This document shows positions 1-64,000 of a DNA stretch of 64,000 bases, piece after piece. The position numbers and the translations under genes were made by a program. Positions within the stretch are counted from its first letter, which is position 1. Each line of letters opens with the position of its first letter. The notes below the pieces were generated by a model. The model saw only the letters and a list, made by a program, of their open reading frames with translations. It ran no database searches and was not told the DNA's origin. The DNA is taken from assembly GCA_965203355.1 (NCBI GenBank), contig OZ241889.1:2560001-2624000 (forward strand), given 5' to 3'. Source of the stretch: Candidatus Latescibacterota bacterium (GTDB lineage: Bacteria; Latescibacterota; UBA2968; UBA8231).

Positions 1-2568
1 AGCATAGCCCGCGATGGGCGCGGCGAAAAGGGCGGCACTGGCAGCATCGGAATGCAAAAGCGAGACTCGGAGACGGTTCGGGTGACGCTGCGACGCGAGT
101 GGTCGGATATGGCGGAACTCGCGGCGCGTCGGCGCGATGGGGCGAAGCTCCTGCTGGATCACTTGCTCGCTTGCCTGCCGTCCGGGAGTCGGGGTACGGA
201 CTTGCTAGCTGAGACTACCCTCGGCAAGCTGTTGGAAGCGATTACTGCCGACCTGTTTTTCAAGAGCAGAAATCCTGAGAAACTACTAGACCGCGCCCTC
301 CTGTGGCTACACGAGCAGGAGGTCATTCGCCTGCACAAGGGTTTGGCCGTGTTCCGTCAGGCCATGACTATCCGACTGGCTGAGGAGAAGCGCGGCTTTG
401 CCAAGGCCGACTTTGCACCGCTCGCTCTGCACTATAATGGGCAGGTCCTGCAGGTCCATGTGATGAAGGAGTTTGCCGAGCAGGGACTTGAGGCCATGGC
501 TGATGCCCTGCGACTGGCTATGGACTACTTCAATCTAAAGGAGGGGGATTTCCTAAGCCGTTGGCTACCCGATCGGGACAAGGAGCTTGCGCGGCAGACC
601 ACGCCCGAATCGTGGCGGGCCATCGTCGAAAGCCTGAAGAATCCCATCCAACAACGCATTGTCGCGGATGATCGGGAGCAGACCAACGTGCTGGTACTGG
701 CAGGTCCCGGCTCTGGCAAGACGCGCGTACTCGTGCATCGCATCGCCTACCTAGTGCGTGCAAGGCGCGAAAATCCCCGCGGCATCCTCGCCTTGGCCTA
801 CAACCGGCACGCGGCGGTCGAGATCCGGCGACGCCTCGTGGACTTGATCGGAAGCGACGCCCGCGAAGTGACCGTGCTCACCTGTCACGCGTTGGCCATG
901 CGAATAGTCGGCATCAGCTTCCAAGAGCGGGAAAGGAAACGGCTTGACGACGGTGCATTTCGGGCGGTGCTGCGCCAAGCAATAGCGTTGTTGCGCGGAG
1001 AGGGTCTGGAGCCGGAGGAAGCGGACGATCAGCGGGAACGGCTCCTTGCGGGCTTCCGCTGGATACTCGTAGATGAATACCAAGACATCGGCGCGGATCA
1101 ATACGAGTTGATATCGGCCTTGGCTGGTCGGACCCTAGAGGATGAAGAGCGCAAACTCACGCTCTTTGCAGTAGGCGACGACGATCAGAATATCTACGCC
1201 TTTAACGGTGCTTCGGTGGAGTTCATTCGCCGTTTTGAAGCAGATTATGGGCCCAAGCCCACCTACCTGATCGAAAACTACCGTTCCAGCGGCCACATCA
1301 TCACAGCGGCCAATGCGTTGATTGAGTCGGCTCGACAACGAATGAAAACGGGCCATCCCATCCGCATTGACCGGATGCGTACGAAGAATCCACCTGGCGG
1401 CGACTGGAGTGCGTTGGATTCGGTCGCTCAAGGTCGGGTGCAGATTCTGCCAGCGTCCCCCGATCCAGTCTCCCAGGCGCAAGTTGCGCTGGCCGAATTG
1501 CAGCGCCTCGCTACCCTTTCGTCGGGCTGGGATTGGTCCAAGTGCGCGGTGATCGCCCGCGAATGGAAATATCTGGATTCGGTGCGCGCCGGCTGCGAAG
1601 TCCACCGCATCCCGGTGCAGATGGGAAATGAAGAAATCCCCAGCTTCTGGCACCTGCGAGAAACCCGCATGCTTGTTGAATGGCTGCGCGGACGGGAGCC
1701 GCGGATCGCGAGCAGTGCTGACATGAGGGGCTGGCTGGCCGCGCAAACGCCCGGCCCATGGAACGACCTGCTGCGGCAAGCCTTGGACGAGCACTCCTTA
1801 GAAACCAATGCTGCGGAAATGCCAGTGGATCACTTCATTGAATGGCTGGCCGAGTGGGGGCGAGACATCCGCCGCCGCCAGCGCGGGCTCTTGCTGCTGA
1901 CCGCACACCGCGCCAAGGGATTGGAGTTTGACCACGTGGCCGTGCTCGATGGAGGCTGGAACAATGTCGATAAGAGCGAGGACCCGGACGCGCCGCGCCG
2001 GCTCTACTATGTGGCCATGACGCGCGCCCGGCAGACTCTGGCGCTTGTGCGTTTTCGCGGATCGCGCCCGGCCAGAAGTCGCACTCGGCCTGATTTCGCC
2101 AAAGAGCCTGAACCACCGGCGTATTGGGAGCACTCGCTACCGCATGCCTTTCCGCATAACGGTTCAGTTTTACACCGCACGTCTGACGCTTTACAGCCGG
2201 AAACCCCGAAACTCTCACGTCAATATCGGCGACCCAGCCTGCGCGAAGTCTATCTGAGCTTCGCGGGGCATTGCCGCGCCAACCATCCGGTGCATCGTGC
2301 GATTGCTGCTCTGGCGCCCGGCGATCCGCTAAAAACGCGGATTGCCCAAACTGGATCTTGGGAATTGCTGAACCGGTCAGGGACGGTGGTGGGGCGTCTG
2401 GCCCGAGCGTTTGAGCCTCCACCAGGAACGCGATGTCGATCCGCCGAGGTTTTTGCCATCGTGGCTTGGAGCCGCGAAGCGTCGGAGCCTCAGTACCGCG
2501 ACCGCATACAATGCGATGCTTGGGAGGTAGTGGTGCCGGAATTGGTGTTTGAGCCAGCAGGCGAGTAA
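1..2568 (+). CDS. UvrD/REP-type superfamily-1 helicase region, probably the C-terminal part of a RecQ-UvrD fusion helicase (5' end outside window)
   Basis: Frame open from base 1; motifs VLAGPGSGKT, LVDEYQD, AVGDDDQNIY, ENYRS, LTAHRAKGLEFD, RRLYYVAMTRAR. Confidence 0.85.
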   Translation, partial: SIARDGRGEKGGTGSIGMQKRDSETVRVTLRREWSDMAELAARRRDGAKLLLDHLLACLPSGSRGTDLLAETTLGKLLEAITADLFFKSRNPEKLLDRALLWLHEQEVIRLHKGLAVFRQAMTIRLAEEKRGFAKADFAPLALHYNGQVLQVHVMKEFAEQGLEAMADALRLAMDYFNLKEGDFLSRWLPDRDKELARQTTPESWRAIVESLKNPIQQRIVADDREQTNVLVLAGPGSGKTRVLVHRIAYLVRARRENPRGILALAYNRHAAVEIRRRLVDLIGSDAREVTVLTCHALAMRIVGISFQERERKRLDDGAFRAVLRQAIALLRGEGLEPEEADDQRERLLAGFRWILVDEYQDIGADQYELISALAGRTLEDEERKLTLFAVGDDDQNIYAFNGASVEFIRRFEADYGPKPTYLIENYRSSGHIITAANALIESARQRMKTGHPIRIDRMRTKNPPGGDWSALDSVAQGRVQILPASPDPVSQAQVALAELQRLATLSSGWDWSKCAVIAREWKYLDSVRAGCEVHRIPVQMGNEEIPSFWHLRETRMLVEWLRGREPRIASSADMRGWLAAQTPGPWNDLLRQALDEHSLETNAAEMPVDHFIEWLAEWGRDIRRRQRGLLLLTAHRAKGLEFDHVAVLDGGWNNVDKSEDPDAPRRLYYVAMTRARQTLALVRFRGSRPARSRTRPDFAKEPEPPAYWEHSLPHAFPHNGSVLHRTSDALQPETPKLSRQYRRPSLREVYLSFAGHCRANHPVHRAIAALAPGDPLKTRIAQTGSWELLNRSGTVVGRLARAFEPPPGTRCRSAEVFAIVAWSREASEPQYRDRIQCDAWEVVVPELVFEPAGE

Positions 2569-2702
2569 TTCGACGACAGCCCTTGGTGTGCGGGGATTGC
2601 GTCCACAATTGGCACCGCATCGCCCGCGCCGGAAAAGTTGACAGCCAACGCGGGAACGGCCTTATTTGCGCCCGCCAACCCAATAGCTAAAGGAGTCTGA
2701 AA

Positions 2703-3254
2703 ATGCCGGATGTTATCGTCGTCGGAGATGGGCCGGGTGGATTGAGCGCGGCGCTCTTTCTCGCCAAAAACGACCTGCGCGTTACCGTCTTTGGCCAAGA
2801 CAAAACGCTCATGCACAAAGCCCTGTTGTACAATTATTTGGGCATTCCCAAGATCGCCGGACCCGAGTTCCAGCAGATTGGCCGCCAACAAGTGCGCCAC
2901 TTTGGCGGGGACATTCAGGACATTGAAGTCAGCCGCGTCGAAAAGGGCGATGGGGGCTTTGTCGTTGAAACCGCCGACGGCCAAAGCCATCAAGCCCAAT
3001 ATCTGATCTTGGCTACCGGGCCGAGCAACCCGCTGGCCGAGAGCTTGGGCGTGGCCAAAGAAGCCGATGGATTGGTCGCCGACCGCCATGGCCGCACCGC
3101 GGTCGCCGGGCTATACGTCATTGGCTGGAGTACTCGTCTGAAGAAGATCCAAGCCATTATCTCGGCTGGAGACGGAGCCTGCGCCGCGCTGGACATCCTG
3201 TCGGCCGAGGCCGGCGAGGACATCCACGACTTCGATCGGATCGAAGACGAGTAG
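2703..3254 (+). CDS. Short FAD/NAD(P)-dependent oxidoreductase (thioredoxin-reductase-like)
   Basis: VVGDGPGGLSAA Rossmann motif, LILATG, QAIISAGDG; SD AAGGAG upstream. Confidence 0.85.
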   Translation: MPDVIVVGDGPGGLSAALFLAKNDLRVTVFGQDKTLMHKALLYNYLGIPKIAGPEFQQIGRQQVRHFGGDIQDIEVSRVEKGDGGFVVETADGQSHQAQYLILATGPSNPLAESLGVAKEADGLVADRHGRTAVAGLYVIGWSTRLKKIQAIISAGDGACAALDILSAEAGEDIHDFDRIEDE

Positions 3255-3255
3255 C

Positions 3256-4218
3256 CTACAGCGCGACGACGCGTTCTTCTATGGCGGATTGGGTGGCCGC
3301 GTGCGTTACGGCTAAGGTCTTGACCGCTTCGGCGTAGGAGCAGCGAATGCCGCTAGCATCGCCGGTTTGTACGGCTTGGAGAAAGGCGCGATCTTGGGCT
3401 TGCGTTGGATTGTTGCCCAGTTCAACGACTTCTCGGCCGCTGGGGCGGTCGATGGTGAGCGCACCGGATGCGAGGCGCAGGACTTGGTTTTTCTGGTAGA
3501 GGTCTAAGCCTACGTGCCCGCCCGCGGAGAGCATACAGGCCGAGGTGATGCTGGCTACCGCGCCGCTTTGGAAGCGGAGGTTGGTGACCGAGGCGTCGTG
3601 GACATCGTAGTTGGGGACGTCTTCCATCAGGCCGGTGCGCGCCATGGCGTGGACGCTTTCGACCTCGCCGAGCAGGTAGCGGGCCAAATCGAAAATATGC
3701 GTGGTTTGCTCGACGATTTGGCCCCCGCTCTCGGCCAGTACCCGCCACCAAGACACCCCGGGCATGCCGCCCAGCCAAGAGCCAAGGGCAAACCCCACCG
3801 GCGCATCGCCGAGGAGTTTGATTGCTTTGGCGGTCGTGTCCATGTAGCGCCAGTGATAGCCCACGGCGCTGATTAGGTTTTGGGCGCGGAGGGCCGCTTC
3901 AACGGCGCGGGCTTGTTCTAGGGAAGTCGCCACAGGTTTTTCGACGAAAATGGGCAAGCCGCGCTCAATGGCCGCTAACTCGGGCTGGGCGTGGGCAAAA
4001 GGCGGCAGGCAGATATAGACCGCGTCGAGTGCCTCGCTGTCGTACAGCGCTTCGTAGTGGCTATAGGCCCGGCCCCCGTACTCGCTGGCCGCGGCGAGCG
4101 CCTTTTCTTCGACTACGTCGCAACAGGCAACCAGCTCGGCCTCGTCGAGTTGGGCGAGGGTGCGCAGATGGTGGTTGGCGATGCCGCCCGTGCCGACAAA
4201 GCCGATTTTAATCGCCAT
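3256..4218 (-). CDS. Gfo/Idh/MocA family oxidoreductase
   Basis: GFVGTGGIA, FVEKP, GGQIVEQTTHIFD. Confidence 0.9.
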   Translation of the reverse strand: MAIKIGFVGTGGIANHHLRTLAQLDEAELVACCDVVEEKALAAASEYGGRAYSHYEALYDSEALDAVYICLPPFAHAQPELAAIERGLPIFVEKPVATSLEQARAVEAALRAQNLISAVGYHWRYMDTTAKAIKLLGDAPVGFALGSWLGGMPGVSWWRVLAESGGQIVEQTTHIFDLARYLLGEVESVHAMARTGLMEDVPNYDVHDASVTNLRFQSGAVASITSACMLSAGGHVGLDLYQKNQVLRLASGALTIDRPSGREVVELGNNPTQAQDRAFLQAVQTGDASGIRCSYAEAVKTLAVTHAATQSAIEERVVAL

Positions 4219-4287
4219 GGAAAACTTGATCCGTAGTTAGAGGATGCCAGGCCTGAGAAACAGACCATTTTAAGACTAACGAGTGGC

Positions 4288-4317
4288 ATAGTATGGGGCC
4301 TGCGCCGCCATTGTCAA
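4288..4317 (-). promoter_or_regulatory. Putative sigma70 promoter for the Gfo/Idh/MocA gene
   Basis: Minus strand TTGACA-N18-TACTAT. Confidence 0.45.
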
Positions 4318-4333
4318 GAGACCATCGGATATA

Positions 4334-5062
4334 ATGAACACAACGCAAAAAGGCCAACTCAGCGACTACAAGGTCCACTACAAGGCCGATGCCGAGGCAA
4401 TTGTCGATCCGCAAGCATTGGACCCGAGGCGTCGAGCCTCGGAAGAACGGCGACTGGAGACCCTCGTGCGCCTACTCGACTTGCACCGCGGCGAACGCGT
4501 CCTCGACATCGGGTGTGGATCGGGTTGGCTGGGGGCGCACTGCCAGCGCCGGGGGGCCCTAGTCTGTGCCATGGACATCGGCTGGGTAGGGGTGGCCGGT
4601 GCCAAGGCCCGCTTTGCGGAAGCAGCCTATCAGGTCGGCGATTTGTACTATCTCCCCTTTGCCGCCGAGTGTTTCGACGCGGTAGTGCTTTCCGAAGTGC
4701 TCGAACACCTCGAAGATATTGGCGCGGCCCTAGCGGAGGCGCGACGGGTGTTGCGCCCGCGAGGGCGGCTGGTGGTGAGTGTGCCGTACCGCGAGACCAT
4801 TATCGAGCACTTGTGTATCCACTGCAATAGGCTAACGCCAGCCCACGCGCATCTCCACCGCTTTGATGAGGAGACGCTCGCCGCCTATCTCCAAGGCGAG
4901 GGCTTTGAAATACGCGCGGTGCGGTTGACGACCAACAAACTGCTAGAATTGGCTGGGTGTGCTGGCTGGCCCTATGCCGCTTGGCACTTGGCCGATGCGC
5001 TTTTGAACAAGATCGTTCCCAAACCGGCCTTCCTTTGCATGTTGGGCGTCCGCCGCGACTGA
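4334..5062 (+). CDS. Class I SAM-dependent methyltransferase
   Basis: VLDIGCGSG, FDAVVLSEVLEHL, RRVLRPRGRL. Confidence 0.9.
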   Translation: MNTTQKGQLSDYKVHYKADAEAIVDPQALDPRRRASEERRLETLVRLLDLHRGERVLDIGCGSGWLGAHCQRRGALVCAMDIGWVGVAGAKARFAEAAYQVGDLYYLPFAAECFDAVVLSEVLEHLEDIGAALAEARRVLRPRGRLVVSVPYRETIIEHLCIHCNRLTPAHAHLHRFDEETLAAYLQGEGFEIRAVRLTTNKLLELAGCAGWPYAAWHLADALLNKIVPKPAFLCMLGVRRD

Positions 5063-5157
5063 GCCGTCGCCGCCGATCATCGACTGGGTTTTACCGCAAA
5101 TTCAATGATAGATACGGTGCTAAGCCGAGCGGCGTGGGCACTGTCAAGTTGGGTGCC

Positions 5158-6663
5158 ATGGCTGGACAGAATCGACAGGATCGAAGGGGGCGGCTGACGC
5201 GCAAGATCGGCGTTGTCGCTGCCGGGCGCGCGGCCAATACCGCCGGCATCCTCGCTGTTTATGCGCTGGTCGCCCGCGCTTGGACGCCGGAAGAATGCGG
5301 GCTTTTTGGCGCGGTCTGGCTCGTGGGCAATGCGTTGATCCCGGTGTTTTTGTGCGGGTTGCCTACGAGTTTACTCTACTTCTTTCCCCGGCGGGCCGCG
5401 CCGCGCTTGCTCGTCGGCCAAGTGATGCTGTGCTTGGCCGCATCGGGTTTGGCATTGGCCGGAAGCCTGTGGCTGTGGGGAGGGCCGTTGGCCGATGTGC
5501 TGGTGCAAGCGACCCGCGATGGCGAGCAGGTGGCCGCGTACCTGCTGTTGTTCCTGCCCTATCTCTTTGCGGCGGTCGCGGCCGGTGGGGGCGAAGCCGC
5601 CTTGGTGGCTGCCGATCGCGAGCACTATCTGGCTTGGCTGCAACTGGCCATGAGTGGGGCCTTAGTTGCCGGTGCGGGGGGGGCACTGGGGCTAGGGTGG
5701 ACGCCCGCGCAGGTGCTGGTGCTGTTTTCTGGGGTGGGCGTGTTGCGCTTGCTCGCCATCTGCTGGCTAGTGCGCTTGGCATTGGCCGGGGGGCGATGGT
5801 GGGGGTGGGAAGGGCTGGGTGAACTGATGCGCTATGCGCGCCCGGTTGGCTTCAACGACGCGGTAAATAGCCTCTCGCGCTACGTCGATCGCTTTGTGAT
5901 CTTGCACTTTTTCGCGGCTGGCACTTTCGCCGAATACCATTTCGGGGCCATTGAAGTGCCGATTAGCCTGCTGCTGTCGGCGGTGACATCCGTGTTGATC
6001 CCGGAGATTAGTCGGCTCTTTCAGGCGGACCGGCGCGCCGACATATTGGCATTGTGGCAGCGCGCGGTTTTGCGCTTGGCTTTGTTGGTGTTGCCGCTGG
6101 CGGCCTTTCTGCTCGCTTTTGCTGGACCGCTGATTGGCTGGCTCTTTCCAGAATACGACCGCTCGGCTTGGGTTTTCCGCATCTACCTATTGATGCTGCC
6201 GCTGCGCTGTGCCGCGTACAATCCGCTGCTGGTAGGCATAGGTAAGGCCCGCTGGGCGCTGTGGAGTAGCGTGGGGGACTTGTGCTGCAATATCGGCTTG
6301 AGTTGGGTGCTGATTAGCTACTTGCAGGGGGCGCACCCTGAGTGGGCCTTTCTCGGCCCGGCCGTGGCCACCACCGGGGCGACGTACTTGCAGGTAGCCT
6401 TCTTGTTGGCGGCGATTGGCTGGCACTTGCGCTGTGGCTTGCACCGGCTCTTGCCGTGGGGTCGCCTGCTGAAGACCAGCGCAAGGGTCGGAGCCGCGGC
6501 CGTGGTCAGCCGTTGGGTTAGTGCGGATGTGGGCGGCGATTTTTTGCAGGTGGTTGTAGGGGGGATATGCTTTGTGGTGCTGGCCGGCGTCGCGATTTGG
6601 GCCAACCTGCAAGACCGCGCGGAACTGACCCACACTTGGCGGGCGTTGACGCGGAGGCCTTAG
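5158..6663 (+). CDS. Wzx-like oligosaccharide flippase / polysaccharide biosynthesis protein
   Basis: Many hydrophobic helices, 'ELMRYARP...SRYVDRFVI' pattern of MOP flippases; start moved to ATG 5158. Confidence 0.75.
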   Translation: MAGQNRQDRRGRLTRKIGVVAAGRAANTAGILAVYALVARAWTPEECGLFGAVWLVGNALIPVFLCGLPTSLLYFFPRRAAPRLLVGQVMLCLAASGLALAGSLWLWGGPLADVLVQATRDGEQVAAYLLLFLPYLFAAVAAGGGEAALVAADREHYLAWLQLAMSGALVAGAGGALGLGWTPAQVLVLFSGVGVLRLLAICWLVRLALAGGRWWGWEGLGELMRYARPVGFNDAVNSLSRYVDRFVILHFFAAGTFAEYHFGAIEVPISLLLSAVTSVLIPEISRLFQADRRADILALWQRAVLRLALLVLPLAAFLLAFAGPLIGWLFPEYDRSAWVFRIYLLMLPLRCAAYNPLLVGIGKARWALWSSVGDLCCNIGLSWVLISYLQGAHPEWAFLGPAVATTGATYLQVAFLLAAIGWHLRCGLHRLLPWGRLLKTSARVGAAAVVSRWVSADVGGDFLQVVVGGICFVVLAGVAIWANLQDRAELTHTWRALTRRP

Positions 6664-6947
6664 CCGCTGAGCAAGGCGCTGGCGATCGCCTCCCACTCTT
6701 CGGGCAGCGACGCCTTGCTGTGGGGCTTTTGCGCCCGCTGGTACCAATAGCCGGCGTTGTTTTCGTCGCCTTCGACCCGATGTAAATAAGCATGGACCCA
6801 AGCCCCGATGGGATCGGGCGTTTGCTGGGCTAGCTCGTGGGCTTTGTCCCATTGACCCTTGGCATCGTACCAGAGGGCTTGCAGGGCTTGGGAGGTCTCC
6901 GGCGGGGTTTGTTTTTGCAGGCTTAGTTTGAAGGCTTTGAGGTCCAT
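6660..6947 (-). CDS. Conserved small hypothetical protein
   Basis: ALWYDAKGQWDKAH...AWVHAYLHRVEGDENNAGYWY resembles a widespread uncharacterised family. Confidence 0.8.
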   Translation of the reverse strand: MDLKAFKLSLQKQTPPETSQALQALWYDAKGQWDKAHELAQQTPDPIGAWVHAYLHRVEGDENNAGYWYQRAQKPHSKASLPEEWEAIASALLSG

Positions 6948-7097
6948 AAGGGTCGGCTCCAATCGTCGGGTGCGTCCCCTTAATATAGGCTATCGTAGTG
7001 CGGCCATCCACCGGGGGATCCGCCTTGCCCAAAAAGTGCGTCGCCCTCTATATTTAAAACTTTTAACTTGATGCGAAACAAGGAATTGAGCAAAGAC

Positions 7098-8390
7098 ATG
7101 CCAGTAGGAGTGGGATTGATTGGTTTGGGCACGGTCGGCAGCGGCGTGGTCGAGCTGTTGCAGAACGCGCCCGCGTCGTTGCGGCGGCGCAAGCACGTGG
7201 ATTTTGCATTGCGGAGCGCGGCGGTGCGCGACTTGGACAAGCCGCGCAGTCTCGCCATCGCACCGGAGCTGTTGACGGCAGACGCCGGCGCGGTCGTCGC
7301 CGACCCGCAGGTGCAACTGGTGGTGGAATTGACGGGTGCGCCCCCGGCTTTTGAGTGGGTGAGCGAGGCCCTGCGACAAGGCAAGGATGTGGTGACGGCC
7401 AACAAGGCCCTGCTTGCCGAGCGGGGTGAGGAGCTTTTTGAACTGGCACTGGCCAATGGAGCAGATTTGATGTTTGAAGCCAGCGTCGCGGCCGGCATCC
7501 CCATCATCCGCTCGTTGCGCAACGGCTTGGTCGCCAATCGGGTCGAGTCCCTGTACGGCATTCTCAACGGCACTACGAACTACATGCTCACGCGCATGAG
7601 TCGCGGCGCGGGCGACTACGCCGCCGTCCTCAAAGAAGCCCAAGCCCAAGGCTACGCCGAACCGGACCCCACTATGGACGTGAGCGGCATGGACGCCGCG
7701 CAGAAGTTGGCCATCCTCTGCCGCATTGCCTTCCACTGCACGGGCACGGGCCGCGACGTATTTTGCGAAGGCATCGAGCCGATCGAGAGCCGGGATATTG
7801 AATACGCCCGCGAGCTGGGGTATGCGATCAAGTTGCTGGCTATTGCCAAGCAACAGGACGGGCGCGTCGAGGCCCGGGTGCATCCGGCCATGGTGCCAAA
7901 AGACGCGCTATTGGCCAACATCCACGATGAGTTCAACGCCATTCAGGTGCAGGGGTCTGCGGTGGGGCCGCAAGTGTTTTCTGGCCGCGGTGCTGGGCGA
8001 CTGCCCACGGCCAGCGCTGTGGTGGCGGATATGGTCGAGCTGGTCGAGCGCAAGGCCGCCGGTGCGAGCACGTCCATTGGCGACATGGTTTTGGGCGAGG
8101 ACGCCGTCTCGGTTGTGCCCATTGAGAATGTGCCGATGCGCTACTTTATGCGCGTCTTAGTCCGCGACCAGCCCGGGGTGCTCGCTGGTATCTCGCGCAT
8201 TTTGGCCGAGGAGCGCATCAGCATTGCCTCGGTCATCCAAAAGGAGCGCGACTTTGAGGGCGGCTTTGTGCCGCTGGTCATCGTCACGCACGAGGCGCGC
8301 GAAGCCGCGATGCAGCGGGCGCAGCAGGCCGCGGCCACACTCGATGCGGTACAAGGGGCGGTCAAGCTCATCCGCATGGAGGATCTCTAA
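7098..8390 (+). CDS. hom: Homoserine dehydrogenase with C-terminal ACT domain
   Basis: GLGTVGSG, VVTANKA, FEASVAAGIP, GILNGTTNY, GYAEPDP, GAGRLPTASAV, DQPGVLAGIS. Confidence 0.95.
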   Translation: MPVGVGLIGLGTVGSGVVELLQNAPASLRRRKHVDFALRSAAVRDLDKPRSLAIAPELLTADAGAVVADPQVQLVVELTGAPPAFEWVSEALRQGKDVVTANKALLAERGEELFELALANGADLMFEASVAAGIPIIRSLRNGLVANRVESLYGILNGTTNYMLTRMSRGAGDYAAVLKEAQAQGYAEPDPTMDVSGMDAAQKLAILCRIAFHCTGTGRDVFCEGIEPIESRDIEYARELGYAIKLLAIAKQQDGRVEARVHPAMVPKDALLANIHDEFNAIQVQGSAVGPQVFSGRGAGRLPTASAVVADMVELVERKAAGASTSIGDMVLGEDAVSVVPIENVPMRYFMRVLVRDQPGVLAGISRILAEERISIASVIQKERDFEGGFVPLVIVTHEAREAAMQRAQQAAATLDAVQGAVKLIRMEDL

Positions 8391-8501
8391 CGTGCGCTAC
8401 GTGGTGTTGGTGCCCGACGGGGCGGCCGACTATCCGCTCGACGAACTGGACGGGCAGACGCCGTTGGAGGTGGCCGCTACGCCCTGCATGGATCGCTTGG
8501 C
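8380..8501 (+). repeat. 122-bp direct repeat, copy 1 (end of hom plus 5' end of apgM)
   Basis: Matches 10912-11033 except T/C at 8471/11003. Confidence 0.95.
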
Positions 8502-8535
8502 CAGAGAGGAGAATCTTTATGTTGAAACAATCTGA
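8392..8535 (+). pseudogene. Duplicated 5' stub of apgM running into the insert
   Basis: VRYVVLVPDGAADYPLDELDGQTPLEVAATPCMDRLARE then ENLYVETI*; overlaps the next start codon. Confidence 0.85.
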
Positions 8536-9781
8536 TGTGTTACACTCATGCTGTGATGGGGATAACTGGATTAGAGAAGCTCTGTGTAAAACGGAACCAT
8601 ATATATACGAAGAAGTAGAAAAGTCTTTGGCAACCAAACTATTAGATAAAATTTATCTTGATGCTGATGCTATCGAAAAACCCCTCCACCTAGCGGCAGC
8701 TTTTGACTTGCTAGTAGCAGCAGAGTACTACCGCACTGTCGCTTCTGAAGGATGGGGGCATTGCCTCGATAAAGGTTGTTCGCTTCTATTCTATCCGTAT
8801 GTCAATGCCTGTCCAAGATGTTTACTCCAAGGCCAATTTGTGTTTCACAAGGCCAATAAACCGAAGTCTGGTTCGATTGGTTTAGCAACCTCAAAACTTT
8901 TAGCTCTTTTTTTGCAAAAACTGCTTCATAAGAAGGGGTCTCCCATTGAGGTCGTGAAGGGAAATGAGCCAGTAGATTTGGTTTTTAGAGATAACTCATC
9001 GGGTTCCGAAGTGGTCTTCTTTGCAGAGATTAAAGCAGCACCTCTTTTCACGTTACCATTGGCTATTAAAGACCAGAGATCGGCTACAGCAGTGGAGCAT
9101 TCAATGGAAACTACTCAGCATGAGGAGATATATTGTACAGGACTTTACGATTCTGAAATAGGCATATATTTACCATACAAAAAGGATGAGGTTACTTGGG
9201 GCGGACAGATTTTCCCATTAGGAAAAAAGGTTGATCAAGAAGATGAGGCATGGGCATACAATGGATTAATTAATCTTTTAGACTCAGATCCTTCATTTAT
9301 AGAGGGTTATTTTGAATTCTGGAAAGAGGCATTTGAATGCTATGGTAGCCGCCTTAAGAAAAACCCATACTGGTTTACTAATGCCTGTGGAGGTCCTGAT
9401 CCAAGACCTATTACTTGGCCAAAAAGAAAAGGAACAGGTTATGAGACTATTTCTGACGGCAAAACAAGTGTGGGTATGGATAGGACAGATGATCTTAAAA
9501 AAGCTATCTATCAAGTATTGAAGATTGGGACTGCTGGTAAGCCCACGTGTACCTTTAAGTATAAAGTGGGCATTGTGACGAACATTCCCGCAGTTAGGCA
9601 TCATGGAGAGTACATAGAGCCAGTTAAAGATATAATTTGGGCAAGGGACGAATCAGCATCTGCTCAATACGTTGGTGATTTAGCTAAAGATAAAGGGCTG
9701 TTTAATCTCTTTGATGGTATAGTTTCTTTGACTGAGGTTTCAGCTCGTGATGAATGGATTAAGGCTACATTCACTTTTTGA
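8519..9781 (+). CDS. Putative type II restriction endonuclease (PD-(D/E)xK-like, Cys cluster)
   Basis: AT-rich; EPVDLVF...FAEIKAA motif, CPRC; directly upstream of a C5 methylase; SD GAGGAG. Confidence 0.65.
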   Translation: MLKQSDVLHSCCDGDNWIREALCKTEPYIYEEVEKSLATKLLDKIYLDADAIEKPLHLAAAFDLLVAAEYYRTVASEGWGHCLDKGCSLLFYPYVNACPRCLLQGQFVFHKANKPKSGSIGLATSKLLALFLQKLLHKKGSPIEVVKGNEPVDLVFRDNSSGSEVVFFAEIKAAPLFTLPLAIKDQRSATAVEHSMETTQHEEIYCTGLYDSEIGIYLPYKKDEVTWGGQIFPLGKKVDQEDEAWAYNGLINLLDSDPSFIEGYFEFWKEAFECYGSRLKKNPYWFTNACGGPDPRPITWPKRKGTGYETISDGKTSVGMDRTDDLKKAIYQVLKIGTAGKPTCTFKYKVGIVTNIPAVRHHGEYIEPVKDIIWARDESASAQYVGDLAKDKGLFNLFDGIVSLTEVSARDEWIKATFTF

Positions 9782-9797
9782 TATGAGGAGGTATATT

Positions 9798-10922
9798 GTG
9801 GTGGAAGTTTTTAATCATCAACCCCGTAAGGTTGGAATGGAAGTCCAACGTAGGATCAATGCACTAGGTATTGGGCAGAAAATGCAAGATTTGCCAGAGG
9901 AACTATGGCATAAAAGCTTCCGTTACTATGTCAAAGAAGATCCTAGTCGCAAAGGGGGACCAAATCTGAGAATGATAAGACTTGATCCAGACCAGCCTTC
10001 TCTAACAGTAACAGGTTATATTTTCAATAAGTTTGTTCATCCATATGAGGACCGATTTATTACGCCGAGAGAAGCTGCGAGATTACAAGGATTTCCTGAT
10101 GACCTAGAATTTAAAGGGGTGCTCACTAGTGTTCAGAGTCAAGTCGGTGATGCAGTCCCAATCGAACTCGGTAGATCCATCTTTGAGTCACTAATGATTC
10201 TTTTAAAGAAACATTGGCCGAAGAAGAAGATTTTCAAAACTCTTAGTTTGTTTAGTGGAGCAGGTGGATTAGATATAGCCTCAGAGAGAATAAAATTTAA
10301 AGATAATAGTCATTTTGAGCTAGTCGCTTGTATTGAAATTGAAGAGGATCGCTGCGATACACTAAAAGGATATTTTAAAGATAAAGTAAAAGTATTTAAC
10401 GTAGATATTTCAGAAGTAACTACTGACACTTTACTTAGCACATGCAAAGTGTCAAAAGATGACATTTGGGTAATTTATGGCGGTCCTCCTTGCCAGTCTT
10501 TTAGCCAAGCAGGAAAACAAAAAGGAACCGACGATTCAAGAGGAATATTGGTTTTTGAATTTATACGTTTTCTAAAGGAAATAAATCCTCCTTACTTTGT
10601 CATGGAAAATGTGGCAAATATAAATGGTATTGAGAAGGGGTTTTTACTTAAAAAAATAGTACAGAAAATGAACAAAATAGGTTATAATGTCGAGAGTGGT
10701 ATACTAAATTCCGTAGATTATGGTAACGCACAGAAGAGAAGGAGATTTATCTGTTTGGGTTCAAAAAAAGGATGGCCAATAGCTAAATTGCCTTTACCGA
10801 CGCACTGTGAACAGGAAAATTTGCTTGGGTTACCACTTTTCAAAACAGTAGGTGAAGCGTTAGAGGGATTACCTTCACCAGAGTGCGAGAAAATTGCCCT
10901 AGAAAATGGGAAGGATCTCTAA
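9798..10922 (+). CDS. Circularly permuted DNA (cytosine-5) methyltransferase
   Basis: Motifs IX/X (RFITPREAARLQGFPD, QVGDAVP) precede motifs I (SLFSGAGGLD), IV (GGPPCQSFS), VI (MENV) and VIII (QKRRRFI); GAGGAGG before GTG. Confidence 0.9.
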   Translation: MVEVFNHQPRKVGMEVQRRINALGIGQKMQDLPEELWHKSFRYYVKEDPSRKGGPNLRMIRLDPDQPSLTVTGYIFNKFVHPYEDRFITPREAARLQGFPDDLEFKGVLTSVQSQVGDAVPIELGRSIFESLMILLKKHWPKKKIFKTLSLFSGAGGLDIASERIKFKDNSHFELVACIEIEEDRCDTLKGYFKDKVKVFNVDISEVTTDTLLSTCKVSKDDIWVIYGGPPCQSFSQAGKQKGTDDSRGILVFEFIRFLKEINPPYFVMENVANINGIEKGFLLKKIVQKMNKIGYNVESGILNSVDYGNAQKRRRFICLGSKKGWPIAKLPLPTHCEQENLLGLPLFKTVGEALEGLPSPECEKIALENGKDL

Positions 10923-11033
10923 CGTGCGCTACGTGGTGTTGGTGCCCGACGGGGCGGCCGACTATCCGCTCGACGAACTGGACGGGCAGACGCCGTTGGA
11001 GGCGGCCGCTACGCCCTGCATGGATCGCTTGGC
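10912..11033 (+). repeat. 122-bp direct repeat, copy 2
   Basis: Matches 8380-8501; supplies the methylase stop codon and the apgM start. Confidence 0.95.
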
Positions 11034-12114
11034 GCGCGAAGGGGCCGGGGGCTTGGTACAGATGATCCCGGCCGAGCGGCACCCAGGCAGCGACATCGGC
11101 AACCTCGAAATTTTCGGCTACGACAGCCGCATGTACTACACGGGCCGGGCGCCGTTGGAAGCCGCGAGCATGGGGGTCGATTTGGGCGCCGACGGGGTGG
11201 CTTTCCGCCTGAACCTGATCTACGGAGAGGACGACGTGCTGGTCGATTACAGCGCCGGCCACATCGCCAGCCAAGAAGCGGCTGAGCTGGTGGGGGCCTT
11301 GGCGGCTGAGTTGGGCGGGCCGACTTTGCGCTTCTATCCCGGGGTCGGCTATCGCCACTTGTTGGTGTGGGATCGCGGCCCAGAAGCCGTGGAAACCTAT
11401 CCGCCGCACGACATCATGGGCGAGTCCATGGCCGCGCATGAGCCGACGGGCGTCGGGGCCGATAAAATCTGCGCTCTTATGGACGCGGCCGGTCCCATTC
11501 TCGCGGCCTCACCGGTCAATGCCGCCCGCACCGCCCGCGGCGAGCGGCCAGCCAACGCGATATGGCTCTGGGGGGCCGGGCGCGCCCTGCGGTTGGCTTC
11601 TCTGTCGGAGCGCTACGGCTTGCAGGGCGGCGTTATCTCGGCTGTTGACTTGGTGCGCGGGATCGGCAAAAGCGCGGGCTTAGAGGTCATTGAGGTGCCC
11701 GGTATTACCGGATACCTCGATACCAACTACGAAGGCAAGGCCGAATACGCGCTGGCCGCCTTGCAGCACGCTGATTTTGTCTATGTCCACGTCGAGGCTC
11801 CTGACGAAGCCGGGCACAACGGCGACTCACGGGCCAAGGTGCAGGCCATTGAGGATTTTGATGCCCGCGTCGTCGGCCCGATTTTGGCGGGACTAGCGTC
11901 GATGGGGCCGCATCGAGTGCTGCTGACTCCCGACCACCGCACGCCCATTGCGCGGCGCACCCACAGCCGCGAGCCCGTGCCCTTTGTGTTGTGGGGGACG
12001 GGTATTGAGGCCGACTCGATGCAAGCCTATGGGGAGCGGGCGGCCGAGTGGGGTAGTATGCAGGTGGAGCACGGACATGTATTGATGGATTATCTAACGG
12101 AGAAATGCAGGTGA
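10924..12114 (+). CDS. apgM: Cofactor-independent phosphoglycerate mutase, ApgM family (proposed alternative homoserine kinase)
   Basis: PDGAAD, PGSDIGNL, GRAPLEAASMG, HVEAPDEAGH, TPDHRTP...TH. Confidence 0.88.
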   Translation: MRYVVLVPDGAADYPLDELDGQTPLEAAATPCMDRLAREGAGGLVQMIPAERHPGSDIGNLEIFGYDSRMYYTGRAPLEAASMGVDLGADGVAFRLNLIYGEDDVLVDYSAGHIASQEAAELVGALAAELGGPTLRFYPGVGYRHLLVWDRGPEAVETYPPHDIMGESMAAHEPTGVGADKICALMDAAGPILAASPVNAARTARGERPANAIWLWGAGRALRLASLSERYGLQGGVISAVDLVRGIGKSAGLEVIEVPGITGYLDTNYEGKAEYALAALQHADFVYVHVEAPDEAGHNGDSRAKVQAIEDFDARVVGPILAGLASMGPHRVLLTPDHRTPIARRTHSREPVPFVLWGTGIEADSMQAYGERAAEWGSMQVEHGHVLMDYLTEKCR

Positions 12115-13133
12115 CCAAAGCGTACAACGTAGCTATTATGGGCGCGACCGGCGCCGTAGGACAGGTGTTGTTAGAAATACTCGCCGAGCGCGCATTTCCC
12201 GTCGGCGAGTTGCGGCTGTTGGCCTCAGCCCGCTCGGCGGGCCGCTCCATTTCCTTTGATGGCCGCTCGATTCAGGTGCAGGAGTTAAAGGAGGATTCCT
12301 TTGGCGGCGTGGATATCGTCTTGGCTTCGGCCGGGGGCCACTTGAGCAAGCGGTTTAACCCGCACGCGGTCGCTGCGGGCGCGGTGGTCGTCGATAACAC
12401 GTCGGCCTATCGCCTGGACCCGGACGTGCCGCTGGTGGTGCCCGAGATCAACCCCGAGGATTTGGCGGCGCATCGCGGCATCATCGCCAATCCGAATTGT
12501 TCGACGATCATCATGGACCTGGCGATCTGGCCGCTCTATCAGCGGCGGCGGATCAAGCGCATCGTGGTCTCGACCTATCAGGCCGTTAGTGGCGCGGGGG
12601 CGCGGGCCATGGAGGAGTTAGAGACGCAAACGCGGCAGGTGCTCGCCGGGCAGGAGGCTGAACCGGCGGAATTCCCGCACCCGATCGCCTTTAACTTGTT
12701 TTCGCACGACTCGGCTGTTGGGCCGGAAGGGTATTGCGAAGAAGAACTAAAAATGATGCGCGAGACCCGCAAGATGTTCCACGACGACGCGCTGCAGATC
12801 TCGGCCACGACCATCCGCGTACCCGTGCTGCGGGCGCATTCCGAGGCGATCAACGTGGAGTTTGCCGAACCCTTTCCGGCAGCCGAGGCCGAAGCTGTTT
12901 TGGCGCAGGCCGCGGGCGTGCGGATAGTACACGATCCCGAGCAGAATTATTTCCCCATGCCGATTGAAGCCTCCGGCTGCGACGAGGTACTGGTCGGGCG
13001 CATTCGCCAGGATATTTCGCGGCCCGACGGCACTGGGCTGGACTTGTGGGTCAGCGGCGATCAGTTGCGCAAGGGCGCGGCCCTAAACGCCGTACAAATC
13101 GCCGAGCATCTCATCGCCCGCCAATTGCTATAA
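12105..13133 (+). CDS. asd: Aspartate-semialdehyde dehydrogenase
   Basis: GATGAVG, VVDNTSAYR, IANPNCST, STYQAVSGAG, DQLRKGAALNAVQIAE. Confidence 0.96.
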   Translation: MQVTKAYNVAIMGATGAVGQVLLEILAERAFPVGELRLLASARSAGRSISFDGRSIQVQELKEDSFGGVDIVLASAGGHLSKRFNPHAVAAGAVVVDNTSAYRLDPDVPLVVPEINPEDLAAHRGIIANPNCSTIIMDLAIWPLYQRRRIKRIVVSTYQAVSGAGARAMEELETQTRQVLAGQEAEPAEFPHPIAFNLFSHDSAVGPEGYCEEELKMMRETRKMFHDDALQISATTIRVPVLRAHSEAINVEFAEPFPAAEAEAVLAQAAGVRIVHDPEQNYFPMPIEASGCDEVLVGRIRQDISRPDGTGLDLWVSGDQLRKGAALNAVQIAEHLIARQLL

Positions 13134-13147
13134 CGAGGGAGACCGCC

Positions 13148-13957
13148 ATGGATGTCTTGAGCAGGGCAGAACTGGATTTCTTTGCCGAACAGGGATACGT
13201 GGTCGCACGCCAAGTGATCGACCGCGACCAAGCCGAGCGCACCGGGCGCGCGGTGTGGGCATTTGCCGGCCTGGACCCAGCCGATCCCGCGACTTGGTAT
13301 CGAGCGGACCGGCGCGGCATCATGGTCGAGATTTATCACCACCAAACCATGTGGGACAATCGCACGGCTCCTCGGGTTCACCAAGCCTTTAGCCAGATTT
13401 GGGGCACGGACAAGCTATGGGTCAGCCACGACCGAGCCAGCATCAGTCCGCCAGCCTTAGACAAAGAGGCACCCGAACACAATCTGCACTGGGATGCCTC
13501 CTTGGAGCAGCGTCCTTTGTCCTTTGGCGTGCAGGGTGTGCTCTATCTGAGCGACACGCCAGCCGAGCAGGGGGCCTTTGTCTGCGTACCGGGATTCCAC
13601 CAGCGTCTAGAGGCGTGGCTCGACCAATTGCCGGCGGGGGCCAACCCCGGCGAGCAAGATCTGCTGGCCTTGGGGACGCGGCGCATTGGTGCTGAAGCGG
13701 GCGACTTGATTATTTGGCGCACGGCCTTGCCGCATACGGCGAGCGTCAATCGCGGCGACGCGCCTCGCGTGGTGCAGTACATCACCATGAGTCCGGCCGG
13801 CGATGGCGCAGAGGCGCGGCGGTTGCACCGCGACTTTTGGCAGCAACGCTTGTCCGGGTTGGGTCGCTACGCCAAGGAGCGCGAGCACTACGAGGAAAAG
13901 ACGGCGGAGTTGACGAGTGTGGGGCGGAAGCTGGCTGGGGTGGATTCTTGGGATTGA
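13148..13957 (+). CDS. Phytanoyl-CoA dioxygenase family (Fe/2OG) protein
   Basis: FFAEQGYVV, LHWD, VQGVLYLSDT, AGDLIIWRTALPH. Confidence 0.85.
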   Translation: MDVLSRAELDFFAEQGYVVARQVIDRDQAERTGRAVWAFAGLDPADPATWYRADRRGIMVEIYHHQTMWDNRTAPRVHQAFSQIWGTDKLWVSHDRASISPPALDKEAPEHNLHWDASLEQRPLSFGVQGVLYLSDTPAEQGAFVCVPGFHQRLEAWLDQLPAGANPGEQDLLALGTRRIGAEAGDLIIWRTALPHTASVNRGDAPRVVQYITMSPAGDGAEARRLHRDFWQQRLSGLGRYAKEREHYEEKTAELTSVGRKLAGVDSWD

Positions 13958-13972
13958 GGGGGGCGCTGGTTC

Positions 13973-15103
13973 CTAAGCGCAGATGTGTTCGATGAAGCGG
14001 GCATAGAGATCGACGCTGGCCCGCAGTTGGTCGGTTTTGATCCATTCGTTGGCGGTGTGGGCTTGCGCGATGTCGCCCGGGCCGAGGACGATCATTTGTT
14101 TCATCTTCTCGACAAAAGCCATTCCGTCCGTGCCGTAGGCTACTGTGGTGGGTTTGCGGCGTCCCGTTAGCTTGAGTGCCGTGCGGACTAGCTGGGCATC
14201 CACTGCCGTGTAGAGCGGCTCGCCGCGATGCTTGAGCGCGAAGTCGAGGCCGTGCTTTTGTGCGCTTTGGCGGGTTTTGTCGATGATATCATCGACGTCA
14301 ATGCCGGGCATGGGGCGGTAGTGGAGGGTGCAGATGCTCTGGGCGGGGGAGATGTTGGTGGCGCGATTGTGATCGTTGATGCCGATGCACCACTCGGAAT
14401 GCGGCGGCGCGAATTCCTCGTTGCGGTAGCGGTGTGCGCTGAGCACTCGCTCGTTGAATCGCTTCATCTCCGCGAGAAAGGGAATCATCTTGAGGTTCGC
14501 GTTGAGGCCCTTCAAAGTGCTGGTGTGTGCGGGGCGTCCTTTGGCGGTGATTTGCATGGCCAGCGAGCCTTTGTGGGCGTGGACCACGCGGAGGCTGGTG
14601 GGTTCGCAGATGATGCCGCAGCCGGTGCTGGCTGCGGCAAAGAGCTTGGAATGGGCCGCGACCTTTTGCGCGCCGACGGCGTGTACCTCTTCGTCGGCTG
14701 TGACGACAAGGTAGAGCGGGGCGGCAAGATCGGCCGCCTTGAAGCGGGCGGCGGCGCAAATCGAAGCGGCGAGCGGGCCTTTCATGTCGCAGGAGCCGCG
14801 GCCGTAGAGCTTGCCGTTGGCCTCGTAGGCTTCGTAGGGGTCGCCAAGCCAACCGTCGGCGGGATTGGCGGGAACGACGTCGTCGTGGCTCATCAGGGCC
14901 AGCCCACCCTCTCCAGTGCCCAGCTTGCCGACGATGGAGAGCTTGGCCACGCCCGCCTCATCGGCGTAGGGCACCTCTTCTATTTGGAAACCAAGCTGGT
15001 CTAAGATCCCGGCTATGTGTTGGGTAACTTCGACATTGCTGGTTTGGCTTTCGGACGGGTAGGCGACTAATGCCTTGGTTAGTTTGACGACATCGAGTTT
15101 CAT
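13973..15103 (-). CDS. M20 family metallohydrolase, acetylornithine deacetylase (ArgE)-like
   Basis: SHDDVVP, LYGRGSCDMKG, TADEE, ICEPT, GPGDIAQAH. Confidence 0.88.
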   Translation of the reverse strand: MKLDVVKLTKALVAYPSESQTSNVEVTQHIAGILDQLGFQIEEVPYADEAGVAKLSIVGKLGTGEGGLALMSHDDVVPANPADGWLGDPYEAYEANGKLYGRGSCDMKGPLAASICAAARFKAADLAAPLYLVVTADEEVHAVGAQKVAAHSKLFAAASTGCGIICEPTSLRVVHAHKGSLAMQITAKGRPAHTSTLKGLNANLKMIPFLAEMKRFNERVLSAHRYRNEEFAPPHSEWCIGINDHNRATNISPAQSICTLHYRPMPGIDVDDIIDKTRQSAQKHGLDFALKHRGEPLYTAVDAQLVRTALKLTGRRKPTTVAYGTDGMAFVEKMKQMIVLGPGDIAQAHTANEWIKTDQLRASVDLYARFIEHICA

Positions 15104-15207
15104 GGCAGATTTTCTTTCGCCGAGGAGAAAAGTTGGCACAAGGTTACAAACTTAGTAGCGGGCTATCAAGGGCCTTGACCGATCGGCCAAAAGTGGTATG
15201 TATAGCA

Positions 15208-15246
15208 CAAAAGCGGCCCGCCTCCAAAGAGTGGAAGCAGGCCGGC
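15208..15246 (-). terminator. Putative intrinsic terminator
   Basis: Minus strand GGCCTGCTTCCA-loop-TGGAGGCGGGCC followed by TTTT, downstream of the 15268-15702 gene. Confidence 0.55.
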
Positions 15247-15267
15247 AGACGAATGGGGCGCGTCCTG

Positions 15268-15702
15268 TTAGCTCAGGGCGTTGTGTAGTTCAGTCCAGTC
15301 GTCGAGGTTATTGAGGTTGACGGCGTCGAGGATGCTGCCATCGTCGCTTAGGCCAGCGGCGGCGAGGATGCTGGTGCGGGTCTCGTCGTCGTGGTTGTAG
15401 CCGCGAATGGCGGCGTTGGAAGCGTCGATTTCGCGCTGGGGAATGGAGCCGCCGCGCTGGGCTTGGACCCAATTTTCAAATTCGATGTAGCTGGCTTTGT
15501 TGTCCTTGACGTAGGCTACGGCCGCGTCGCGGTCAACGCCGAGGCCGTCGAGGACCATTTGGTCGAAGCCCGCGCCGCATTCCGGGTAATCCGCCGGCAA
15601 TTCGCCAGCCGCGCTCAGGCGCAGCTTAGACCATAGGCGGGGCAGGTGAATCGCGCCGAGCGGCCCGGCGATATCCGAGCTAATGTTAGGTATAATGGCC
15701 AT
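15268..15702 (-). CDS. DUF5069-like protein
   Basis: GPLGAIHLPRLWSK...DY...GFDQMVLDGLG pattern. Confidence 0.7.
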   Translation of the reverse strand: MAIIPNISSDIAGPLGAIHLPRLWSKLRLSAAGELPADYPECGAGFDQMVLDGLGVDRDAAVAYVKDNKASYIEFENWVQAQRGGSIPQREIDASNAAIRGYNHDDETRTSILAAAGLSDDGSILDAVNLNNLDDWTELHNALS

Positions 15703-15785
15703 GAGATTCCTTCCATGGGAAATAGGTTAGAAAAAACGGCTTCAATAGTACGGTTGCTGAGGTCGGTTGTCAAACGGATATAAAA

Positions 15786-16889
15786 ATGGACAAAATACGC
15801 GTTGGCGTCATTGGGGCCGCTGGCCGCGGAAGCAGCTTTATCCCCACCTTGCTGGCCCATCCAGCCACGGAACTTACCGCCCTGTGCGATGTCTGCCGAG
15901 AAGAGGTTGAACGCCGTGCGGCCCAAGTGGGCGTTGGGCAGGTTTTTGCGGACGCCGACGCCATGCTCGACTCTGGAGCGGTGGATGCGATCGTCGTGGG
16001 TACGCCGATGCCGTGGCACGCGCCCCAAGCCATTGCAGCCTTAGCGCGCGACATCCACGTGCTCAGCGAGGTGCCGGCCGGCGTATCGGTCGAGGAGTGC
16101 CGCGATTTGACGCGGGCGGTGCGGCGCAGTCGAGCCGTCTATATGATGGCCGAGAATTACGTGTACACCAAGCCCAACACACTGGTAAAAGCGTTGGTCG
16201 AGCGCGGTTTTTTCGGCGAGCTGTACTATGCCGAAGGGGCGTATATCCACGAGTTGAAACAACTCAACGAGACCACGCCTTGGCGGCGACACTGGCAGAC
16301 GGGCGTCAATGGCTGTACCTATGGCACGCACAGCTTGGGGCCGGTGCTGACGTGGTTCGCCGGGCAGCGGGTCGCGGCCGTCTGCGCCGTGGGCACCGGG
16401 CACCACTACCGCGATCCGCGCGGCGATTGGTATGAAATGGAGGACTCGGTGACCATGATGTGTCGGCTCTCGGGCGGCGGGCTGGCGCACATCCGGGTCG
16501 ATATGCTCTCGGAGCGACCCCACCACATGGCACACTATGCGTTGCAGGGAACGGATGGCGCGTACGAATCGGCCGACGGTTTTGCGGCCGACGCCAAAAT
16601 CTGGTTGCGCAATCGCAGTGAGCAGCCGCGTTGGGAGCCCTTGGCGGCACTAGCGGAATTTTTGCCGGACCCTTGGCGGCACCCGCCCGCCGCCGCCCTT
16701 GCCGCCGGCCATGGCGGCGGTGACTATTGGGAGGTACAGGACTTTGTCGCGGCCATTCGCGGGGAAAGGGAACCGGCCATTGGTATTGACTTGGCCATGG
16801 CCATGACCCTGCCCGGCCTCGTCAGCCAACAGTCGATCGCCCAAGGGGCGGCTTGGGTGGCCGTGCCCGATTCGCGCAATTGGACCTAG
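15786..16889 (+). CDS. Gfo/Idh/MocA family oxidoreductase
   Basis: RVGVIGAAGRG, HVLSEVP, YMMAENY, GHGGGD. Confidence 0.88.
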   Translation: MDKIRVGVIGAAGRGSSFIPTLLAHPATELTALCDVCREEVERRAAQVGVGQVFADADAMLDSGAVDAIVVGTPMPWHAPQAIAALARDIHVLSEVPAGVSVEECRDLTRAVRRSRAVYMMAENYVYTKPNTLVKALVERGFFGELYYAEGAYIHELKQLNETTPWRRHWQTGVNGCTYGTHSLGPVLTWFAGQRVAAVCAVGTGHHYRDPRGDWYEMEDSVTMMCRLSGGGLAHIRVDMLSERPHHMAHYALQGTDGAYESADGFAADAKIWLRNRSEQPRWEPLAALAEFLPDPWRHPPAAALAAGHGGGDYWEVQDFVAAIRGEREPAIGIDLAMAMTLPGLVSQQSIAQGAAWVAVPDSRNWT

Positions 16890-16901
16890 CAGAGCCAAAC
16901 C

Positions 16902-18485
16902 ATGTCCAAACCCAAACTTGTGTTTTACCACGACGGTCGGCATCCGCTGATTTACATGTACGAGCCGCCGATCCAGCCGGAGGAATACGAACAGGGCGTG
17001 GACGAACTGTTGGGGACGCCGGTTGAGGCCATCATGTTCTGCCTCGGCGATGGCCGCACTATGCTGCACGACACCGAGGTGGGGGAGTTGTGGGGCCACA
17101 ATGTGAAGCGGTGGCCGCATCTGATTTTTCGCCGTGCCCACCAAAACGCCCGCGACTTAATTCGCAAGGGACGAGATCCCCTGCGCTTGATTTGCGACCG
17201 CGCTCACCAGTACGGCAAGCTGGTCTATCCGACGCTGTTGGTGCAGCAGGGCCGCGGGCCGCGAGAAGAGGACGTGCGCTGCTCGGACTTCCGCTTTGAC
17301 AACGCCCATCTTGAGATCGGGGCGCGAGACGGTGTGCCCGCCGATTTTCCTGGCTACACTTGTCTCGACTTTAAGCACCAAGCGGTCCGCGACGAGCGCT
17401 TTGCCCTGATTGCCGAGACGCTAGAAAAATATCCGGTTGATGGCTTTGAACTGCAGATGAACTACCAGCCCTACTACTTCCATCCTGACGAGGTTGCGGC
17501 GGGTCGCAAAATCATGACCGAGTGGGTGCGCCAGGTGTATGGCGCGGTCAAGCGGCGCGGGGCGCAACGCGAGTTGGCCATCCGCATTCCCCACAGCATC
17601 CGAGGGTGTTATGCCGTCGGCATGGACGTCGAGGCGTGGCTGCGCGAAGGGCTGGTTGACGTGCTGATCGGCGAGGCGTTTTCCGGCCCGGAACTGCTGG
17701 ATTCGACCCTTGATTTCCGGCCCTTGGTTGCCGCCGCCGCTGGCACGGGTTGTCGGGTATTCGCGGCTTTGCAAAGCCACGTGGACTCGGATCGCTTGGG
17801 GGAGGCGACTATTGAACTGGTGCGCGGGGCTGCTTGCAATTACTGGGCGCAGGGCGTCGATGGCCTGTACTTGGCGGACTGGTTTGGGAACTGGCCGTAT
17901 CCGGCTTCTTTTTACGAAAAGCTGCGGGAATTGCCCTATCCAGAAGTCATGGCCGCCCGCGACAAAATTTACTACGCACCGACCCCGACCGGGCGTTACC
18001 CCAATCCCCCCACCGAGCCCGGGACGACCCTGCCGTTACCGGCCTATTTGCAAAAGGGCCGCAAGGCTTTGATCACCCTAGCGGTCAGCGACGATCTACG
18101 GCGTTGGGCCAAAGTCGGTCGGGTCCACGAAGTGTTGCTGCGGGTGCGGGTGATGGGCCACACCGAGCGCGACCGGCTAAAATTCTATTTCAACGGGCGA
18201 GAGTTGCCCGCCGGTCTGTTGCGCAAAATCAACGAGATGTACCGGATGTCGGCCCCGCGCTACCGCACGGGATCGGGGTACTGGTATGCGTTTAAGTTAG
18301 ATGCCAAACACTGGCCGAAAAAAGGGAATAACACGCTCAAAGTCGAATTGGTGCGGCGCGACGCGCAGGCCCTACCGGAGATTTTCGTGCGCGATGTGGA
18401 ACTCGATATCAAATACCTGATGGGGCGCAATTTCCACCGAGGCCAAGACGTGGATTTGGGGCCGAGCGAACCATCGGGTATATGA
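16902..18485 (+). CDS. Glycoside-hydrolase-like TIM-barrel protein (GHL10-like)
   Basis: LDFKHQAVRD...YPVDGFELQ, AWLREGLVDVLI, QGVDGLYL. Confidence 0.6.
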   Translation: MSKPKLVFYHDGRHPLIYMYEPPIQPEEYEQGVDELLGTPVEAIMFCLGDGRTMLHDTEVGELWGHNVKRWPHLIFRRAHQNARDLIRKGRDPLRLICDRAHQYGKLVYPTLLVQQGRGPREEDVRCSDFRFDNAHLEIGARDGVPADFPGYTCLDFKHQAVRDERFALIAETLEKYPVDGFELQMNYQPYYFHPDEVAAGRKIMTEWVRQVYGAVKRRGAQRELAIRIPHSIRGCYAVGMDVEAWLREGLVDVLIGEAFSGPELLDSTLDFRPLVAAAAGTGCRVFAALQSHVDSDRLGEATIELVRGAACNYWAQGVDGLYLADWFGNWPYPASFYEKLRELPYPEVMAARDKIYYAPTPTGRYPNPPTEPGTTLPLPAYLQKGRKALITLAVSDDLRRWAKVGRVHEVLLRVRVMGHTERDRLKFYFNGRELPAGLLRKINEMYRMSAPRYRTGSGYWYAFKLDAKHWPKKGNNTLKVELVRRDAQALPEIFVRDVELDIKYLMGRNFHRGQDVDLGPSEPSGI

Positions 18486-18503
18486 GTTGATAAGCAAAAG
18501 AAG

Positions 18504-20939
18504 ATGATATTGAACAGAGGCTACAAAGTTGTGCTGGCGGTGTGCATTGTCGGTTGGGGCGGCGCCGAGCCGACGGCCGCTAGCTACATCCCTGACATGC
18601 CTTATTTTCACCAGCAGAGCAACCGCATTAACCCGGCCGGCTCCTGCCAGAACACCTGCATCGCTATCGTGCTCAAGTACTACGGAGCCGACGACATTAC
18701 GCCCGACCTGATCTCGGCCAAATGGGGCACGTACGTCGCTCAGACCACGGGTGGCCTCGAAAGGGTTTTTAACGAGGAAGCGGCGCGGCGCGGCCTGAGC
18801 GTCCGCGATCAAGCGACCGAAACCGGACTGCTGCGGGAATTGCACGCGCTGTTGGACGCTGGCCGGCCCGTCATCGTCCACGGCGGCTTTTCCGCTGTCG
18901 GGCACCTAATGGTGCTGGTCGGGTACGACGAGCGTTTTTACTACGCAATGGATCCGGCGGGCCAGTGGACCGAGCGGCTGAACCGGGGCTTTACCCATAC
19001 CAACGATCCGCACATAGGCCGCTACACGCGCTATGGCCGCGCCGCCGTAGAAAACGCCATCGTTTCTCGGGGCTTTATCCGCATGCACCAGATTTATTTT
19101 GCGCCGGGGGCCTTGGCCGCCGAGTGGGAGGGCCACTTTGCCGATTCGGTCGCAGTGGGTGCGGAGGTGGAGTTTGCCGGTGGCATCCGCGTCCGCGGTG
19201 GGTCTGCTGCTGGGGCGCGTCGGCGCGTGTCTGCGGATCTAAGTGCGTTGGGCGGTCCGCCGGACCAAGTGCTGGCCGAAGCCTCGCCGGGGTTTTACCC
19301 TTTGGCCGAGACCCTAGTGGCCGCTGGGCGTGCCGGGCGCAAGTCCGTCGTCTTCCGCGTCCGCCAAGGCGAAGCCTCCATTGAGGTCAAGCGGACGCTA
19401 GTACTGATGCCAGCCGAAAATCAAGTGGTCTTCGATGGCGGAATGGGGGCTGGTTGGCACGTAGGCTTTACCGCTGGTGCGGAGCTTGCGGTGTCAGCCG
19501 GGGGCCCGCTAACTGTGGCGGCGCGCAGCTTCACGGTGGAATGGCGACCTGCCGCGCCCGTAGAACCAGTCGGCTATCGCGCGCTGCGCTTTGCCTTTCA
19601 CCCCGGGGATGCAGTGGCCGGTGTGAACGGGGCGTTTTCCGTGCAACTCAACGAGGATCCGCGCAAGATCGAACCGCTAATCAATGGGTTTTTCCGCGGC
19701 ATTGACATGGCGCGGGCCGATTGGCAGACGGTGGAAGTGCCGCTGTGGGCTTTCGCGCCGCTGGAAGAACCGATTGAGTCCATTCGCTTCTTCGGCAATC
19801 TGCGCGGCGCGTTCTATCTCGACAGCATAGCACTAGTCAGCGCCTTGTTCCCGCGGCCGCGCCTGATGGCCGATTGGCAGAGCGCGTTGCTGGACTCGGC
19901 CATGGCTGGGGCCGAGTTGATCCTACACGAGCGTCTGCGCGTAACCAGCCCGGTGCCCGATGGTGCTGTGCCCGAAGTTTTAGCCGACCTCAGTGCGCTA
20001 GGGGGTGGCTCGGCGGTGGCGCTAGCGCGGATCGGCGCGGGCCGGTACCAACTAACGGGAACGCTTGCTGCCGATGTGCCTAACGGCCTGAAGTCCGTGC
20101 AAATTCACATCCGCCAGCAGACGCCAGACGGGCCGCTAGAGACGACCCTGATAAAGGAGTTGGTGCTGCTGCCGATGGCGGACCAAGTCATTTTTGCCGA
20201 CCAGTACGGTGAGAACTGGACCGAGGGATTTACCTCTAATGTCGAGGTACATGAGCAGGTCTTTGCCGACCTTGGGGCGCAGAGGCTGGCGGCCGAGGCG
20301 TTTACCCTCGAATACAAACCGCTGACTCCTGTGGCGCCGGTAGGGTACCGCGCCTTGCGACTGGCCTTCCATCCCGGCGATGCCAAAGGGGGGCCGCAGC
20401 CTACATTCAATGTGATGGTTAATAAGGATGCGCCGTCGCTGGTCGCGCTGTTTGAAGGGGCTGGCTTGGATTTGGCGCGGAAAGAATGGCAGGCGATAGA
20501 GATTCCGCTGGCGCGTTTCAATCGGCTCGACGGGCCGATTGAATCCATCCGCCTGTTCGGCAACTTGCGCGGCGCGTTCTACCTAGCCGATGTGCGCTTG
20601 GTCGCCGCTAAGACTTCCGCGCCCACGGCGGTGTCGCACCGGCAGCAAGCAATAGGGCCGGAGGCGTTCGCGCTGGCGCAGAACTACCCTAATCCATTTA
20701 ACAGTACCACGGCGATTGGTTTTGCCCTGCCGCAAGCCGGGGCGGTCCAGCTCGCAATTTTTAACGCACTCGGCCAGCGGGTCGCTGTCTTAGCCGAGGG
20801 AACCTATCCGGCCGGCTCCTACACGCTGCGCTGGGATGGAGTAAGAGACGGCGACCGCGCTTTGGCCGCGGGCTTGTATTTCTACCGATTGCAAACCCCT
20901 TGGGGAGGGCAAACGCGCAAACTGCTTTTGCTCAAGTAA
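18504..20939 (+). CDS. Secreted C39-like cysteine peptidase with two repeated modules and a C-terminal sorting domain
   Basis: Signal peptide; Q...[20 protein letters not shown] triad; duplicated [31 protein letters not shown]; QNYPNPFN...KLLLLK. Confidence 0.8.
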
Positions 20940-20973
20940 AGCTACTATTCACCATCAAACCGAAAGGAACCTC

Positions 20974-22692
20974 ATGTCTAGAGGCATTCGCAACTTCGCG
21001 GTTTTTGCCATCGCGCTGCTCTCGTCGTGGATCATAGGTATCAACGTAGCGCCGACGTGGACGGTGGAGTGGATCGGGTTGGACGCGAAGACGGACAGCG
21101 ACGGCAAGCTATACTATATCTATCGCGAAAAACCGGCCTATTTCGAGGCCGTGCCTATGGCGCAAGCCCAACTCGCCCCGGCCAAAATTCACGGGTCGAG
21201 GACGGCCCCGCCGATCGCGGAAGAATTTGTCTTGGTGGCGGAGACTGGCCGCTACTACAAACTGATAGCCAAGCACCACTGGGGCTATTGGTCGCTTTTG
21301 CCAGCGATCGTGGCCGTGCTGTTGTGCTGGCTGACCAAAGAACCGGTCACTTCGCTATTGAGCGGCATCCTCGCTGGTGCTCTGCTGATGGGCCGCTACG
21401 ACTTCACTGGCGAGGTGCTGATCCCTTCGTTGGCGACCAAAAATGCCGCTGGCGTTTTGCTGCTTTACTTGTGGCTGTTGGGCGGGCTGATGGGGATATG
21501 GTCTCGCACGGGCGCGGCCCAGGCCTTTGCCGAGTTTATGACGGTGCGCTTTGTGCGCGGCCCCAGAAGTGCCAAGTTGGTCGCTTGGCTGCTCGGGGTC
21601 GTCTTTTTCCAAGGCGGCACCGTCAGTACGGTACTGGTCGGCACCACGGTCAAACCGATTGCTGACAACGAAAAAATCAGCCACGAAGAACTGGCGTACG
21701 TGGTGGATTCAACGGCTTCGCCGATTGCGTCCCAGCTTGCGTTCAACGCCTGGCCCGGCTACGTGCAGGCGTTCATTTTTGTCTCTGGCGTCAGCTTCCT
21801 GGCGACTGAAGCGGATCGCCTGGCCTTCTTCTTTCAAAGCGTGCCCTTTTGTTTTTACGCCATCTTTGCCGTCTTGGGCACGTTTCTGCTCAGCATTGAA
21901 AAACCGATCTTTTTGGGCAAGCAACTCAAAGAGGCGATGCATCGCTCGCGCACGACCGGTCAACTCGACGCCCCAGGGGCCGATCCCCTGAGCGCCAAGG
22001 AACTGCAAGGGAGCAACGTCCCCGAAGGCTATACCCCGCATGTCCTCGAATTTTTCTTGCCGCTGGGCACGCTCATCGGCGTTGCCGTTGGCACGTTTGT
22101 CGCCAGCGGATCGCCCAATGTGCAGTGGGCTTTTGGCATTGCGCTGCTGTTGGCTGCGGGCATGGCTTTGGCCAAGGGCATGGCGCTCCGAGATCTGATC
22201 GCTGGTTTTCACGATGGCATCAAGGGCGTGGTGCTCGGCTCGGTCATTTTGCTGCTGGCGATTACCATCGGCGGCATTAGTAAGGAGACGGGCGGCAGCA
22301 TCTTTTTGGTCGAACAGCTCGGCGAGACCATTCCGTATTTTCTCCTGCCGGTCCTGCTTCAGCTTCTGACGATGGCCATTGCCTTTTCCACCGGCACGAG
22401 CTGGGGCACGTATGCGGTGGCCTTCCCGCTGGCGATGCCGCTGGCTTGGGCGGTGGCCGGGGCCAATGGGCTGGCGCATCCAGAGCTTTTTATGACCTTG
22501 TGTTTTGCTGCGGTCATGGACGGCAGCGTGTACGGCGACCAGTGCTCGCCGATTTCAGATACTACCGTGCTTAGTTCCATGTGTACGGGCTGCGACCTGA
22601 TGGATCACGTCAAGACGCAAATTCCGCAGGCGACGCTTGCGGCGGGCGCGGCCGCTGTGTGCTGGACCGTCGCGGCGTTGTTTACCGCCTAG
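20974..22692 (+). CDS. NhaC-family Na+/H+ antiporter-like transporter
   Basis: [45 protein letters not shown]. Confidence 0.88.
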
Positions 22693-22739
22693 GTTTTCCA
22701 ACTGATAGTTAGACTTGCCGACCTTTCCGCGCGGGACCG

Positions 22740-22772
22740 CAAGAGCCGACGGCCATGGACCGTTGGCTCTTG
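22740..22772. terminator. Stem-loop after the NhaC gene
   Basis: CAAGAGCCGACGG-N7-CCGTTGGCTCTTG followed by TTGTTT. Confidence 0.5.
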
Positions 22773-22850
22773 TTGTTTGGTAATGAGGCGCGACCGCAGT
22801 AACACACCGGGCCACCATGGGTGTTTAAGTAGCACACCGCCAGGGGATAC

Positions 22851-23324
22851 ATGGACGTAGATACACTGTACCGTCGCTACGGACCGATGGTCATGCGTCG
22901 TTGTCGGCAGCTTCTGCGCGACGAAGACCAAGCACTCGACGCCACGCAAGATGTCTTTGTGCGGCTCTTGACGCGGCGCGACCGCCTGCAGGACGACGCG
23001 CCCTCTAGCCTGCTCTATCGCATGGCCACCAATCTCTGCCTCAATCGCATCCGCGATACCCGGCGGCGGAAGACCACGGCCGACTCGACGCTGTTGGAGC
23101 AGATAGCCTGCTGGCAGGACGCCGAGGGCCGGATAGATGCGCGTGCTGCGCTGGCCAAGCTCTTTGGCCAACAGCTCGAATCAACGCGCACGATGGCTGT
23201 CTTATACTACGTGGACGGCATGACCTTGGCCGAGGTAGCCCAGGAAGTGGGCATGTCCGTGTCTGGCGTACGCAAGCGGCTGCTCGGCCTGCGCGCATCG
23301 CTGCAAGAGATGGAGAAGCCATGA
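22851..23324 (+). CDS. ECF RNA polymerase sigma factor
   Basis: ALDATQDVF (region 2), LLYRMATNLCLNRIR, DGMTLAEVAQEVGMSVSGVRKRL (region 4). Confidence 0.92.
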   Translation: MDVDTLYRRYGPMVMRRCRQLLRDEDQALDATQDVFVRLLTRRDRLQDDAPSSLLYRMATNLCLNRIRDTRRRKTTADSTLLEQIACWQDAEGRIDARAALAKLFGQQLESTRTMAVLYYVDGMTLAEVAQEVGMSVSGVRKRLLGLRASLQEMEKP

Positions 23325-24082
23325 ACCAGCAAGACAAGCGCCCCATAAGCGACTACCAGCTAGAGCGCTATCTGCTGCGCGAGGGAACGGACGACGAGTT
23401 GGCGGATTTGGAACGCCGGTTGGCGGACGATCCAGCGCTCGCCCAGCGGCTAGCGGCCCTAGCGCACTCCAACGAGGAATTGCATCGGCGCTACCCACCC
23501 GAGTGGATGCGCGGCCAGATCGAGCTAAAACTCAAGCGGGCGCCGGGTCGGCCCGTCCAGCGAGCTTGGAGTGGGTATCGCCTTTGGGCCGTGCCAGCCG
23601 TGGCCCTGATCCTGGCGGTGGTGGCGGTGCCCACTCTCCTCGATCGAGAAGCCCCGGAAACCCCGGCGACGCGCAGCAAGGGCCGCGAACAGGAGCCGCG
23701 CTTGTTGGTTTTCCGCCAACGGGCCAGCGGGGTGGAACGCCTACAGGACGAAGCATTGGCCCACAGTGGGGACGTGGTACAGCTCGCCTACCGCTCGGGT
23801 GGCTTGCCGTACGGGGCGATCCTATCGGTCGATGGGCGCGGTACTGTAACTCAGCACCTGCCAGCGACTGGCGTGGTGGCCGTGCCGCTGGCGGCGCAAG
23901 ACACCCTCGATGTTGCCTACGAACTGGACGACGCGCCCCGGTGGGAGCGGTTTTATTTGCTGGCGGCGGATCGTCGATTTGGCCTAGCGGCGTTTAAGGC
24001 CAAACTCGCGGCTGGCGATGTGGCGTTGGCCGATGATGTCCGTCTGTTCCGATTTACCGTAAAAAAACCGAGTCAGCCTTAA
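23321..24082 (+). CDS. Putative membrane anti-sigma factor (ActD/DUF4384-like periplasmic domain)
   Basis: ATGA overlap with sigma; N-terminal LERYLL anti-sigma-like helices, one TM segment, then GDVVQLAY...ILSVDGRG...AYELDDAPRWERF. Confidence 0.75.
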   Translation: MNQQDKRPISDYQLERYLLREGTDDELADLERRLADDPALAQRLAALAHSNEELHRRYPPEWMRGQIELKLKRAPGRPVQRAWSGYRLWAVPAVALILAVVAVPTLLDREAPETPATRSKGREQEPRLLVFRQRASGVERLQDEALAHSGDVVQLAYRSGGLPYGAILSVDGRGTVTQHLPATGVVAVPLAAQDTLDVAYELDDAPRWERFYLLAADRRFGLAAFKAKLAAGDVALADDVRLFRFTVKKPSQP

Positions 24083-24096
24083 CCCGGCGAGGAGTT

Positions 24097-26154
24097 GTGC
24101 CCATGTCTTTGGTGCGGGTCCTGCTAGTCGTTATCGCGGCGGGTCTGTCCCAGCCGGTGGCGGCGGAAGTGCGGCGGTTGATCTTGGCGGCGGGCGCTAA
24201 CAACGGTGGGGTGGATCGCGAGTTGCTGCGCTACGCGGTGTCGGACGCGGAACAATTCGTCGAGGTGTTGCAGGAGATGGGGGGACTGGACCCCGCCGAT
24301 GTGTTGCTGTTGCGCGATCCCGACTTGGCGGCCTTTGAGCGCGGGCTGGCCGATCTGGGTCGGCGGGTACAGGCGGCCAGCCGACGGGGCGACCGCTTGG
24401 AGGTGCTGCTGTACTACTCGGGCCACGCCGACGAAGAGGGCCTGCTGTTGGCCGGCGATCACCTCGGGTATCAGCAATTACTCGACTCGCTGAAGACGGC
24501 CAACGCTGCGGTCCGCATCGCCGTCCTCGATGCCTGCAACTCTGGCAGCATAACCCGCATCAAGGGAGGCAAGCCCAAGCCGCCCTTTTTGGTTGATGAA
24601 TCCTTTGACATGCGGGGCTACGCCTTCCTCACGTCGAGTTCAGCCGACGAAGCAGCGCAAGAGTCGGACCTGATCGAAGCGTCCTTTTTTACGCACTATC
24701 TAATTTCCGGGCTGCGCGGCGCCGCCGACGTTACTGGCGATGGCCGGGTGACGCTACACGAGGCGTACCAGTTCGCATTCGACGAGACGCGGGCGCGGAC
24801 GCTTGGCACTGTGGGCGGGACTCAGCACCCAGCCTATGAGGGCCAGATGCGCGGCACGGGCGGCGTGGTGATGACCGAGGTGCGCCGCAACGCGGCCGGC
24901 CTGTTGCTAGACGAGGCACTCGCCGGTCGAGTGTCCATCCACAATGCCCAACAGCGCCTCGTCGCCGAACTAAACAAATCCCCTGGGCGCGCGGTCGAGT
25001 TGGGATTGGTGCCCGGGGCTTATACCCTGTTTTTGGAAACGTGGGACGAGGACTGGCGCTGGGCCGAATTGGTTTTGACCGAGGGCACTTTCGCCGAGGT
25101 GCGCACCAGTGATTTTCGCGCCTTGACCCCAGAGGAAACGAAGCTGCGCGGCGGTTCGGGGCGGCGCATTACCTTGGGACGCCAGATCGAGGTTGCCACC
25201 CACGAGGGATATACGCTGTCGCTGGGGCTGTTGACCAATACGCAGGACGAAGCGTTTCGCGGCATTCAGTTCGCTTGGCTGGTCAACCAAGCGCGCGAGC
25301 GGACCGGCCATCAGATTGGCGGGTTGGGCAACTTGGCACTCAAAGAGATCGATGGCTTGCAGGTATCCGTCGTCGGCGTCAACTGGGCGATGGGGCCATT
25401 GCAGGGCGGACAGGCGGGGCTGCTCAACATTGCTTCGCAAGTGCGCGGCTGGCAGGTGGCGCAAACGACCAACATCGTCGGCAAGATTCGCGGTTGGCAA
25501 CTCGCTGGAGTTACCAATTTTGTCGGCGAGGTCAAGGGCGGTCAGGTCGGATTATTAAACGTGGCGAGCAAGGTCAAGGGGTGGCAGATTGGCGTGGTCA
25601 ACCTTTCCGGCCACATCGAAGGCGGCCTGCCCATCGGATTGATCAACTACTCGCACAGCGGGCTTTTCAATCTCAGCACTTGGCGCGACGAAGTCGGCTT
25701 TACCCTATTCACCATTGCCTCGGGTAGCCGCTCGTTTTACACCGCTTTTACCATGGGCTTTACCGCCGAGGACGACCAGCGGCGCTGGGCGCTCGGCCTC
25801 GGCGGTGGGGTGCAGAAGCGTTGGCAGCGGTTTTTCCTCGGCCTTGATATGCACGCCTACCGGATCAGCCGCGCCCTCAACGACGATTACAGTGCGGGCA
25901 TTGGGTTTTGGCCGCCGGCCGTGAACTTTGACCTCGATCGCTTGGCTAAAGACAACTATCTGGCGCGGGTCAAACTTGAGACCGGGTGTTCTTTGCACGG
26001 CCATCTGGCGCTGTTTGGCGGCGTCTCCCTCAACCAATTGTGGACCGACGGTCACCTGCGGCTGATTGAGTCGAAAAGCCGCTACGAGCAGGAGTGGGAG
26101 GCCGGGCTTTTTGCGTGGCCGGGGTTTTTCTTTGGCCTGCGCTACGGGCGCTAG
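24097..26154 (+). CDS. Exported caspase-family (C14) protease with Gly/Gln/Asn repeats and a probable C-terminal beta-barrel
   Basis: Signal peptide; LRYAVSDA, YYSGHAD (His), LDACNSG (Cys), AQES; GxQxGxxN repeats; terminal WPGFFFGLRY strand. Confidence 0.85.
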   Translation: MPMSLVRVLLVVIAAGLSQPVAAEVRRLILAAGANNGGVDRELLRYAVSDAEQFVEVLQEMGGLDPADVLLLRDPDLAAFERGLADLGRRVQAASRRGDRLEVLLYYSGHADEEGLLLAGDHLGYQQLLDSLKTANAAVRIAVLDACNSGSITRIKGGKPKPPFLVDESFDMRGYAFLTSSSADEAAQESDLIEASFFTHYLISGLRGAADVTGDGRVTLHEAYQFAFDETRARTLGTVGGTQHPAYEGQMRGTGGVVMTEVRRNAAGLLLDEALAGRVSIHNAQQRLVAELNKSPGRAVELGLVPGAYTLFLETWDEDWRWAELVLTEGTFAEVRTSDFRALTPEETKLRGGSGRRITLGRQIEVATHEGYTLSLGLLTNTQDEAFRGIQFAWLVNQARERTGHQIGGLGNLALKEIDGLQVSVVGVNWAMGPLQGGQAGLLNIASQVRGWQVAQTTNIVGKIRGWQLAGVTNFVGEVKGGQVGLLNVASKVKGWQIGVVNLSGHIEGGLPIGLINYSHSGLFNLSTWRDEVGFTLFTIASGSRSFYTAFTMGFTAEDDQRRWALGLGGGVQKRWQRFFLGLDMHAYRISRALNDDYSAGIGFWPPAVNFDLDRLAKDNYLARVKLETGCSLHGHLALFGGVSLNQLWTDGHLRLIESKSRYEQEWEAGLFAWPGFFFGLRYGR

Positions 26155-26167
26155 ACGGAGCGGTAGG

Positions 26168-26392
26168 ATGGCGAGAAAGTGGATGCTCGGCATGGCGTTG
26201 ATCGGTTGCGGGATGAGCGATCCCTACGGGCCAGCCGACCTGCCCGAAGCCCCGTGGCAGCGCACCGAGGAGCAGCGGCTCGAAGCGATTGAGGAAAGTT
26301 GTCGTGGCCTGCCTTGGGAGCGCGGATGGCTCTGTCCGCACGGCGCGGCCGAGGCCGACACGACGAAAGCGCAAGGTGGAAAGGAGTTTTAG
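26168..26392 (+). CDS. Small putative lipoprotein
   Basis: MARKWMLGMALIGC lipobox-like; 14 nt after the caspase stop. Confidence 0.5.
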   Translation: MARKWMLGMALIGCGMSDPYGPADLPEAPWQRTEEQRLEAIEESCRGLPWERGWLCPHGAAEADTTKAQGGKEF

Positions 26393-26393
26393 G

Positions 26394-26685
26394 ATGGAAA
26401 ACCCCATATTACAGGCCGTCGATGCGCAACGCCTACTTGATACGACCAAGAAGCTGATTGCGGTGCCAGTGTCGGGTTGAAGGGACGCGTCGCTGGGTAG
26501 CGGCTGGATCAGAGCCGGACGCACGCCGAGAAATAGAAGACCGGCTCGCCGACTGGAACATGCCCGGCGCCGCCTTTGCGATAGAGCACAACAGCCCGCT
26601 AGTGAGCGCGTTCCAGTCGGCGCACGAGCAGGTGACGGGGGCCGCGCTGCCCATGTCTTTATGGCTGCCGGGATTGAGGCCCTAA
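26394..26685 (+). pseudogene. Internally deleted M20 peptidase remnant
   Basis: MENPILQAVDAQRLLDTTKKLIAVP joined out of frame to CRVEGTRRW...AFAIEHNSPLVSAFQSAHEQVTG; strong SD AAGGAG. Confidence 0.55.
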
Positions 26686-26760
26686 CGCACGGACCTTGCG
26701 CCACAGGGGCGCAGGTGTCGGGGTAGCGAAGGTGTATGCGCTGACGCCGCCGGCGTTTTG

Positions 26761-28041
26761 CTAAGTACCTTCAATGGCGCGTGCGGCGGCCGTGCCTTGC
26801 TCCTCGTCGACGAAGTAGAGCAAGGCTCCGCCCGCCACAAAGAGGATGACGATTGACAAGATGCCCAAGCGCGGGCTGCCGGTCAGCACCCCAATCCAGC
26901 CGACCAGCACCGGGCCGATGACCGCGGCGAACTTGCCCAGCATGTTGTAAAAGCCGAAAAATTCCGCGGCGCGATCGCGGGGAATGAGTCTTGAGTAGAG
27001 CGAGCGGCTCAGGGATTGGACCCCGCCTTGGACTAGGCCGATGGTGACGGCCAAGGCGTAAAATTCCCAGACGGCATCTAAAAAGTAGCCCCAGATCGTC
27101 GCCGCAATATAGACAGCCAAGCCGATGAAAATCCCCTTGCGCGTGCCGATCCGCTCGCCGAGCCAGCCAAAGGCCATGGCCGCGGGGAAGCCCACGAACT
27201 GGGTAATACCTAAAGCGAGGAGCAAGTCGTTGTCGGCAAGGCCCAGCGATAAGCCGTAGTCGATGGCCATGCGGATGATGGTATCGACGCCGTCGATGTA
27301 CAGCCAGTAGCTGATGAGAAAAACAAAGGTCGTGCGCAACTGCCGGATGTCGCGGCCGGTCGCGATGAGCCGTCGATAGCCGGCCAAGACCGCGTTCCAG
27401 CCGCGATGATCGCGCACGGGCGGCGATTCTTCGACCCACAAAAAGAGCGGCAATGAAAAGCCAGCCCACCAGATGGCAACTAGCAAAAAGGACGTGCGCA
27501 CGGCCTCGCTGGCATCGGCCAACCCAAAGGGCGCGGGATGGAGGACCATCACCACATTGAGCGCAAACAGCAAGCCGCCGCCGAGATAGCCGAGACTGTA
27601 TCCGAGCGCCGAGACCGAGTCGGACTTGTCGCGTCCGGCCACCTCCACGAGCAGCGCGTCGTAAAAGGTGTTGCTCCCTGAAAAGCCGATGGCGGCCAAG
27701 ACATAGACCACCACCGCCAACTCCCACGCGCCTTGGCCCACCAGGTAGAGGCACCCGGTGGCGAGGACGCCCAAGAAGGCGAAGGCAAACAGGAACTTGC
27801 GCCGGGTGCCGCCTTGGTCGGCAATAGCCCCTAAGAGCGGTGCTAGCAACACGACGATCAGGCTGCTGAGCGAGTTGGCCAACCCCAGTTGGAAGGTACT
27901 CTCGGTGACGTCGTGGCCGGTGCTCCAGTAGGATTTAAAAAACACCGGGAAGAAGGCGGCGATGACCGTGGTGGCAAAGGCCGAATTGGCCCAGTCGTAC
28001 CAGGCCCAAGCGATGATTGGTTTTTTGGCGTTGAGCGGCAT
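26761..28041 (-). CDS. MFS transporter (UMF1/Atg22-like)
   Basis: WAWYDWANSAFAT, APLLGAIAD, GYSLGYLGG, QSLSRSLYSRLIP. Confidence 0.9.
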   Translation of the reverse strand: MPLNAKKPIIAWAWYDWANSAFATTVIAAFFPVFFKSYWSTGHDVTESTFQLGLANSLSSLIVVLLAPLLGAIADQGGTRRKFLFAFAFLGVLATGCLYLVGQGAWELAVVVYVLAAIGFSGSNTFYDALLVEVAGRDKSDSVSALGYSLGYLGGGLLFALNVVMVLHPAPFGLADASEAVRTSFLLVAIWWAGFSLPLFLWVEESPPVRDHRGWNAVLAGYRRLIATGRDIRQLRTTFVFLISYWLYIDGVDTIIRMAIDYGLSLGLADNDLLLALGITQFVGFPAAMAFGWLGERIGTRKGIFIGLAVYIAATIWGYFLDAVWEFYALAVTIGLVQGGVQSLSRSLYSRLIPRDRAAEFFGFYNMLGKFAAVIGPVLVGWIGVLTGSPRLGILSIVILFVAGGALLYFVDEEQGTAAARAIEGT

Positions 28042-28154
28042 GATATTGATTGGGTGTGAGAAAACCGCGCGCATAACATAAGGCAAAAAGGGCGTGGTTG
28101 CCGCTGGCATCTTTTATGAATAGCCTAGGAAGGCTCTACAAAGGACGATTTCTC

Positions 28155-29174
28155 ATGACCGACAAATGGCTGCGCTTTGACGCGGCGACGAATCCGTATG
28201 GGCCGTCGCCCCAGGTCCGGGAGGCGATGGCTGCCTTTGCCCGCACTGGCGACTTTAGCCGCTACAGCGACGAGGAACGCGCCGAGTCGCTGCGCGAGGA
28301 TTTGGCGGCGCATTGGGGGCTTTCGCCCGATCACTTCATAGTGTACAACGGGTCTGGGGAGGCGGTAGTATGGCTTTTTTTGGCGCGGTTGCTGTTAGAG
28401 CGGCAGGGCTTGCTCATTCCGTTTCCGTCGTACGAGCGCTTTGTGGCGCTGGGGCAGCGGTGCGCGGCCGAAGTGATCGCGGTGCCCTTACACGAGCAGG
28501 ACTTTGCGCTGGTGCCCGAGCGTTTTATCGCCGCGGGTCGGCAGTCGGGGGCGCGCGTGTTGCTGCTGAGCAGCCCCAACAATCCCACGGGCAATCTCCT
28601 ATGCGGCCAAGCGGAACTGGCGCGTTTGCTCGACGAACTGCCCGACTGCCTGTGCATCATCGACGAAGCCTACGCCGATTATGCCGGCCATAGCTGCGTA
28701 CCTTGGGTGCGAGAGCACGCAAACTTGGTGGTACTGCGGACCTTTTCCAAAGCATACGGCATGGCGGGTTTGCGCGTTGGCTACGCCATTGGGCCTAAGC
28801 CGGTTGTCGCGGCGCTCGGTCAGATGCAGGTTCCGTGGGCGGTCAATGCGCTGTCGTTGGTGGCGGCGCAGGCCGCGCTAGCGGACCAGCGCTATTTGCA
28901 GGAAGTCGTCGCTCAGATCCGCAGCGATTGTCAGTCGCTCTATGCAGGGCTAAACGAGCGTCCGTGGTTGCGGGCCTATCCGAGCGCGGCGAATTTCTTT
29001 TGGCTGCGCTGCGAGGGGATTGGGCCGGAGCGGCTGCGGCTGGGTCTGGAGGAGCGCCGGATCCGCGTGCGCTGGCGGCAAGACGCGCCCGGCTTTGTGC
29101 GACTGACCTCGTTGCGTCCCCAAGACAACGAGTATTTATTGACCGCACTCGATGCGATCAGGCCATTAGACTAA
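28155..29174 (+). CDS. Class I/II PLP aminotransferase, histidinol-phosphate aminotransferase-like
   Basis: NPYGPSP, SPNNPTG, IDEAY, RTFSKAYGMAGLRVGY. Confidence 0.85.
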   Translation: MTDKWLRFDAATNPYGPSPQVREAMAAFARTGDFSRYSDEERAESLREDLAAHWGLSPDHFIVYNGSGEAVVWLFLARLLLERQGLLIPFPSYERFVALGQRCAAEVIAVPLHEQDFALVPERFIAAGRQSGARVLLLSSPNNPTGNLLCGQAELARLLDELPDCLCIIDEAYADYAGHSCVPWVREHANLVVLRTFSKAYGMAGLRVGYAIGPKPVVAALGQMQVPWAVNALSLVAAQAALADQRYLQEVVAQIRSDCQSLYAGLNERPWLRAYPSAANFFWLRCEGIGPERLRLGLEERRIRVRWRQDAPGFVRLTSLRPQDNEYLLTALDAIRPLD

Positions 29175-29189
29175 CCCAAGAGGAGCGTT

Positions 29190-30170
29190 ATGGAATACCG
29201 CAATTTAGGCAAGGCTGGCGTCAAGGTATCTAAGGTGTGCTTGGGCGCGGCATTTCGCGGCCAAGAGGACGAGCAGGTTTGCATTGAGGTGGTGCAGCGG
29301 GCCTTGGATTTGGGCTGCAATTTTATCGATACCGCGCTGTATGGACAGGGCCGCTCCGAACAGGTGGTGGGCAAAGCCATCAAGGGACGGCGCGAGGAGG
29401 TGGTGCTGACGACCAAAGTTTTTGGCACCTTGGGCACTAGCCCCAATCACGTGGGCCTGTCGCGGGTCAATCTGCTGCGGGGCATTGAGGCGTCGCTACA
29501 GCGGCTACAGACCGATTACGTCGATCTGTACCTGCTGCACTCCTTTGATCCGCACACGCCGCTGGAGGAGACCTTGGGGGCCCTCGACGACTTGGTGCGG
29601 CAGGGCAAGGTGCGCTATGTGGGGTGTTCTAACTTCCCGCCGTGGAAAATCGTCGAGGCCCTGTGGATTTCGCAGCGCGAGCACTTGGCTTCCTTTGCCT
29701 GTATCCAAAATCAGTACAATCTGCTCAATCGCTGGGAGATGGAACCGGAACTGATGCCCCTCTGCCGTCAGTTCGGTTTGGGCATTATGACCTACAGCCC
29801 GCTGGCCATCGGCCTGCTCTCCGGCCGCTTTCGCCGCGGGCAAGCACCGCCGCCGGGGACGCCGTGGAGCACGGACGAGTTGCGCGGCATGAGTCCGGGC
29901 AAATACAACTTTGCCGAGGCCATGACCGAGCGGGTCGATACCATCATTCAGACGCTGATCGACATTGGAGCACAGCACGGCAAGACCCCGGCGCAGGTGG
30001 CCATTGCTTGGATTTTAGATCACGACGAGATCAGTGCTCCCATTTTGGGTGCCGACGAGCCAGCGCACGTCGAAGAGATATGCGCGGGTTTGGACTGGTC
30101 TTTGGCCGCGGAAGAACGGGCTTTGTTGGACGAGGTATCCGAGGTAAAGAGGTCGCGGAAATACGCTTGA
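29190..30170 (+). CDS. Aldo/keto reductase
   Basis: [41 protein letters not shown]. Confidence 0.93.
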
Positions 30171-30183
30171 AGGAGGTGCGCCC

Positions 30184-31125
30184 ATGCCCCAACGCAAACT
30201 GCCCATCGGCATTCAGACCTTCCGCGAGCTCCGTGAAGAGAACTACTACTACGTCGATAAGACCGCCTACATCGGCCGGCTGCTCGACGAGGGGAAGCAC
30301 TATTTCCTGTCGCGCCCGCGGCGTTTCGGCAAGAGCCTGTTCTTGGATACGTGCAAGGAACTGTTCGAGGGCAATGAGTCGCTCTTCGCGGGACTTTACA
30401 TCCACGACCGCTGGGATTGGTCGGTTTGCCGTCCCGTCCTGCGGCTCAGCCTGTACCAGCGCCGCGTTAGTTCCCTGGAGCTCGGTGAGATGTTCGGCAG
30501 CGACGAACTGCTATCGACCTTCGACATCGATCATATCGCGACCGAGGCCCTGCTGTTCCAGACCGGCTACCTGACGATAACAGACGAGGAGGACGTTGGC
30601 GGCAGAGTCCTCTATCGCCTCGGCTATCCCAACCGGGAGGTGCGACAGAGTCTCAACGAGAGCCTGCTGCGCTACTTGGTGCAGGATTCGACGCGACAGA
30701 TGGCCAACAGCGTACGGCTCTACCGGCTGTTGGAGGCCCGCGACTTCGCCGGGCTGGAGATGCTATTCCACGCCTTTTTCGCCAGCATTCCCTATGCGTG
30801 GTACACCAACAATGACATGGCGCATTACGAGGGGTACTATGCGAGTGTATTTTACTCGTATTTCGCCGCGTTGGGGCTGGATGTTCGGGTGGAGGATAGT
30901 ACCAGTCAAGGACGGCTGGATATGGCGGTTTTATTCGACAGCACCGTCTATTTGTTCGAGTTCAAGGTGGTCGAGCTGTCGTCGGCGGGGGCGGCGTTGG
31001 GGCCGTTGAAGGAGCGGGGGTATGCGGATAAGTATCGGGGGCTGGGGCAACCTATTTACTTGATCGGCGTGGAGTTTAGCCGGGATACGCGCAATGTGGC
31101 CGGGTTTGGGGTGGAGCCAGCGTGA
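30184..31125 (+). pseudogene. AAA-ATPase-like + PD-(D/E)xK nuclease protein with an in-frame internal deletion
   Basis: [24 protein letters not shown]; no Walker B; [20 protein letters not shown]...FEFK. Confidence 0.7.
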
Positions 31126-31141
31126 AGCGCGGCCGGTGGTT

Positions 31142-31369
31142 ATGCTAAACGAGCTACGCAAAATCCGCTACGCCCGCTTCCGCTTGGAGATGACCGCGGT
31201 GAGCCGATTGAAGTTGCCCCCTTACAAGGGTTCCACCTTTAGGGGGGCCTTTGGCCATACCTTCAAACGGCTGGTTTGCGTCAAGCGCGACCTGGACTGT
31301 TCCACCTGTCTGATCAGCGATCGATGCGTGTATTACTTCAGAATGTTGACCCGATTTGTAGGGGATTGA
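31142..31369 (+). pseudogene. cas6: N-terminal fragment of a Cas6-like RAMP endoribonuclease
   Basis: LPPYKGSTFRGAFG...VC...CSTC...CVY; stops after about 75 aa. Confidence 0.7.
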
Positions 31370-31507
31370 AACTCCTTATTCGCGGCAAATCCTGGAAAGG
31401 ACAGTTGGCCCAAAGCCAACAAGCTCACTCTGAGCCTTCTACATAGGGCTATTTAGCCCTACCGCACCTAAACCTGAGCAGTTGATTCTATGAGCACGTC
31501 TCGCCAA

Positions 31508-31640
31508 GGTGGCTAGTGGAATTAGCAAAGCGAGATGTCGGCCTTGTTTGCCGAAGGCGCGACGGTCGCCTTGCAATTACCACAGATCGCCAACGACCAC
31601 CACCGCACGGGATAGCACATCAGCGTCAATGGCGGCGACC
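31508..31640 (+). pseudogene. Highly decayed SDR oxidoreductase remnant
   Basis: Fragments ASGISKA, ALFAEGATVA and TG*HISVNGG within about 130 bp. Confidence 0.35.
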
Positions 31641-31764
31641 ACACCGCGTCCTATCATTTAGAGTTAGACACCCAGTCTAACAGCTTCTATATTAGGAAGA
31701 TAGGCCCTTCTGGAATGTGGGGATCGCTTCTATTGGTCTAAACGACCTTACTTAACGAAAATCA

Positions 31765-33780
31765 ATGAAGTACTTGCTCACCGGGGGCGGCACAGGTGGC
31801 CACGTGTACCCGGCCTTGGCCATTGCCAACGAAATTCGGCAGACGAGAGCAGACGCCGAATTCCTCTACGTCGGCCACCGGGACAGGCTGGATGCGTGGG
31901 TCGTGCCCGAGCAGGGGTACCGCATCCGCTTTGTGCGTGCTCGTTCCTTCCCGCGCACTCGTTCTCTTGGGCCCCTGCTGGGATTTGCCATCGCACTCGC
32001 AGCAGGGGTCGTCCAAGGGGTGCTCATCCTCTTGTGCTACCGACCACAAATTATCATCAGCACCGGCGGCTTCGTCAGTGCGCCAGTCCTCTTTGCACAC
32101 AGTGTGCTGGCCAAGGTCGGCCTTTCCCGCGCTCGCGTCTTTATCTACGAGCCGAATGCCTATCCCGGGCTTTTGAATCGAGTTACCGGGCGGCTCGCGC
32201 AGCGAATCGGCGTGGCGTTTGAGCAGGCGGGTCGCTGGTTCGACGCAAAGAAGGTGGCCGTGGTCGGCTATCCGGTGCGCCGCTCTTTTTTGCACCTCGA
32301 CCGCACGGCCGCACGAGAAAAATTGGGCATTGACCAAGGCCGCAAGGTCGTGCTCGCCTTTGGCGGGTCAGGAGGAGCCAAGGCCATCAACGAGGCCGTG
32401 CTCGAAGCCTTGCCCCGGTGGCGTGGGGCTGGACTAGTGGTCATCCACGTCACCGGTCGCTACAAAGGGGCGGATTACGACGCCGTGGCGGATACGGAGG
32501 CCGCTTTAGCTGAAATGGGGATAGCGGGCGAAGACGACTGGTATCGACGCCTTGATTACGCGGATGAGATCGTCGAGCTGATTGCAGCGGCGGATCTGGT
32601 CATTTGCCGGGCGGGCGCAGGAACCCTCACCGAGATGGCAGTTAGTGGGACGCCCACGCTGATTGTGCCGCTGCCGACGGCGGCTGAAGACCATCAGGCA
32701 CTGAACGCACGGGAGATGGAGCGGATAGGGGCCGCACAGGTGATCTATCAGGAGGCGTTTTGGGACAAGGCCTGCATCCACAGCGGACTGGATGGCGAGA
32801 AGTTGGCGCAGCAGGTGCTCGCGTTGTGCGCCGACGAGGAGCGGTTGCAGGCCATGAGTGCGGCCGCCCAGACCATGCCCAAGACCAACAGCCTCGAACT
32901 GATTGCGGCTGAGCTGGACAACCTCATCGCCGGGCAGGAGCCGCCGCCGTTGCGATTGGAGGCGCCCCCGGGCAAAAAAAACGGCTTGCCGACTGCGCCC
33001 AATGCCTTGCTGCGCTGGGTGCAAGCGCGAGTCAAAGAGGTCGGGGGCGTGGAGGCGATGGAACGCGGCGAACTGGCCTATCTGCGCTATCAAGCCGATC
33101 GCCTGCTCACGTCTGAGGGGTGGTGCGAAATCCCGTTGGGGTGGCGCAATGTGGGCATCAAGCTGGTTGCGGTCTTGCGCTACCAAGAGCGGTTGCCCTT
33201 GCTGCTACAGATCCTCACCGACCGCACCCCGACCGGGTGGATGCACCGTCTTTGCGGCGGCGACTTTCGCCACGGAGGTATCATACGCCGCAATGTCGTC
33301 GAATACGGCCTGCGCGGCTTGGGGGCGACCGACGCGCCAACCCGGGCCGCACTGCTGTACGCACTCGTAGCCGATCCCTACTTTGAGGTGCGGGCGTGGG
33401 CGGCGCAGGCCCTCGGCGAGTTGTTTGCCGTTGATGGCGAGATCGAAGACGCGCTCTGTGCGGCCCTCGACGACCGCGCACCAGAAGTGATCGTCCAAGC
33501 CTTGGGAGCCCTCGGAAAAATAAGTCGCAATCCCGACCTGTTAGCGCGGCTGCGTCGCTTCTATCTACACGCGAACTGGCAGATCCGCGAGCAGGTCGTG
33601 CTGGTGTTGATCGAATTTTTGCAACGCGGCGTCTTGGCGCCAACTCAATTGGAGCGCGATCTCGACCAAGTTTTGGTTACGATGCCTTATTTTAAGCCGG
33701 AGTTCCCCCTCGGTACGCACCTGAGCCAATTGGCTGATCTCGTGCGGACCGGTCGGTCCTTGGCCGCTTCGCAGCGATGA
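31765..33780 (+). CDS. murG: MurG glycosyltransferase fused to a C-terminal HEAT-repeat region
   Basis: TGGGTGGHVYPALA, TGGFVSAP, YEPN, FGGSGGA, RAGAGT, DHQALNA; then DPYFEVRAWAAQALG, PEVIVQALGALG, WQIREQ. Confidence 0.85.
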   Translation: MKYLLTGGGTGGHVYPALAIANEIRQTRADAEFLYVGHRDRLDAWVVPEQGYRIRFVRARSFPRTRSLGPLLGFAIALAAGVVQGVLILLCYRPQIIISTGGFVSAPVLFAHSVLAKVGLSRARVFIYEPNAYPGLLNRVTGRLAQRIGVAFEQAGRWFDAKKVAVVGYPVRRSFLHLDRTAAREKLGIDQGRKVVLAFGGSGGAKAINEAVLEALPRWRGAGLVVIHVTGRYKGADYDAVADTEAALAEMGIAGEDDWYRRLDYADEIVELIAAADLVICRAGAGTLTEMAVSGTPTLIVPLPTAAEDHQALNAREMERIGAAQVIYQEAFWDKACIHSGLDGEKLAQQVLALCADEERLQAMSAAAQTMPKTNSLELIAAELDNLIAGQEPPPLRLEAPPGKKNGLPTAPNALLRWVQARVKEVGGVEAMERGELAYLRYQADRLLTSEGWCEIPLGWRNVGIKLVAVLRYQERLPLLLQILTDRTPTGWMHRLCGGDFRHGGIIRRNVVEYGLRGLGATDAPTRAALLYALVADPYFEVRAWAAQALGELFAVDGEIEDALCAALDDRAPEVIVQALGALGKISRNPDLLARLRRFYLHANWQIREQVVLVLIEFLQRGVLAPTQLERDLDQVLVTMPYFKPEFPLGTHLSQLADLVRTGRSLAASQR

Positions 33781-34883
33781 TCTACTACCTCGGAATCTAC
33801 CTGCAAGATGCTGTCGAAGCCTTGTCGTTTTTGCGCTTGGTCGATTCGATCTTCTTTCGCGCGCTCTGCGGCGCGATTACCTCGTTGATTTTTACCATTC
33901 TCTGCGGCGGGCGGGTCATTCTCTACTTCTACGGTCGCGGGCACCGCGACATGCCCCGCGACTATCTCCACTTTGCAGCGGCTAGCAACCAAGCCAAAAC
34001 CTACGGCGGTGGCCTAATCATCGCCGCGATCTTGCTCAGCGTTGGCTTGTGGTGCAAGCTGCACAGCCTCTTCGTGTTGTTCTGCGTGGGAGCGATTGTC
34101 TGGTTTGCCGCGCTCGGATGGATTGACGACTTGCTCAAGGTGCGCTATCGCTCTAGCGATCGCGGGCTGTCCGAAAAGGCCAAGTTGGCGCTGCAAGTAG
34201 CCTTCGGGATGCTTTTTGGCACCGCGTACATCACGCAAGCGCTCCCGGCTGAGTCGGCGGGTTTGGCGACCCAGCTTTATTTGCCCTTTTTCAAAAATCC
34301 GGTCCTCGATCTTGCGTGGGGCTACGTGCCCTTTATCGCCTTCACGGTGACGGCCATCTCCAACTCGGTCAATCTAGCCGACGGGATTGACGGCTTGGCT
34401 ATTGTGCCGACCGCTTTTGTCGTGGCTGTCTTTGGGGTGTTTGCCTATGTGTCCAGCCACGCTGAGATCGCGGAGTTCCTGATCTTTCCCTTTATGCCGG
34501 GCGTGGGGGAAGTCGCCATCATCTGCTCCATCGTATTTGGAGCCTGCCTCGGCTTTTTGTGGTTCAATTCCTATCCGGCCAACGTCATCATGGGCGATAC
34601 CGGATCCATGGCGCTAGGTGGCTTGTTGGGCACGGTCGCCGTCTTGGTCAAACAAGAGTTCCTCTTCCTAATCGTCGGGGGGATCTTCGTTGGCGAGACC
34701 TTGTCGGTGGTAATCCAGGAAAAGATCGGCATCCGGTGGTTGGGGCGGCGCTTTTTTACCCGCTCGCCGATTCACCACCACTATCAACAGCGCGGCTTGG
34801 CCGATACCAAAATCGTCATTCGCTTCTGGATCGTGGCTGGCATTTTGGCCTTGTGCGGCTTGGCGACGCTCAAGATCCGCTAA
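33777..34883 (+). CDS. mraY: Phospho-N-acetylmuramoyl-pentapeptide transferase
   Basis: GWIDD, SNSVNLADGIDGL, WFNSYPANVIMGDTGS, PIHHHY, KIVIRFWI. Confidence 0.92.
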   Translation: MIYYLGIYLQDAVEALSFLRLVDSIFFRALCGAITSLIFTILCGGRVILYFYGRGHRDMPRDYLHFAAASNQAKTYGGGLIIAAILLSVGLWCKLHSLFVLFCVGAIVWFAALGWIDDLLKVRYRSSDRGLSEKAKLALQVAFGMLFGTAYITQALPAESAGLATQLYLPFFKNPVLDLAWGYVPFIAFTVTAISNSVNLADGIDGLAIVPTAFVVAVFGVFAYVSSHAEIAEFLIFPFMPGVGEVAIICSIVFGACLGFLWFNSYPANVIMGDTGSMALGGLLGTVAVLVKQEFLFLIVGGIFVGETLSVVIQEKIGIRWLGRRFFTRSPIHHHYQQRGLADTKIVIRFWIVAGILALCGLATLKIR

Positions 34884-35349
34884 GATAGAGGCCATAGGCG
34901 CAGAGGAGGACGATGGCTGCGCCTAGCAGGAAAGCCACCGAGGTAGGAAGCGGCAGGGGCTGGCGGTGGGCCTCGCGTTGATAGCGGTCGTATTCAGCCG
35001 CCAAGATGCTGTAGCTGGAAACGAGCGTGGCGATGAGGCCCGCGATGAAGCAGATGATGACTACCGGATCGGTCGAGAAGGCACAGGCTATGCTCGCGGC
35101 ATAAGCACCGAGGTTGAACAGCAGCCGGCGCGTCTGCGTCAGCAGGCCGTAGAGTGCGAGTCCGGCGCAAAACGAGCCGACGACCAGAGCCGCGAAGATC
35201 GACCGTGCGTCGTCCGCCCCAGCGAGGGCTAAGAGGCCCATGCCAATGAGCAGGTGGAGCCACATCCCGGCATAGGCGTAGAAGAAAGACGCGCGTCTAA
35301 ACGGCGCGTGCCCCATTAGATAGTGGGCAAAAGTAGTGGACCTCGGCAT
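34870..35349 (-). CDS. Hypothetical membrane protein
   Basis: 159-aa ORF with several hydrophobic segments filling the mraY-recG gap. Confidence 0.65.
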   Translation of the reverse strand: MPRSTTFAHYLMGHAPFRRASFFYAYAGMWLHLLIGMGLLALAGADDARSIFAALVVGSFCAGLALYGLLTQTRRLLFNLGAYAASIACAFSTDPVVIICFIAGLIATLVSSYSILAAEYDRYQREAHRQPLPLPTSVAFLLGAAIVLLCAYGLYLSGS

Positions 35350-35405
35350 GGCAAGATGCGGCCAAAAATAGGCCGCGGCCCGGTCGCGTCAACGCATGGC
35401 CAACC

Positions 35406-37412
35406 ATGGAAACCCTGTCCATCCCCATTGAAAAAGTCAAAGGCGTAGGAGCCAAACGCGCGTCCGCGCTCAGAGAGGTAGAGATTCTGACGCTGGGCGA
35501 TTTGTTGTACTATCTGCCGCGTCGCTACCTCGACCGCACACAGGTTTTGCCCATGGCCCGGGCGCCAATCGGCCAAGAAGTGACCCTCATCGGCCAAGTG
35601 CGCCAGACGCGCTTCATGCCCGGGCCGCGGCCTCGCTTCGTGATGGTGGTCGCCGACGAGACCGACGATATCACCTGTACCTTTTTTCAGGGGGGGCGCT
35701 ACTTGCAGCGCAACTTTACCATCGGCGACGAGCTCGCGCTAAGCGGGAAGATCGATCTGTTCCAAGGGCGGCGGCAGATGGTGCATCCCGAATACGAATT
35801 CATCCACCGAGACGAGTCGCTCCGCCATACCGGCCGCGTCGTCCCGCTCTATACGACCAGTGCCGACATGAAGGAGCGCGGCCTGCGCAGTCGGGGATTC
35901 CGCCGCTTGATAAGCGAGGCCCTAAACGCCTTTGCCGAGCGGCTCGAAGACGATTTGCCCGCCGCCTTGCGGCAGCGCTTGGGCCTTGCCGAGTTGGGGG
36001 CTAGTCTGCGCCAAGTGCATTTTCCCGCCAGCCTCGCCCAAGCCGAGCGTGCGCGTCAGCGCTTAGCTTTTGGCGAGCTTTTTGTCTTTCAACTGCGCTT
36101 GGCGCGGCGGCGCAAAAAAAACCGCGCCCAAGCCGACGGTATTGCCTTCGCGCCGAGTGAAAAACTGGTGCCGGCCCTGTGGGATTCGCTGCCGTTTGCT
36201 CCCACCCGCGCCCAGCGTCGAGTCGCGGCCGAGATCAGCGTGCAGATGCAGCGTCCCCACGTTGTGAATCACCTCGTCCAAGGCGACGTTGGCTCAGGCA
36301 AAACCTTGGTCGGCTTGTGCGCGATGCTGACCGCCGTGGAGAACGGCTATCAAGCGGCGATGATGGCGCCGACCGAGATCCTCGCCGAGCAGCACTTTTT
36401 TAACATCCAAGCCCTTGTCGAGCCGCTCGGGCTGACGGTGGTTTTCCTCAAGGGCGGCCAGCGCAAAGCGCTTCGGCAGGAACTGTTGACGGCCATCGAA
36501 AGCGGCGCGGCCCACATTGTGGTGGGCACTCATGCGCTGATTCAGGAGCAGGTGCAGTTTGCCCGCTTGGGGCTGGCGGTCATCGACGAGCAGCACCGCT
36601 TTGGGGTCGTGCAGCGCGGTGCGCTCTACAAGAAGGGCGCGAAACCCGATTTGCTCGTGATGACGGCCACGCCCATCCCGCGGACCTTGGCGCTGACTTT
36701 GTACGGCGAGTTAGACGTGTCGATTATTGACGAACTACCGCCCGGGCGCAAGCCGATCCGCACGGCCTTGCGCGGCGCGGACCGCCGCCCGGCGATTTTT
36801 GAGTTTGCCGGCGATCAGGTGCGCCAAGGGCGGCAAGTGTACGTGGTGTACCCGCTGATCGAAGAGTCGGAAAAGGCCGATTACAAATCCGCGGTCGAAG
36901 CCTACGACGAACTGCGCCACGGCCCGTTGGCCGAATTTGCCGTAGCCCTACTGCACGGGCGCATGGCCGCCGAAGAAAAGGCCGCGGTCATGGAGGATTT
37001 TAAGCAAAATCGGGTCCAAGTCTTGGTTTGCACCACGGTCGTCGAGGTCGGCGTGGATGTGCCCAACGCCACGGTAATGATCATCGAACACGCCGAGCGA
37101 TTTGGCTTGGCCCAGTTGCACCAGTTGCGCGGCCGCGTGGGCCGCGGTGGCGAGCAGTCGTTTTGCATTCTCATCAGCCATGCCCACGCCGGGGCCGAAC
37201 TGGCCGATGCACGCGAGCGGCTCCAGACCATGGAGCGCACCCAAGACGGCTTTGAAATCGCGGAAAAGGATTTGCACCTGCGCGGCCCCGGCGAGTTCTT
37301 CGGCGTGCGCCAGGCCGGGATGCCCACCTTTAAGGCGGCGGATTTGATCGCCGACCGGGACTTGCTGCAAAGTGCGCGTGAAGAAGCCAGGCGAATTGTA
37401 GCCAGCGAATAG
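35406..37412 (+). CDS. recG: ATP-dependent DNA helicase RecG
   Basis: QGDVGSGKT, MAPTEILAEQH, IDEQHRFGV, MTATPIPRTL, QLHQLRGRVGRG. Confidence 0.97.
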   Translation: METLSIPIEKVKGVGAKRASALREVEILTLGDLLYYLPRRYLDRTQVLPMARAPIGQEVTLIGQVRQTRFMPGPRPRFVMVVADETDDITCTFFQGGRYLQRNFTIGDELALSGKIDLFQGRRQMVHPEYEFIHRDESLRHTGRVVPLYTTSADMKERGLRSRGFRRLISEALNAFAERLEDDLPAALRQRLGLAELGASLRQVHFPASLAQAERARQRLAFGELFVFQLRLARRRKKNRAQADGIAFAPSEKLVPALWDSLPFAPTRAQRRVAAEISVQMQRPHVVNHLVQGDVGSGKTLVGLCAMLTAVENGYQAAMMAPTEILAEQHFFNIQALVEPLGLTVVFLKGGQRKALRQELLTAIESGAAHIVVGTHALIQEQVQFARLGLAVIDEQHRFGVVQRGALYKKGAKPDLLVMTATPIPRTLALTLYGELDVSIIDELPPGRKPIRTALRGADRRPAIFEFAGDQVRQGRQVYVVYPLIEESEKADYKSAVEAYDELRHGPLAEFAVALLHGRMAAEEKAAVMEDFKQNRVQVLVCTTVVEVGVDVPNATVMIIEHAERFGLAQLHQLRGRVGRGGEQSFCILISHAHAGAELADARERLQTMERTQDGFEIAEKDLHLRGPGEFFGVRQAGMPTFKAADLIADRDLLQSAREEARRIVASE

Positions 37413-37420
37413 GATATGCC

Positions 37421-38551
37421 ATGAAAAGCGAAAGTCTCATTGCGCCGGCGGATTTCGTCGGGCTCGACGCGGTGACCCATCTCTGCACCGGAGGCGAAGC
37501 CCCTTGGCTAAAAGGACAGGATGCGACCTATGCGGAATTTGCTAAAGACAAAAGCGCGGGCGACCGCGGCCGGCAGGCCATCTATGCGCGCGGGGATCGC
37601 GCCCGGCAGCGCATGGGGCAGTTGTGGGGCGTTGCGGCCGAGCGGATCGCCTTTATGCCCTCGGCGGCTGAGGGCATGGCGTGGTTGGCGCGGGGTTTAG
37701 ACTGGAGGTCCGGCGACAACGTGGTCACCACCAACTTGGAATTTCCCTCGGTCGCGTACAATTGGCGCAATGCGCGCCGACAAGGGGTTGAGTTGCGGCT
37801 GGTACCACACCGCGATTGGCTGGTGCGGGAGGACGATCTTTTGGCGGCGGTCGATGCGCGCACTCGAATCGTGGCCGTGAGTCAGGTCAGCTTCTATACG
37901 GGGCAAAACCTCGATGTCGAGCAACTGGCGGCTGCGCTGGCCGGGCGCGACGTGCTCTTGGCGGTCGATGCGACTCATGCGGCGGGTGCGGTTGCGGTGC
38001 CGGCGGCTTGTACTGACTTGTGCGTCAGCTCGTGTTACAAGTGGCTCTTGGCGACGCACGGGGTGGCGCCGTGTTATTTGAGCCAGCGGGCCGAGGCGCA
38101 GGTGCGCTCTACGGCTTTTGGCTGGCGCAACTTGGCGGTGTGGCCGGCGCAAGGGGCTGTGCGCGCACCGGATGCCGACGAAAAACCGATGCCCGATAAA
38201 ATGGAGCCGGGCAATCCGGCCATGGTGGCGGTGCTCTACCTCGACTACGCCTTGGGGCGGCTATTGGAGGTGGGGATTGAGCCGATCGCGGAGCACAACC
38301 GCGACTTGTCCGAACAAATCAGTGCTGGGCTGGCGCGGCTCGGGCGGCAGGTTATTTCGCCGAGTGCGCGGCTACAGCGGTCGGGTAACACCTGTTTTGC
38401 AGACGACGATGCGCCCGGGCTGTGCGAAGCGCTCGCCGACCGCGGGGTGTTGGTGTGGGGGGAATACGGGCGAGTGCGGGTCTCGGGGCATTTGTACAAC
38501 AATAGCGACGATGTGGAGCGGTTCTTGGCGGTTTTGGGCGAGTTGGTATAG
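37421..38551 (+). CDS. Class V PLP aminotransferase (cysteine-desulfurase-like fold)
   Basis: EFPSV, VDATHAAG, SCYKWLL, RVSGHLYN. Confidence 0.85.
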   Translation: MKSESLIAPADFVGLDAVTHLCTGGEAPWLKGQDATYAEFAKDKSAGDRGRQAIYARGDRARQRMGQLWGVAAERIAFMPSAAEGMAWLARGLDWRSGDNVVTTNLEFPSVAYNWRNARRQGVELRLVPHRDWLVREDDLLAAVDARTRIVAVSQVSFYTGQNLDVEQLAAALAGRDVLLAVDATHAAGAVAVPAACTDLCVSSCYKWLLATHGVAPCYLSQRAEAQVRSTAFGWRNLAVWPAQGAVRAPDADEKPMPDKMEPGNPAMVAVLYLDYALGRLLEVGIEPIAEHNRDLSEQISAGLARLGRQVISPSARLQRSGNTCFADDDAPGLCEALADRGVLVWGEYGRVRVSGHLYNNSDDVERFLAVLGELV

Positions 38552-38622
38552 GACTGACGTGATTCAAGAGTCGCAGAGACATGGTGTTGGGACAAGGCAC
38601 TTAAAAAAGGAAAACAAAACCG

Positions 38623-39840
38623 ATGGCTGTTGCTGATCTATCCCGCCGCATCCGCCTTGGCGAGGACTCGACGTTAGAACTCAAGCGCGTCGTACTGTCC
38701 GGTGACCGCGTTACCAGTCCGCGTCGAAACGAGTTGGCCGACGAACTCGCCGCTTTTGCCAATAGCCGGAGCGGAACCCTTGTCTTGGGAGTGGATGACG
38801 AGACCCGCGAAGTCTTGGGGATCCCTTTAGAGGGCTTGGATGCGGTCGAAGGTTGGGTGCGCGAGATCTGCAACGACTCGGTGAATCCCGCACTCAGCGT
38901 TGACATCCGCAAGCTGGAATTGCCGGACGCCACTGGAGCACTCGTTCCGGTCATCTGCATTGACATTGTTCGTAGCCTGTTCGTCCACAGGAGTCCGGGC
39001 GGCTACTTCCGCAGAATCGGCAGTTCAAAGCGCGAAATGGCTGCTGAGTCTTTGGCGCGGCTCTTTCAAGAGCGCAGCCAGAGCCGCGTGATCCGCTTCG
39101 ATGAATCAGTGGTTCCTCGCACCTCGCCAGAGCACCTCGACGAGGAACTGACGCGCCGGTTCCTCCGCGAAGACGCCCGGCTGACTGAGGATACTTTGCA
39201 CAAGCTCCGCATCGTCGCTGCCGACGAGGAGGACGTCACACGCCTCACACTCGCCGGCGTTCTGCTATGTACGCGGGCGCCGCAACAATGGATGCCCCAC
39301 GCATACATACAAGCCGTCAGCTATGCAGGGGAACGGACGGATGTCAACTACCAGACCGACGCGCGCGATATTGAAGGGCCACTCGACGAGCAGGTTGCGG
39401 AAGCCTTGCACTTCGTACGGCGGAATATGCTGGTGCGAGCGACCAAAGTGACGGCCCGGGTTGATCGCCAGCAATTCAGCGAGCGGGCCGTGTTTGAGGC
39501 ACTCGTCAACGCCGTGGCACATCGGGACTATTCGCTGGGAGGTTCGCGGGTGCGCCTGCACATGTTCGGGGATCGCCTCGAACTATACGTCCCTGGTGCA
39601 TTGGCGAATACGCTCTCGCCGGATAGTCTGCATCTGCGGCAATCCAACCGCAATGAACTGGTCGTGTCGCTGCTGGCCCGTTGTCCCGCCCCGGCCGGTC
39701 TTGGACGGACGCACTTGATGGACCGACGCGGCGATGGGGTGCCGATCATCCGAGCGGAGTGCCAGCAGCTTGCGGGTCGTCTCCCCGAGTACAGCCTGAT
39801 TGACGACAGCGAGTTGCGGTTGGTGATTTGGTCGGCGTAG
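38623..39840 (+). CDS. AlbA_2 (Schlafen-like) domain + HATPase_c_4 (RecG C-terminal-like) protein
   Basis: GEDSTLELK, AAFANSRSGTLVLGVDD, EALVNAVAHRDY, DRLELYVPG, DRRGDGV. Confidence 0.85.
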   Translation: MAVADLSRRIRLGEDSTLELKRVVLSGDRVTSPRRNELADELAAFANSRSGTLVLGVDDETREVLGIPLEGLDAVEGWVREICNDSVNPALSVDIRKLELPDATGALVPVICIDIVRSLFVHRSPGGYFRRIGSSKREMAAESLARLFQERSQSRVIRFDESVVPRTSPEHLDEELTRRFLREDARLTEDTLHKLRIVAADEEDVTRLTLAGVLLCTRAPQQWMPHAYIQAVSYAGERTDVNYQTDARDIEGPLDEQVAEALHFVRRNMLVRATKVTARVDRQQFSERAVFEALVNAVAHRDYSLGGSRVRLHMFGDRLELYVPGALANTLSPDSLHLRQSNRNELVVSLLARCPAPAGLGRTHLMDRRGDGVPIIRAECQQLAGRLPEYSLIDDSELRLVIWSA

Positions 39841-39845
39841 CCCGA

Positions 39846-41198
39846 CTAATCGCCAAAAAACTCGCGGTAGAGCGCACGCACGGCTGCGAGAATATCCCCA
39901 GCCGCAATCCCAAACATCATGCTGACCTCGCTCGATCCCTGATTGATCATCTCGATGTTGACCCGGGCGCGGGTAAAGGCCGTACAGGCGCGGGAGGCTA
40001 AGCCGATGGTGTGGTGCATGCCCTCGCCGACGACCATCACCAGGGCGAGGTTGCGGGCGACCGATAGTTCATCTACTGCTAACTCGGTGCGGATCCGGCG
40101 CAGGACTCGCTCTTCGGCCGCGTGGTTGAAATGCGACTCGCGCACGATCACCGACATGTTGTCAATGCCCGATGGCGTGTGCTCAAAGGCGATGCCTTCG
40201 TCTTCAAAAATGGCCAACAAGCGGCGGCCAAAGCCCACTTCGCGGTTCATCAGGTACTTGCTGATGTACACGCTGCAAAACCCATCGGTAGCGGCGATGC
40301 CGACGACCGGATGGGCGCCGACCGCGCGCTTGGGGACGATGCGGGTGCCGGGGGCCTGCGGATTATTGGTGTTTTTGACGACGACTGGGATGCCAGCGTG
40401 AAACACGGGTTCGAGGGCCTCGTCGTGAAACACGGAAAACCCCGCGTAAGAAAGCTCGCGCATCTCGCGGTAGGTAATCTCGGCGACGGCGACTGGGTTT
40501 TTGACCAGCGTGGGATTGGCCACAAAGACCGAATCGACATCTGTGAAGTTTTCGTACCCGGTCGCATCAACGGCCGCGGCGAGGATCGCGCCGGTTATGT
40601 CCGAGCCGCCGCGCGAGAAGGTGACGACGCGGCCGGTGGGCGAATAGCCGAAAAAACCGGGGAAAATGGTGATACCCGGGCGGTCTTTGAGTTGACGCAG
40701 CTGGCCGTAGGACGCCTGCAAGACGCGGGCGTTGCCCGGCTCTTCCGAGAGAATGAGGCCGCCCTCGCCGGGGTCGAGATAGTGGGCTTCGGTGCCTTGG
40801 TGGCGCAGGTACTCGGCGACGAGGCGGGCGCAGTTGTCCTCGCCACCCGCCTTCACGGCGTCTGCGTAGAGTGCTTCGTCGCTGGTGTTCATAGCTAGCC
40901 GCCGCTCAAAGTCGGCGACAATGGGTGCGAGCGCGGTGTCTGGCAAGCCGAGGTCGGAGATGATGGCGGCATAGCGGTCGATGACGCGCGTCATGGCCTG
41001 GCGGCCATCTTGGTTGGTTAGCTGGGCGCGGACCACCTCGATGAGCAGGTCGGTTACTTTGGTGTCGTCTTGGTCGCGCTTGCCCGGAGCCGAGACCACC
41101 ACGAGTCGGCGCGCTGGATCGGCGGTGACAATGGCGCAGATTTTCTCGATTTGCTCGGCTGAGGCGAGGGACGTGCCGCCGAATTTAACTACTTTCAT
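39846..41198 (-). CDS. lysC: Aspartate kinase
   Basis: VVKFGGTS, VVVSAPGKR, TFSRGGSDITG, ENFTDVD, C-terminal ACT domains. Confidence 0.93.
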   Translation of the reverse strand: MKVVKFGGTSLASAEQIEKICAIVTADPARRLVVVSAPGKRDQDDTKVTDLLIEVVRAQLTNQDGRQAMTRVIDRYAAIISDLGLPDTALAPIVADFERRLAMNTSDEALYADAVKAGGEDNCARLVAEYLRHQGTEAHYLDPGEGGLILSEEPGNARVLQASYGQLRQLKDRPGITIFPGFFGYSPTGRVVTFSRGGSDITGAILAAAVDATGYENFTDVDSVFVANPTLVKNPVAVAEITYREMRELSYAGFSVFHDEALEPVFHAGIPVVVKNTNNPQAPGTRIVPKRAVGAHPVVGIAATDGFCSVYISKYLMNREVGFGRRLLAIFEDEGIAFEHTPSGIDNMSVIVRESHFNHAAEERVLRRIRTELAVDELSVARNLALVMVVGEGMHHTIGLASRACTAFTRARVNIEMINQGSSEVSMMFGIAAGDILAAVRALYREFFGD

Positions 41199-41357
41199 TG
41201 GCTTCCTTTGCAATTACAGGTTTACATCATAAAAAATGCACGGATCGCCGTTTTTTCAAATTTGTCTCAAGAAGATTTTATGGTTATTTTAAAGGTTTAT
41301 CATTGAATGCTAAAAATCTGCCGCGCCAACCATCCCGATCCCACGCAAAGGTCCACG

Positions 41358-42329
41358 ATGAAAGCAGTGCGTTTCCACCAGTGCGGTGGCCCGGAAGTCC
41401 TCACCTATGAGGACGTGCCCGCGCCCACACCCGGGCCGGGCGAAGCCGTCGTCGCAATCAAAGCCATCGGTCTAAATTACATCGACACCTATCACCGCGA
41501 AGGGCTGTACCCAGTCGATTTGCCCTGTATTCCCGGCATGGAAGCCGCCGGAGTCGTCGCCCGCGTCGGCCAGGGCACCGAAGGCGTGCAAGTGGGCGAC
41601 CGGGTGGCCTATGCCGGGGTGATGGGGTCGTATGCCGCAGAAGCGGTTGTGCCCGCCGACCGCTTGGTTCCGTTGCCGGCCGCCGCGTCCTATCAGGTGG
41701 GGGCCGCCGCGTTGCTACAGGGCATGACGGCGCATTATCTGGCGCGTGGGTCCTATCGGCTGAGCCGCGGAGACACGGCGCTGATCCACGCGGGGGCTGG
41801 CGGCGTGGGCTTGCTGCTGATTCAGATGGCCAAGCGGTGTGGGGCGCGGGTGTTGACCACGGTCTCCACCGAGGAAAAGGAACAACTTGCGCGGGGTGCT
41901 GGAGCCGATGAGGTCATTCGCTACACCGAGCGCGACTTTGAGCCGGACGTCATGGCACTCACCGACGGGCGCGGCGTCGATGTGGTGTACGATTCCGTCG
42001 GTCAGGCGACCTTTGACAAGAGCTTGAACGTGCTCAGGCCGCTAGGCTACTTGGTGTTGTTCGGGCAGTCGAGCGGCCCGGTCCCGCCCTTTGATCCCGG
42101 CATCCTCAGCACCAAGGGGTCGCTCTTTTTGACGCGGCCAACTATGCTGCACTATACCCAGACCCGCGCGGCCCTATTGGAACGCGCGGGCGCCGTGTTG
42201 GCCTGGATCGCCAGCGGCGAATTGACGCTGCGCATTAGCGCGCACTTTGCCCTGTCGGACGCGGCCGAAGCGCACCGCGCCTTACAGGGGCGCAAGACGA
42301 CCGGCAAGGTCGTTCTCATACCAGAGTGA
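41358..42329 (+). CDS. qor: NADPH:quinone oxidoreductase (zeta-crystallin family)
   Basis: AIGLNYID, PGMEAAG, IHAGAGGVG, VVYDSVG, RKTTGKVVL. Confidence 0.9.
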   Translation: MKAVRFHQCGGPEVLTYEDVPAPTPGPGEAVVAIKAIGLNYIDTYHREGLYPVDLPCIPGMEAAGVVARVGQGTEGVQVGDRVAYAGVMGSYAAEAVVPADRLVPLPAAASYQVGAAALLQGMTAHYLARGSYRLSRGDTALIHAGAGGVGLLLIQMAKRCGARVLTTVSTEEKEQLARGAGADEVIRYTERDFEPDVMALTDGRGVDVVYDSVGQATFDKSLNVLRPLGYLVLFGQSSGPVPPFDPGILSTKGSLFLTRPTMLHYTQTRAALLERAGAVLAWIASGELTLRISAHFALSDAAEAHRALQGRKTTGKVVLIPE

Positions 42330-42349
42330 AGTAGCCAAGGAGGCAGGCG

Positions 42350-43597
42350 ATGACAGAGGCAGATTCCAAGGACGAACTAACTCCGGTCGCAGACCGCACT
42401 GAACAAGGCGAAGACTTTGCTCAGATGCTCGACGCCGAAGGAACACCACCGACTCCGACCGCCAGTGAGGTCGCAGTTGGCGACGAGGTCAGCGGCGTGA
42501 TCGTCAAAATCGAGGACCAGAACAGCTTTGTCGAGTACGGCAGTCGGGATGAGGCCATGATCCGCACCAGTGAGCTCAAAGGTCCCGACGGGGAAATGTT
42601 CGCCAAGGTCGGCGACCCGATCCGGGCTTTTGTCGTGGCTACTGGGGACGAAGTGCTGCTCAGCCGCGGCTTGAGTCGCCAAGATGTCCAAGCCGACTTG
42701 CTCTACCAAGCGTACCGGGCCGGGCTGCCGGTTGAAGGCCGAGTTGACGCGGTCAACAAGGGGGGATTGGGCGTGACCATCGAGGGCGATGTGCGCGGTT
42801 TTTGCCCGATCTCGCAGGTTGATACTCAGTACGTGGAAAACGCCGAAAAGTACCGCGGCCAGACCTTACCCTTTAAAATCATCGAGTTCCGCCATCAAGG
42901 TCGCGTCATCGTCCTGTCGCGCCGGGCCTTGCTCGAAGCCGAGCGGGACCAGGCCGCTGGCTTGGTGCGCAGCCAGCTAAAGAAGGGAGCGCAACTGGCG
43001 GGCAAGATAACTCGGCTGGAGTCTTTTGGGGCTTTCGTTGATTTAGGCTCTGGGGTGGAGGGCCTAGTCCATGTCTCGGAGATCAGCCATCGGCGCGTCG
43101 GCCATCCCCAAGAAACCCTCGAGGTGGGGCAGCAGGTCCGAGTCGCGGTCTTGCGCACCAAGGAGTTGGGCCACCGGCGCAAGGAGCGGATCGCACTGTC
43201 GATCAAGGCACTGGAAAAGGATCCTTGGCAAGAGATCAAAGAGCATTTTGCCGTCGGTACAGTCGCTACCGGCAAGGTCGATGGGCTGGAGGATTTTGGC
43301 GCGTTTGTCGAGTTGGCCGGCGGCGTGCGCGGGCTGGTCCATGTTTCCGAGATCGCCGACCGCCGCATCAGCCACCCACGCGAGGTACTCTCGCTCGCGG
43401 ACGAGGTCAAGGTGGTGGTGCTCGATGTGGATGTCCGCCGCCAGCGCTTGCGCCTGTCGATCAACCAGGTTGATACCCTCGAATCCGCCGCCCATCTCGC
43501 CGAGTTCCGCCAGCGGCAACAGCAGGAACAGGCGCGGGAAGCCGAGCAGGGCAGTGCTATGCTCGAAGCACTCCGGCGCGCCAAACTGACCGATTGA
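42350..43597 (+). CDS. S1 RNA-binding domain protein (ribosomal protein S1-like, four S1 domains)
   Basis: RGFCPISQ, FGAFVDLGSGVEGLVHVSEIS, FGAFVELAGGVRGLVHVSEI. Confidence 0.88.
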   Translation: MTEADSKDELTPVADRTEQGEDFAQMLDAEGTPPTPTASEVAVGDEVSGVIVKIEDQNSFVEYGSRDEAMIRTSELKGPDGEMFAKVGDPIRAFVVATGDEVLLSRGLSRQDVQADLLYQAYRAGLPVEGRVDAVNKGGLGVTIEGDVRGFCPISQVDTQYVENAEKYRGQTLPFKIIEFRHQGRVIVLSRRALLEAERDQAAGLVRSQLKKGAQLAGKITRLESFGAFVDLGSGVEGLVHVSEISHRRVGHPQETLEVGQQVRVAVLRTKELGHRRKERIALSIKALEKDPWQEIKEHFAVGTVATGKVDGLEDFGAFVELAGGVRGLVHVSEIADRRISHPREVLSLADEVKVVVLDVDVRRQRLRLSINQVDTLESAAHLAEFRQRQQQEQAREAEQGSAMLEALRRAKLTD

Positions 43598-43598
43598 G

Positions 43599-44849
43599 AT
43601 GCGGCTGACCGACGCCATTTTTAACCATCCACGCGCCGGGTACTACGGCGAATACGGTGGAGCCTTTGTCCCCGAAATCCTCCGCACGACCCTAGACGAA
43701 CTGACCCAAGTTTTTGCGGACGCGCGCTGCGATCCTTCCTTTTGGGCGGAGTTTGAGCAGGTGATGCGCACGTATTCCTGCCGACCCACCCCAATCACCT
43801 TGCTCGAAAATCTTTCCCGCGAGGTCGGTGGGGCGCGGCTTTTTCTCAAGCGCGAGGACCTCAACCACACCGGGGCCCACAAAGTCAACAACGTGATGGG
43901 CCAAGGCTTGTTGGTGCGCCGCATGGGCAAAAGCCGGGTCATCGCCGAAACGGGTGCCGGCCAGCACGGCGTGGCCACGGCGACGATGGCCGCGCGCTTG
44001 GGACTGGAATGCACTATCTACATGGGGGCTGTCGATGTCGAGCGCCAGCGGCCCAACGTGTTCTGGATGGAGCAACTCGGCGCCGAAGTGGTACCCGTGA
44101 CCGATGGCTCGGCCACGCTCAAGGACGCGATCAACGAGAGCCTCCGCGATTGGGCCTATTCCATGGCCGACACGCACTATGTGCTCGGCACGGCGTGCGG
44201 CCCGCATCCCTTCCCGCAAATCGTCGCCTATTTCCAGCGGATCATCGGCGCGGAGAGCCGCCAGCAGATGTTGGAGTCCGTGGGGTGCCTGCCCGATAGG
44301 GTCTATGCCTGCGTCGGGGGAGGGTCCAATGCCACGGGGCTATTCTTGGGATTTCTCGACGACGCGGCCGTTGAATTGGTCGGGGTCGAGGCCGGAGGCC
44401 GGGGGCTGGAGACGGGCGATCATGCCGCTCGCTTGGCCGGCCTCGTCGGTACGCCTGGCGTCGCTCAGGGCTACAAGACCTTCTTCTTCCAAGATCCCGA
44501 AGGTCAAATGCGGCACACGCATTCGGTAGCGGCGGGGCTAGACTACATCGGCGTCAGTCCGATTCTCGCCCACTTGGCCGAGATAGGCCGGGTGCGCATT
44601 GAAGCGGCGACCGATCGAGAAGTGCTCGCAGCCCTCAAGCGAATGATGCGCCGCGAGGGGATTATCGGTGCGCTCGAAAGCGTCCATGCCTTGGCCGGTG
44701 CCCTGCGCGAAGTGGGCGCGATGATGCCCGATCAAGTCGCGCTGATTGGCCTGTCGGGTCGCGGCGACAAGGATATTTTTACGATTGCCGATGCACTCGA
44801 GGACGAAAACTGGCAGCGATTCCTCGCCGATAGGGCCGCTCGGTCGTGA
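43599..44849 (+). CDS. trpB: Tryptophan synthase beta chain
   Basis: LKREDLNHTGAHKVNN, AETGAGQHG, CVGGGSNA, LSGRGDKD. Confidence 0.97.
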   Translation: MRLTDAIFNHPRAGYYGEYGGAFVPEILRTTLDELTQVFADARCDPSFWAEFEQVMRTYSCRPTPITLLENLSREVGGARLFLKREDLNHTGAHKVNNVMGQGLLVRRMGKSRVIAETGAGQHGVATATMAARLGLECTIYMGAVDVERQRPNVFWMEQLGAEVVPVTDGSATLKDAINESLRDWAYSMADTHYVLGTACGPHPFPQIVAYFQRIIGAESRQQMLESVGCLPDRVYACVGGGSNATGLFLGFLDDAAVELVGVEAGGRGLETGDHAARLAGLVGTPGVAQGYKTFFFQDPEGQMRHTHSVAAGLDYIGVSPILAHLAEIGRVRIEAATDREVLAALKRMMRREGIIGALESVHALAGALREVGAMMPDQVALIGLSGRGDKDIFTIADALEDENWQRFLADRAARS

Positions 44850-45622
44850 ATCTGCAAGCCTATATCGAAGAGCGGCTCACCGAGCGCAAGGTGCTGCTGA
44901 TGACGCATCTGATCGCTGGTTTTCCCACGCTGGAGGCCAACTGGCGGATGCTGGAGATCATGGCCGAAGCCGAGGTCGATCTGGTCGAATTGCAGATGCC
45001 CTTTAGCGAGCCAATCGCCGACGGGCCGACCTTTGCGCGGGCCAACCAGCAGGCCCTCGAAAGCGGCCTTACCCTCGACCAATACTTCGACTTGATGCAG
45101 CGTGCCACTTCGGCTTTTGCCTTTCCGCATTTGATGATGGGCTACTACAACACAGCGTTCCGCTTGGGGCACGGCCCGTTCTGCCGCCGCTTGGCTGCCA
45201 GTGGAGCCTGTGGCTTTATCCTGCCCGATTTGCCGGTCGAAGAGTGCGGCGACCTGTGGGCCGCAAGCGCGGTGTGCGGACAAACGCCCATTGTGCTGAT
45301 GACCCCGACCAATACCGACCAGCGGCTCCAGCAGATCGGGGCCCAAGCCAAGGGGTTTGTCTATGTCGTGGCACGCAAGGGCGTAACGGGTAGCCAGACC
45401 GACTTAGGTGAGGAACTCCGGCGGTTTATTGCGCGGTGCCGCAAAGTGACAGACCTGCCGCTGGGAGTCGGCTTTGGCCTGCGCCGCCGGGAAGATGTGC
45501 GCCAGCTACAGGGCCAAGCCGAAATCGGCATCGTCGGATCGGTGCTGCTGGAGGTCTGGGAGCGAGAAGGGGAGGCGGCCTACGCCGCTCTATTGCGCGA
45601 CTTGGCTGCTGGTCGCGCGTGA
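44846..45622 (+). CDS. trpA: Tryptophan synthase alpha chain
   Basis: ELQMPFSEPIADGP, MGYYN, LPDLP.EE, KGVTG, VGFG. Confidence 0.95.
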   Translation: MNLQAYIEERLTERKVLLMTHLIAGFPTLEANWRMLEIMAEAEVDLVELQMPFSEPIADGPTFARANQQALESGLTLDQYFDLMQRATSAFAFPHLMMGYYNTAFRLGHGPFCRRLAASGACGFILPDLPVEECGDLWAASAVCGQTPIVLMTPTNTDQRLQQIGAQAKGFVYVVARKGVTGSQTDLGEELRRFIARCRKVTDLPLGVGFGLRRREDVRQLQGQAEIGIVGSVLLEVWEREGEAAYAALLRDLAAGRA

Positions 45623-45626
45623 AGAA

Positions 45627-46361
45627 TCAGTCCATGTACAAACCCCCGTTGACGTCGATGGTCTCGCCGGTGATGTGCCGGGCGTCGTCCGAAGCGAGAA
45701 AAAGCGCGCAGTTGGCTACGTCTTCGGGCTGGCCAGAGTGGCCGAGGGGGATGGAGGCCTTGAGCGAGTCGTGTTCAGGGGCGGAAGTCATGGCGGTGTC
45801 AATGACGCCGGGCGCGATGGCGTTGACGCGGATTTAGTGGGGGGCTAAGGCCCGCGCTAAGCCAATGGTCAAGGTGAGGACGCCCGCTTTGGCTGCTGCG
45901 TAGGGGGGGCCAGCGGCTAGGCCGCCGGTTTTGGCCGCCAGAGAAGTCATGTTGATGATGACGCCTTGACGACGCGCCTTCATATGGGGGATGACCGCTT
46001 GGGCGCAGAGGAAAGGGCCTTTCATGTTGACATCGACGATGCGATCCCAGTTCTCTTCGCTGCACGATTCAAAGGTGGTATAAACGAGGTATCCGGCGTT
46101 GTTGACGAGGATGTCGAGTTGGCCGAACTCGTCGAGTACGCGGCTTGTGCCGGCGAGGACTGCCGCTTTGGACGCGATGTCCATTTCCAACCCCAGTGCT
46201 CCTGAGCCGATCGCGGTAGCCGTGGCGCGGGCGGTGTCGGAATCAAGGTCGGCGATGGCCACGCGTGCTCCGTGACGGGCAAAGCACTCGGCGATGGCCC
46301 GCCCGATGCCCCGGCCGGCGCCGGTGATCAATGCGGTCTTGTGCTGTAATTTTCCCGTCAT
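45627..46361 (-). pseudogene. SDR (FabG-like) oxidoreductase with a premature TAA at 45834-45836
   Basis: TGAGRGIG, NNAG, YAAAK; same frame continues after TAA as IRVNAIAPG...ITGETIDVNGGLYMD*. Confidence 0.85.
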
Positions 46362-46499
46362 GGTGCGCTCCTACTGAGAAAATATACTTTTTTGCGCGAC
46401 GCCCCAATGCCGGTGCGGCCGTCTTGTTAAAAGATATAAGATAGGTATAAGGCTACTTAGAGGAGCTAAGCCGAACCTTAGAATCGGGAGTTTTCAGTT

Positions 46500-47759
46500 G
46501 TGAGAAATTTTATCGGAGTCATCCTCGGGGGCGGGCGGGGCACGCGGCTCTTCCCGCTGACTCAGCTTCGCTCCAAGCCAGCCGTGCCGATTGGCGGCAA
46601 GTACCGCTTAATTGACGTTCCCATCAGCAATTGTCTGCATTCTGGGATCAACCGCATCTTCGTCCTGACCCAATTCAATTCTGCCTCGCTGCACCGCCAC
46701 ATTAGCACGACGTATCGCTTTGATTCCTTTTCCGATGGCTTTGCCGAGATCTTGGCCGCCGAGCAGACTCAGGACAATGTCAATTGGTACCAAGGCACGG
46801 CCGATGCCGTGCGCCAACAGCTCAGGCATCTGCTCTCGCGCCCGGTCGAACAAGTGCTAATCCTGTCGGGCGATCACCTTTATCGCATGGATTACCGCGC
46901 CTTTGTCGAAGAGCACCGAGCGCGCGGCGCGGACGTGTCGATTGCGGTCAAGCCCGTAACGCGAGAAGCCGCGCCCGGGCTGGGGATCGTGCAGATGAAT
47001 GCTCAAGGGCGGATTGTAGATTTTCGCGAGAAGCCGCAAGACCCCGCCGAACTGGATGCTCTGCGGCTACCGGCGGCGGCCGACCCCAAGGCGTGCTATA
47101 TGGCCTCTATGGGCGTTTACGTGTTTGAGCCCCAGGTTTTGGTTAGCCTGTTGATGAGCAGCGACCAAGAGGATTTCGGCAAGCACATCATCCCAGATGC
47201 GATTCACAAGGTGGGCGTTTTTGCCCACACCTTTGAAGGATATTGGGAAGACATCGGCACTATTCGCTCTTTTTACGAAGCGAATTTGGCGCTGACCGAT
47301 CGGCAGCCACCTTTTGACTTTTACCGAGCTGACGCACCGATTTACACCCACGCGCGCTTTCTCACTGGGGCGCGGCTGGAGAATTGTCACGTTGAACGTG
47401 GGATTATCTGCGAAGGAACTTCCATTCAGTCGGCCCGGATTGAGCGCTCGGTGATTGGGATTCGCTCGGTGATTGGCGCCAATTGTCAGATTGCCAACAC
47501 CATCGTCATGGGGGCTAACTCGGAAGAGTCTCCGGCGGATCGCGTGCGCAACGCTGCCCAGGGCATTCCAGATATAGGGATTGGCGCCAACAGCGCGATC
47601 ACCGGCGCGATCATCGACAAAAACGTGCGCATCGGCGAGGGCGTTTGCATCGCCAACAAGGAGCAAGGCGTCGAGGCCGATGCGACCAATTACTACATCC
47701 GCGACGGGATCGTGGTTGTGCCTAAAGACGCGGTAATTCCGTCGGGTACTGTGGTATAG
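46500..47759 (+). CDS. glgC: Glucose-1-phosphate adenylyltransferase
   Basis: GGRGTRLFPLT...KPAVP, WYQGTADAV, LSGDHLYRMDY, DFGKHIIP, YWEDIGT. Confidence 0.96.
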   Translation: MRNFIGVILGGGRGTRLFPLTQLRSKPAVPIGGKYRLIDVPISNCLHSGINRIFVLTQFNSASLHRHISTTYRFDSFSDGFAEILAAEQTQDNVNWYQGTADAVRQQLRHLLSRPVEQVLILSGDHLYRMDYRAFVEEHRARGADVSIAVKPVTREAAPGLGIVQMNAQGRIVDFREKPQDPAELDALRLPAAADPKACYMASMGVYVFEPQVLVSLLMSSDQEDFGKHIIPDAIHKVGVFAHTFEGYWEDIGTIRSFYEANLALTDRQPPFDFYRADAPIYTHARFLTGARLENCHVERGIICEGTSIQSARIERSVIGIRSVIGANCQIANTIVMGANSEESPADRVRNAAQGIPDIGIGANSAITGAIIDKNVRIGEGVCIANKEQGVEADATNYYIRDGIVVVPKDAVIPSGTVV

Positions 47760-47772
47760 AAGCGAGTCGGCG

Positions 47773-47816
47773 CAACAAAAGCGGGACCGGTGTAAAACCC
47801 GTCCCGCTTTTTGTTG
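47773..47816. terminator. Bidirectional intrinsic terminator
   Basis: CAACAAAAGCGGGAC-loop-GTCCCGCTTTTTGTTG between convergent genes. Confidence 0.85.
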
Positions 47817-47835
47817 TACGCCTTGCGGCAAAGTC

Positions 47836-49479
47836 CTATTTGAGCAAAGTCATTTTGCGGTGCAAGACCTTGTCGCCAGCGCGGAGGCGGTAGAAATACG
47901 CGCCAGCACTGAGGTCTGACGCATCCACCGAGACCGAGTAGGTACCAGCCATGCGCCACCCTTCGGCCAGCGTAGCGACCTGTTGGCCGAGGGCGTTGAA
48001 GAGAATCAGCTCGACGTGGCCGTCGGCCGGAATGGCGTAGGCGATGGTCGTGCTGGGGTTGAAGGGATTGGGGTAGTTTTGGTTGAGTGTGTACGCACTG
48101 GGTAGGGCGGCCGTCGCCGCCGATTCTGAGGCGACGACGGTTGCCATCTCGTTGGGCATGATACCGGCTGCCGCAAGGAAGGTCCAACCCGAGGTCCACA
48201 GTTGGCTACCGAAGGCACCCACGTAGGATACTTGGGTGTAGAAGCCGTCGTTGGGCATGGTGCCGCCGCTCCATGCCGGGCTGCCGGTTTGTGGACGCGG
48301 ATCCAAGCCGCCATCTTGGCTGCGAGAAATGCCAGTGAGCATTGGGTCGGTGACGTGGTTGTTGTGGGAAGAAAGGTGGTCGGCCGCGAACTGATCCGGG
48401 GCGATAGCGGCTAACTCATTGCCCACACCAAAGCCCCACCAGATGTTGTCGGCCAAGACGAGATCACCCGCTTCTAAACGCGCCCGGCTGTCTTCGCCCG
48501 AGTCCAAATCCTCAATATCGACGCCTTCACCGGCGAAATCGGTGAAGATGCTGTTGTGGTATTTGCCACCGGCATTGTCGCGGATCTTGAGTACCACGTC
48601 GTTGTCGCCGTTGCTGGAAAGTTCGCCGGAGCCGACGTAGGTGGCGTTGTAGATGGTGGGCGTAGCGTAGGGCATGCCGTCCTCGGGCGTGGTGCCGCCG
48701 TCGTGCTCACCCGCGCGGTTGCCGGTGTCGGCTGTCTGGATGGAAAACCAGAACTGGCCCTTGCCGCGAAAGCCTTCGTCGTAGTCAAAGGCGTCGTCGC
48801 CGTTGAACGCCGACACCAGATACTTGGTGTTGACCGTGCCGCCGAACCACTCAAAGCCATCGTCTTGGTTGTTGTACACCTCGACGTATTCGATGACCGT
48901 GCCGCTGCCAACGCCGCCCATGGTCAGGCCGTTGATTTCGTTGCCGGCGCCGATATCCGTGCCGCCGTGGCGGATGGAGACATAGCGAAAGACGCCCGAG
49001 TTGTCGCGGTCGTCGCTGCCGCCGTAGAGGCCGCGCGGCTCGGTGGTGGGAATGCCCTCAATGGGGGTTTCGCCCGGCTCGGAGTTCAGGCTAGCGCGGC
49101 CGAGGATGATGACACCGCCCCAGAGGCCGCGTGCGTCGAGCGGCAAGTCGTTGGGGTTGCTGACATCGTCGGCTTCGGCGGTGAAGATGATTGGCTTATC
49201 CGCCGTGCCTTCGGCAAAAATTTTGCCGCCGCGGGCGACGACGAGGGCGCTGGCATTTTCGCCTTGTCCCGGCTTGCCCTTGATAACGGTACCCGCGTGA
49301 ATCGTCAGCGAGGCTCCTTCGCTGACAAAAACCAGGCCGTTGAGTATGTACTCATGGTCCGCGGTCCATTCCACGCTACCGCCGACCGGAATATCGGCGG
49401 TGGTTACATCCATGGTGGCCGCTGAAGCAACGGCCGGTAGCAACGCGGTGCTGACCGCGAGCATTATCCTGCGAAGCAT
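47836..49479 (-). CDS. Secreted acidic beta-helix-like protein with a C-terminal sorting domain
   Basis: Signal peptide; LTIHAGTVI, GTADKPIIFT, WGGVII.G, EINGLT.GGVGSGT, DDGFEWFGGTV; QNYPNPFNP...KMTLLK. Confidence 0.8.
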   Translation of the reverse strand: MLRRIMLAVSTALLPAVASAATMDVTTADIPVGGSVEWTADHEYILNGLVFVSEGASLTIHAGTVIKGKPGQGENASALVVARGGKIFAEGTADKPIIFTAEADDVSNPNDLPLDARGLWGGVIILGRASLNSEPGETPIEGIPTTEPRGLYGGSDDRDNSGVFRYVSIRHGGTDIGAGNEINGLTMGGVGSGTVIEYVEVYNNQDDGFEWFGGTVNTKYLVSAFNGDDAFDYDEGFRGKGQFWFSIQTADTGNRAGEHDGGTTPEDGMPYATPTIYNATYVGSGELSSNGDNDVVLKIRDNAGGKYHNSIFTDFAGEGVDIEDLDSGEDSRARLEAGDLVLADNIWWGFGVGNELAAIAPDQFAADHLSSHNNHVTDPMLTGISRSQDGGLDPRPQTGSPAWSGGTMPNDGFYTQVSYVGAFGSQLWTSGWTFLAAAGIMPNEMATVVASESAATAALPSAYTLNQNYPNPFNPSTTIAYAIPADGHVELILFNALGQQVATLAEGWRMAGTYSVSVDASDLSAGAYFYRLRAGDKVLHRKMTLLK

Positions 49480-49564
49480 AGTATCCTCCTGACACTGGAA
49501 AAAGTAGTGGACGCCAGCGGTTCAAGTCGCCAGCGTCCACTATAAACGCATAAATCTGTACCAA

Positions 49565-49597
49565 TGATATGGCAGTAATGTGAATAGTTTGTTACAA
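49565..49597 (-). promoter_or_regulatory. Pho-box-like 11-bp direct repeats upstream of the beta-helix gene
   Basis: Minus strand TTGTAACAAAC TATTCACATTA CTGCCATATCA. Confidence 0.65.
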
Positions 49598-49601
49598 CGC
49601 C

Positions 49602-52499
49602 TCAGCGGTTGTAACGGACCGAAATCGAGAACGAACGGCCTTTGTAGTACTGGCTGGAGATGTAATCGGTGTCTTGGTAGCGATAGGCCTTTTCAAAGGA
49701 GGAATTGAGGAGGTTTTTGGCGCTGACCTTGATTTTGTACTCCTGCCACTGCTGCGAGAAGGTGCAGTCGAGGGTGCCGCGCACTTCCTCAAACACGTCC
49801 GGGGTCCCCCCGAGACTGACCTCGGCCAAGCGCCGGCCGAAGATGTTGTAGTAGATGCCGGCCGCCGTGCCGGTGGCGAAGTGGTCGTAGCTGAGATCGA
49901 GGTTGATCAAGAAGGGCGACTGGCCTTGGAGTTGGCGGGTGTCAGCGGCCTGTGGGTTGAGGGCTCGGCGCAACTTCAACTCGGTGGAGTCAATGTTGAC
50001 CTCAGAGCGGACCAAGGAGAGGTTGCCGCCAGCGTGGAAGTGCGCTAGCGGCGGCGCGAGGAATCCGAGGCCGTGCCGCGCCTCAAGCTCAATACCGGCC
50101 ACTTGGGCGGCTTTGACGTTCTGGAACTGGACCTCGCCGTTGACGGTGAGAATGACGCGCTCGATGGGATTTTTGAAGTCCTTGTAGAACACGCTGGCCG
50201 CATACAATTCGCCGGGGTTGCCAAAATGCTCCCAGCGCAAGTCGTAGTTGTCGATCAGGGTCCGCGCTAGATCGGCGTTGCCGATAAAGGTGAAGCCGCC
50301 GACGAAGCTAAACGAGGCAAATGGAGCCAGTTCGCGGAAGGTGGGGCGGGCGAGTGTGCGGCCGTAGGAGGCGCGCAGGTTCATGCCGGGGCGAATCGCC
50401 CAGACGGCGTTGAGCGAAGGCAAAAGGTCGTTTTCAGCGAGCTGGCCCGGGGTCTTGGTCGAATCTTGGCTGGCCACGTCAATGCGCGTGGCTTCGAGCC
50501 GGGTACCGCCCACGAAGCGCAGTTGGGGGTGGATGGGCAATTCGAGCATGGCGTAGCCAGCATAGATTTGCTGATCGCCGTCAAAATTGCTCGAAAGCTG
50601 GGTGGCATCTTGGACGTAGGAGCCGAAGCGGTAGTGCCGCCCATTGCGGCTGATTAGCCCGACCTTGTCGGCGGCGAAAAAGGAGTTGGGCTGGCCGTCG
50701 TAGTTGATGGCGTCTTGGCCAAATTCGTAGCGCCGCTCGCGAAAGGTGCGCGCTTTGTCCAGTGCCAAGAAGCCGGTTTTGAAATGGCTGTTGATCCCCT
50801 GCCATTGCTTGAAAGGGAAGGTCAGGTTGAGTTGGAATTCGCGGTTGCTCTCGTCGAGGTCGCGGAAGTAGCGAGTCGGCAGCGGATAAATCGAAGGGGA
50901 GATCGAGTAGTCGACGATGTCGCCCCGCCGGACGTTGCCTTCGGCATCGCGCAGGACCTCGCCGTTTTCATCGCGCAGCGGGCGGTTGGTGAGGGTTACG
51001 TGGTTATTGGTAAAAAACCGCAGGTCAGGCTCTTCTTGGGCCGAAGCAGAAGTCGATGCCGTCCATTCGGCCCGCAGGTCGCGCAAGCCGTCAAAGTGGT
51101 GTTTGCCCGCCGCTTGCAGCGATTGGATTTGGCGCTCAGTGAACTTCAAAACGCGCGTCTCGTATATGGCGTCCTCTTCGAGGTCGCGGGGGAATGCACC
51201 GGCTAGGTAGCGGGCGACGTCTTCGCTGTTGCGGTTGTACATGTTGGTGACCGACAACTCGTGCTTGGGGGTTGGCTTGAGAGACAAGGTAACGAGACTA
51301 CCCCAAGCGATTTCCTGTGCCCCTCGGGCGTCGGCGAGATTGAAATTATTGGTCAGGGTGCTGGCCTCCTTACTGGTAAGCTGCCAGCGGGCCGAGGTGC
51401 CGTTGTCGTAAAAGGAGGAGGAGTTGCTGTAGGTCAGGGTGCCGAGAAAGCCAAGGGGTTTGTCCAAGAGCGAGACTTGATTGCCCACGGCGACCGAATA
51501 GCTCTGGTTCAGGGGGGCGGTCGTGGTGGTCGGGGCCATGACCGAGGAGAACGACTTGGAATACTCATCGAGCTGGCGGGCCTTTTCCTCGTCGTTGTAC
51601 GCGGCCCCCACATCGGGGATTGCTACGTCGTTGTTGGCCAAGGCCGCGGGGATTTCTCGGGTTCCGTCATCGACTCCGATCCAATCGAGTCCACCGCCCT
51701 CGTAGGTGAGAAACTGGTCGTTGAACGAGCTCTGGGTGTTGAACTTGGTCGAGGCCGAAACGGAAAGGGTGAAGTTATCCGGGAACGCCTTGGTGCCGAT
51801 GTTGATGGCCCCACCGGTGAAATCGCCGGGCTTGTCCGGGGTAAAACTCTTGGTGGTGACGATGTTGTCCAAGAGCGAAGTGGGAAAGAGATCCATGGGG
51901 ACGGAGCGCTTGTCTGGGTCGGCGTTGGGAAGCGAGGACCCGTTGAGCTGGACCGAGCTATAGCGATCCCCTAAACCGCGAATATAGACGTATTTACCCT
52001 CCACCACCGAGGCGCCCGTTACATGGGACATGGCCTCGGCGGCGTCGCCGCTGCCGGCGCGCGCAATCTCTTCTGCGCTGATCGCATCGCTGACAGCCGG
52101 GGCTTTTTGACGCTCCTTGAGCAGGGCAGCACCGGTATTGCGCAGCGCCTTGGCCTCGACGACGACCTCGTCGTCCAGTTCTAGGGCCTCGGGCACGAGG
52201 GCGATGTTCAGCTTGGCGACCGCCCGGTCTTGGACTTCAATGCCGATAATCGACGCATCCTGATAGCCGATCATCGAACTGGCCAGCACATAGGTCCCGA
52301 CCGGGACGTCGAAAAGCTGAAACCGACCCTCAACATCGCAGGTCGTGCCAAGTTGAGTGCCTTCTAGCAAGACGATCGCCCCCACGAGCGGGTCGCCGGT
52401 CTGGCTATCGACCACCGCGCCGGATAGGGTGCCGGTCTGAGCGAGGGTGGGGTGTGCAAGGGCCACGAGGACGCAGCAGGTGCCAATAAAGTGCCTCAT
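49602..52499 (-). CDS. TonB-dependent receptor with an N-terminal carboxypeptidase-regulatory-like domain
   Basis: GTLSGAVVDSQTGDPLVGA, plug IRGLGDRY, ARPTFRELAP, NLLN, terminal beta strand. Confidence 0.92.
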   Translation of the reverse strand: MRHFIGTCCVLVALAHPTLAQTGTLSGAVVDSQTGDPLVGAIVLLEGTQLGTTCDVEGRFQLFDVPVGTYVLASSMIGYQDASIIGIEVQDRAVAKLNIALVPEALELDDEVVVEAKALRNTGAALLKERQKAPAVSDAISAEEIARAGSGDAAEAMSHVTGASVVEGKYVYIRGLGDRYSSVQLNGSSLPNADPDKRSVPMDLFPTSLLDNIVTTKSFTPDKPGDFTGGAINIGTKAFPDNFTLSVSASTKFNTQSSFNDQFLTYEGGGLDWIGVDDGTREIPAALANNDVAIPDVGAAYNDEEKARQLDEYSKSFSSVMAPTTTTAPLNQSYSVAVGNQVSLLDKPLGFLGTLTYSNSSSFYDNGTSARWQLTSKEASTLTNNFNLADARGAQEIAWGSLVTLSLKPTPKHELSVTNMYNRNSEDVARYLAGAFPRDLEEDAIYETRVLKFTERQIQSLQAAGKHHFDGLRDLRAEWTASTSASAQEEPDLRFFTNNHVTLTNRPLRDENGEVLRDAEGNVRRGDIVDYSISPSIYPLPTRYFRDLDESNREFQLNLTFPFKQWQGINSHFKTGFLALDKARTFRERRYEFGQDAINYDGQPNSFFAADKVGLISRNGRHYRFGSYVQDATQLSSNFDGDQQIYAGYAMLELPIHPQLRFVGGTRLEATRIDVASQDSTKTPGQLAENDLLPSLNAVWAIRPGMNLRASYGRTLARPTFRELAPFASFSFVGGFTFIGNADLARTLIDNYDLRWEHFGNPGELYAASVFYKDFKNPIERVILTVNGEVQFQNVKAAQVAGIELEARHGLGFLAPPLAHFHAGGNLSLVRSEVNIDSTELKLRRALNPQAADTRQLQGQSPFLINLDLSYDHFATGTAAGIYYNIFGRRLAEVSLGGTPDVFEEVRGTLDCTFSQQWQEYKIKVSAKNLLNSSFEKAYRYQDTDYISSQYYKGRSFSISVRYNR

Positions 52500-52559
52500 A
52501 AGGTGAAAGCCTCCCTTGGAGATGGGGATGTTCAAACGTATAAAAGGTAGGATCGCCTT

Positions 52560-52588
52560 GTTGACGAAGCGTTACACAAATGTTACGA
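52560..52588 (-). promoter_or_regulatory. Pho-box-like repeats upstream of the TonB receptor
   Basis: Plus strand GTTGAC, GTTACA, GTTACG at 52560, 52571, 52582 (11-bp period). Confidence 0.6.
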
Positions 52589-52660
52589 TTTGGCGGCGGA
52601 ATGCAGCAAAAGCCAGCTCAATAATTAGACTTACATCAGGTTTTTAACCTAAAACATCGT

Positions 52661-52702
52661 ACGTAACCCATACTTCACCCGCATGACACGCGAGTGTAAC
52701 AA
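52661..52702 (+). promoter_or_regulatory. Pho-box-like repeats upstream of pstS
   Basis: GTAAC, TTCAC, GACAC, GTAAC at 52663, 52674, 52685, 52696. Confidence 0.65.
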
Positions 52703-52749
52703 AAGGCGTGTAAACTGTTACAATCCCATAGGTGTCTGGAGGACGCAAA

Positions 52750-53712
52750 ATGGCGAAAACGTGGATACCGGTACTGAGCGTCTTTGCGCTGGTCGCCCAC
52801 GCCCAGACCATGGCGGTTGACGAGCGGATCTCGCCTTACGAGAAGGTCCGTGGCATAGCGGGCAACGCCAGCAGTATCGGCTCGGATTCCATGAATAATA
52901 CGATGGCCCTGTGGTTGGAGGCTTTTCGCAAATACTATCCCAACGTCAAGATCCAAATCGAGGGCAAAGGTTCGAGCACCGCACCGCCCGCCCTGATCGA
53001 AGGCACGGCGCAGTTCGGGCCGATGTCGCGGCCCATGAAGTCGAGCGAGGAAGACCAATTCGACCGCGCCTTTGGCTATAAACCGACGCCCTTGCGGGCG
53101 GCGCTCGACGCGCTGGCCGTTTTCGTCAACAAGGACAATCCCATCGCGGGCCTGACCCTGCCGCAGGTCGATGCGATCTTCTCCAAGACTCGGCGCGGCG
53201 AGTTTCCCGCCGACATCGCGTCTTGGGGGCAGTTGGGGCTTGGTGGCGATTGGGCCAAGGCCCGTATTAGCCTCTACGGCCGCAACTCGGCCTCGGGCAC
53301 CTATGGCTTTTTCAAAAAGCAGGCCCTGTTCCAAGGCGACTATAAGGACGAAGTCAAAGAGCAACCCGGGTCGGCGTCCGTCGTCCAAGGAGTTACTGAA
53401 GATCGCTTTGCCGTGGGCTACAGTGGCATTGGCTATCAGACCTCTGGCGTGCGCATCGTGCCCTTGGCCAAGGCCGCGGGACAGGAGTTTGAGCAAGGCT
53501 CCATGGCAAACGTACTGAGCGGCTCCTATCCCCTGGGACGCTTCCTATACATTTATATAAACAAGGCCCCCGGCCAAGCCATAGACCCGCTAGTGCGGGC
53601 GTTCTGCACGTTTATTTTTTCTAAAGAAGGCCAACAAATTGTCGTCAAAGACGGCTTTATGCCCGTGCCGTTTGAGGTGGCCCAAGCCGAAGTGGCCAAA
53701 TTGGACCGCTAA
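52750..53712 (+). CDS. pstS: Phosphate ABC transporter substrate-binding protein
   Basis: GSDSM, EGKGSSTA, MSRPMK, GRNSASGTY, YPLGRFLYIY. Confidence 0.95.
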   Translation: MAKTWIPVLSVFALVAHAQTMAVDERISPYEKVRGIAGNASSIGSDSMNNTMALWLEAFRKYYPNVKIQIEGKGSSTAPPALIEGTAQFGPMSRPMKSSEEDQFDRAFGYKPTPLRAALDALAVFVNKDNPIAGLTLPQVDAIFSKTRRGEFPADIASWGQLGLGGDWAKARISLYGRNSASGTYGFFKKQALFQGDYKDEVKEQPGSASVVQGVTEDRFAVGYSGIGYQTSGVRIVPLAKAAGQEFEQGSMANVLSGSYPLGRFLYIYINKAPGQAIDPLVRAFCTFIFSKEGQQIVVKDGFMPVPFEVAQAEVAKLDR

Positions 53713-53724
53713 GAGCGCGGCCTC

Positions 53725-55917
53725 GTGAGCGACAAGCCATACAAACGAGGGGCCTCGCCCCGGGCGCGAATCATCGACTGGCTGGCTGGGCGCTTCATCT
53801 GCTTTGGTGGCATTGGCATTGTCGCCGCCGTCTTGGGGATATTCTTCTTTGTCCTGGCCGAGGCTTGGCCCCTATTCCGCGGCCCACAACTCAAGCCAGA
53901 AAAAGCACACCCAGTGTCCGGCCCATTTGCCATTGGACTCGACCCCTACTACCAGACCGCCTATGCCGTCGGCCCGCAGGGGGTGGATTTGTTGCGGTTG
54001 GACGATGGCCAAGTCTTCCGCCACGAGCGGCCGGCCGAGTTGGCTGGCCGCGAGATAACGGGGGCACAGCGCGGGCCAAACGATGTTTTGGTGCTAGGAA
54101 CGGACGACGGGCACTTGTTGTTGGCGCAGGTCCATTTCCACCTCGATTACAGCCGGGGCCAGCGTCAGGTGGTGCCGCAGTTTGCCGTTGAGCGTCTGGT
54201 TGCGGTTGATCCGTTGGGCGAGCCGCTGGTGCAGGTGGCCTGGCGGGAAGGGGACGACGGTCGCTCGGCCGCGGCGGCGATTACGGCGAGTGGTCGCTTG
54301 GTGGTGCAGGAGGCCGCGCGGCCGGGTCTGTTGGGGATGGGCGAGCAGTACGATCTAACTGCCGCCCTCGACGGAAAGGCCACTCAGGTGCTGATCGACA
54401 GCCGCATTCGCCAAGTGCTAGTGGGAACGGATCAAGGGCAGGTGTACGAGTGGGCCTTGGGCCCTGTGGAGCAAGCTCCTGTGTTGGCCGGGCGCATTGC
54501 CGTCGCGGAAGGCGCCGTTTCGGCCTTGGCGTACGCGCTAGGCGAGATTTCGCTGGTCGTCGGCGATGCGGCCGGCCACGTCAGCACGTGGTTTAAGGTC
54601 GAGGTGGCCGGGCAGCGGTCGTATCGCAAAATCCATGCTTTTGCTTCCCATACAGCGGCCGTTACCCACATTGCCGCCTCGGTACGCAACAAGCAGTTTC
54701 TCACGGCGGATGCCGAGGGGACCATTGCCCTGCACCACCTGACTTCCGCGCAGACCGCTTTCCAGCGGCCGGGCAACGCCCCGGTGACAGCGTTGGTCTT
54801 TGCGCCCAAGGCCGACGGATTTTTGGCCCTCCACCAAGATGGGTGGTTGCAGCGCTTTGTCCTCGACCATCCCCATCCCGAAATCAGCGCGGCCGTGCTA
54901 TTGGCCCCCATTTGGTACGAGGGGTACCCGGGCCGCGAATACGTATGGCAGTCCACGGGCGGCACGGACGAGTTTGAGCCTAAGCTCAGCTTGGTTCCGC
55001 TGATTTTGGGCACGGCCAAGGGCACGCTCTACGCCCTGCTCTTTGCGTTGCCGTTGGCCGTTTTAGCGGCGATGTACACGGCCGAATTTGCCTCGCCGCG
55101 CGTGCAGGGCTTGGTCAAGCCAGCCGTGGAAGTCATGGCTTCGGTGCCGAGCGTTATCTTGGGCTTTCTCGCTGGCTTTTGGCTGGCTCCCCTGCTCGAA
55201 TCGCACTTGTTGGGGAGCTTGCTGCTGCTGCCGACGGTGCCAGCCGTGATCATAGCCGCGGCTTGGGGCTGGCAATATGCTCCAGCGGCTTGGGTGCGCC
55301 CAGTGGCGTGGGTGGGGGAGGGGTACTTGCTCGGCGCGGTGACCTTGCTCGCCATTGGGTTGGCATACGCGCTGGGGCCAGTTTTTGAGGAGCTGGCCTT
55401 TGACGGGCACTTCTTGGGTTGGCTACAGCAAGACGCCGACGTGGCCTACGATCAGCGCAACGGCTTGGTCGTAGGCGTTGCCCTGGGCTTTGCCGTCATT
55501 CCGCTGGTCTTCACCATCTGCGAGGACGCTTTTTCAAGTGTACCCCGTCATTTGCGCGCCGGCTCGCTGGCCTTGGGTGCCACGCCTTGGCAGACGGCGA
55601 TCAAGGTGGTGTTGCCCATGGCTTTACCGGGCATTTTCTCGGCGGCCATGATCGGCCTCGGCCGCGCCGCTGGCGAAACCATGATCGTGCTGATGGCCAC
55701 AGGCAATACCCCGATTATGGACTGGAACATTTTTAACGGCATGCGCACCATCGCGGCCAATATCGCCGTGGAGCTGCCCGAAGCGCCGCACCAAGGTACG
55801 CTCTATCGAGTGCTTTTCCTCAGTGGCTTGGTGCTGTTTGTGGTCACCTTCTGCATCAATTCGCTGGCCGAGGTCGTGCGGCAACGCTTGCGGGATAAAT
55901 ACAATCAACTGGGATGA
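53725..55917 (+). CDS. pstC: Phosphate ABC permease PstC with a large periplasmic beta-propeller-like insert
   Basis: EVMASVPSVILG, AGSLALGATPWQT, GRAAGETMIV. Confidence 0.92.
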   Translation: MSDKPYKRGASPRARIIDWLAGRFICFGGIGIVAAVLGIFFFVLAEAWPLFRGPQLKPEKAHPVSGPFAIGLDPYYQTAYAVGPQGVDLLRLDDGQVFRHERPAELAGREITGAQRGPNDVLVLGTDDGHLLLAQVHFHLDYSRGQRQVVPQFAVERLVAVDPLGEPLVQVAWREGDDGRSAAAAITASGRLVVQEAARPGLLGMGEQYDLTAALDGKATQVLIDSRIRQVLVGTDQGQVYEWALGPVEQAPVLAGRIAVAEGAVSALAYALGEISLVVGDAAGHVSTWFKVEVAGQRSYRKIHAFASHTAAVTHIAASVRNKQFLTADAEGTIALHHLTSAQTAFQRPGNAPVTALVFAPKADGFLALHQDGWLQRFVLDHPHPEISAAVLLAPIWYEGYPGREYVWQSTGGTDEFEPKLSLVPLILGTAKGTLYALLFALPLAVLAAMYTAEFASPRVQGLVKPAVEVMASVPSVILGFLAGFWLAPLLESHLLGSLLLLPTVPAVIIAAAWGWQYAPAAWVRPVAWVGEGYLLGAVTLLAIGLAYALGPVFEELAFDGHFLGWLQQDADVAYDQRNGLVVGVALGFAVIPLVFTICEDAFSSVPRHLRAGSLALGATPWQTAIKVVLPMALPGIFSAAMIGLGRAAGETMIVLMATGNTPIMDWNIFNGMRTIAANIAVELPEAPHQGTLYRVLFLSGLVLFVVTFCINSLAEVVRQRLRDKYNQLG

Positions 55918-57317
55918 AATTTTGGCGTCGGGGCGACCCTTTTATCTGGCTTACGGGTGGGGCGTTGGCCCTGTGCTTGGCGCTGATCGCCGGCTTGGTG
56001 GGGATTATTGCCTATTGCGGCGCGGGCGCGTTCTGGCCGCAGGATTTGATCCTATTGCGCCTCAAGGACGGCCAGCAAGTCTTGGGCAAGCTGATGGCTC
56101 GACAGCCCATTCCCGGGGCCACAGGGTACTATCGAGTGCAGCTAAAAGTCGGCAACCGCGATGTGTACGGCCAGGACTTTCGCTGGGTGGATGAGGCCGA
56201 GATTGCCGAGCGTCAAACGCCCGCCGCGGCCGTGGTCTTTGAGCGGGTCGAGTGGGGGGATCTGCACGGCTTTATCACGGCCTTGTACGAAGAGGAGCGG
56301 CTGCTGGCCACCGGGGAAGGGGTTTGGGCGGTTTTACAAGGGTTGATGGAGCGTGGACTGGACGAGGGCTGGGAGGTGGAGGTCGCGCTGGCCGGTGGCG
56401 TGCCGCGCCGCGTCGCTGTCGCCGCTATCGTCCGCGCCTATCGCCCCAATTTGATGGGCACGGGAGCCAAGGTGCAGACCTATCTAGCCAAGGGCTGGGA
56501 GTTTGTGGCGGGCGAGCCGCGCGAGTCCAACACGGAGGGTGGCGTATTTCCCGCGCTCTTTGGCATGGTGATGATGGTGATGCTGATGAGCTTGGCGGCC
56601 GTGCCCTTCGGGATTCTAGCGGCACTCTACCTGCGCGAGTACGCCCGGCAGGGCTTTTGGGTGCGCCTCGTCCGCATTGCGGTCAACAACTTGGCGGGGG
56701 TGCCTTCCATTGTCTTCGGCATGTTCGGGCTGGGCTTTTTCGTGTACGGCATTGGCGGTAGCATTGACCAGCTCTTTTACGCGGACGCCCTGCCAACGCC
56801 TACTTATGGCACCGGCGGCATTCTCTGGGCCTCGCTGACCTTAGCCCTGCTGACGGTGCCCGTTGTCATCGTTGCCACCGAGGAGGGCTTGGCGGCCGTG
56901 CCCGGGGCCATGCGCGAAGGGGCGCTGGCGTTGGGGGCCACCAAGTTTCAAATGATTTGGCGCGTGGTTTTGCCCAGTGCGCTGCCGGGCATTCTCACCG
57001 GGGTTATCTTGGCCACGGCGCGCGGAGCCGGTGAGGTCGCGCCGCTTATGATCACCGGCGTCGTCAAGCTGGCCCCGGATTTACCGCTCGATACGCTGGC
57101 CCCGTTTTTTCACCTAGAGCGCAAGTTCATGCACTTGGGCTTTCACATCTACGACGTGGGCTTTCAGTCGCCCAATGTGGAGGCGGCTCGGCCCATGGTG
57201 TACACCACGGCTCTGCTGCTGTTGGCGATTGTGCTGCTGATGAATTTGACGGCGATTGTCGTCCGCAATAAACTGCGCCGACAGTACGCTACTTCGGGCC
57301 TTTTAGGGATGCTATGA
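55914..57317 (+). CDS. pstA: Phosphate ABC permease PstA
   Basis: [35 protein letters not shown]. Confidence 0.94.
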
Positions 57318-58144
57318 GCAAGACGACCGCCCCCCTAACCGAAGACCGCACCGGCGCTACTGTTCGGGAAGCCATGGCTCCGACCCAGGCCAACGCCATC
57401 GTCGAAATGGAAGACCTGAGCGTGTTCTACGGCGATACACAAGTCTTGCACGACATCAATCTGTGCATTCCCGGGCGCGAGGTGACCGCGTTCATCGGAC
57501 CTTCGGGCTGCGGCAAATCGACGCTCTTGCGCTGCCTCAATCGCCTCAACGACTTGATCGAATCCGCGCGCATTGAAGGCGAGGTGCGAGTGGGGGGCCG
57601 CGACATTTACGCGCCCGACTGCGATGTGATCGACTTGCGGCGGCGGGTCGGCATGGTATTCCAAAAACCCAATCCCTTCCCCAAATCCATCTACGAGAAC
57701 GCAGCCTATGGCTTGCGCGTTGCTGGAGAAAATCGCCGCTGGGTCCTCGACGAGGTCGTCGAGAAGAGCCTGAGAGCCGCGGCCCTGTGGGACGAGGTCA
57801 AGGACCGGCTCAAGGACAATGCGTTGAGCTTGTCCGGCGGCCAACAGCAGCGGCTGTGCATTGCGCGCACCCTGGCTGTCGAGCCCGAGGTGGTGCTGAT
57901 GGACGAGCCGTGTTCAGCGCTGGATCCGATTGCCACCGCACGGGTCGAGGAGATGATCGCCGAGTTAAAGGCCGATTACACCATCGTCGTCGTCACGCAC
58001 AATCTGCAACAAGCGGCGCGGATTTCGACCTATACGGCCTTTTACAATCTAGGCACCTTGATCGAATTCAGTCAGACCGAAGTCCTGTTCACCAATCCCC
58101 GTAGCAAACAGACCGAAGATTACGTAACCGGCCGTTTTGGCTGA
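57314..58144 (+). CDS. pstB: Phosphate ABC ATPase
   Basis: [39 protein letters not shown]. Confidence 0.97.
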
Positions 58145-58158
58145 GGCCGCAAGGAGCC

Positions 58159-58848
58159 ATGGAAAGAAAATTCGACCAGCAACTAGACGGCCTCAAACAA
58201 GATTTACTAAAAATGGGAGGGGCCGTTGAAGAGTCCATTGGGCAGGCTGTGTGCGCCCTCGTGGACCGCAACGACGCGCTAGTGCAGGCCGTTATTGAAG
58301 GCGGCAAGAAGATCGACGATTGGGAAATCGGCATTGAGGAGACTTGTCTAAAGATATTTGCGACCCAAGGGCCGATGGCACGCGACCTGCGGCTGTTGGC
58401 CTGTACGCTGAAAATCAACGAAGACCTAGAGCGGATCAACGACGAAGCCGTCAACATCGCCCAGCGCGCCGCAGTACTCAACAAGCTGCCACTCCTCAAG
58501 CCGCTGATCGACATACCGAGGATGTCCGAACTGGCCCAGCGTATGGTCAAGGATGCCCTCGATGCGTTTGTGCGCCGCGATGTGGAACTGGCCCGCGACG
58601 TTGGTCAGCGCGACGAAGAACTCGACCTGTTGCGCGACCAGATTTTTCGCGAACTGCTCACGTACATGCACACCCCGTCGCTTGGGCCGGACCCTATCGA
58701 CCGCGGCATCTACCTGATCTTGGTGTCGCGGCACCTCGAAAGGATTGGCGATCACGCCTCTAACATTGCCGAGAACGTAGTGTTCCTCGTCGAAGGGCGC
58801 ATCGTGCGGCACCAAAAGGAAAACTGGTGGGAGGAAAACGACTCGTGA
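58159..58848 (+). CDS. phoU: Phosphate signalling protein PhoU
   Basis: QGPMARDLR, DLERINDEAVNIA, HLERIGDHASNIAE. Confidence 0.96.
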   Translation: MERKFDQQLDGLKQDLLKMGGAVEESIGQAVCALVDRNDALVQAVIEGGKKIDDWEIGIEETCLKIFATQGPMARDLRLLACTLKINEDLERINDEAVNIAQRAAVLNKLPLLKPLIDIPRMSELAQRMVKDALDAFVRRDVELARDVGQRDEELDLLRDQIFRELLTYMHTPSLGPDPIDRGIYLILVSRHLERIGDHASNIAENVVFLVEGRIVRHQKENWWEENDS

Positions 58849-59537
58849 ACGACAAAATTTTGATTGTAGAGGACGAGCCCGACATCCTCAATTTGGTCTC
58901 GTACCATCTAGAGCAATCCGGGTTTTCGGTCGTGTCAGCCGAGGACGGAGAAAAGGCGCTGAGCGCGATTGAGCAAGAGAGGGTCGGCCTCGTGATCTTG
59001 GATTTGATGTTGCCGGGGATCAGTGGCTTAGAGGTCTGCCGCTTCCTCAAGCAAAATCCCCGCACCAAGGGCATCCCGGTCTTGATGCTGACGGCGCGCG
59101 CCGAAGAGCTCGATCGCATCGTCGGCTTGGAACTAGGGGCGGACGATTACTTGGTCAAGCCCTTTTCCCCGCGCGAGCTCGTCTTGCGCATCCACGCCAT
59201 ATTGCGCCGCATCTACCGGCGCGACGAAACCGAAACCGCACAGATCGTAGCTGGCCCCTTGGCCATCGACTTGGTGGGATGTCAGGTGCAACTGGGCCGC
59301 GACATTATCGAATTAACCGCGACCGAGTTCAAGCTCCTGAAGACCCTGGCGCAGCGGCGCGGCCGGGTGCAGTCGCGGGAAGAATTGCTCAAGGTGGTGT
59401 GGGGCTACGAGTACATTGGCTATAGTCGCACGGTTGATACGCACATCCGCCGCCTGCGGGAAAAGCTCGGGGCGGCCGCCGAACTGGTCGAAACCGTGCG
59501 CGGTATGGGCTATCGCTTTCGCCGAGAGGGCCGCTAG
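58845..59537 (+). CDS. phoB: OmpR-family response regulator PhoB/PhoP
   Basis: IVEDE, LDLMLPG, GADDYLVKPFS, RTVDTHIRRLR; operon context. Confidence 0.92.
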   Translation: MNDKILIVEDEPDILNLVSYHLEQSGFSVVSAEDGEKALSAIEQERVGLVILDLMLPGISGLEVCRFLKQNPRTKGIPVLMLTARAEELDRIVGLELGADDYLVKPFSPRELVLRIHAILRRIYRRDETETAQIVAGPLAIDLVGCQVQLGRDIIELTATEFKLLKTLAQRRGRVQSREELLKVVWGYEYIGYSRTVDTHIRRLREKLGAAAELVETVRGMGYRFRREGR

Positions 59538-60847
59538 TGCGCCTCGGGTGGGCCTGGCTGCTGAGCAACGCGCTTTTGGCCGTGCTCGTTTGGTGGAGTG
59601 CCCACATCGCGCTCGCGCTCGCGCTCGCCGCGCTTTGGACCGCTGGCCAAGTCTGGTGGTGGCGCCGCGCCGCCCGCCAGCAGGGCGTGCAGTTGCGCCA
59701 GCGCGCCGAAGCGGCTCTCGGCGACCCGACTTGGTTGGCGCCGTTCCATTCCGAGCTAGCGCGGGCCTTTGCGGATTTCGCCGAGCGCATACAACAGCGC
59801 GTCCATCAACTAGCAAGCGAAAAAAGCCGTTTAGAGGTCATCCTCGAAAGCATTACCGAGGCTATCTTGGTCGTCGATCGCGATGGCCGCGTGGTGCTGG
59901 CCAACCAGGCGCTGATCAACCTGTTTGACTTAGAGCCACCGCTCGAGGGGCTGTTGACCGCCGAGGTCGTGCGTTACGCCGCCATCCAAGACGCGCTAAC
60001 CGGGTGTTTGGCCGAAGGGCACCGTCGAGCAATGGAAGTGGAGCTAACCGGCGCACCAGAGTGCCATTTGGACATGCAGGTCGCGCCGATCCTCGAAGGG
60101 AACGAGTGCATCGGCGCGGTAGCGGTCCTCTACGACATTACGCGCCTGCGCCAGCTAGAGCGGATGCGCCGCGACTTTGTGGCCAATGTGTCCCACGAAC
60201 TGTGTACGCCGTTGACAGCCATCAAGGGCTATGCCGAGATTTTATCCGATGGCGCACTCGACGACCGAGCGACCGCGCGTCGCTTCACGGGCATTATCGA
60301 AAATCACGCCGACCGCCTGACCCACTTGCTCGGCGATTTGCTCAACCTGTCGCGGCTGGAGTCCGATCAATTAGAAGTCGAGTTGGCTCCTTGTGCGCTC
60401 AAGCCCTTAGTCGATACGTCTGTTGGCTCGGTCAGCCAAGCCGCCGCGCAAAAGCAAATTGCCATTCACTGCGACATTCCGCCGTCTGTTCAGGTGGTCT
60501 GCGACGCCAAATTGATCGAGCGCGCCCTTATCAATTTGCTCGACAACGCCGTCAAATACACGCCCGCTGGCGGCAAAGTCCGCATTGGTACGCGGCCTGT
60601 CGAAGGCGCGGATCGCCGGACGATTTACGTCGAAGATACGGGTATTGGGATCCCCTCCGAGGACTTGGGGCGGATCTTTGAGCGTTTCTATCGGGTTGAC
60701 AAGGGGCGCTCGCGCACGCTCGGCGGCACGGGTTTGGGATTGTCCATCGTGCGCCACATCGCCGAGGCTCACGGCGCGCAAGTAAGTGTGCAGAGCAAGT
60801 TAGGAGCGGGGACGACTTTCAGTTTTGAATTGCAAAGCCTTAGTTAA
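59537..60847 (+). CDS. phoR: Sensor histidine kinase PhoR (PAS-HisKA-HATPase)
   Basis: RRDFVANVSHEL.TPLT, NLLDNAVKY, IFERFYRVDKGRSR, GGTGLGL. Confidence 0.92.
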   Translation: MRLGWAWLLSNALLAVLVWWSAHIALALALAALWTAGQVWWWRRAARQQGVQLRQRAEAALGDPTWLAPFHSELARAFADFAERIQQRVHQLASEKSRLEVILESITEAILVVDRDGRVVLANQALINLFDLEPPLEGLLTAEVVRYAAIQDALTGCLAEGHRRAMEVELTGAPECHLDMQVAPILEGNECIGAVAVLYDITRLRQLERMRRDFVANVSHELCTPLTAIKGYAEILSDGALDDRATARRFTGIIENHADRLTHLLGDLLNLSRLESDQLEVELAPCALKPLVDTSVGSVSQAAAQKQIAIHCDIPPSVQVVCDAKLIERALINLLDNAVKYTPAGGKVRIGTRPVEGADRRTIYVEDTGIGIPSEDLGRIFERFYRVDKGRSRTLGGTGLGLSIVRHIAEAHGAQVSVQSKLGAGTTFSFELQSLS

Positions 60848-61214
60848 GATCGCGATAAGGTGCTCGGCGTGGGTCGCCTTGGCGGCTGGCTGCGCGGGCG
60901 AGCGCGACGACGGCCAAGGTGCCGTGGAACAGGGCAAGGCCCTCTTCGCGCGCAATGGGTGTGCGGTGTGCCACGGGCCGGCCGGTCGCGGCGATGGCCC
61001 AGTCGCGGCAACGCTCCAGCCTCCCCCGCGCGACTTTCGCGATCCGGCCACCTACAAAAACGGCCACAGCCAAGCCGCCATTGCCCGCACGATTCAAAAG
61101 GGAATGCCCGGCACTCCCATGCCGGGCTATGGGCATCTGTCGGCCGAGGAACGCGCACAAATTGCCACTTATATCCGCTCTTTGCTGAAGAAAGAAAATG
61201 AAGACACGCCTTAG
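60825..61214 (+). CDS. Monoheme cytochrome c lipoprotein (start uncertain)
   Basis: LAAGC lipobox, CAVCH, GRGDGP, PPRDF, distal MPG. Confidence 0.85.
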   Translation: MNCKALVKIAIRCSAWVALAAGCAGERDDGQGAVEQGKALFARNGCAVCHGPAGRGDGPVAATLQPPPRDFRDPATYKNGHSQAAIARTIQKGMPGTPMPGYGHLSAEERAQIATYIRSLLKKENEDTP

Positions 61215-62292
61215 CTTTTTGCTCTTATTCGCGTGGGGCCTGCTGTTTTTTGCCGCGCCCGGTCCCGTTCACGCCCACAAGCTCAACACCAGTTACACAA
61301 ATTTGATCGCGGAAGAGACCGCGCTCAAAGTGCGCGTACGCATGGACGATTTTGACCTGCTGAAGGTCGGCCTCGATCAAAACGGGGACAGCCTGCTGTT
61401 CCACGAAGAGATGGTGGCCGGTCTCGACGTTGCATTTGCCTTTGTCGAGGAGCAGATGCGCCTGCGCGCCAACGGCCAGCCGCTCACACTCGTGCGCGAG
61501 CGGGGGGACATCACCCCGGACAATCAGGGCAATATGTTCGCCAATTTGTACTTCAGCGCCGAGGTGGAAGCCCCGGTCGGCGCGCTAGCGGTGTGGATTG
61601 GCTGGCCGGCGCGCTTTGGGGACGCGCACAAAAACTTGGCCAAGATCATGTTGCCCGGTCAGCCGCTCGTGCAAGCCGTGTTTTCGGCGGAATCGCCGCA
61701 GCAGACTTTTGCTGGCGAGAAGGCGCTGTGGGACCATCTATACGAGTTCACGGTGCTCGGGGTGGAGCACATTTTTCTCGGCTACGACCACGTCCTGTTT
61801 CTGCTGGCACTCATTGTGGTGGGCGGTCGCCTGCTCAGCTTGGTCAAGGTCGTCACGGCCTTCACCGTGGCCCACAGCATCACCCTCTGCTTGGCCGCCC
61901 TGGAAGTCGTCCGGCTGCCGAGCCAGTGGATTGAGGCTGGCATCGCCTTGAGCATCGTGTACGTCGCGGTGGAAAATTTTTGGCTCAAGCGCACGGACTA
62001 CCGCTGGATGATCACTTTTGCCTTTGGGTTGGTGCATGGGTTTGGCTTTGCCAATGTGCTGCGCGAGTTGGGATTGCCCACGCGCGGGCTGGTTGCTTCG
62101 CTGTTTGCGTTCAACGCCGGCGTGGAGATCGGTCAGGTAGCTATTGTCGCGCTCGTCTTTCCGCTGATCGCTTGGCTCGGTCGGCAGTCCTATCAGCGCA
62201 CGGTCGTCTTGGTGGTGTCGGCGGTGATTGGGCTGTTTGGGTTGGGCTGGTTTGTCGAGCGGGTTTTGGGGCTGGAGTATATGCCGCTGTGA
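61198..62292 (+). CDS. HupE/UreJ family membrane protein with an N-terminal periplasmic domain
   Basis: GVEHIFLGYDHVLF, TAFTVAHSITL, FGLVHGFGF, FNAGVEIGQ. Confidence 0.9.
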   Translation: MKTRLSFLLLFAWGLLFFAAPGPVHAHKLNTSYTNLIAEETALKVRVRMDDFDLLKVGLDQNGDSLLFHEEMVAGLDVAFAFVEEQMRLRANGQPLTLVRERGDITPDNQGNMFANLYFSAEVEAPVGALAVWIGWPARFGDAHKNLAKIMLPGQPLVQAVFSAESPQQTFAGEKALWDHLYEFTVLGVEHIFLGYDHVLFLLALIVVGGRLLSLVKVVTAFTVAHSITLCLAALEVVRLPSQWIEAGIALSIVYVAVENFWLKRTDYRWMITFAFGLVHGFGFANVLRELGLPTRGLVASLFAFNAGVEIGQVAIVALVFPLIAWLGRQSYQRTVVLVVSAVIGLFGLGWFVERVLGLEYMPL

Positions 62293-62374
62293 GCGCGGGC
62301 AGCGTCTATGTGGTACATTAATCCTTAATAAGCGGTTGATACTCTCCTGTTTTAACCATCCATATTGAGGCTAT

Positions 62375-62635
62375 ATGAGCAAAACGTGGCAGGTACAAGA
62401 GGCAAAGGCGCGATTTGGCGAACTTCTCGAAGCGAGTCTAAAAGAAGGGCCGCAGGTCGTGACCAAGCGCGGCGTGGAGACGGCGGTGCTCGTCCCCATA
62501 GCTCAATGGCGGAAGTTGGAGAAGAGAGCCGAGCCAACCTTGAAGGACTTGATGCTGGCGTCTGGAGCTAAGACGGAATCCCTTACCCCGCCGCGCCAAC
62601 ACCAGTGCCAGCGGGCGACGCAGGTCTTTGAGTAG
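62375..62635 (+). CDS. Phd/YefM family antitoxin
   Basis: WQVQEAKARFGELL...GPQVVTKRG...AVLV. Confidence 0.88.
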   Translation: MSKTWQVQEAKARFGELLEASLKEGPQVVTKRGVETAVLVPIAQWRKLEKRAEPTLKDLMLASGAKTESLTPPRQHQCQRATQVFE

Positions 62636-62640
62636 GCTTC

Positions 62641-62706
62641 GTGTATCTCCTCGATACCAATGTCGTCTCGGAGTTGCGCCGTGTTAGGTCGCTACTGGTG
62701 GAGTAG
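62641..62706 (+). pseudogene. Truncated VapC/PIN toxin
   Basis: (M)YLLDTNVVSELRR then stop after 21 codons. Confidence 0.8.
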
Positions 62707-62782
62707 GGATTAAGTCGGCTCAACCATTGTTTTGTCTTCTAAAACATACGTGAGTTATATTTATATGAGGAGGATTCAGGTG

Positions 62783-63073
62783 ATGTCGAAATTGTCGGCG
62801 GGGCTAAAGAATAAGCAAGCCTATCTCATGTATTGGGCGCTAGTTTGCGCCCTCTGCGTAGGAGTGGGGGCTTGCTCGACAGATACCTTGATGGCCCCCA
62901 AGAGCAATGCACAGAGCGCCAGAGAATTGGAGGACTCAGGCGATGTCGAAATCATCGGCGAGATTGAAGAAGTCGAGGAGGACTCAGGCGATGTCGAAAT
63001 CATCGGCGAGATTGAAGAAGTCGAGGAGAAATTAGGCGATGCACAAATCACCGGAGAAATCGAGGAGGACTGA
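62783..63073 (+). CDS. Short lipoprotein with an acidic tandem-repeat tail
   Basis: GAGGAGG SD; MSKLSAGLKNKQAYLMYWALVCALCVGVGAC lipobox; EDSGDVEIIGEIEEV repeats. Confidence 0.6.
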   Translation: MSKLSAGLKNKQAYLMYWALVCALCVGVGACSTDTLMAPKSNAQSARELEDSGDVEIIGEIEEVEEDSGDVEIIGEIEEVEEKLGDAQITGEIEED

Positions 63074-63105
63074 GGCGATGTCGAAATCATCGGCGAGATT
63101 GAAGA
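62930..63105 (+). repeat. Tandem ~48-bp repeats (about four copies, third degenerate and shorter)
   Basis: Unit GAGGACTCAGGCGATGTCGAAATCATCGGCGAGATTGAAGAA(GTCGAG). Confidence 0.9.
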
Positions 63106-64000
63106 ATAAGCAAGCCTATCTCATGTATTGGGTGCTAGTTTGTGCCCTCTGCGTAGGAGTGGGGGCTTGCTCGGATAGTGCTCTGATACAGCCAGAAGCC
63201 AGCGACAGCGGCGCGGCGTCTTTCGTTATCAGCAGCAAGGTCGTCGCTGCGACTTTGTCGCGTGTTGAGGTGGTTATAACGGGCTCAAATATGGATGAGA
63301 TACGTCAGGATCTGACCATAGATGAAGACACGATTACTGGGGTTGTGCAAAACATACCCGCCGGGAACGAACTCCGTTTTACCCTGAATGGGTACGATTC
63401 CTCTGACAACTTAGTCTATAGTGGGTCGGCAATGGCCGATGTGGTTGCCGGAGAGCAGGTAACGGTCAGAATTACAATGAAAAAGCAGGAAGACAAGATA
63501 TATTGGTTCAATGCCGGTAGCGACAGTATTGGTTTTTATCGCGCTAACCTCGACGGCTCCAAAGAGGAAAAAATCTTAGGCTTCACGTGCTGCTTTTCTT
63601 TAGGAGGACTGGTTATAGACGTGAGCAGCCGCAAGATGTATTGGACTTACCGCTCCCCCGGCAGGCCCGACCGCATTCTACGTAACAACCTCGATGGCTC
63701 ACAGATCGAAAACCTTGTTATCGAGCTCTCTGATCCATGGGGACTGGCTTTAGATGTGGGCGGTGGCAAGATGTATTGGGTAGATGATGGCACGAACAAG
63801 ATTCAACGTGCCAACCTCCTTGATGGCTCACAAGTCGAAGACCTCGTCAGCGTCGTCCATCATCCAAGGAGACTGGCTTTAGATGTGGGCGGTGGCAAGA
63901 TGTATTGGACAGAGCATAGCTCGCGCAAGATTCAACGCGCCAACCTTGATGGCTCACAAGTCGAAGACCTCGTCAGCGGTCTGAGTCGGCCAGAGGGACT
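63078..64000 (+). CDS. Lipoprotein with LDL-receptor class B (YWTD) repeats, 3' end outside window; absent from the ORF track
   Basis: Manual translation open to window end: MSKSSARLKNKQAYLMYWVLVCALCVGVGAC...LALDVGGGKMYW..KIQRANLDGSQVEDLV repeated. Confidence 0.88.
   Translation, partial: MSKSSARLKNKQAYLMYWVLVCALCVGVGACSDSALIQPEASDSGAASFVISSKVVAATLSRVEVVITGSNMDEIRQDLTIDEDTITGVVQNIPAGNELRFTLNGYDSSDNLVYSGSAMADVVAGEQVTVRITMKKQEDKIYWFNAGSDSIGFYRANLDGSKEEKILGFTCCFSLGGLVIDVSSRKMYWTYRSPGRPDRILRNNLDGSQIENLVIELSDPWGLALDVGGGKMYWVDDGTNKIQRANLLDGSQVEDLVSVVHHPRRLALDVGGGKMYWTEHSSRKIQRANLDGSQVEDLVSGLSRPEG

Follow-up and report, generated by a model that had tools for sequence, protein, structure and literature searches.

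A probably old insertion of a BssHII-like restriction-modification cassette with a long target duplication in the hom-apgM-asd operon of a Latescibacterota genome

The 64,000-nt stretch of DNA analysed here (the window; contig OZ241889.1 of GCA_965203355.1, positions 2,560,001 to 2,624,000, forward strand) carries a two-gene restriction-modification (R-M) cassette between long direct repeats. This arrangement can be explained, with good confidence, by an old R-M insertion with long target duplication, followed by host recombination at the repeats. The cargo corresponds to a predicted BssHII-like Type II system, the likeness to BssHII being read from the methyltransferase.

The insertion site is inside an amino-acid biosynthesis operon whose genes all lie on the + strand: hom (7068..8390), encoding homoserine dehydrogenase; apgM (10924..12114), encoding a phosphoglycerate mutase of the cofactor-independent family; and downstream asd (12105..13133), encoding aspartate-semialdehyde dehydrogenase. 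The foreign insert (8502..10911) is 2,410 bp long with a GC content of 39% versus 61% in the remainder of the window, and contains two long ORFs (8519-9781 and 9798-10922). It is flanked by direct repeats of 122 nt on the + strand (8380..8501 and 10912..11033; spacing 2532) with a single mismatch, T at 8471 and C at 11003, the T being private to the left copy. Each copy comprises the final codons and stop of hom followed by the first 37 codons of apgM, and because the duplicated piece includes both the stop of hom and the start of apgM, neither gene is disrupted. The left copy also opens a truncated apgM frame of 47 codons (8392..8535, + strand) that overlaps the start of the nuclease gene, and the right copy supplies the working apgM start. 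The methyltransferase frame likewise runs into the right copy, which provides its last codons and its stop, the duplicated stop of hom. Between positions 5000 and 15000, the other direct repeat families are of 31 nt or less; the 122-bp repeat occurs twice in the window and twice in the whole genome of G001, a second carrier described below, which indicates that it is not a dispersed multicopy element. A promoter scan gave 9 promoter-like sites against 4.4±2.3 in shuffles, and a scan for terminators found none at either end of the insert; these scans were given no weight in the interpretation.

The original prediction of an AT-rich, two-gene insert of ca. 2.4 kb between 122-bp repeats with one mismatch is thus borne out by measurement, as is the host origin of the repeats, since hom matched NF004976, and apgM matched NF003242 and TIGR00306, above cut-off. 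It had also described the insert as free of integrase, transposase and tRNA, which agrees with the lack of any Pfam or NCBIfam match to an integrase or transposase for either ORF; the target is not a tRNA since both flanks are coding.

A check of reads across both junctions, which had been proposed, was run on Logan contigs from two sequencing runs, with at least 31 nt beyond a junction taken as bridging. The first run (X13) possibly stems from the sample of the window itself and the second (X1) represents another strain from a separate study; between them, their contigs cover both junctions, with equal depth. No joint bypassing the insert and no empty-site or circle read turned up, although contigs end at the repeat and would not reveal one. 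In X13, one contig of 2,501 nt spans 8441-10941, with 61 nt beyond the left junction and a reach of 30 nt inside the right copy, one below the bridging rule, and depths were of 77.7 (left), 149.9 (repeat), 73.8 (insert) and 66 (right). In X1, one contig spans 8478-10992 and reaches 81 nt into the right copy; the insert has a depth of 421 versus 234 and 226 for the flanks (1.8-fold), which could correspond to an amplified state. The shared repeat contig of X1 has a depth of 335, below both the two-copy and the three-copy expectation; with this low value, and with runs X15 and X16 too uneven, depth was dropped as evidence of amplification or of empty sites. Common assembly k values are close to the repeat length, so that a contaminant contig might have been joined via a repeated k-mer, but the chance of such an artefact is negligible given the independent short-read contigs and their depths, the same structure in the independent assembly of another species (G001) and the methyltransferase frame that stays open into the repeat.

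The second gene of the insert (9798..10922, + strand) encodes a predicted C5-cytosine methyltransferase of 374 aa that matched Pfam PF00145 (E 2e-63). Its motif order is circularly permuted, with the recognition region and motifs IX-X ahead of motifs I-VIII: Pfam positions 1-168 align to residues 146-329 and the second Pfam stretch is N-terminal. BssHII recognizes GCGCGC, and this specificity is predicted here from the sequence of the methyltransferase. The M.BssHII rows of the alignment in supplement S5 of PMC5944983 display the same permutation, and a by-eye count gave 88 of 109 residues identical to M.BssHII over the recognition region and motif IX; in motif X, the Latescibacterota proteins have GD where the BssHII comparison has GN. 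Pooled over 67 loci with this methyltransferase, GCGCGC ranks 2 of 64 palindromes for depletion (O/E 0.18), versus 12 of 64 (O/E 0.40) for 13 loci with another partner, other GC palindromes being likewise low in the pooled related genomes. In the genus of the window it is not depleted (rank 34 of 64 in the window and 44 of 64 in empty relatives).

The first gene (8519..9781, + strand) encodes a putative Type II restriction endonuclease of 420 aa with no Pfam or NCBIfam match. Its candidate identity is based on PD and EXK residues (P151, D153, E170 and K172 are invariant in 30 sequences), on the nuclease-like fold of a predicted structure (pLDDT 82) and on linkage to a window-type methyltransferase in 67 of 80 loci, the partner being another one in 13. 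When the model was compared using VIA-align, the best row was Bse634I (Z 6.4, rmsd 4.3, 172 aligned), followed by PspGI (Z 6.3), AgeI, Kpn2I and Cfr10I, all with Z <8, and a Foldseek search against the PDB gave no match at E 0.001; at this modest Z, the model suggests a PD-(D/E)XK fold for the family. None of the best 120 of 691 homologues is named. The link of the nuclease to BssHII is indirect and made via L053, a nuclease-homologue locus whose methyltransferase matches M.Ski73ORF33040P of the same supplement (PMC5944983). Table 1 of Orlowski and Bujnicki 2008 places BssHII under unknown fold (PMC2441816); the likely prototype of this nuclease family thus had no fold assigned in that year, and the present model suggests one. 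The nuclease was found in one of 75 family genomes, a scan of JGI metagenomes with it found no relative and a plasmid search gave one match (31%).

In the proposed comparison of related genomes for a single-copy site, the empty site is single-copy and contiguous in all 29 relatives inspected, 20 of which are 88-94% identical. The same insert with the same junctions occurs in three lineages, namely the window, strain X1 (ca. 2.5% divergent) and G001, a Latescibacterota species ca. 10% divergent, in which the truncated apgM frame of the left copy is broken by two 1-nt insertions, either real or assembly errors. Searching JGI data for the junction pattern returned one contig, for the right side only, and an orthologue at another locus (L041) has a different end and no flanking repeat. 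In a tree based on one 3.6-kb locus, the window is sister to the empty genome G043 (support 100/100) and G001 is sister to the empty genome G029 (99/99); carriers as one clade were rejected (AU p=0.0002). An 18-kb stretch elsewhere agrees weakly with this tree (G043 91-92%, others 86-91%).

The insertion had been proposed to be recent, a claim that did not hold. The one mismatch in 122 nt, the empty site in the closest relative (G043) and the 39% GC of the insert would all fit a young de novo event in the window lineage; this is nonetheless very unlikely given that X1 has the same insert and junctions with a divergence equal to that of the flanks (58/2515 nt in the insert, 57/1961 and 54/2485 in the flanks) and that G001 has the same junctions, with 94% and 89% DNA identity to the window for the nuclease and methyltransferase genes, respectively. 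The cassette may have arrived recently from a closely related carrier that was not sampled, but this would represent re-entry and involve no new duplication. The near-identity of the repeats thus reflects later homogenisation and not age, and near-identical flanking repeats cannot be used to date an insertion, as the present insert lies between 99% repeats and yet is common to species 10% apart. Over the 122 nt, the left copies of the window and G001 differ at 9 positions, which is also the median between empty sites, and the left copy of G001 differs from G029 at 3, so that repeat copies track the alleles of their own host. Left and right copies differ at 1 position in the window and at 7 in G001, indicating that homogenisation is not uniform. 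The right-end extent of the repeat also differs by carrier (122, about 127 and at least 128).

Based on G001 and X1, the original duplication would have been about 125-133 bp, slightly more than the present 122 bp. Once inserted, the cassette would be transcribed together with hom, apgM and asd, the methyltransferase protecting GCGCGC and the nuclease presumably cutting this site when unmethylated. Ordinary host homologous recombination would then have acted on both repeat copies, making them alike within a genome and allowing scarless gain or loss of the cassette. Non-sister carriers, empty sisters and repeats with host alleles together imply that host recombination moved or repeatedly excised the cassette and homogenised the copies; the predicted recombination at the repeats thereby gains indirect support from the patchy distribution.

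Between lateral re-entry at the same site and vertical inheritance combined with four or more clean excisions, re-entry is slightly favoured. Synonymous differences between the window and G001 affect 24/361 codons of the nuclease gene versus 469/2570 in nine host genes; however, the methyltransferase gene matches host genes in divergence (76/332 synonymous codons, dS 0.46) and an argE-like host gene is as low as the nuclease (15/264), which makes divergence a weak argument for transfer. No tract common to the window and G001 was found in the flanks. The low nuclease value and the lack of GCGCGC depletion in the genus were counted for lateral entry. That a recombinase-free cassette crossed the species boundary and re-entered the same site with the duplicated target as its only homology is a tentative proposal, for which the vehicle may have been, for example, a circle released by excision and carrying one copy of the repeat.

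Two other routes of entry concern the junctions themselves. A GCGCGC hexamer lies across the right-hand boundary of the right copy (11032..11037), among close relatives in this genome only, and the nuclease might have cut its own site where the target ends on the right, with break repair inserting the cassette. The probability that a site falls by chance within about 5 nt of one end or the other is 1.9%, the site occurs at this codon pair in 2 of 9 distant relatives, and GCGCGC abuts the flanking repeat at another locus (L031). Yet GCC-CGC without the site is found in 20/20 close empty sites, in the right copy of G001 and in one JGI contig, both left copies seen have C at that place, and the original duplication ended to the right of 11033. 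The repeat at L031 is present four times in its genome and is therefore a dispersed repeat, and a perfect 33-bp duplication at locus L007 has no site. Self-targeted entry is thus highly improbable, and own-site cleavage at the junction was discarded, the hexamer looking like a coincidence. Hardly more credible is integration by a site-specific recombinase supplied in trans, for which the 122 bp would serve as the attachment core, or the survival of a piece of a once larger island. Two non-sister species do use exactly the same junctions, but there is no recombinase in the insert and no other cargo at the site in the 29 inspected relatives, and repeat ends that vary by carrier are easier to reconcile with events driven by homology than with a core of fixed extent.

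To return to insertion with target duplication, flanking repeats were surveyed at 80 loci of the nuclease family, and eight with candidate repeats were inspected besides L001 (L024, L025 and L013 were left out afterwards). Only L007, with its 33-bp direct repeat and a GC drop, resembles a second target duplication; its downstream gene is not adjacent in 9/9 relatives' loci, which left no empty site to compare. Three cyanobacterial flanking repeats were rejected since by appearance they look like dispersed elements.

Neither the class of event nor the type of enzyme is new, which makes the finding as such an ordinary one. Entry of R-M genes with a long target duplication was described by Nobusato et al. 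2000, as cited, and by Furuta, Abe and Kobayashi 2010 (PMC2853133), whose Table 3 gives repeats of 25-423 bp and many Type IIP systems, and in which repeats often cover a start or stop codon and operon-like insertion occurs. Their class is defined by homologues of R and M, a length <20 kb without integrase, transposase or tRNA target, and a direct repeat >30 bp that is single in a relative. The present case has likewise only an M (PF00145) and a putative R in 2,410 bp, no mobility gene and a repeat of 122 bp that is single in relatives, which upholds the assignment originally made. It differs from that class by its host group, Latescibacterota, which is new, and by repeat copies that follow host alleles; among the papers listed by a search, judged by title and start of abstract, none reported homogenisation of R-M-flanking repeats, which does not imply absence from print. 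With its many assemblies, its two carriers and their empty sisters, this genus also allows a test of whether R-M cassettes enter and leave one site by host recombination alone. Furuta 2010 compares genome pairs and describes the release and re-infection of R-M genes as without experimental evidence (PMC2853133); the occurrence of one insertion in two species that are not sisters, each with an empty sister, bears on this question indirectly, and re-entry across species, if true, would be natural evidence for this step of the virus-like R-M life cycle set out there.

The insert is bounded by two direct repeat copies of 122 nt, located at 8380-8501 and 10912-11033, that differ at a single position (T at 8471 vs C at 11003), and the 2,410 bp between them have a GC content of 39% compared with 61% in the remaining window. 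The repeat consists of the end of hom (its final codons with the stop) followed by the first 37 codons of apgM; both genes are left whole by the duplication, and asd lies downstream of apgM on the same strand. Two genes are carried, a putative restriction nuclease (8519-9781, forward strand) and a C5-cytosine methyltransferase matching PF00145 (9798-10922, forward strand), neither of which gave an integrase or transposase match in Pfam and NCBIfam profile searches. The methyltransferase terminates at the duplicated hom stop in the window and in G001, a second carrier genome from a non-sister species, alike. A 47-codon apgM stub begins in the left copy and overlaps the nuclease start; in the left copy of G001 its frame is disrupted by two 1-nt insertions, which are either real or assembly errors. 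Judging from the co-orientation of the insert and flanking genes and from a promoter/terminator scan that found no terminator-like site at either insert end, read-through from the operon into the cassette is plausible. Elsewhere in the window, an ORF at 30184-31125 has multi-copy homologues in relatives and seems internally shortened against those, and at 62767-63173 and 63606-63978 a 112-nt repeat (62767-62878 and 63062-63173, 90% identity) has a third partial copy before an internally repetitive ORF that runs off the window.

Short-read contigs of four of the 16 listed runs were compared over window positions 6500-13500; these contigs break at the repeat and are uninformative on empty-site or circle molecules. 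Contigs of run X13, possibly the sample from which the window itself came, had zero differing letters and depths of 77.7 in the left flank, 149.9 in the repeat, 73.8 in the insert and 66 in the right flank, the pattern expected for one insert between two repeat copies. An assembly artefact is ruled out by these depths, by the presence of the insert in X1, a run of a different strain from another study, and by the same structure in the independent assembly of another species (G001). The latter, a Latescibacterota MAG (OZ220721.1, locus L001), has the same gene pair and junctions, with ca. 90% DNA identity over the locus. The hom end was matched in 66 of the 75 genomes of its family and the best 30 of these matches comprise G001 and a further 29 relatives, every one of which aligns unbroken across the reconstructed empty site; this confirms the single-copy site that the original prediction had proposed to look for; 20 of these 29 empty sites are 88-94% identical. 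The nuclease was detected in one of the 75 genomes, namely G001, which was also the only one of five genomes checked with a full-length close match to the methyltransferase. In another Latescibacterota genome (L041:4428-10788), the same pair occurs in a low-GC island alongside other genes that look like defence genes; no repeats flank the pair, and its methyltransferase orthologue has a different end.

The nuclease has 691 homologues, with no Pfam or NCBIfam profile match, and a Foldseek search with its model returned no match. P151, D153, E170 and K172 are invariant across 30 aligned nuclease sequences, and the best structural alignments of the model (pLDDT 82), with a modest Z of about 6, were with Type II nucleases, among them Bse634I and PspGI; BssHII itself is placed under unknown fold in PMC2441816. 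In the methyltransferase, motifs IX and X lie ahead of motifs I-VIII, an order that PMC5944983 gives for M.BssHII and a few others, and 88 of 109 residues over the recognition region and motif IX, counted by eye, are identical to those of M.BssHII in that paper's supplement S5. Among the best 80 of the 193 genome loci with a nuclease homologue, 67 have a permuted methyltransferase directly behind it, including L053, which corresponds to M.Ski73ORF33040P in the same supplement. Each of the other 13 loci (L009, L011, L012, L017, L019, L022-L025, L029, L030, L040 and L047) has an SPPY motif downstream. This motif presumably marks an amino-methyltransferase partner. When the 64 palindromic hexamers are ranked, GCGCGC, the BssHII site, comes second lowest in the 67 loci (O/E 0.18) and twelfth lowest in the 13 SPPY loci (O/E 0.40). 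Its depletion in the former, together with the likeness to M.BssHII, makes GCGCGC a good prediction, from sequence, for the specificity of the window's system. In the SPPY loci the most depleted palindrome is ACGCGT (2 seen vs 20 expected), in our view a hint of an MluI-like specificity branch. Other palindromes are strongly avoided in the whole window (seen vs expected: GTGCAC 0 vs 14, GTCGAC 2 vs 37, CTCGAG 3 vs 28, AAGCTT 0 vs 9 and CAGCTG 1 vs 12), a pattern suggestive of long-standing exposure to R-M systems; in five relatives, the matches to C5 methyltransferases number 3-11 per genome.

The insertion had been predicted to be recent, a view that its presence in G001 and in X1 does not support. 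Between the window and X1, 58 of 2,515 nt differ in the insert and 57 of 1,961 and 54 of 2,485 in the flanks, so that the insert is older than that split. Contig boundaries suggest that the two copies of X1 are identical over repeat positions 52 to 128 and diverge in the part preceding these, and the G001 repeat exceeds that of the window by three bases on the left side and slightly on the right; the original duplication was thus slightly longer than 122 bp.

A tree built from the 3.6-kb flanks (26 rows) pairs the window with an empty sister, G043 (100/100), and G001 with another, G029 (99/99), and the AU test rejects a grouping of both carriers in one clade (p=0.0002); G043 was again closest to the window, by a small margin, in an 18-kb stretch elsewhere. 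Within the 122 nt, the left copy of the window differs at one position from its right copy and at 9 from the left copy of G001, which itself differs at 7 from its own right copy and at 3 from empty G029, the median among empty sites being 9. The non-functional left copy hence tracks the alleles of its own host, a pattern that calls for gene conversion, unequal crossing-over or re-integration. The cassette may have crossed from one species to another and regained its old site through homologous recombination, which we consider slightly the more probable history, or, with nearly equal probability, have been inherited and then cleanly excised at least four times (G043, G028, G029 and G036, all empty relatives). 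Re-entry is favoured by the low number of synonymous differences between the window and G001 in the nuclease, 24 of 361 codons vs 469 of 2570 over nine genes of the host (Fisher p 2e-9), and by GCGCGC showing no depletion in the genus; however, the methyltransferase (76/332) does not fall below the host genes, one of these (15/264) matches the nuclease in its low value, and no flank tract common to both carriers was seen. DNA identity between the window and G001 is 94% for the nuclease gene, 89% for the methyltransferase gene and 88-93% for host genes. That the cassette crossed a species boundary and came back into one and the same site with no recombinase involved is a tentative reading, less likely than not. 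Both histories require host recombination at the repeats, as the original prediction had modelled.

Entry at the enzyme's own cut site has low odds. A GCGCGC at 11032-11037 straddles the boundary on the right-hand side of the right copy, a placement with a 1.9% chance, and the site is present in 2 of 9 distant relatives, but it is absent from all 20 close empty sites, from the right copy of G001, from one JGI contig and from both left copies seen. Moreover, a family member with a perfect duplication (L007) lacks it, and the repeat that adjoins a GCGCGC at L031 is a dispersed element. As for tandem amplification, the insert in X1 (8478-10992) has a depth of 421 vs 234 and 226 in the flanks (1.8-fold), yet the depth of the shared repeat contig (335) falls short of what any whole number of copies would give; amplification is therefore no likelier than GC bias or a second carrier. 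Post-segregational killing is established for some Type II systems, as cited in PMC2853133, and would be plausible for the window's system, given 54 GCGCGC sites in 61.6 kb.

Within the same family, L007 (a Chloroflexi MAG) has a 2,485-bp R-M insert of 45% GC in 63-65% GC DNA, between perfect 33-bp repeats (5916-5948 and 8434-8466) copying the end of the upstream gene; from its sequence, it is likely a second, independent long target duplication. The R-M pair of L031 (a Methanoplasma MAG) has an 81-bp flanking repeat (88%; 4087-4174 and 6930-7010) with GCGCGC beside the left copy and four copies in that genome, and longer repeats surround the family members at L056, L069, L024 and L025 (759 bp at 69%, 938 bp at 98%, 325 bp at 92%, and a gene end of 87 bp present three times). 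R-M insertion with long target duplication is defined as a class in PMC2853133; the repeats that it lists measure 25-423 bp and come from many phyla, and it describes repeats that span a start or stop codon as well as inserts that lie in operons. The window's insert shows all the defining features in that text, which bears out the predicted R-M pair with a long target duplication and no mobility gene; this class of event is already described, and the window's case is a further example of it.

Follow-up and report, generated by a model that had tools for sequence, protein, structure and literature searches.

Our analysis suggests that the caspase-fold protein encoded in a three-gene operon of the window (the whole 64,000-nt stretch of DNA analyzed; positions refer to it and all features located below lie on its + strand) is a candidate site-1 protease of the anti-sigma factor encoded next to it, acting in an envelope signalling switch. 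We assign this reading a probability of about 0.6. It is favored by the two-way linkage of the genes, a catalytic dyad with S1 Asp residues, an invariant Lys-Gly (K-G) pair in the anti-sigma, the presumed flexibility of the candidate cut sites, the retention of K-G in paralogues, the occurrence of RseP and the existence of precedents.

The operon is tightly packed, as stated in the preliminary description: the reading frames of the sigma (22851–23324) and anti-sigma (23321–24082) genes overlap by 4 bases and the ATG of the caspase gene (24103) follows 20 bases past the anti-sigma stop. A neighborhood survey of related loci found these genes together in many bacteria, as a core kept across phyla. 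Sigma and anti-sigma lie upstream of the caspase in 68/75 loci, and the anti-sigma is followed by the caspase in 66/67; with a further count of 71/72, the linkage holds both ways. Matches at E-values up to 1e-30 form 2,296 clusters at 50% identity. At three Myxococcaceae act loci devoid of sigma, anti-sigma and caspase stay paired and the promoter is kept, and each of these genomes has one close sigma orthologue elsewhere. Three of five genomes with an orphan caspase encode an anti-sigma at another place. Four MAGs titled Eubacteriales or Bifidobacteriaceae were considered as monoderm hosts; since all four carried Omp85 over cut-off (as did a Spirochaetota control MAG), none of them is a monoderm case.

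A small lipoprotein had also been noted behind the caspase. An ORF for a predicted 74-aa lipoprotein (P0004; 26168–26392) with the lipobox L-I-G-C does exist, but it is not an operon member, because it occurs in only 8/79 related loci and always 1.5–2.8 kb away. All eight are close Latescibacterota-type relatives, where the lipoprotein gene lies downstream, past a GHL10-like gene on the other strand and before its usual partner, an M20 peptidase gene. In the window the GHL10-like gene is deleted (~1.6 kb deletion). The peptidase, intact in the relatives (Peptidase_M20, 384 aa), is a decayed remnant at 26394–26770, with internal deletions that differ between strains, and likewise is not part of the system. 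The deletion junction is genuine, since contigs from four runs (three studies) cross it; one of these may itself have supplied the window. The lipoprotein is thus an accidental neighbor made adjacent by deletion, and its occurrence and origin rule it out as a fourth component.

The first gene encodes an ECF sigma factor of 157 aa (P0001), with Pfam matches to Sigma70_r2 (E 5e-15) and Sigma70_r4_2 (E 2e-6) and TIGR02937 over its cut-off. Typically for the ECF class, it has sigma2 and sigma4 domains only, and a single-TM anti-sigma with a helical N-terminus is located at +1. Upstream, at 22798–22825, we found a candidate autoregulated ECF promoter (-35 GTAACA, 16-base spacer, -10 GTGTT). The pattern GTRACA-N16-GTGT precedes sigma in 33/36 non-redundant loci, and with a 15-base spacer in one further locus; it has a single match in all 64 kb of the window, against 0.04 expected by chance, and is present also ahead of four orphan caspases and of Myxococcaceae actD. 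A scan for a sigma-70 housekeeping promoter gave none. We infer that the anti-sigma binds the sigma factor and that the promoter is used, being recognized by the cognate ECF sigma, which would result in autoregulation.

In Fibrobacter and Myxococcaceae the sigma's promoter precedes genes for a TonB-dependent receptor, ExbB/TolQ and DUF3450 proteins, which are therefore probable outputs of the sigma factor. Scans of five close Latescibacterota genomes showed no enrichment (16 sites vs. 12 in the reversed control), and two Acidobacteriota genomes gave 2 vs. 3 and 2 vs. 1 sites. The proposed independence from TonB appears to hold for the input side, given the lack of a FecR domain among 63 anti-sigmas and the 8-stranded barrel, but probably not for the outputs. 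No TonB-dependent receptor was found beside the operon in the window. Independence from CRISPR is supported by the gene context: PADLOC, run on 32 of the 52 window ORFs (positions 52–43594, i.e., up to 43.6 kb), matched neither the four proteins nor any scanned ORF from 10.9 to 34.9 kb, with no Cas, SAVED or CHAT genes seen there. Farther off it gave only helicase-type cross-matches and a type II RM pair.

The second gene encodes the anti-sigma (P0002, 253 aa), an ActD homologue recognized from hydropathy, a structure model, a fold match and the NCBI names of its relatives ('ActD-like protein' or 'ActD protein'). The expected single TM helix and external domain were both recovered: a helical anti-sigma domain (residues 7–73) is followed by the only hydrophobic segment (~86–106), a flexible linker and a predicted periplasmic beta-sandwich, placed at 127–248 in the structure model. 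Helices 7–70 match the anti-sigma RslA (3hug_B) with a middling score (Z 6.5, rmsd 3.1, 62 aligned). The zinc ligands HxxxCxxC were present in 0/73 anti-sigmas, which are thus not of the ZAS type; among distant relatives, zf-HC2 is found in 22–30% of the members. DUF4384 was weakly detected in 13/63 alignment members (best E 1.5e-4), P0002 itself giving no match to it. Foldseek with the anti-sigma model found no match at an E of 0.001, and what VIA returned were generic Ig-like sandwiches only (Z ≤8.3). Within the beta-sandwich the acidic residues D151, D171, D203 and E209 are invariant. RseP was detected over cut-off in 4/5 relatives' genomes tested, two of them close; none was found in a Fibrobacter MAG, which may be incomplete.

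The third gene (24103–26154) encodes a caspase-fold protease with a beta-helix and a barrel, as judged from Pfam, an AF2 model and fold searches. Export is predicted from a Sec signal peptide (residues 1–21; 24103–24165; hydropathy and heuristic), a hydrophobic N-terminus ending in V-A-A; such a hydrophobic N-terminus is present in 78/84 caspases. The catalytic domain (22–262; 24166–24888) matches Peptidase_C14 (PF00656, E 1.4e-7, over cut-off), as do 58/58 aligned members, and superimposes on metacaspase 4 (Z 21.2, rmsd 2.9, 209 aligned), while a PDB sequence search with this domain alone gave nothing. The dyad H108/C145 is intact in 80/80 aligned caspases, and the acidic S1 residues D48 and D143 are conserved in 79/80 and 80/80; all four align with metacaspase positions, with weak E-values (0.0045–0.018). 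According to the available text of a previous study, two S1 Asp confer the Arg/Lys specificity of metacaspases (PMC6426788), and from its S1 pocket the window protein is a candidate for cutting after Arg or Lys.

Behind the catalytic domain, AF2 secondary structure shows a beta-sandwich (~265–340; 24895–25122) that had no separate match in the fold search. It is followed by seven G-x-Q...N repeats (361–517; 25183–25653), which fold in the model as an LA_2272/VC2662-like beta-helix (Z 14.3 vs. 3p4g). The protein ends in an 8-stranded OmpA/OprF-type outer-membrane barrel (520–683; 25660–26154), with strands at 521–682 matching the OprF, NspA and OmpA barrels (4rlc: Z 14.7, rmsd 2.2, 117 aligned). 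Signal, dyad, repeats and barrel thus agree with the preliminary description, and fold and topology support the outer-membrane anchoring that it proposed. Loops are long between strands 5–6 and 7–8 and the other turns are short, which, with the general topology of OmpA-type barrels, would place the N-terminal domains in the periplasm. We infer from the model that the protein is exported and anchored in the outer membrane, with its catalytic domain facing the periplasm. Thirty relatives lack the repeat beta-helix and have other barrel types. Since three barrel types and 0–15 repeats are interchangeable across caspases, a role as anchor fits as well as a role as receptor.

Three conserved basic-Gly motifs appear as candidate cut sites. 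The first, R118-x-K120-G121 (23672–23683), lies in the periplasmic linker of the anti-sigma, with the site-1 cut putatively after K120. Its K-G is invariant in an otherwise variable linker (73/73 in caspase-selected loci, 80/80), with flanking residues that vary and gap, and was found in 150/150 anti-sigmas vs. 25.7 in shuffled linkers, in a set picked with a profile that itself holds the motif. The second, R152-x-K154-G155 (24556–24567), is a candidate self-processing site; it falls into the loop that follows C145 (R 80/80, K 80/80, G 78/80; pLDDT <50 at 152–167). The third, R349-G350 (25147–25152; R 76/80, G 75/80; pLDDT <50 at 346–359), lies in the disordered stretch that connects the catalytic module to the tether and is a candidate release site; three distant paralogues have K-G in its place. 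In one Myxococcus genome, three distant paralogous triads keep K-G at all three places. All three sites lie in low-confidence, presumably flexible segments of the models, and anti-sigma and caspase would have a candidate cleavage site in common. Basic-Gly motifs following the catalytic Cys might, however, be a common feature of bacterial caspases, which would count against the site-1 reading. Self-processing is required by the orthocaspase MaOC1 (PMC5756287).

In the scheme that we propose, the anti-sigma would keep sigma at the inner membrane at rest, while the exported protease, anchored in the outer membrane by its barrel with the catalytic domain towards the periplasm, would be held as a zymogen. 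Upon some cue it would cut after a basic residue preceding Gly: in itself at R152-x-K154/G155 (maturation) and at R349/G350 (release from the tether), and in the anti-sigma at K120/G121, whereby the bulky DUF4384-like domain would be lost. The remaining TM stub would next be cut by RseP, and the freed sigma would transcribe its own operon and a small regulon rich in envelope proteins via GTRACA-N16-GTGT promoters. Every cleavage, the RseP step and the trigger are purely hypothetical here. As for the cue, the caspase-barrel might report the state of the outer membrane: proper assembly would park the protease away from the anti-sigma in the inner membrane, and the protease would reach and cut the anti-sigma if assembly fails, the envelope collapses or the protease frees itself at the conserved Arg/Lys-Gly junction. 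Such a role would be in line with barrels that can be exchanged, with the candidate release site and with a regulon rich in envelope proteins, but we hold it as a tentative idea, on balance doubtful.

Alternatively, the caspase could be an output, an envelope protease induced by sigma, with the R-x-K-G of the anti-sigma docking as a latch on its own beta-sandwich and another protease performing site 1. The anti-sigma K-G stands at a near-fixed distance, 5 residues ahead of the beta-sandwich (121/150), yet 8–73 residues from the membrane, and therefore might serve this domain, where the invariant acidic residues also lie, as a structural latch. The promoter precedes orphan caspases too, as it would any other member of the regulon. 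In two Myxococcaceae a caspase-less barrel comes next after the anti-sigma that belongs to the sigma, which counts against a site-1 role. The middle residue of the motif showed no co-variation between anti-sigma and caspase (10/38 identical, 8.1 expected), and an association of Arg loss was weak (Fisher p 0.025, resting on 3 non-independent rows). By mirror-tree, anti-sigma and caspase distances correlate less with each other (rho 0.61) than either does with sigma (0.74), giving no specific signal. A complex prediction of caspase 22–345 with anti-sigma 107–253 scored 0.00 and counts neither for nor against. The latch option, the lack of co-variation, the lower rho, the caspase-less barrels and the failure to find RseP in the Fibrobacter MAG weaken the site-1 reading. 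Still, we regard a mere output as unlikely: the tetrapeptide recurs behind the catalytic Cys of 78–80/80 caspases, Lys suits the S1 pocket, and at the act loci anti-sigma and caspase remain paired in the absence of sigma.

We judge it quite improbable that the anti-sigma motif is a pseudosubstrate, so that the periplasmic part binds and inhibits or primes the caspase and the signal is a release of contact rather than productive cleavage. The motif is identical with that of the caspase's own loop, and the available preprint texts describe PCi as an inhibitor of PCaspase that is also its substrate (bioRxiv 2023.06.23.546230) and DUF4384 as often fused to proteases (bioRxiv 2022.08.17.504292). 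Yet anti-sigma and caspase have their anchors in separate membranes, and the motif bears no mark of uncleavability, Gly following Lys as at the caspase's own sites. Autotransporter-like display of the caspase domain on the surface, with outside substrates and a signal passed inward by another route, is very improbable: the beta-helix does look like those of passenger domains and of two-partner secretion (Z 10–12), and its repeats match, below cut-off, an NCBIfam family named 'surface repeat', but the modelled barrel has eight strands rather than the 12 of classical autotransporters and no pore helix, the loop pattern puts the N-terminus in the periplasm, and the 30 relatives mentioned above lack the helix entirely.

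Bacterial caspase homologues have mostly been read as death or defence enzymes. If the site-1 reading is true, a large caspase family would perform the site-1 step in envelope signalling; until now such a function has only been proposed, for the fused CHAT domain of DdvA. Should the barrel in addition report outer-membrane state, this would be widespread non-lethal caspase signalling gated by distance across the periplasm, and would offer a mechanism for two developmental genes of Myxococcus, actD and the fifth gene of the act operon. ActD is tied to developmental signalling without a molecular function, and Myxococcaceae are genetically tractable. The system offers testable points in the catalytic Cys, the three predicted cut sites and a promoter for reporter use.

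Among known systems, ECF25 resembles ours in anti-sigma type and taxa: its available description gives a single-TM, DUF4384 anti-sigma at +1 in Fibrobacteres, Spirochaetes, Deltaproteobacteria and Gemmatimonadetes (Casas-Pastor et al., 2021, PMC7826278). However, the ECF25 s1/s2 promoter is GGAAC/GTC vs. GTRACA/GTGT here, and the available text names no caspase. Operons of sigma-70 and metacaspase genes were reported in Myxococcus xanthus DK1622, Anaeromyxobacter, Haliangium, Sorangium, Ralstonia and Fibrobacter (Asplund-Samuelsson et al., 2012, PMC3501461), sharing with ours a sigma and a caspase homologue in one operon and, in part, the taxa (Myxococcus, Fibrobacter); the available part of that account has no anti-sigma, barrel, promoter, motif or mechanism and leans to programmed cell death. 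Our literature search, with thin coverage of subscription papers, found no functional study of the sigma/anti-sigma/caspase-barrel triad, in line with the earlier statement that no functional description is known, while the gene association itself has been in print since 2012. According to the available preprint texts, caspase-fold proteases cut sigma-associated proteins, as proposed here, in type III-E (Csx29/Csx30/RpoE) and III-B (SAVED-CHAT/PCaspase/PCc-sigma/PCi) systems; Csx29 cuts Csx30, and one group of Csx30 C-termini is DUF4384 (bioRxiv 2022.08.17.504292), while a signal peptide or periplasm is not mentioned for PCaspase (bioRxiv 2023.06.23.546230). Those modules are CRISPR-triggered, whereas no Cas, SAVED or CHAT component was seen at the window locus.

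The act operon of M. xanthus is named in earlier work (PMC4320627, PMC3824092). Its ActD is homologous to our anti-sigma, and at the act loci of Myxococcaceae a caspase-barrel gene comes directly behind actD; these loci lack a sigma gene, actD having its own promoter copy and the cognate sigma lying elsewhere. The arrangement actA-actB-actC ahead of actD occurs only at loci L043, L072 and L073, and the window has the ECF sigma in that place. M. xanthus actD reportedly has a timing phenotype. The DdvS/DdvA pair of M. xanthus shares with our system an ECF sigma, a single-TM anti-sigma and a periplasmic caspase-fold protease; in the available text a caspase-fold site-1 step is proposed in a flexible linker, RseP is shown for site 2, and DdvA cut short in the linker is an RseP substrate (PMC11506125). 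The same text gives DdvA its own TPR-CHAT domain, a CHCC zinc site and control of CBASS/CRISPR (PMC11506125). Here, in contrast, the protease is a separate, outer-membrane-tethered C14 protein, the 253-aa anti-sigma has a 120-residue beta-sandwich, no TPR-CHAT and no zinc ligands, and no defence genes adjoin. In RseA/DegS/RseP and FecIRA-type signalling, two-step proteolysis of a single-TM anti-sigma ties the envelope to an ECF sigma. Unlike the FecIRA type, our system has no FecR domain and no TonB-dependent transducer as partner; and compared with RseA/DegS/RseP, site 1 would fall to a cysteine protease suspended from the outer membrane, in place of a serine protease of the inner membrane.

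The region carries four plus-strand ORFs, the first of which (22851-23324) was identified by domain profile matches as an ECF sigma factor. The second (23321-24082) shares 4 bases with it, as is most common among relatives too (46/69), and encodes a 253-aa anti-sigma factor with one predicted TM segment. In its AF2 model (pLDDT 85), helices at the N-terminus are followed by an unstructured middle part and a beta-sandwich; in structure comparison the helices resemble the anti-sigma factor RslA (Z 6.5). The zinc motif was absent from all 73 anti-sigma relatives checked, and DUF4384 was weakly matched by 13 of 63. The product of the third ORF (24103-26154) has 683 aa, and its AF2 model (pLDDT 82, pTM 0.74) begins with a signal-peptide-like helix. 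A caspase domain comes next, matching metacaspase 4 at Z 21, and then a beta-sandwich and a beta-helix (the latter with Z 14); the C-terminal part is an 8-stranded barrel that matches OprF at Z 14.7. Modeled barrel strands 5-6 and 7-8 are joined by long loops and 2-3, 4-5 and 6-7 by short turns, a predicted layout of the OmpA type. In OmpA-type barrels both termini are periplasmic. These model-based folds and domain matches thus bear out the preliminary description for three genes: an ECF sigma factor, a single-TM anti-sigma factor and a caspase with repeats and barrel.

Of 594 candidate stretches from a search with the caspase, at least 565 proved to be relatives; the analysis continued with the best 79 loci. 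Record labels assign the relatives to Latescibacterota, Gemmatimonadota, Fibrobacterota, Myxococcota, Acidobacteriota and Spirochaetota. Four loci were too short upstream; among the 75 with at least 1.6 kb, sigma and then anti-sigma precede the caspase in 68, while the other seven have the anti-sigma alone (3), a sigma with a broken anti-sigma (1) or neither (3). In the reverse survey, metagenomes were searched with the anti-sigma (best 80 of 566). Where the sequence extended far enough, the anti-sigma had a caspase behind it in 66 of 67 loci and a sigma ahead of it in 71 of 72. Searching with the anti-sigma profile gave 2,296 clusters at 50% identity (E up to 1e-30). Four MAGs labeled monoderm (L037, L051, L069, L077) all encode several Omp85 proteins, so these labels or bins are doubtful.

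The C-terminus of the caspase is variable. Of 81 proteins longer than 430 aa, 48 have repeats and barrel type A (the type with the folded model), 25 and 5 end in two other barrel-like types without repeats, and 3 are truncated or frameshifted; the OMP_b-brl profile was matched by 4 of 58 caspases. Four loci (L019, L021, L022, L025; about 9200-11000) contain, beyond the first caspase and an Omp85/DUF4252-type gene, a second caspase-barrel paralogue.

A 74-aa predicted lipoprotein (26168-26392) had also been proposed as an operon member, which the comparison does not sustain: 8 of the 79 loci, all of them close relatives, were found to have it. In all eight it lies 1.5-2.8 kb downstream, past an opposite-strand GHL10-like gene and with an M20 peptidase next. 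At 26155-26770 of the window the GHL10-like gene between caspase and lipoprotein is deleted, and the M20 peptidase has lost several internal stretches, with deletion ends differing between strains. In three studies, four runs yielded contigs that span the caspase-lipoprotein junction; one of these may be the window's source, and two are strains about 97% identical with different breakpoints in the peptidase. The loss is lineage-specific decay and not an assembly error, and the lipoprotein is not part of the sigma/anti-sigma/caspase system.

Other features of the window include a low-GC type II restriction-modification pair (8519-10919; REase_II E 1e-104, MTase_II E 8e-80) and an 811-aa exported protein (18504-20939). 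The latter contains a Peptidase_C39_2 domain and a pair of similar internal repeats and ends in a FlgD/T9SS-like sorting domain. At 30184-31400, a 313-aa ORF, which we take to be an apparently shortened AAA-ATPase-like/PD-(D/E)xK-type protein, is followed by a short ORF (31094-31369) whose product presumably looks like the beginning of a Cas6-type protein. On reading of the sequence, 31765-33780 was labeled a 671-aa MurG-like glycosyltransferase whose C-terminus carries a long HEAT-like extension; the gene after it was labeled MraY-like. Two neighboring predicted lipoprotein ORFs (62732-64000) share a near-identical N-terminal signal region.

Upstream of the sigma gene, GTRACA-N16-GTGT was found in 33 of 36 non-redundant loci, where the best of the control word pairs reached 4 of 36; in the window it occurs once (22798-22825; 0.04 expected). 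Copies of the motif likewise lie before four orphan caspases and before the anti-sigma in three Myxococcaceae loci. They are also present ahead of 10 of the 13 members of a cluster of downstream genes; the single member scanned from this cluster is a TonB-dependent receptor. When genomes were scanned, two Myxococcaceae had 10 and 15 sites vs. control 2 and 0, and one Fibrobacter had 5 vs. 1; no enrichment was seen in five close Latescibacterota genomes (16 vs. control 12) or two Acidobacteriota genomes. We inspected 30 of the 34 sites from the Myxococcaceae, Fibrobacter and Acidobacteriota scans. Genes behind promoter sites include two for ExbB/TolQ, two for CotH kinases and others for DUF3450, a DUF2807 lipoprotein, an LptE-like lipoprotein, and exported hydrolases and cytochromes; a 212-aa exported or membrane protein turned up in three genomes. 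FMN reductases, a radical SAM protein and a desaturase are also encoded there. As predicted from these sites, regulon output is envelope-rich, though not purely envelope. Two loci (L010:8229-8460, L012:8065-8310) have a second promoter copy directly after the caspase, with a leader resembling the operon's own and a Gly/Lys/Ser-rich ORF of 45-49 aa behind it.

In the three Myxococcaceae loci (L043, L072, L073), the anti-sigma and caspase come after genes for a sigma-54 activator and an epimerase; two of the three epimerases are fused to GNAT. The NCBI name for this anti-sigma is "ActD protein"; actD mutants reportedly show delayed CsgA accumulation. The five-gene act operon works in C-signal feedback, according to reviews (PMC3824092, PMC4320627). 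Elsewhere in each of the three genomes lies a single close orthologue of the sigma (55-57% identity), which has a promoter and an anti-sigma of its own; next comes a caspase in one genome and, in the other two, a barrel that lacks a caspase. Such a signal-peptide-plus-barrel gene, lacking caspase and repeats, was seen after the cognate sigma and anti-sigma in two Myxococcaceae (L096:108-869, minus strand; L097:2774-3379). One Myxococcus genome carries three distant sigma/anti-sigma/caspase-barrel triads (L220, L221, L222); the GTRACA promoter is absent before their sigmas, and they are probably parallel channels using other promoters.

A basic-Gly motif recurs in both partners. In the anti-sigma linker, all 73 proteins from caspase-selected loci have K120-G121; the 38 below 60% identity all keep it, and 35 of them keep R118. 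It was also found in 80 of 80 metagenome loci, retrieved via a C-terminal pattern. Every one of 150 profile hits, a set biased toward the motif, had it as well, vs. 25.7 in shuffled linkers. In the caspase, R152 and K154 are each kept in 80 of 80, G155 in 78, R349 in 76 and G350 in 75. The three distant Myxococcus triads keep K-G at all three places. The caspase also retains D48 and D143; in alignment they coincide with the two Asp residues by which metacaspases bind basic P1 residues (PMC6426788).

We propose, with a probability of roughly 0.6, that the caspase would act as site-1 protease, cutting the anti-sigma after Lys120, and that RseP would act next; RseP is present in 4 of 5 genomes examined. 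Less probably, the caspase could be a mere output of the regulon and the anti-sigma motif a latch. This alternative stays alive because the motif is spaced at a fixed distance from the beta-sandwich and not from the membrane. This spacing speaks against a simple reading of the motif, as does the lack of any convincing co-variation between the anti-sigma and caspase motifs. That the motif is a pseudosubstrate contact with the caspase seems unlikely, and display of the caspase on the cell surface more unlikely still. R349-G350 lies at the junction of catalytic module and tether, where a cut may free the protease from the outer membrane; such a release would be most important in the 30 caspases that have a short tether and no repeats. 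As to the trigger, swappable barrels fit equally a plain anchor (distance gating) or modular receptors, as the preliminary description had it.

Parts of this arrangement have precedents in published work. The association of sigma and metacaspase genes was reported earlier (PMC3501461), and DUF4384 anti-sigmas were described for ECF25 (PMC7826278, supplement part 9). Cutting of a sigma regulator by a caspase-fold protein was shown for Csx29/Csx30 (bioRxiv 2022.08.17.504292) and PCaspase (bioRxiv 2023.06.23.546230) and proposed for DdvA (PMC11506125). Our searches of the open-access literature brought up no functional account of a separate caspase that is tethered by a barrel and acts on an anti-sigma factor. 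In its proposed working the triad is similar to both DegS/RseA and DdvA, yet by its features it belongs to neither system.
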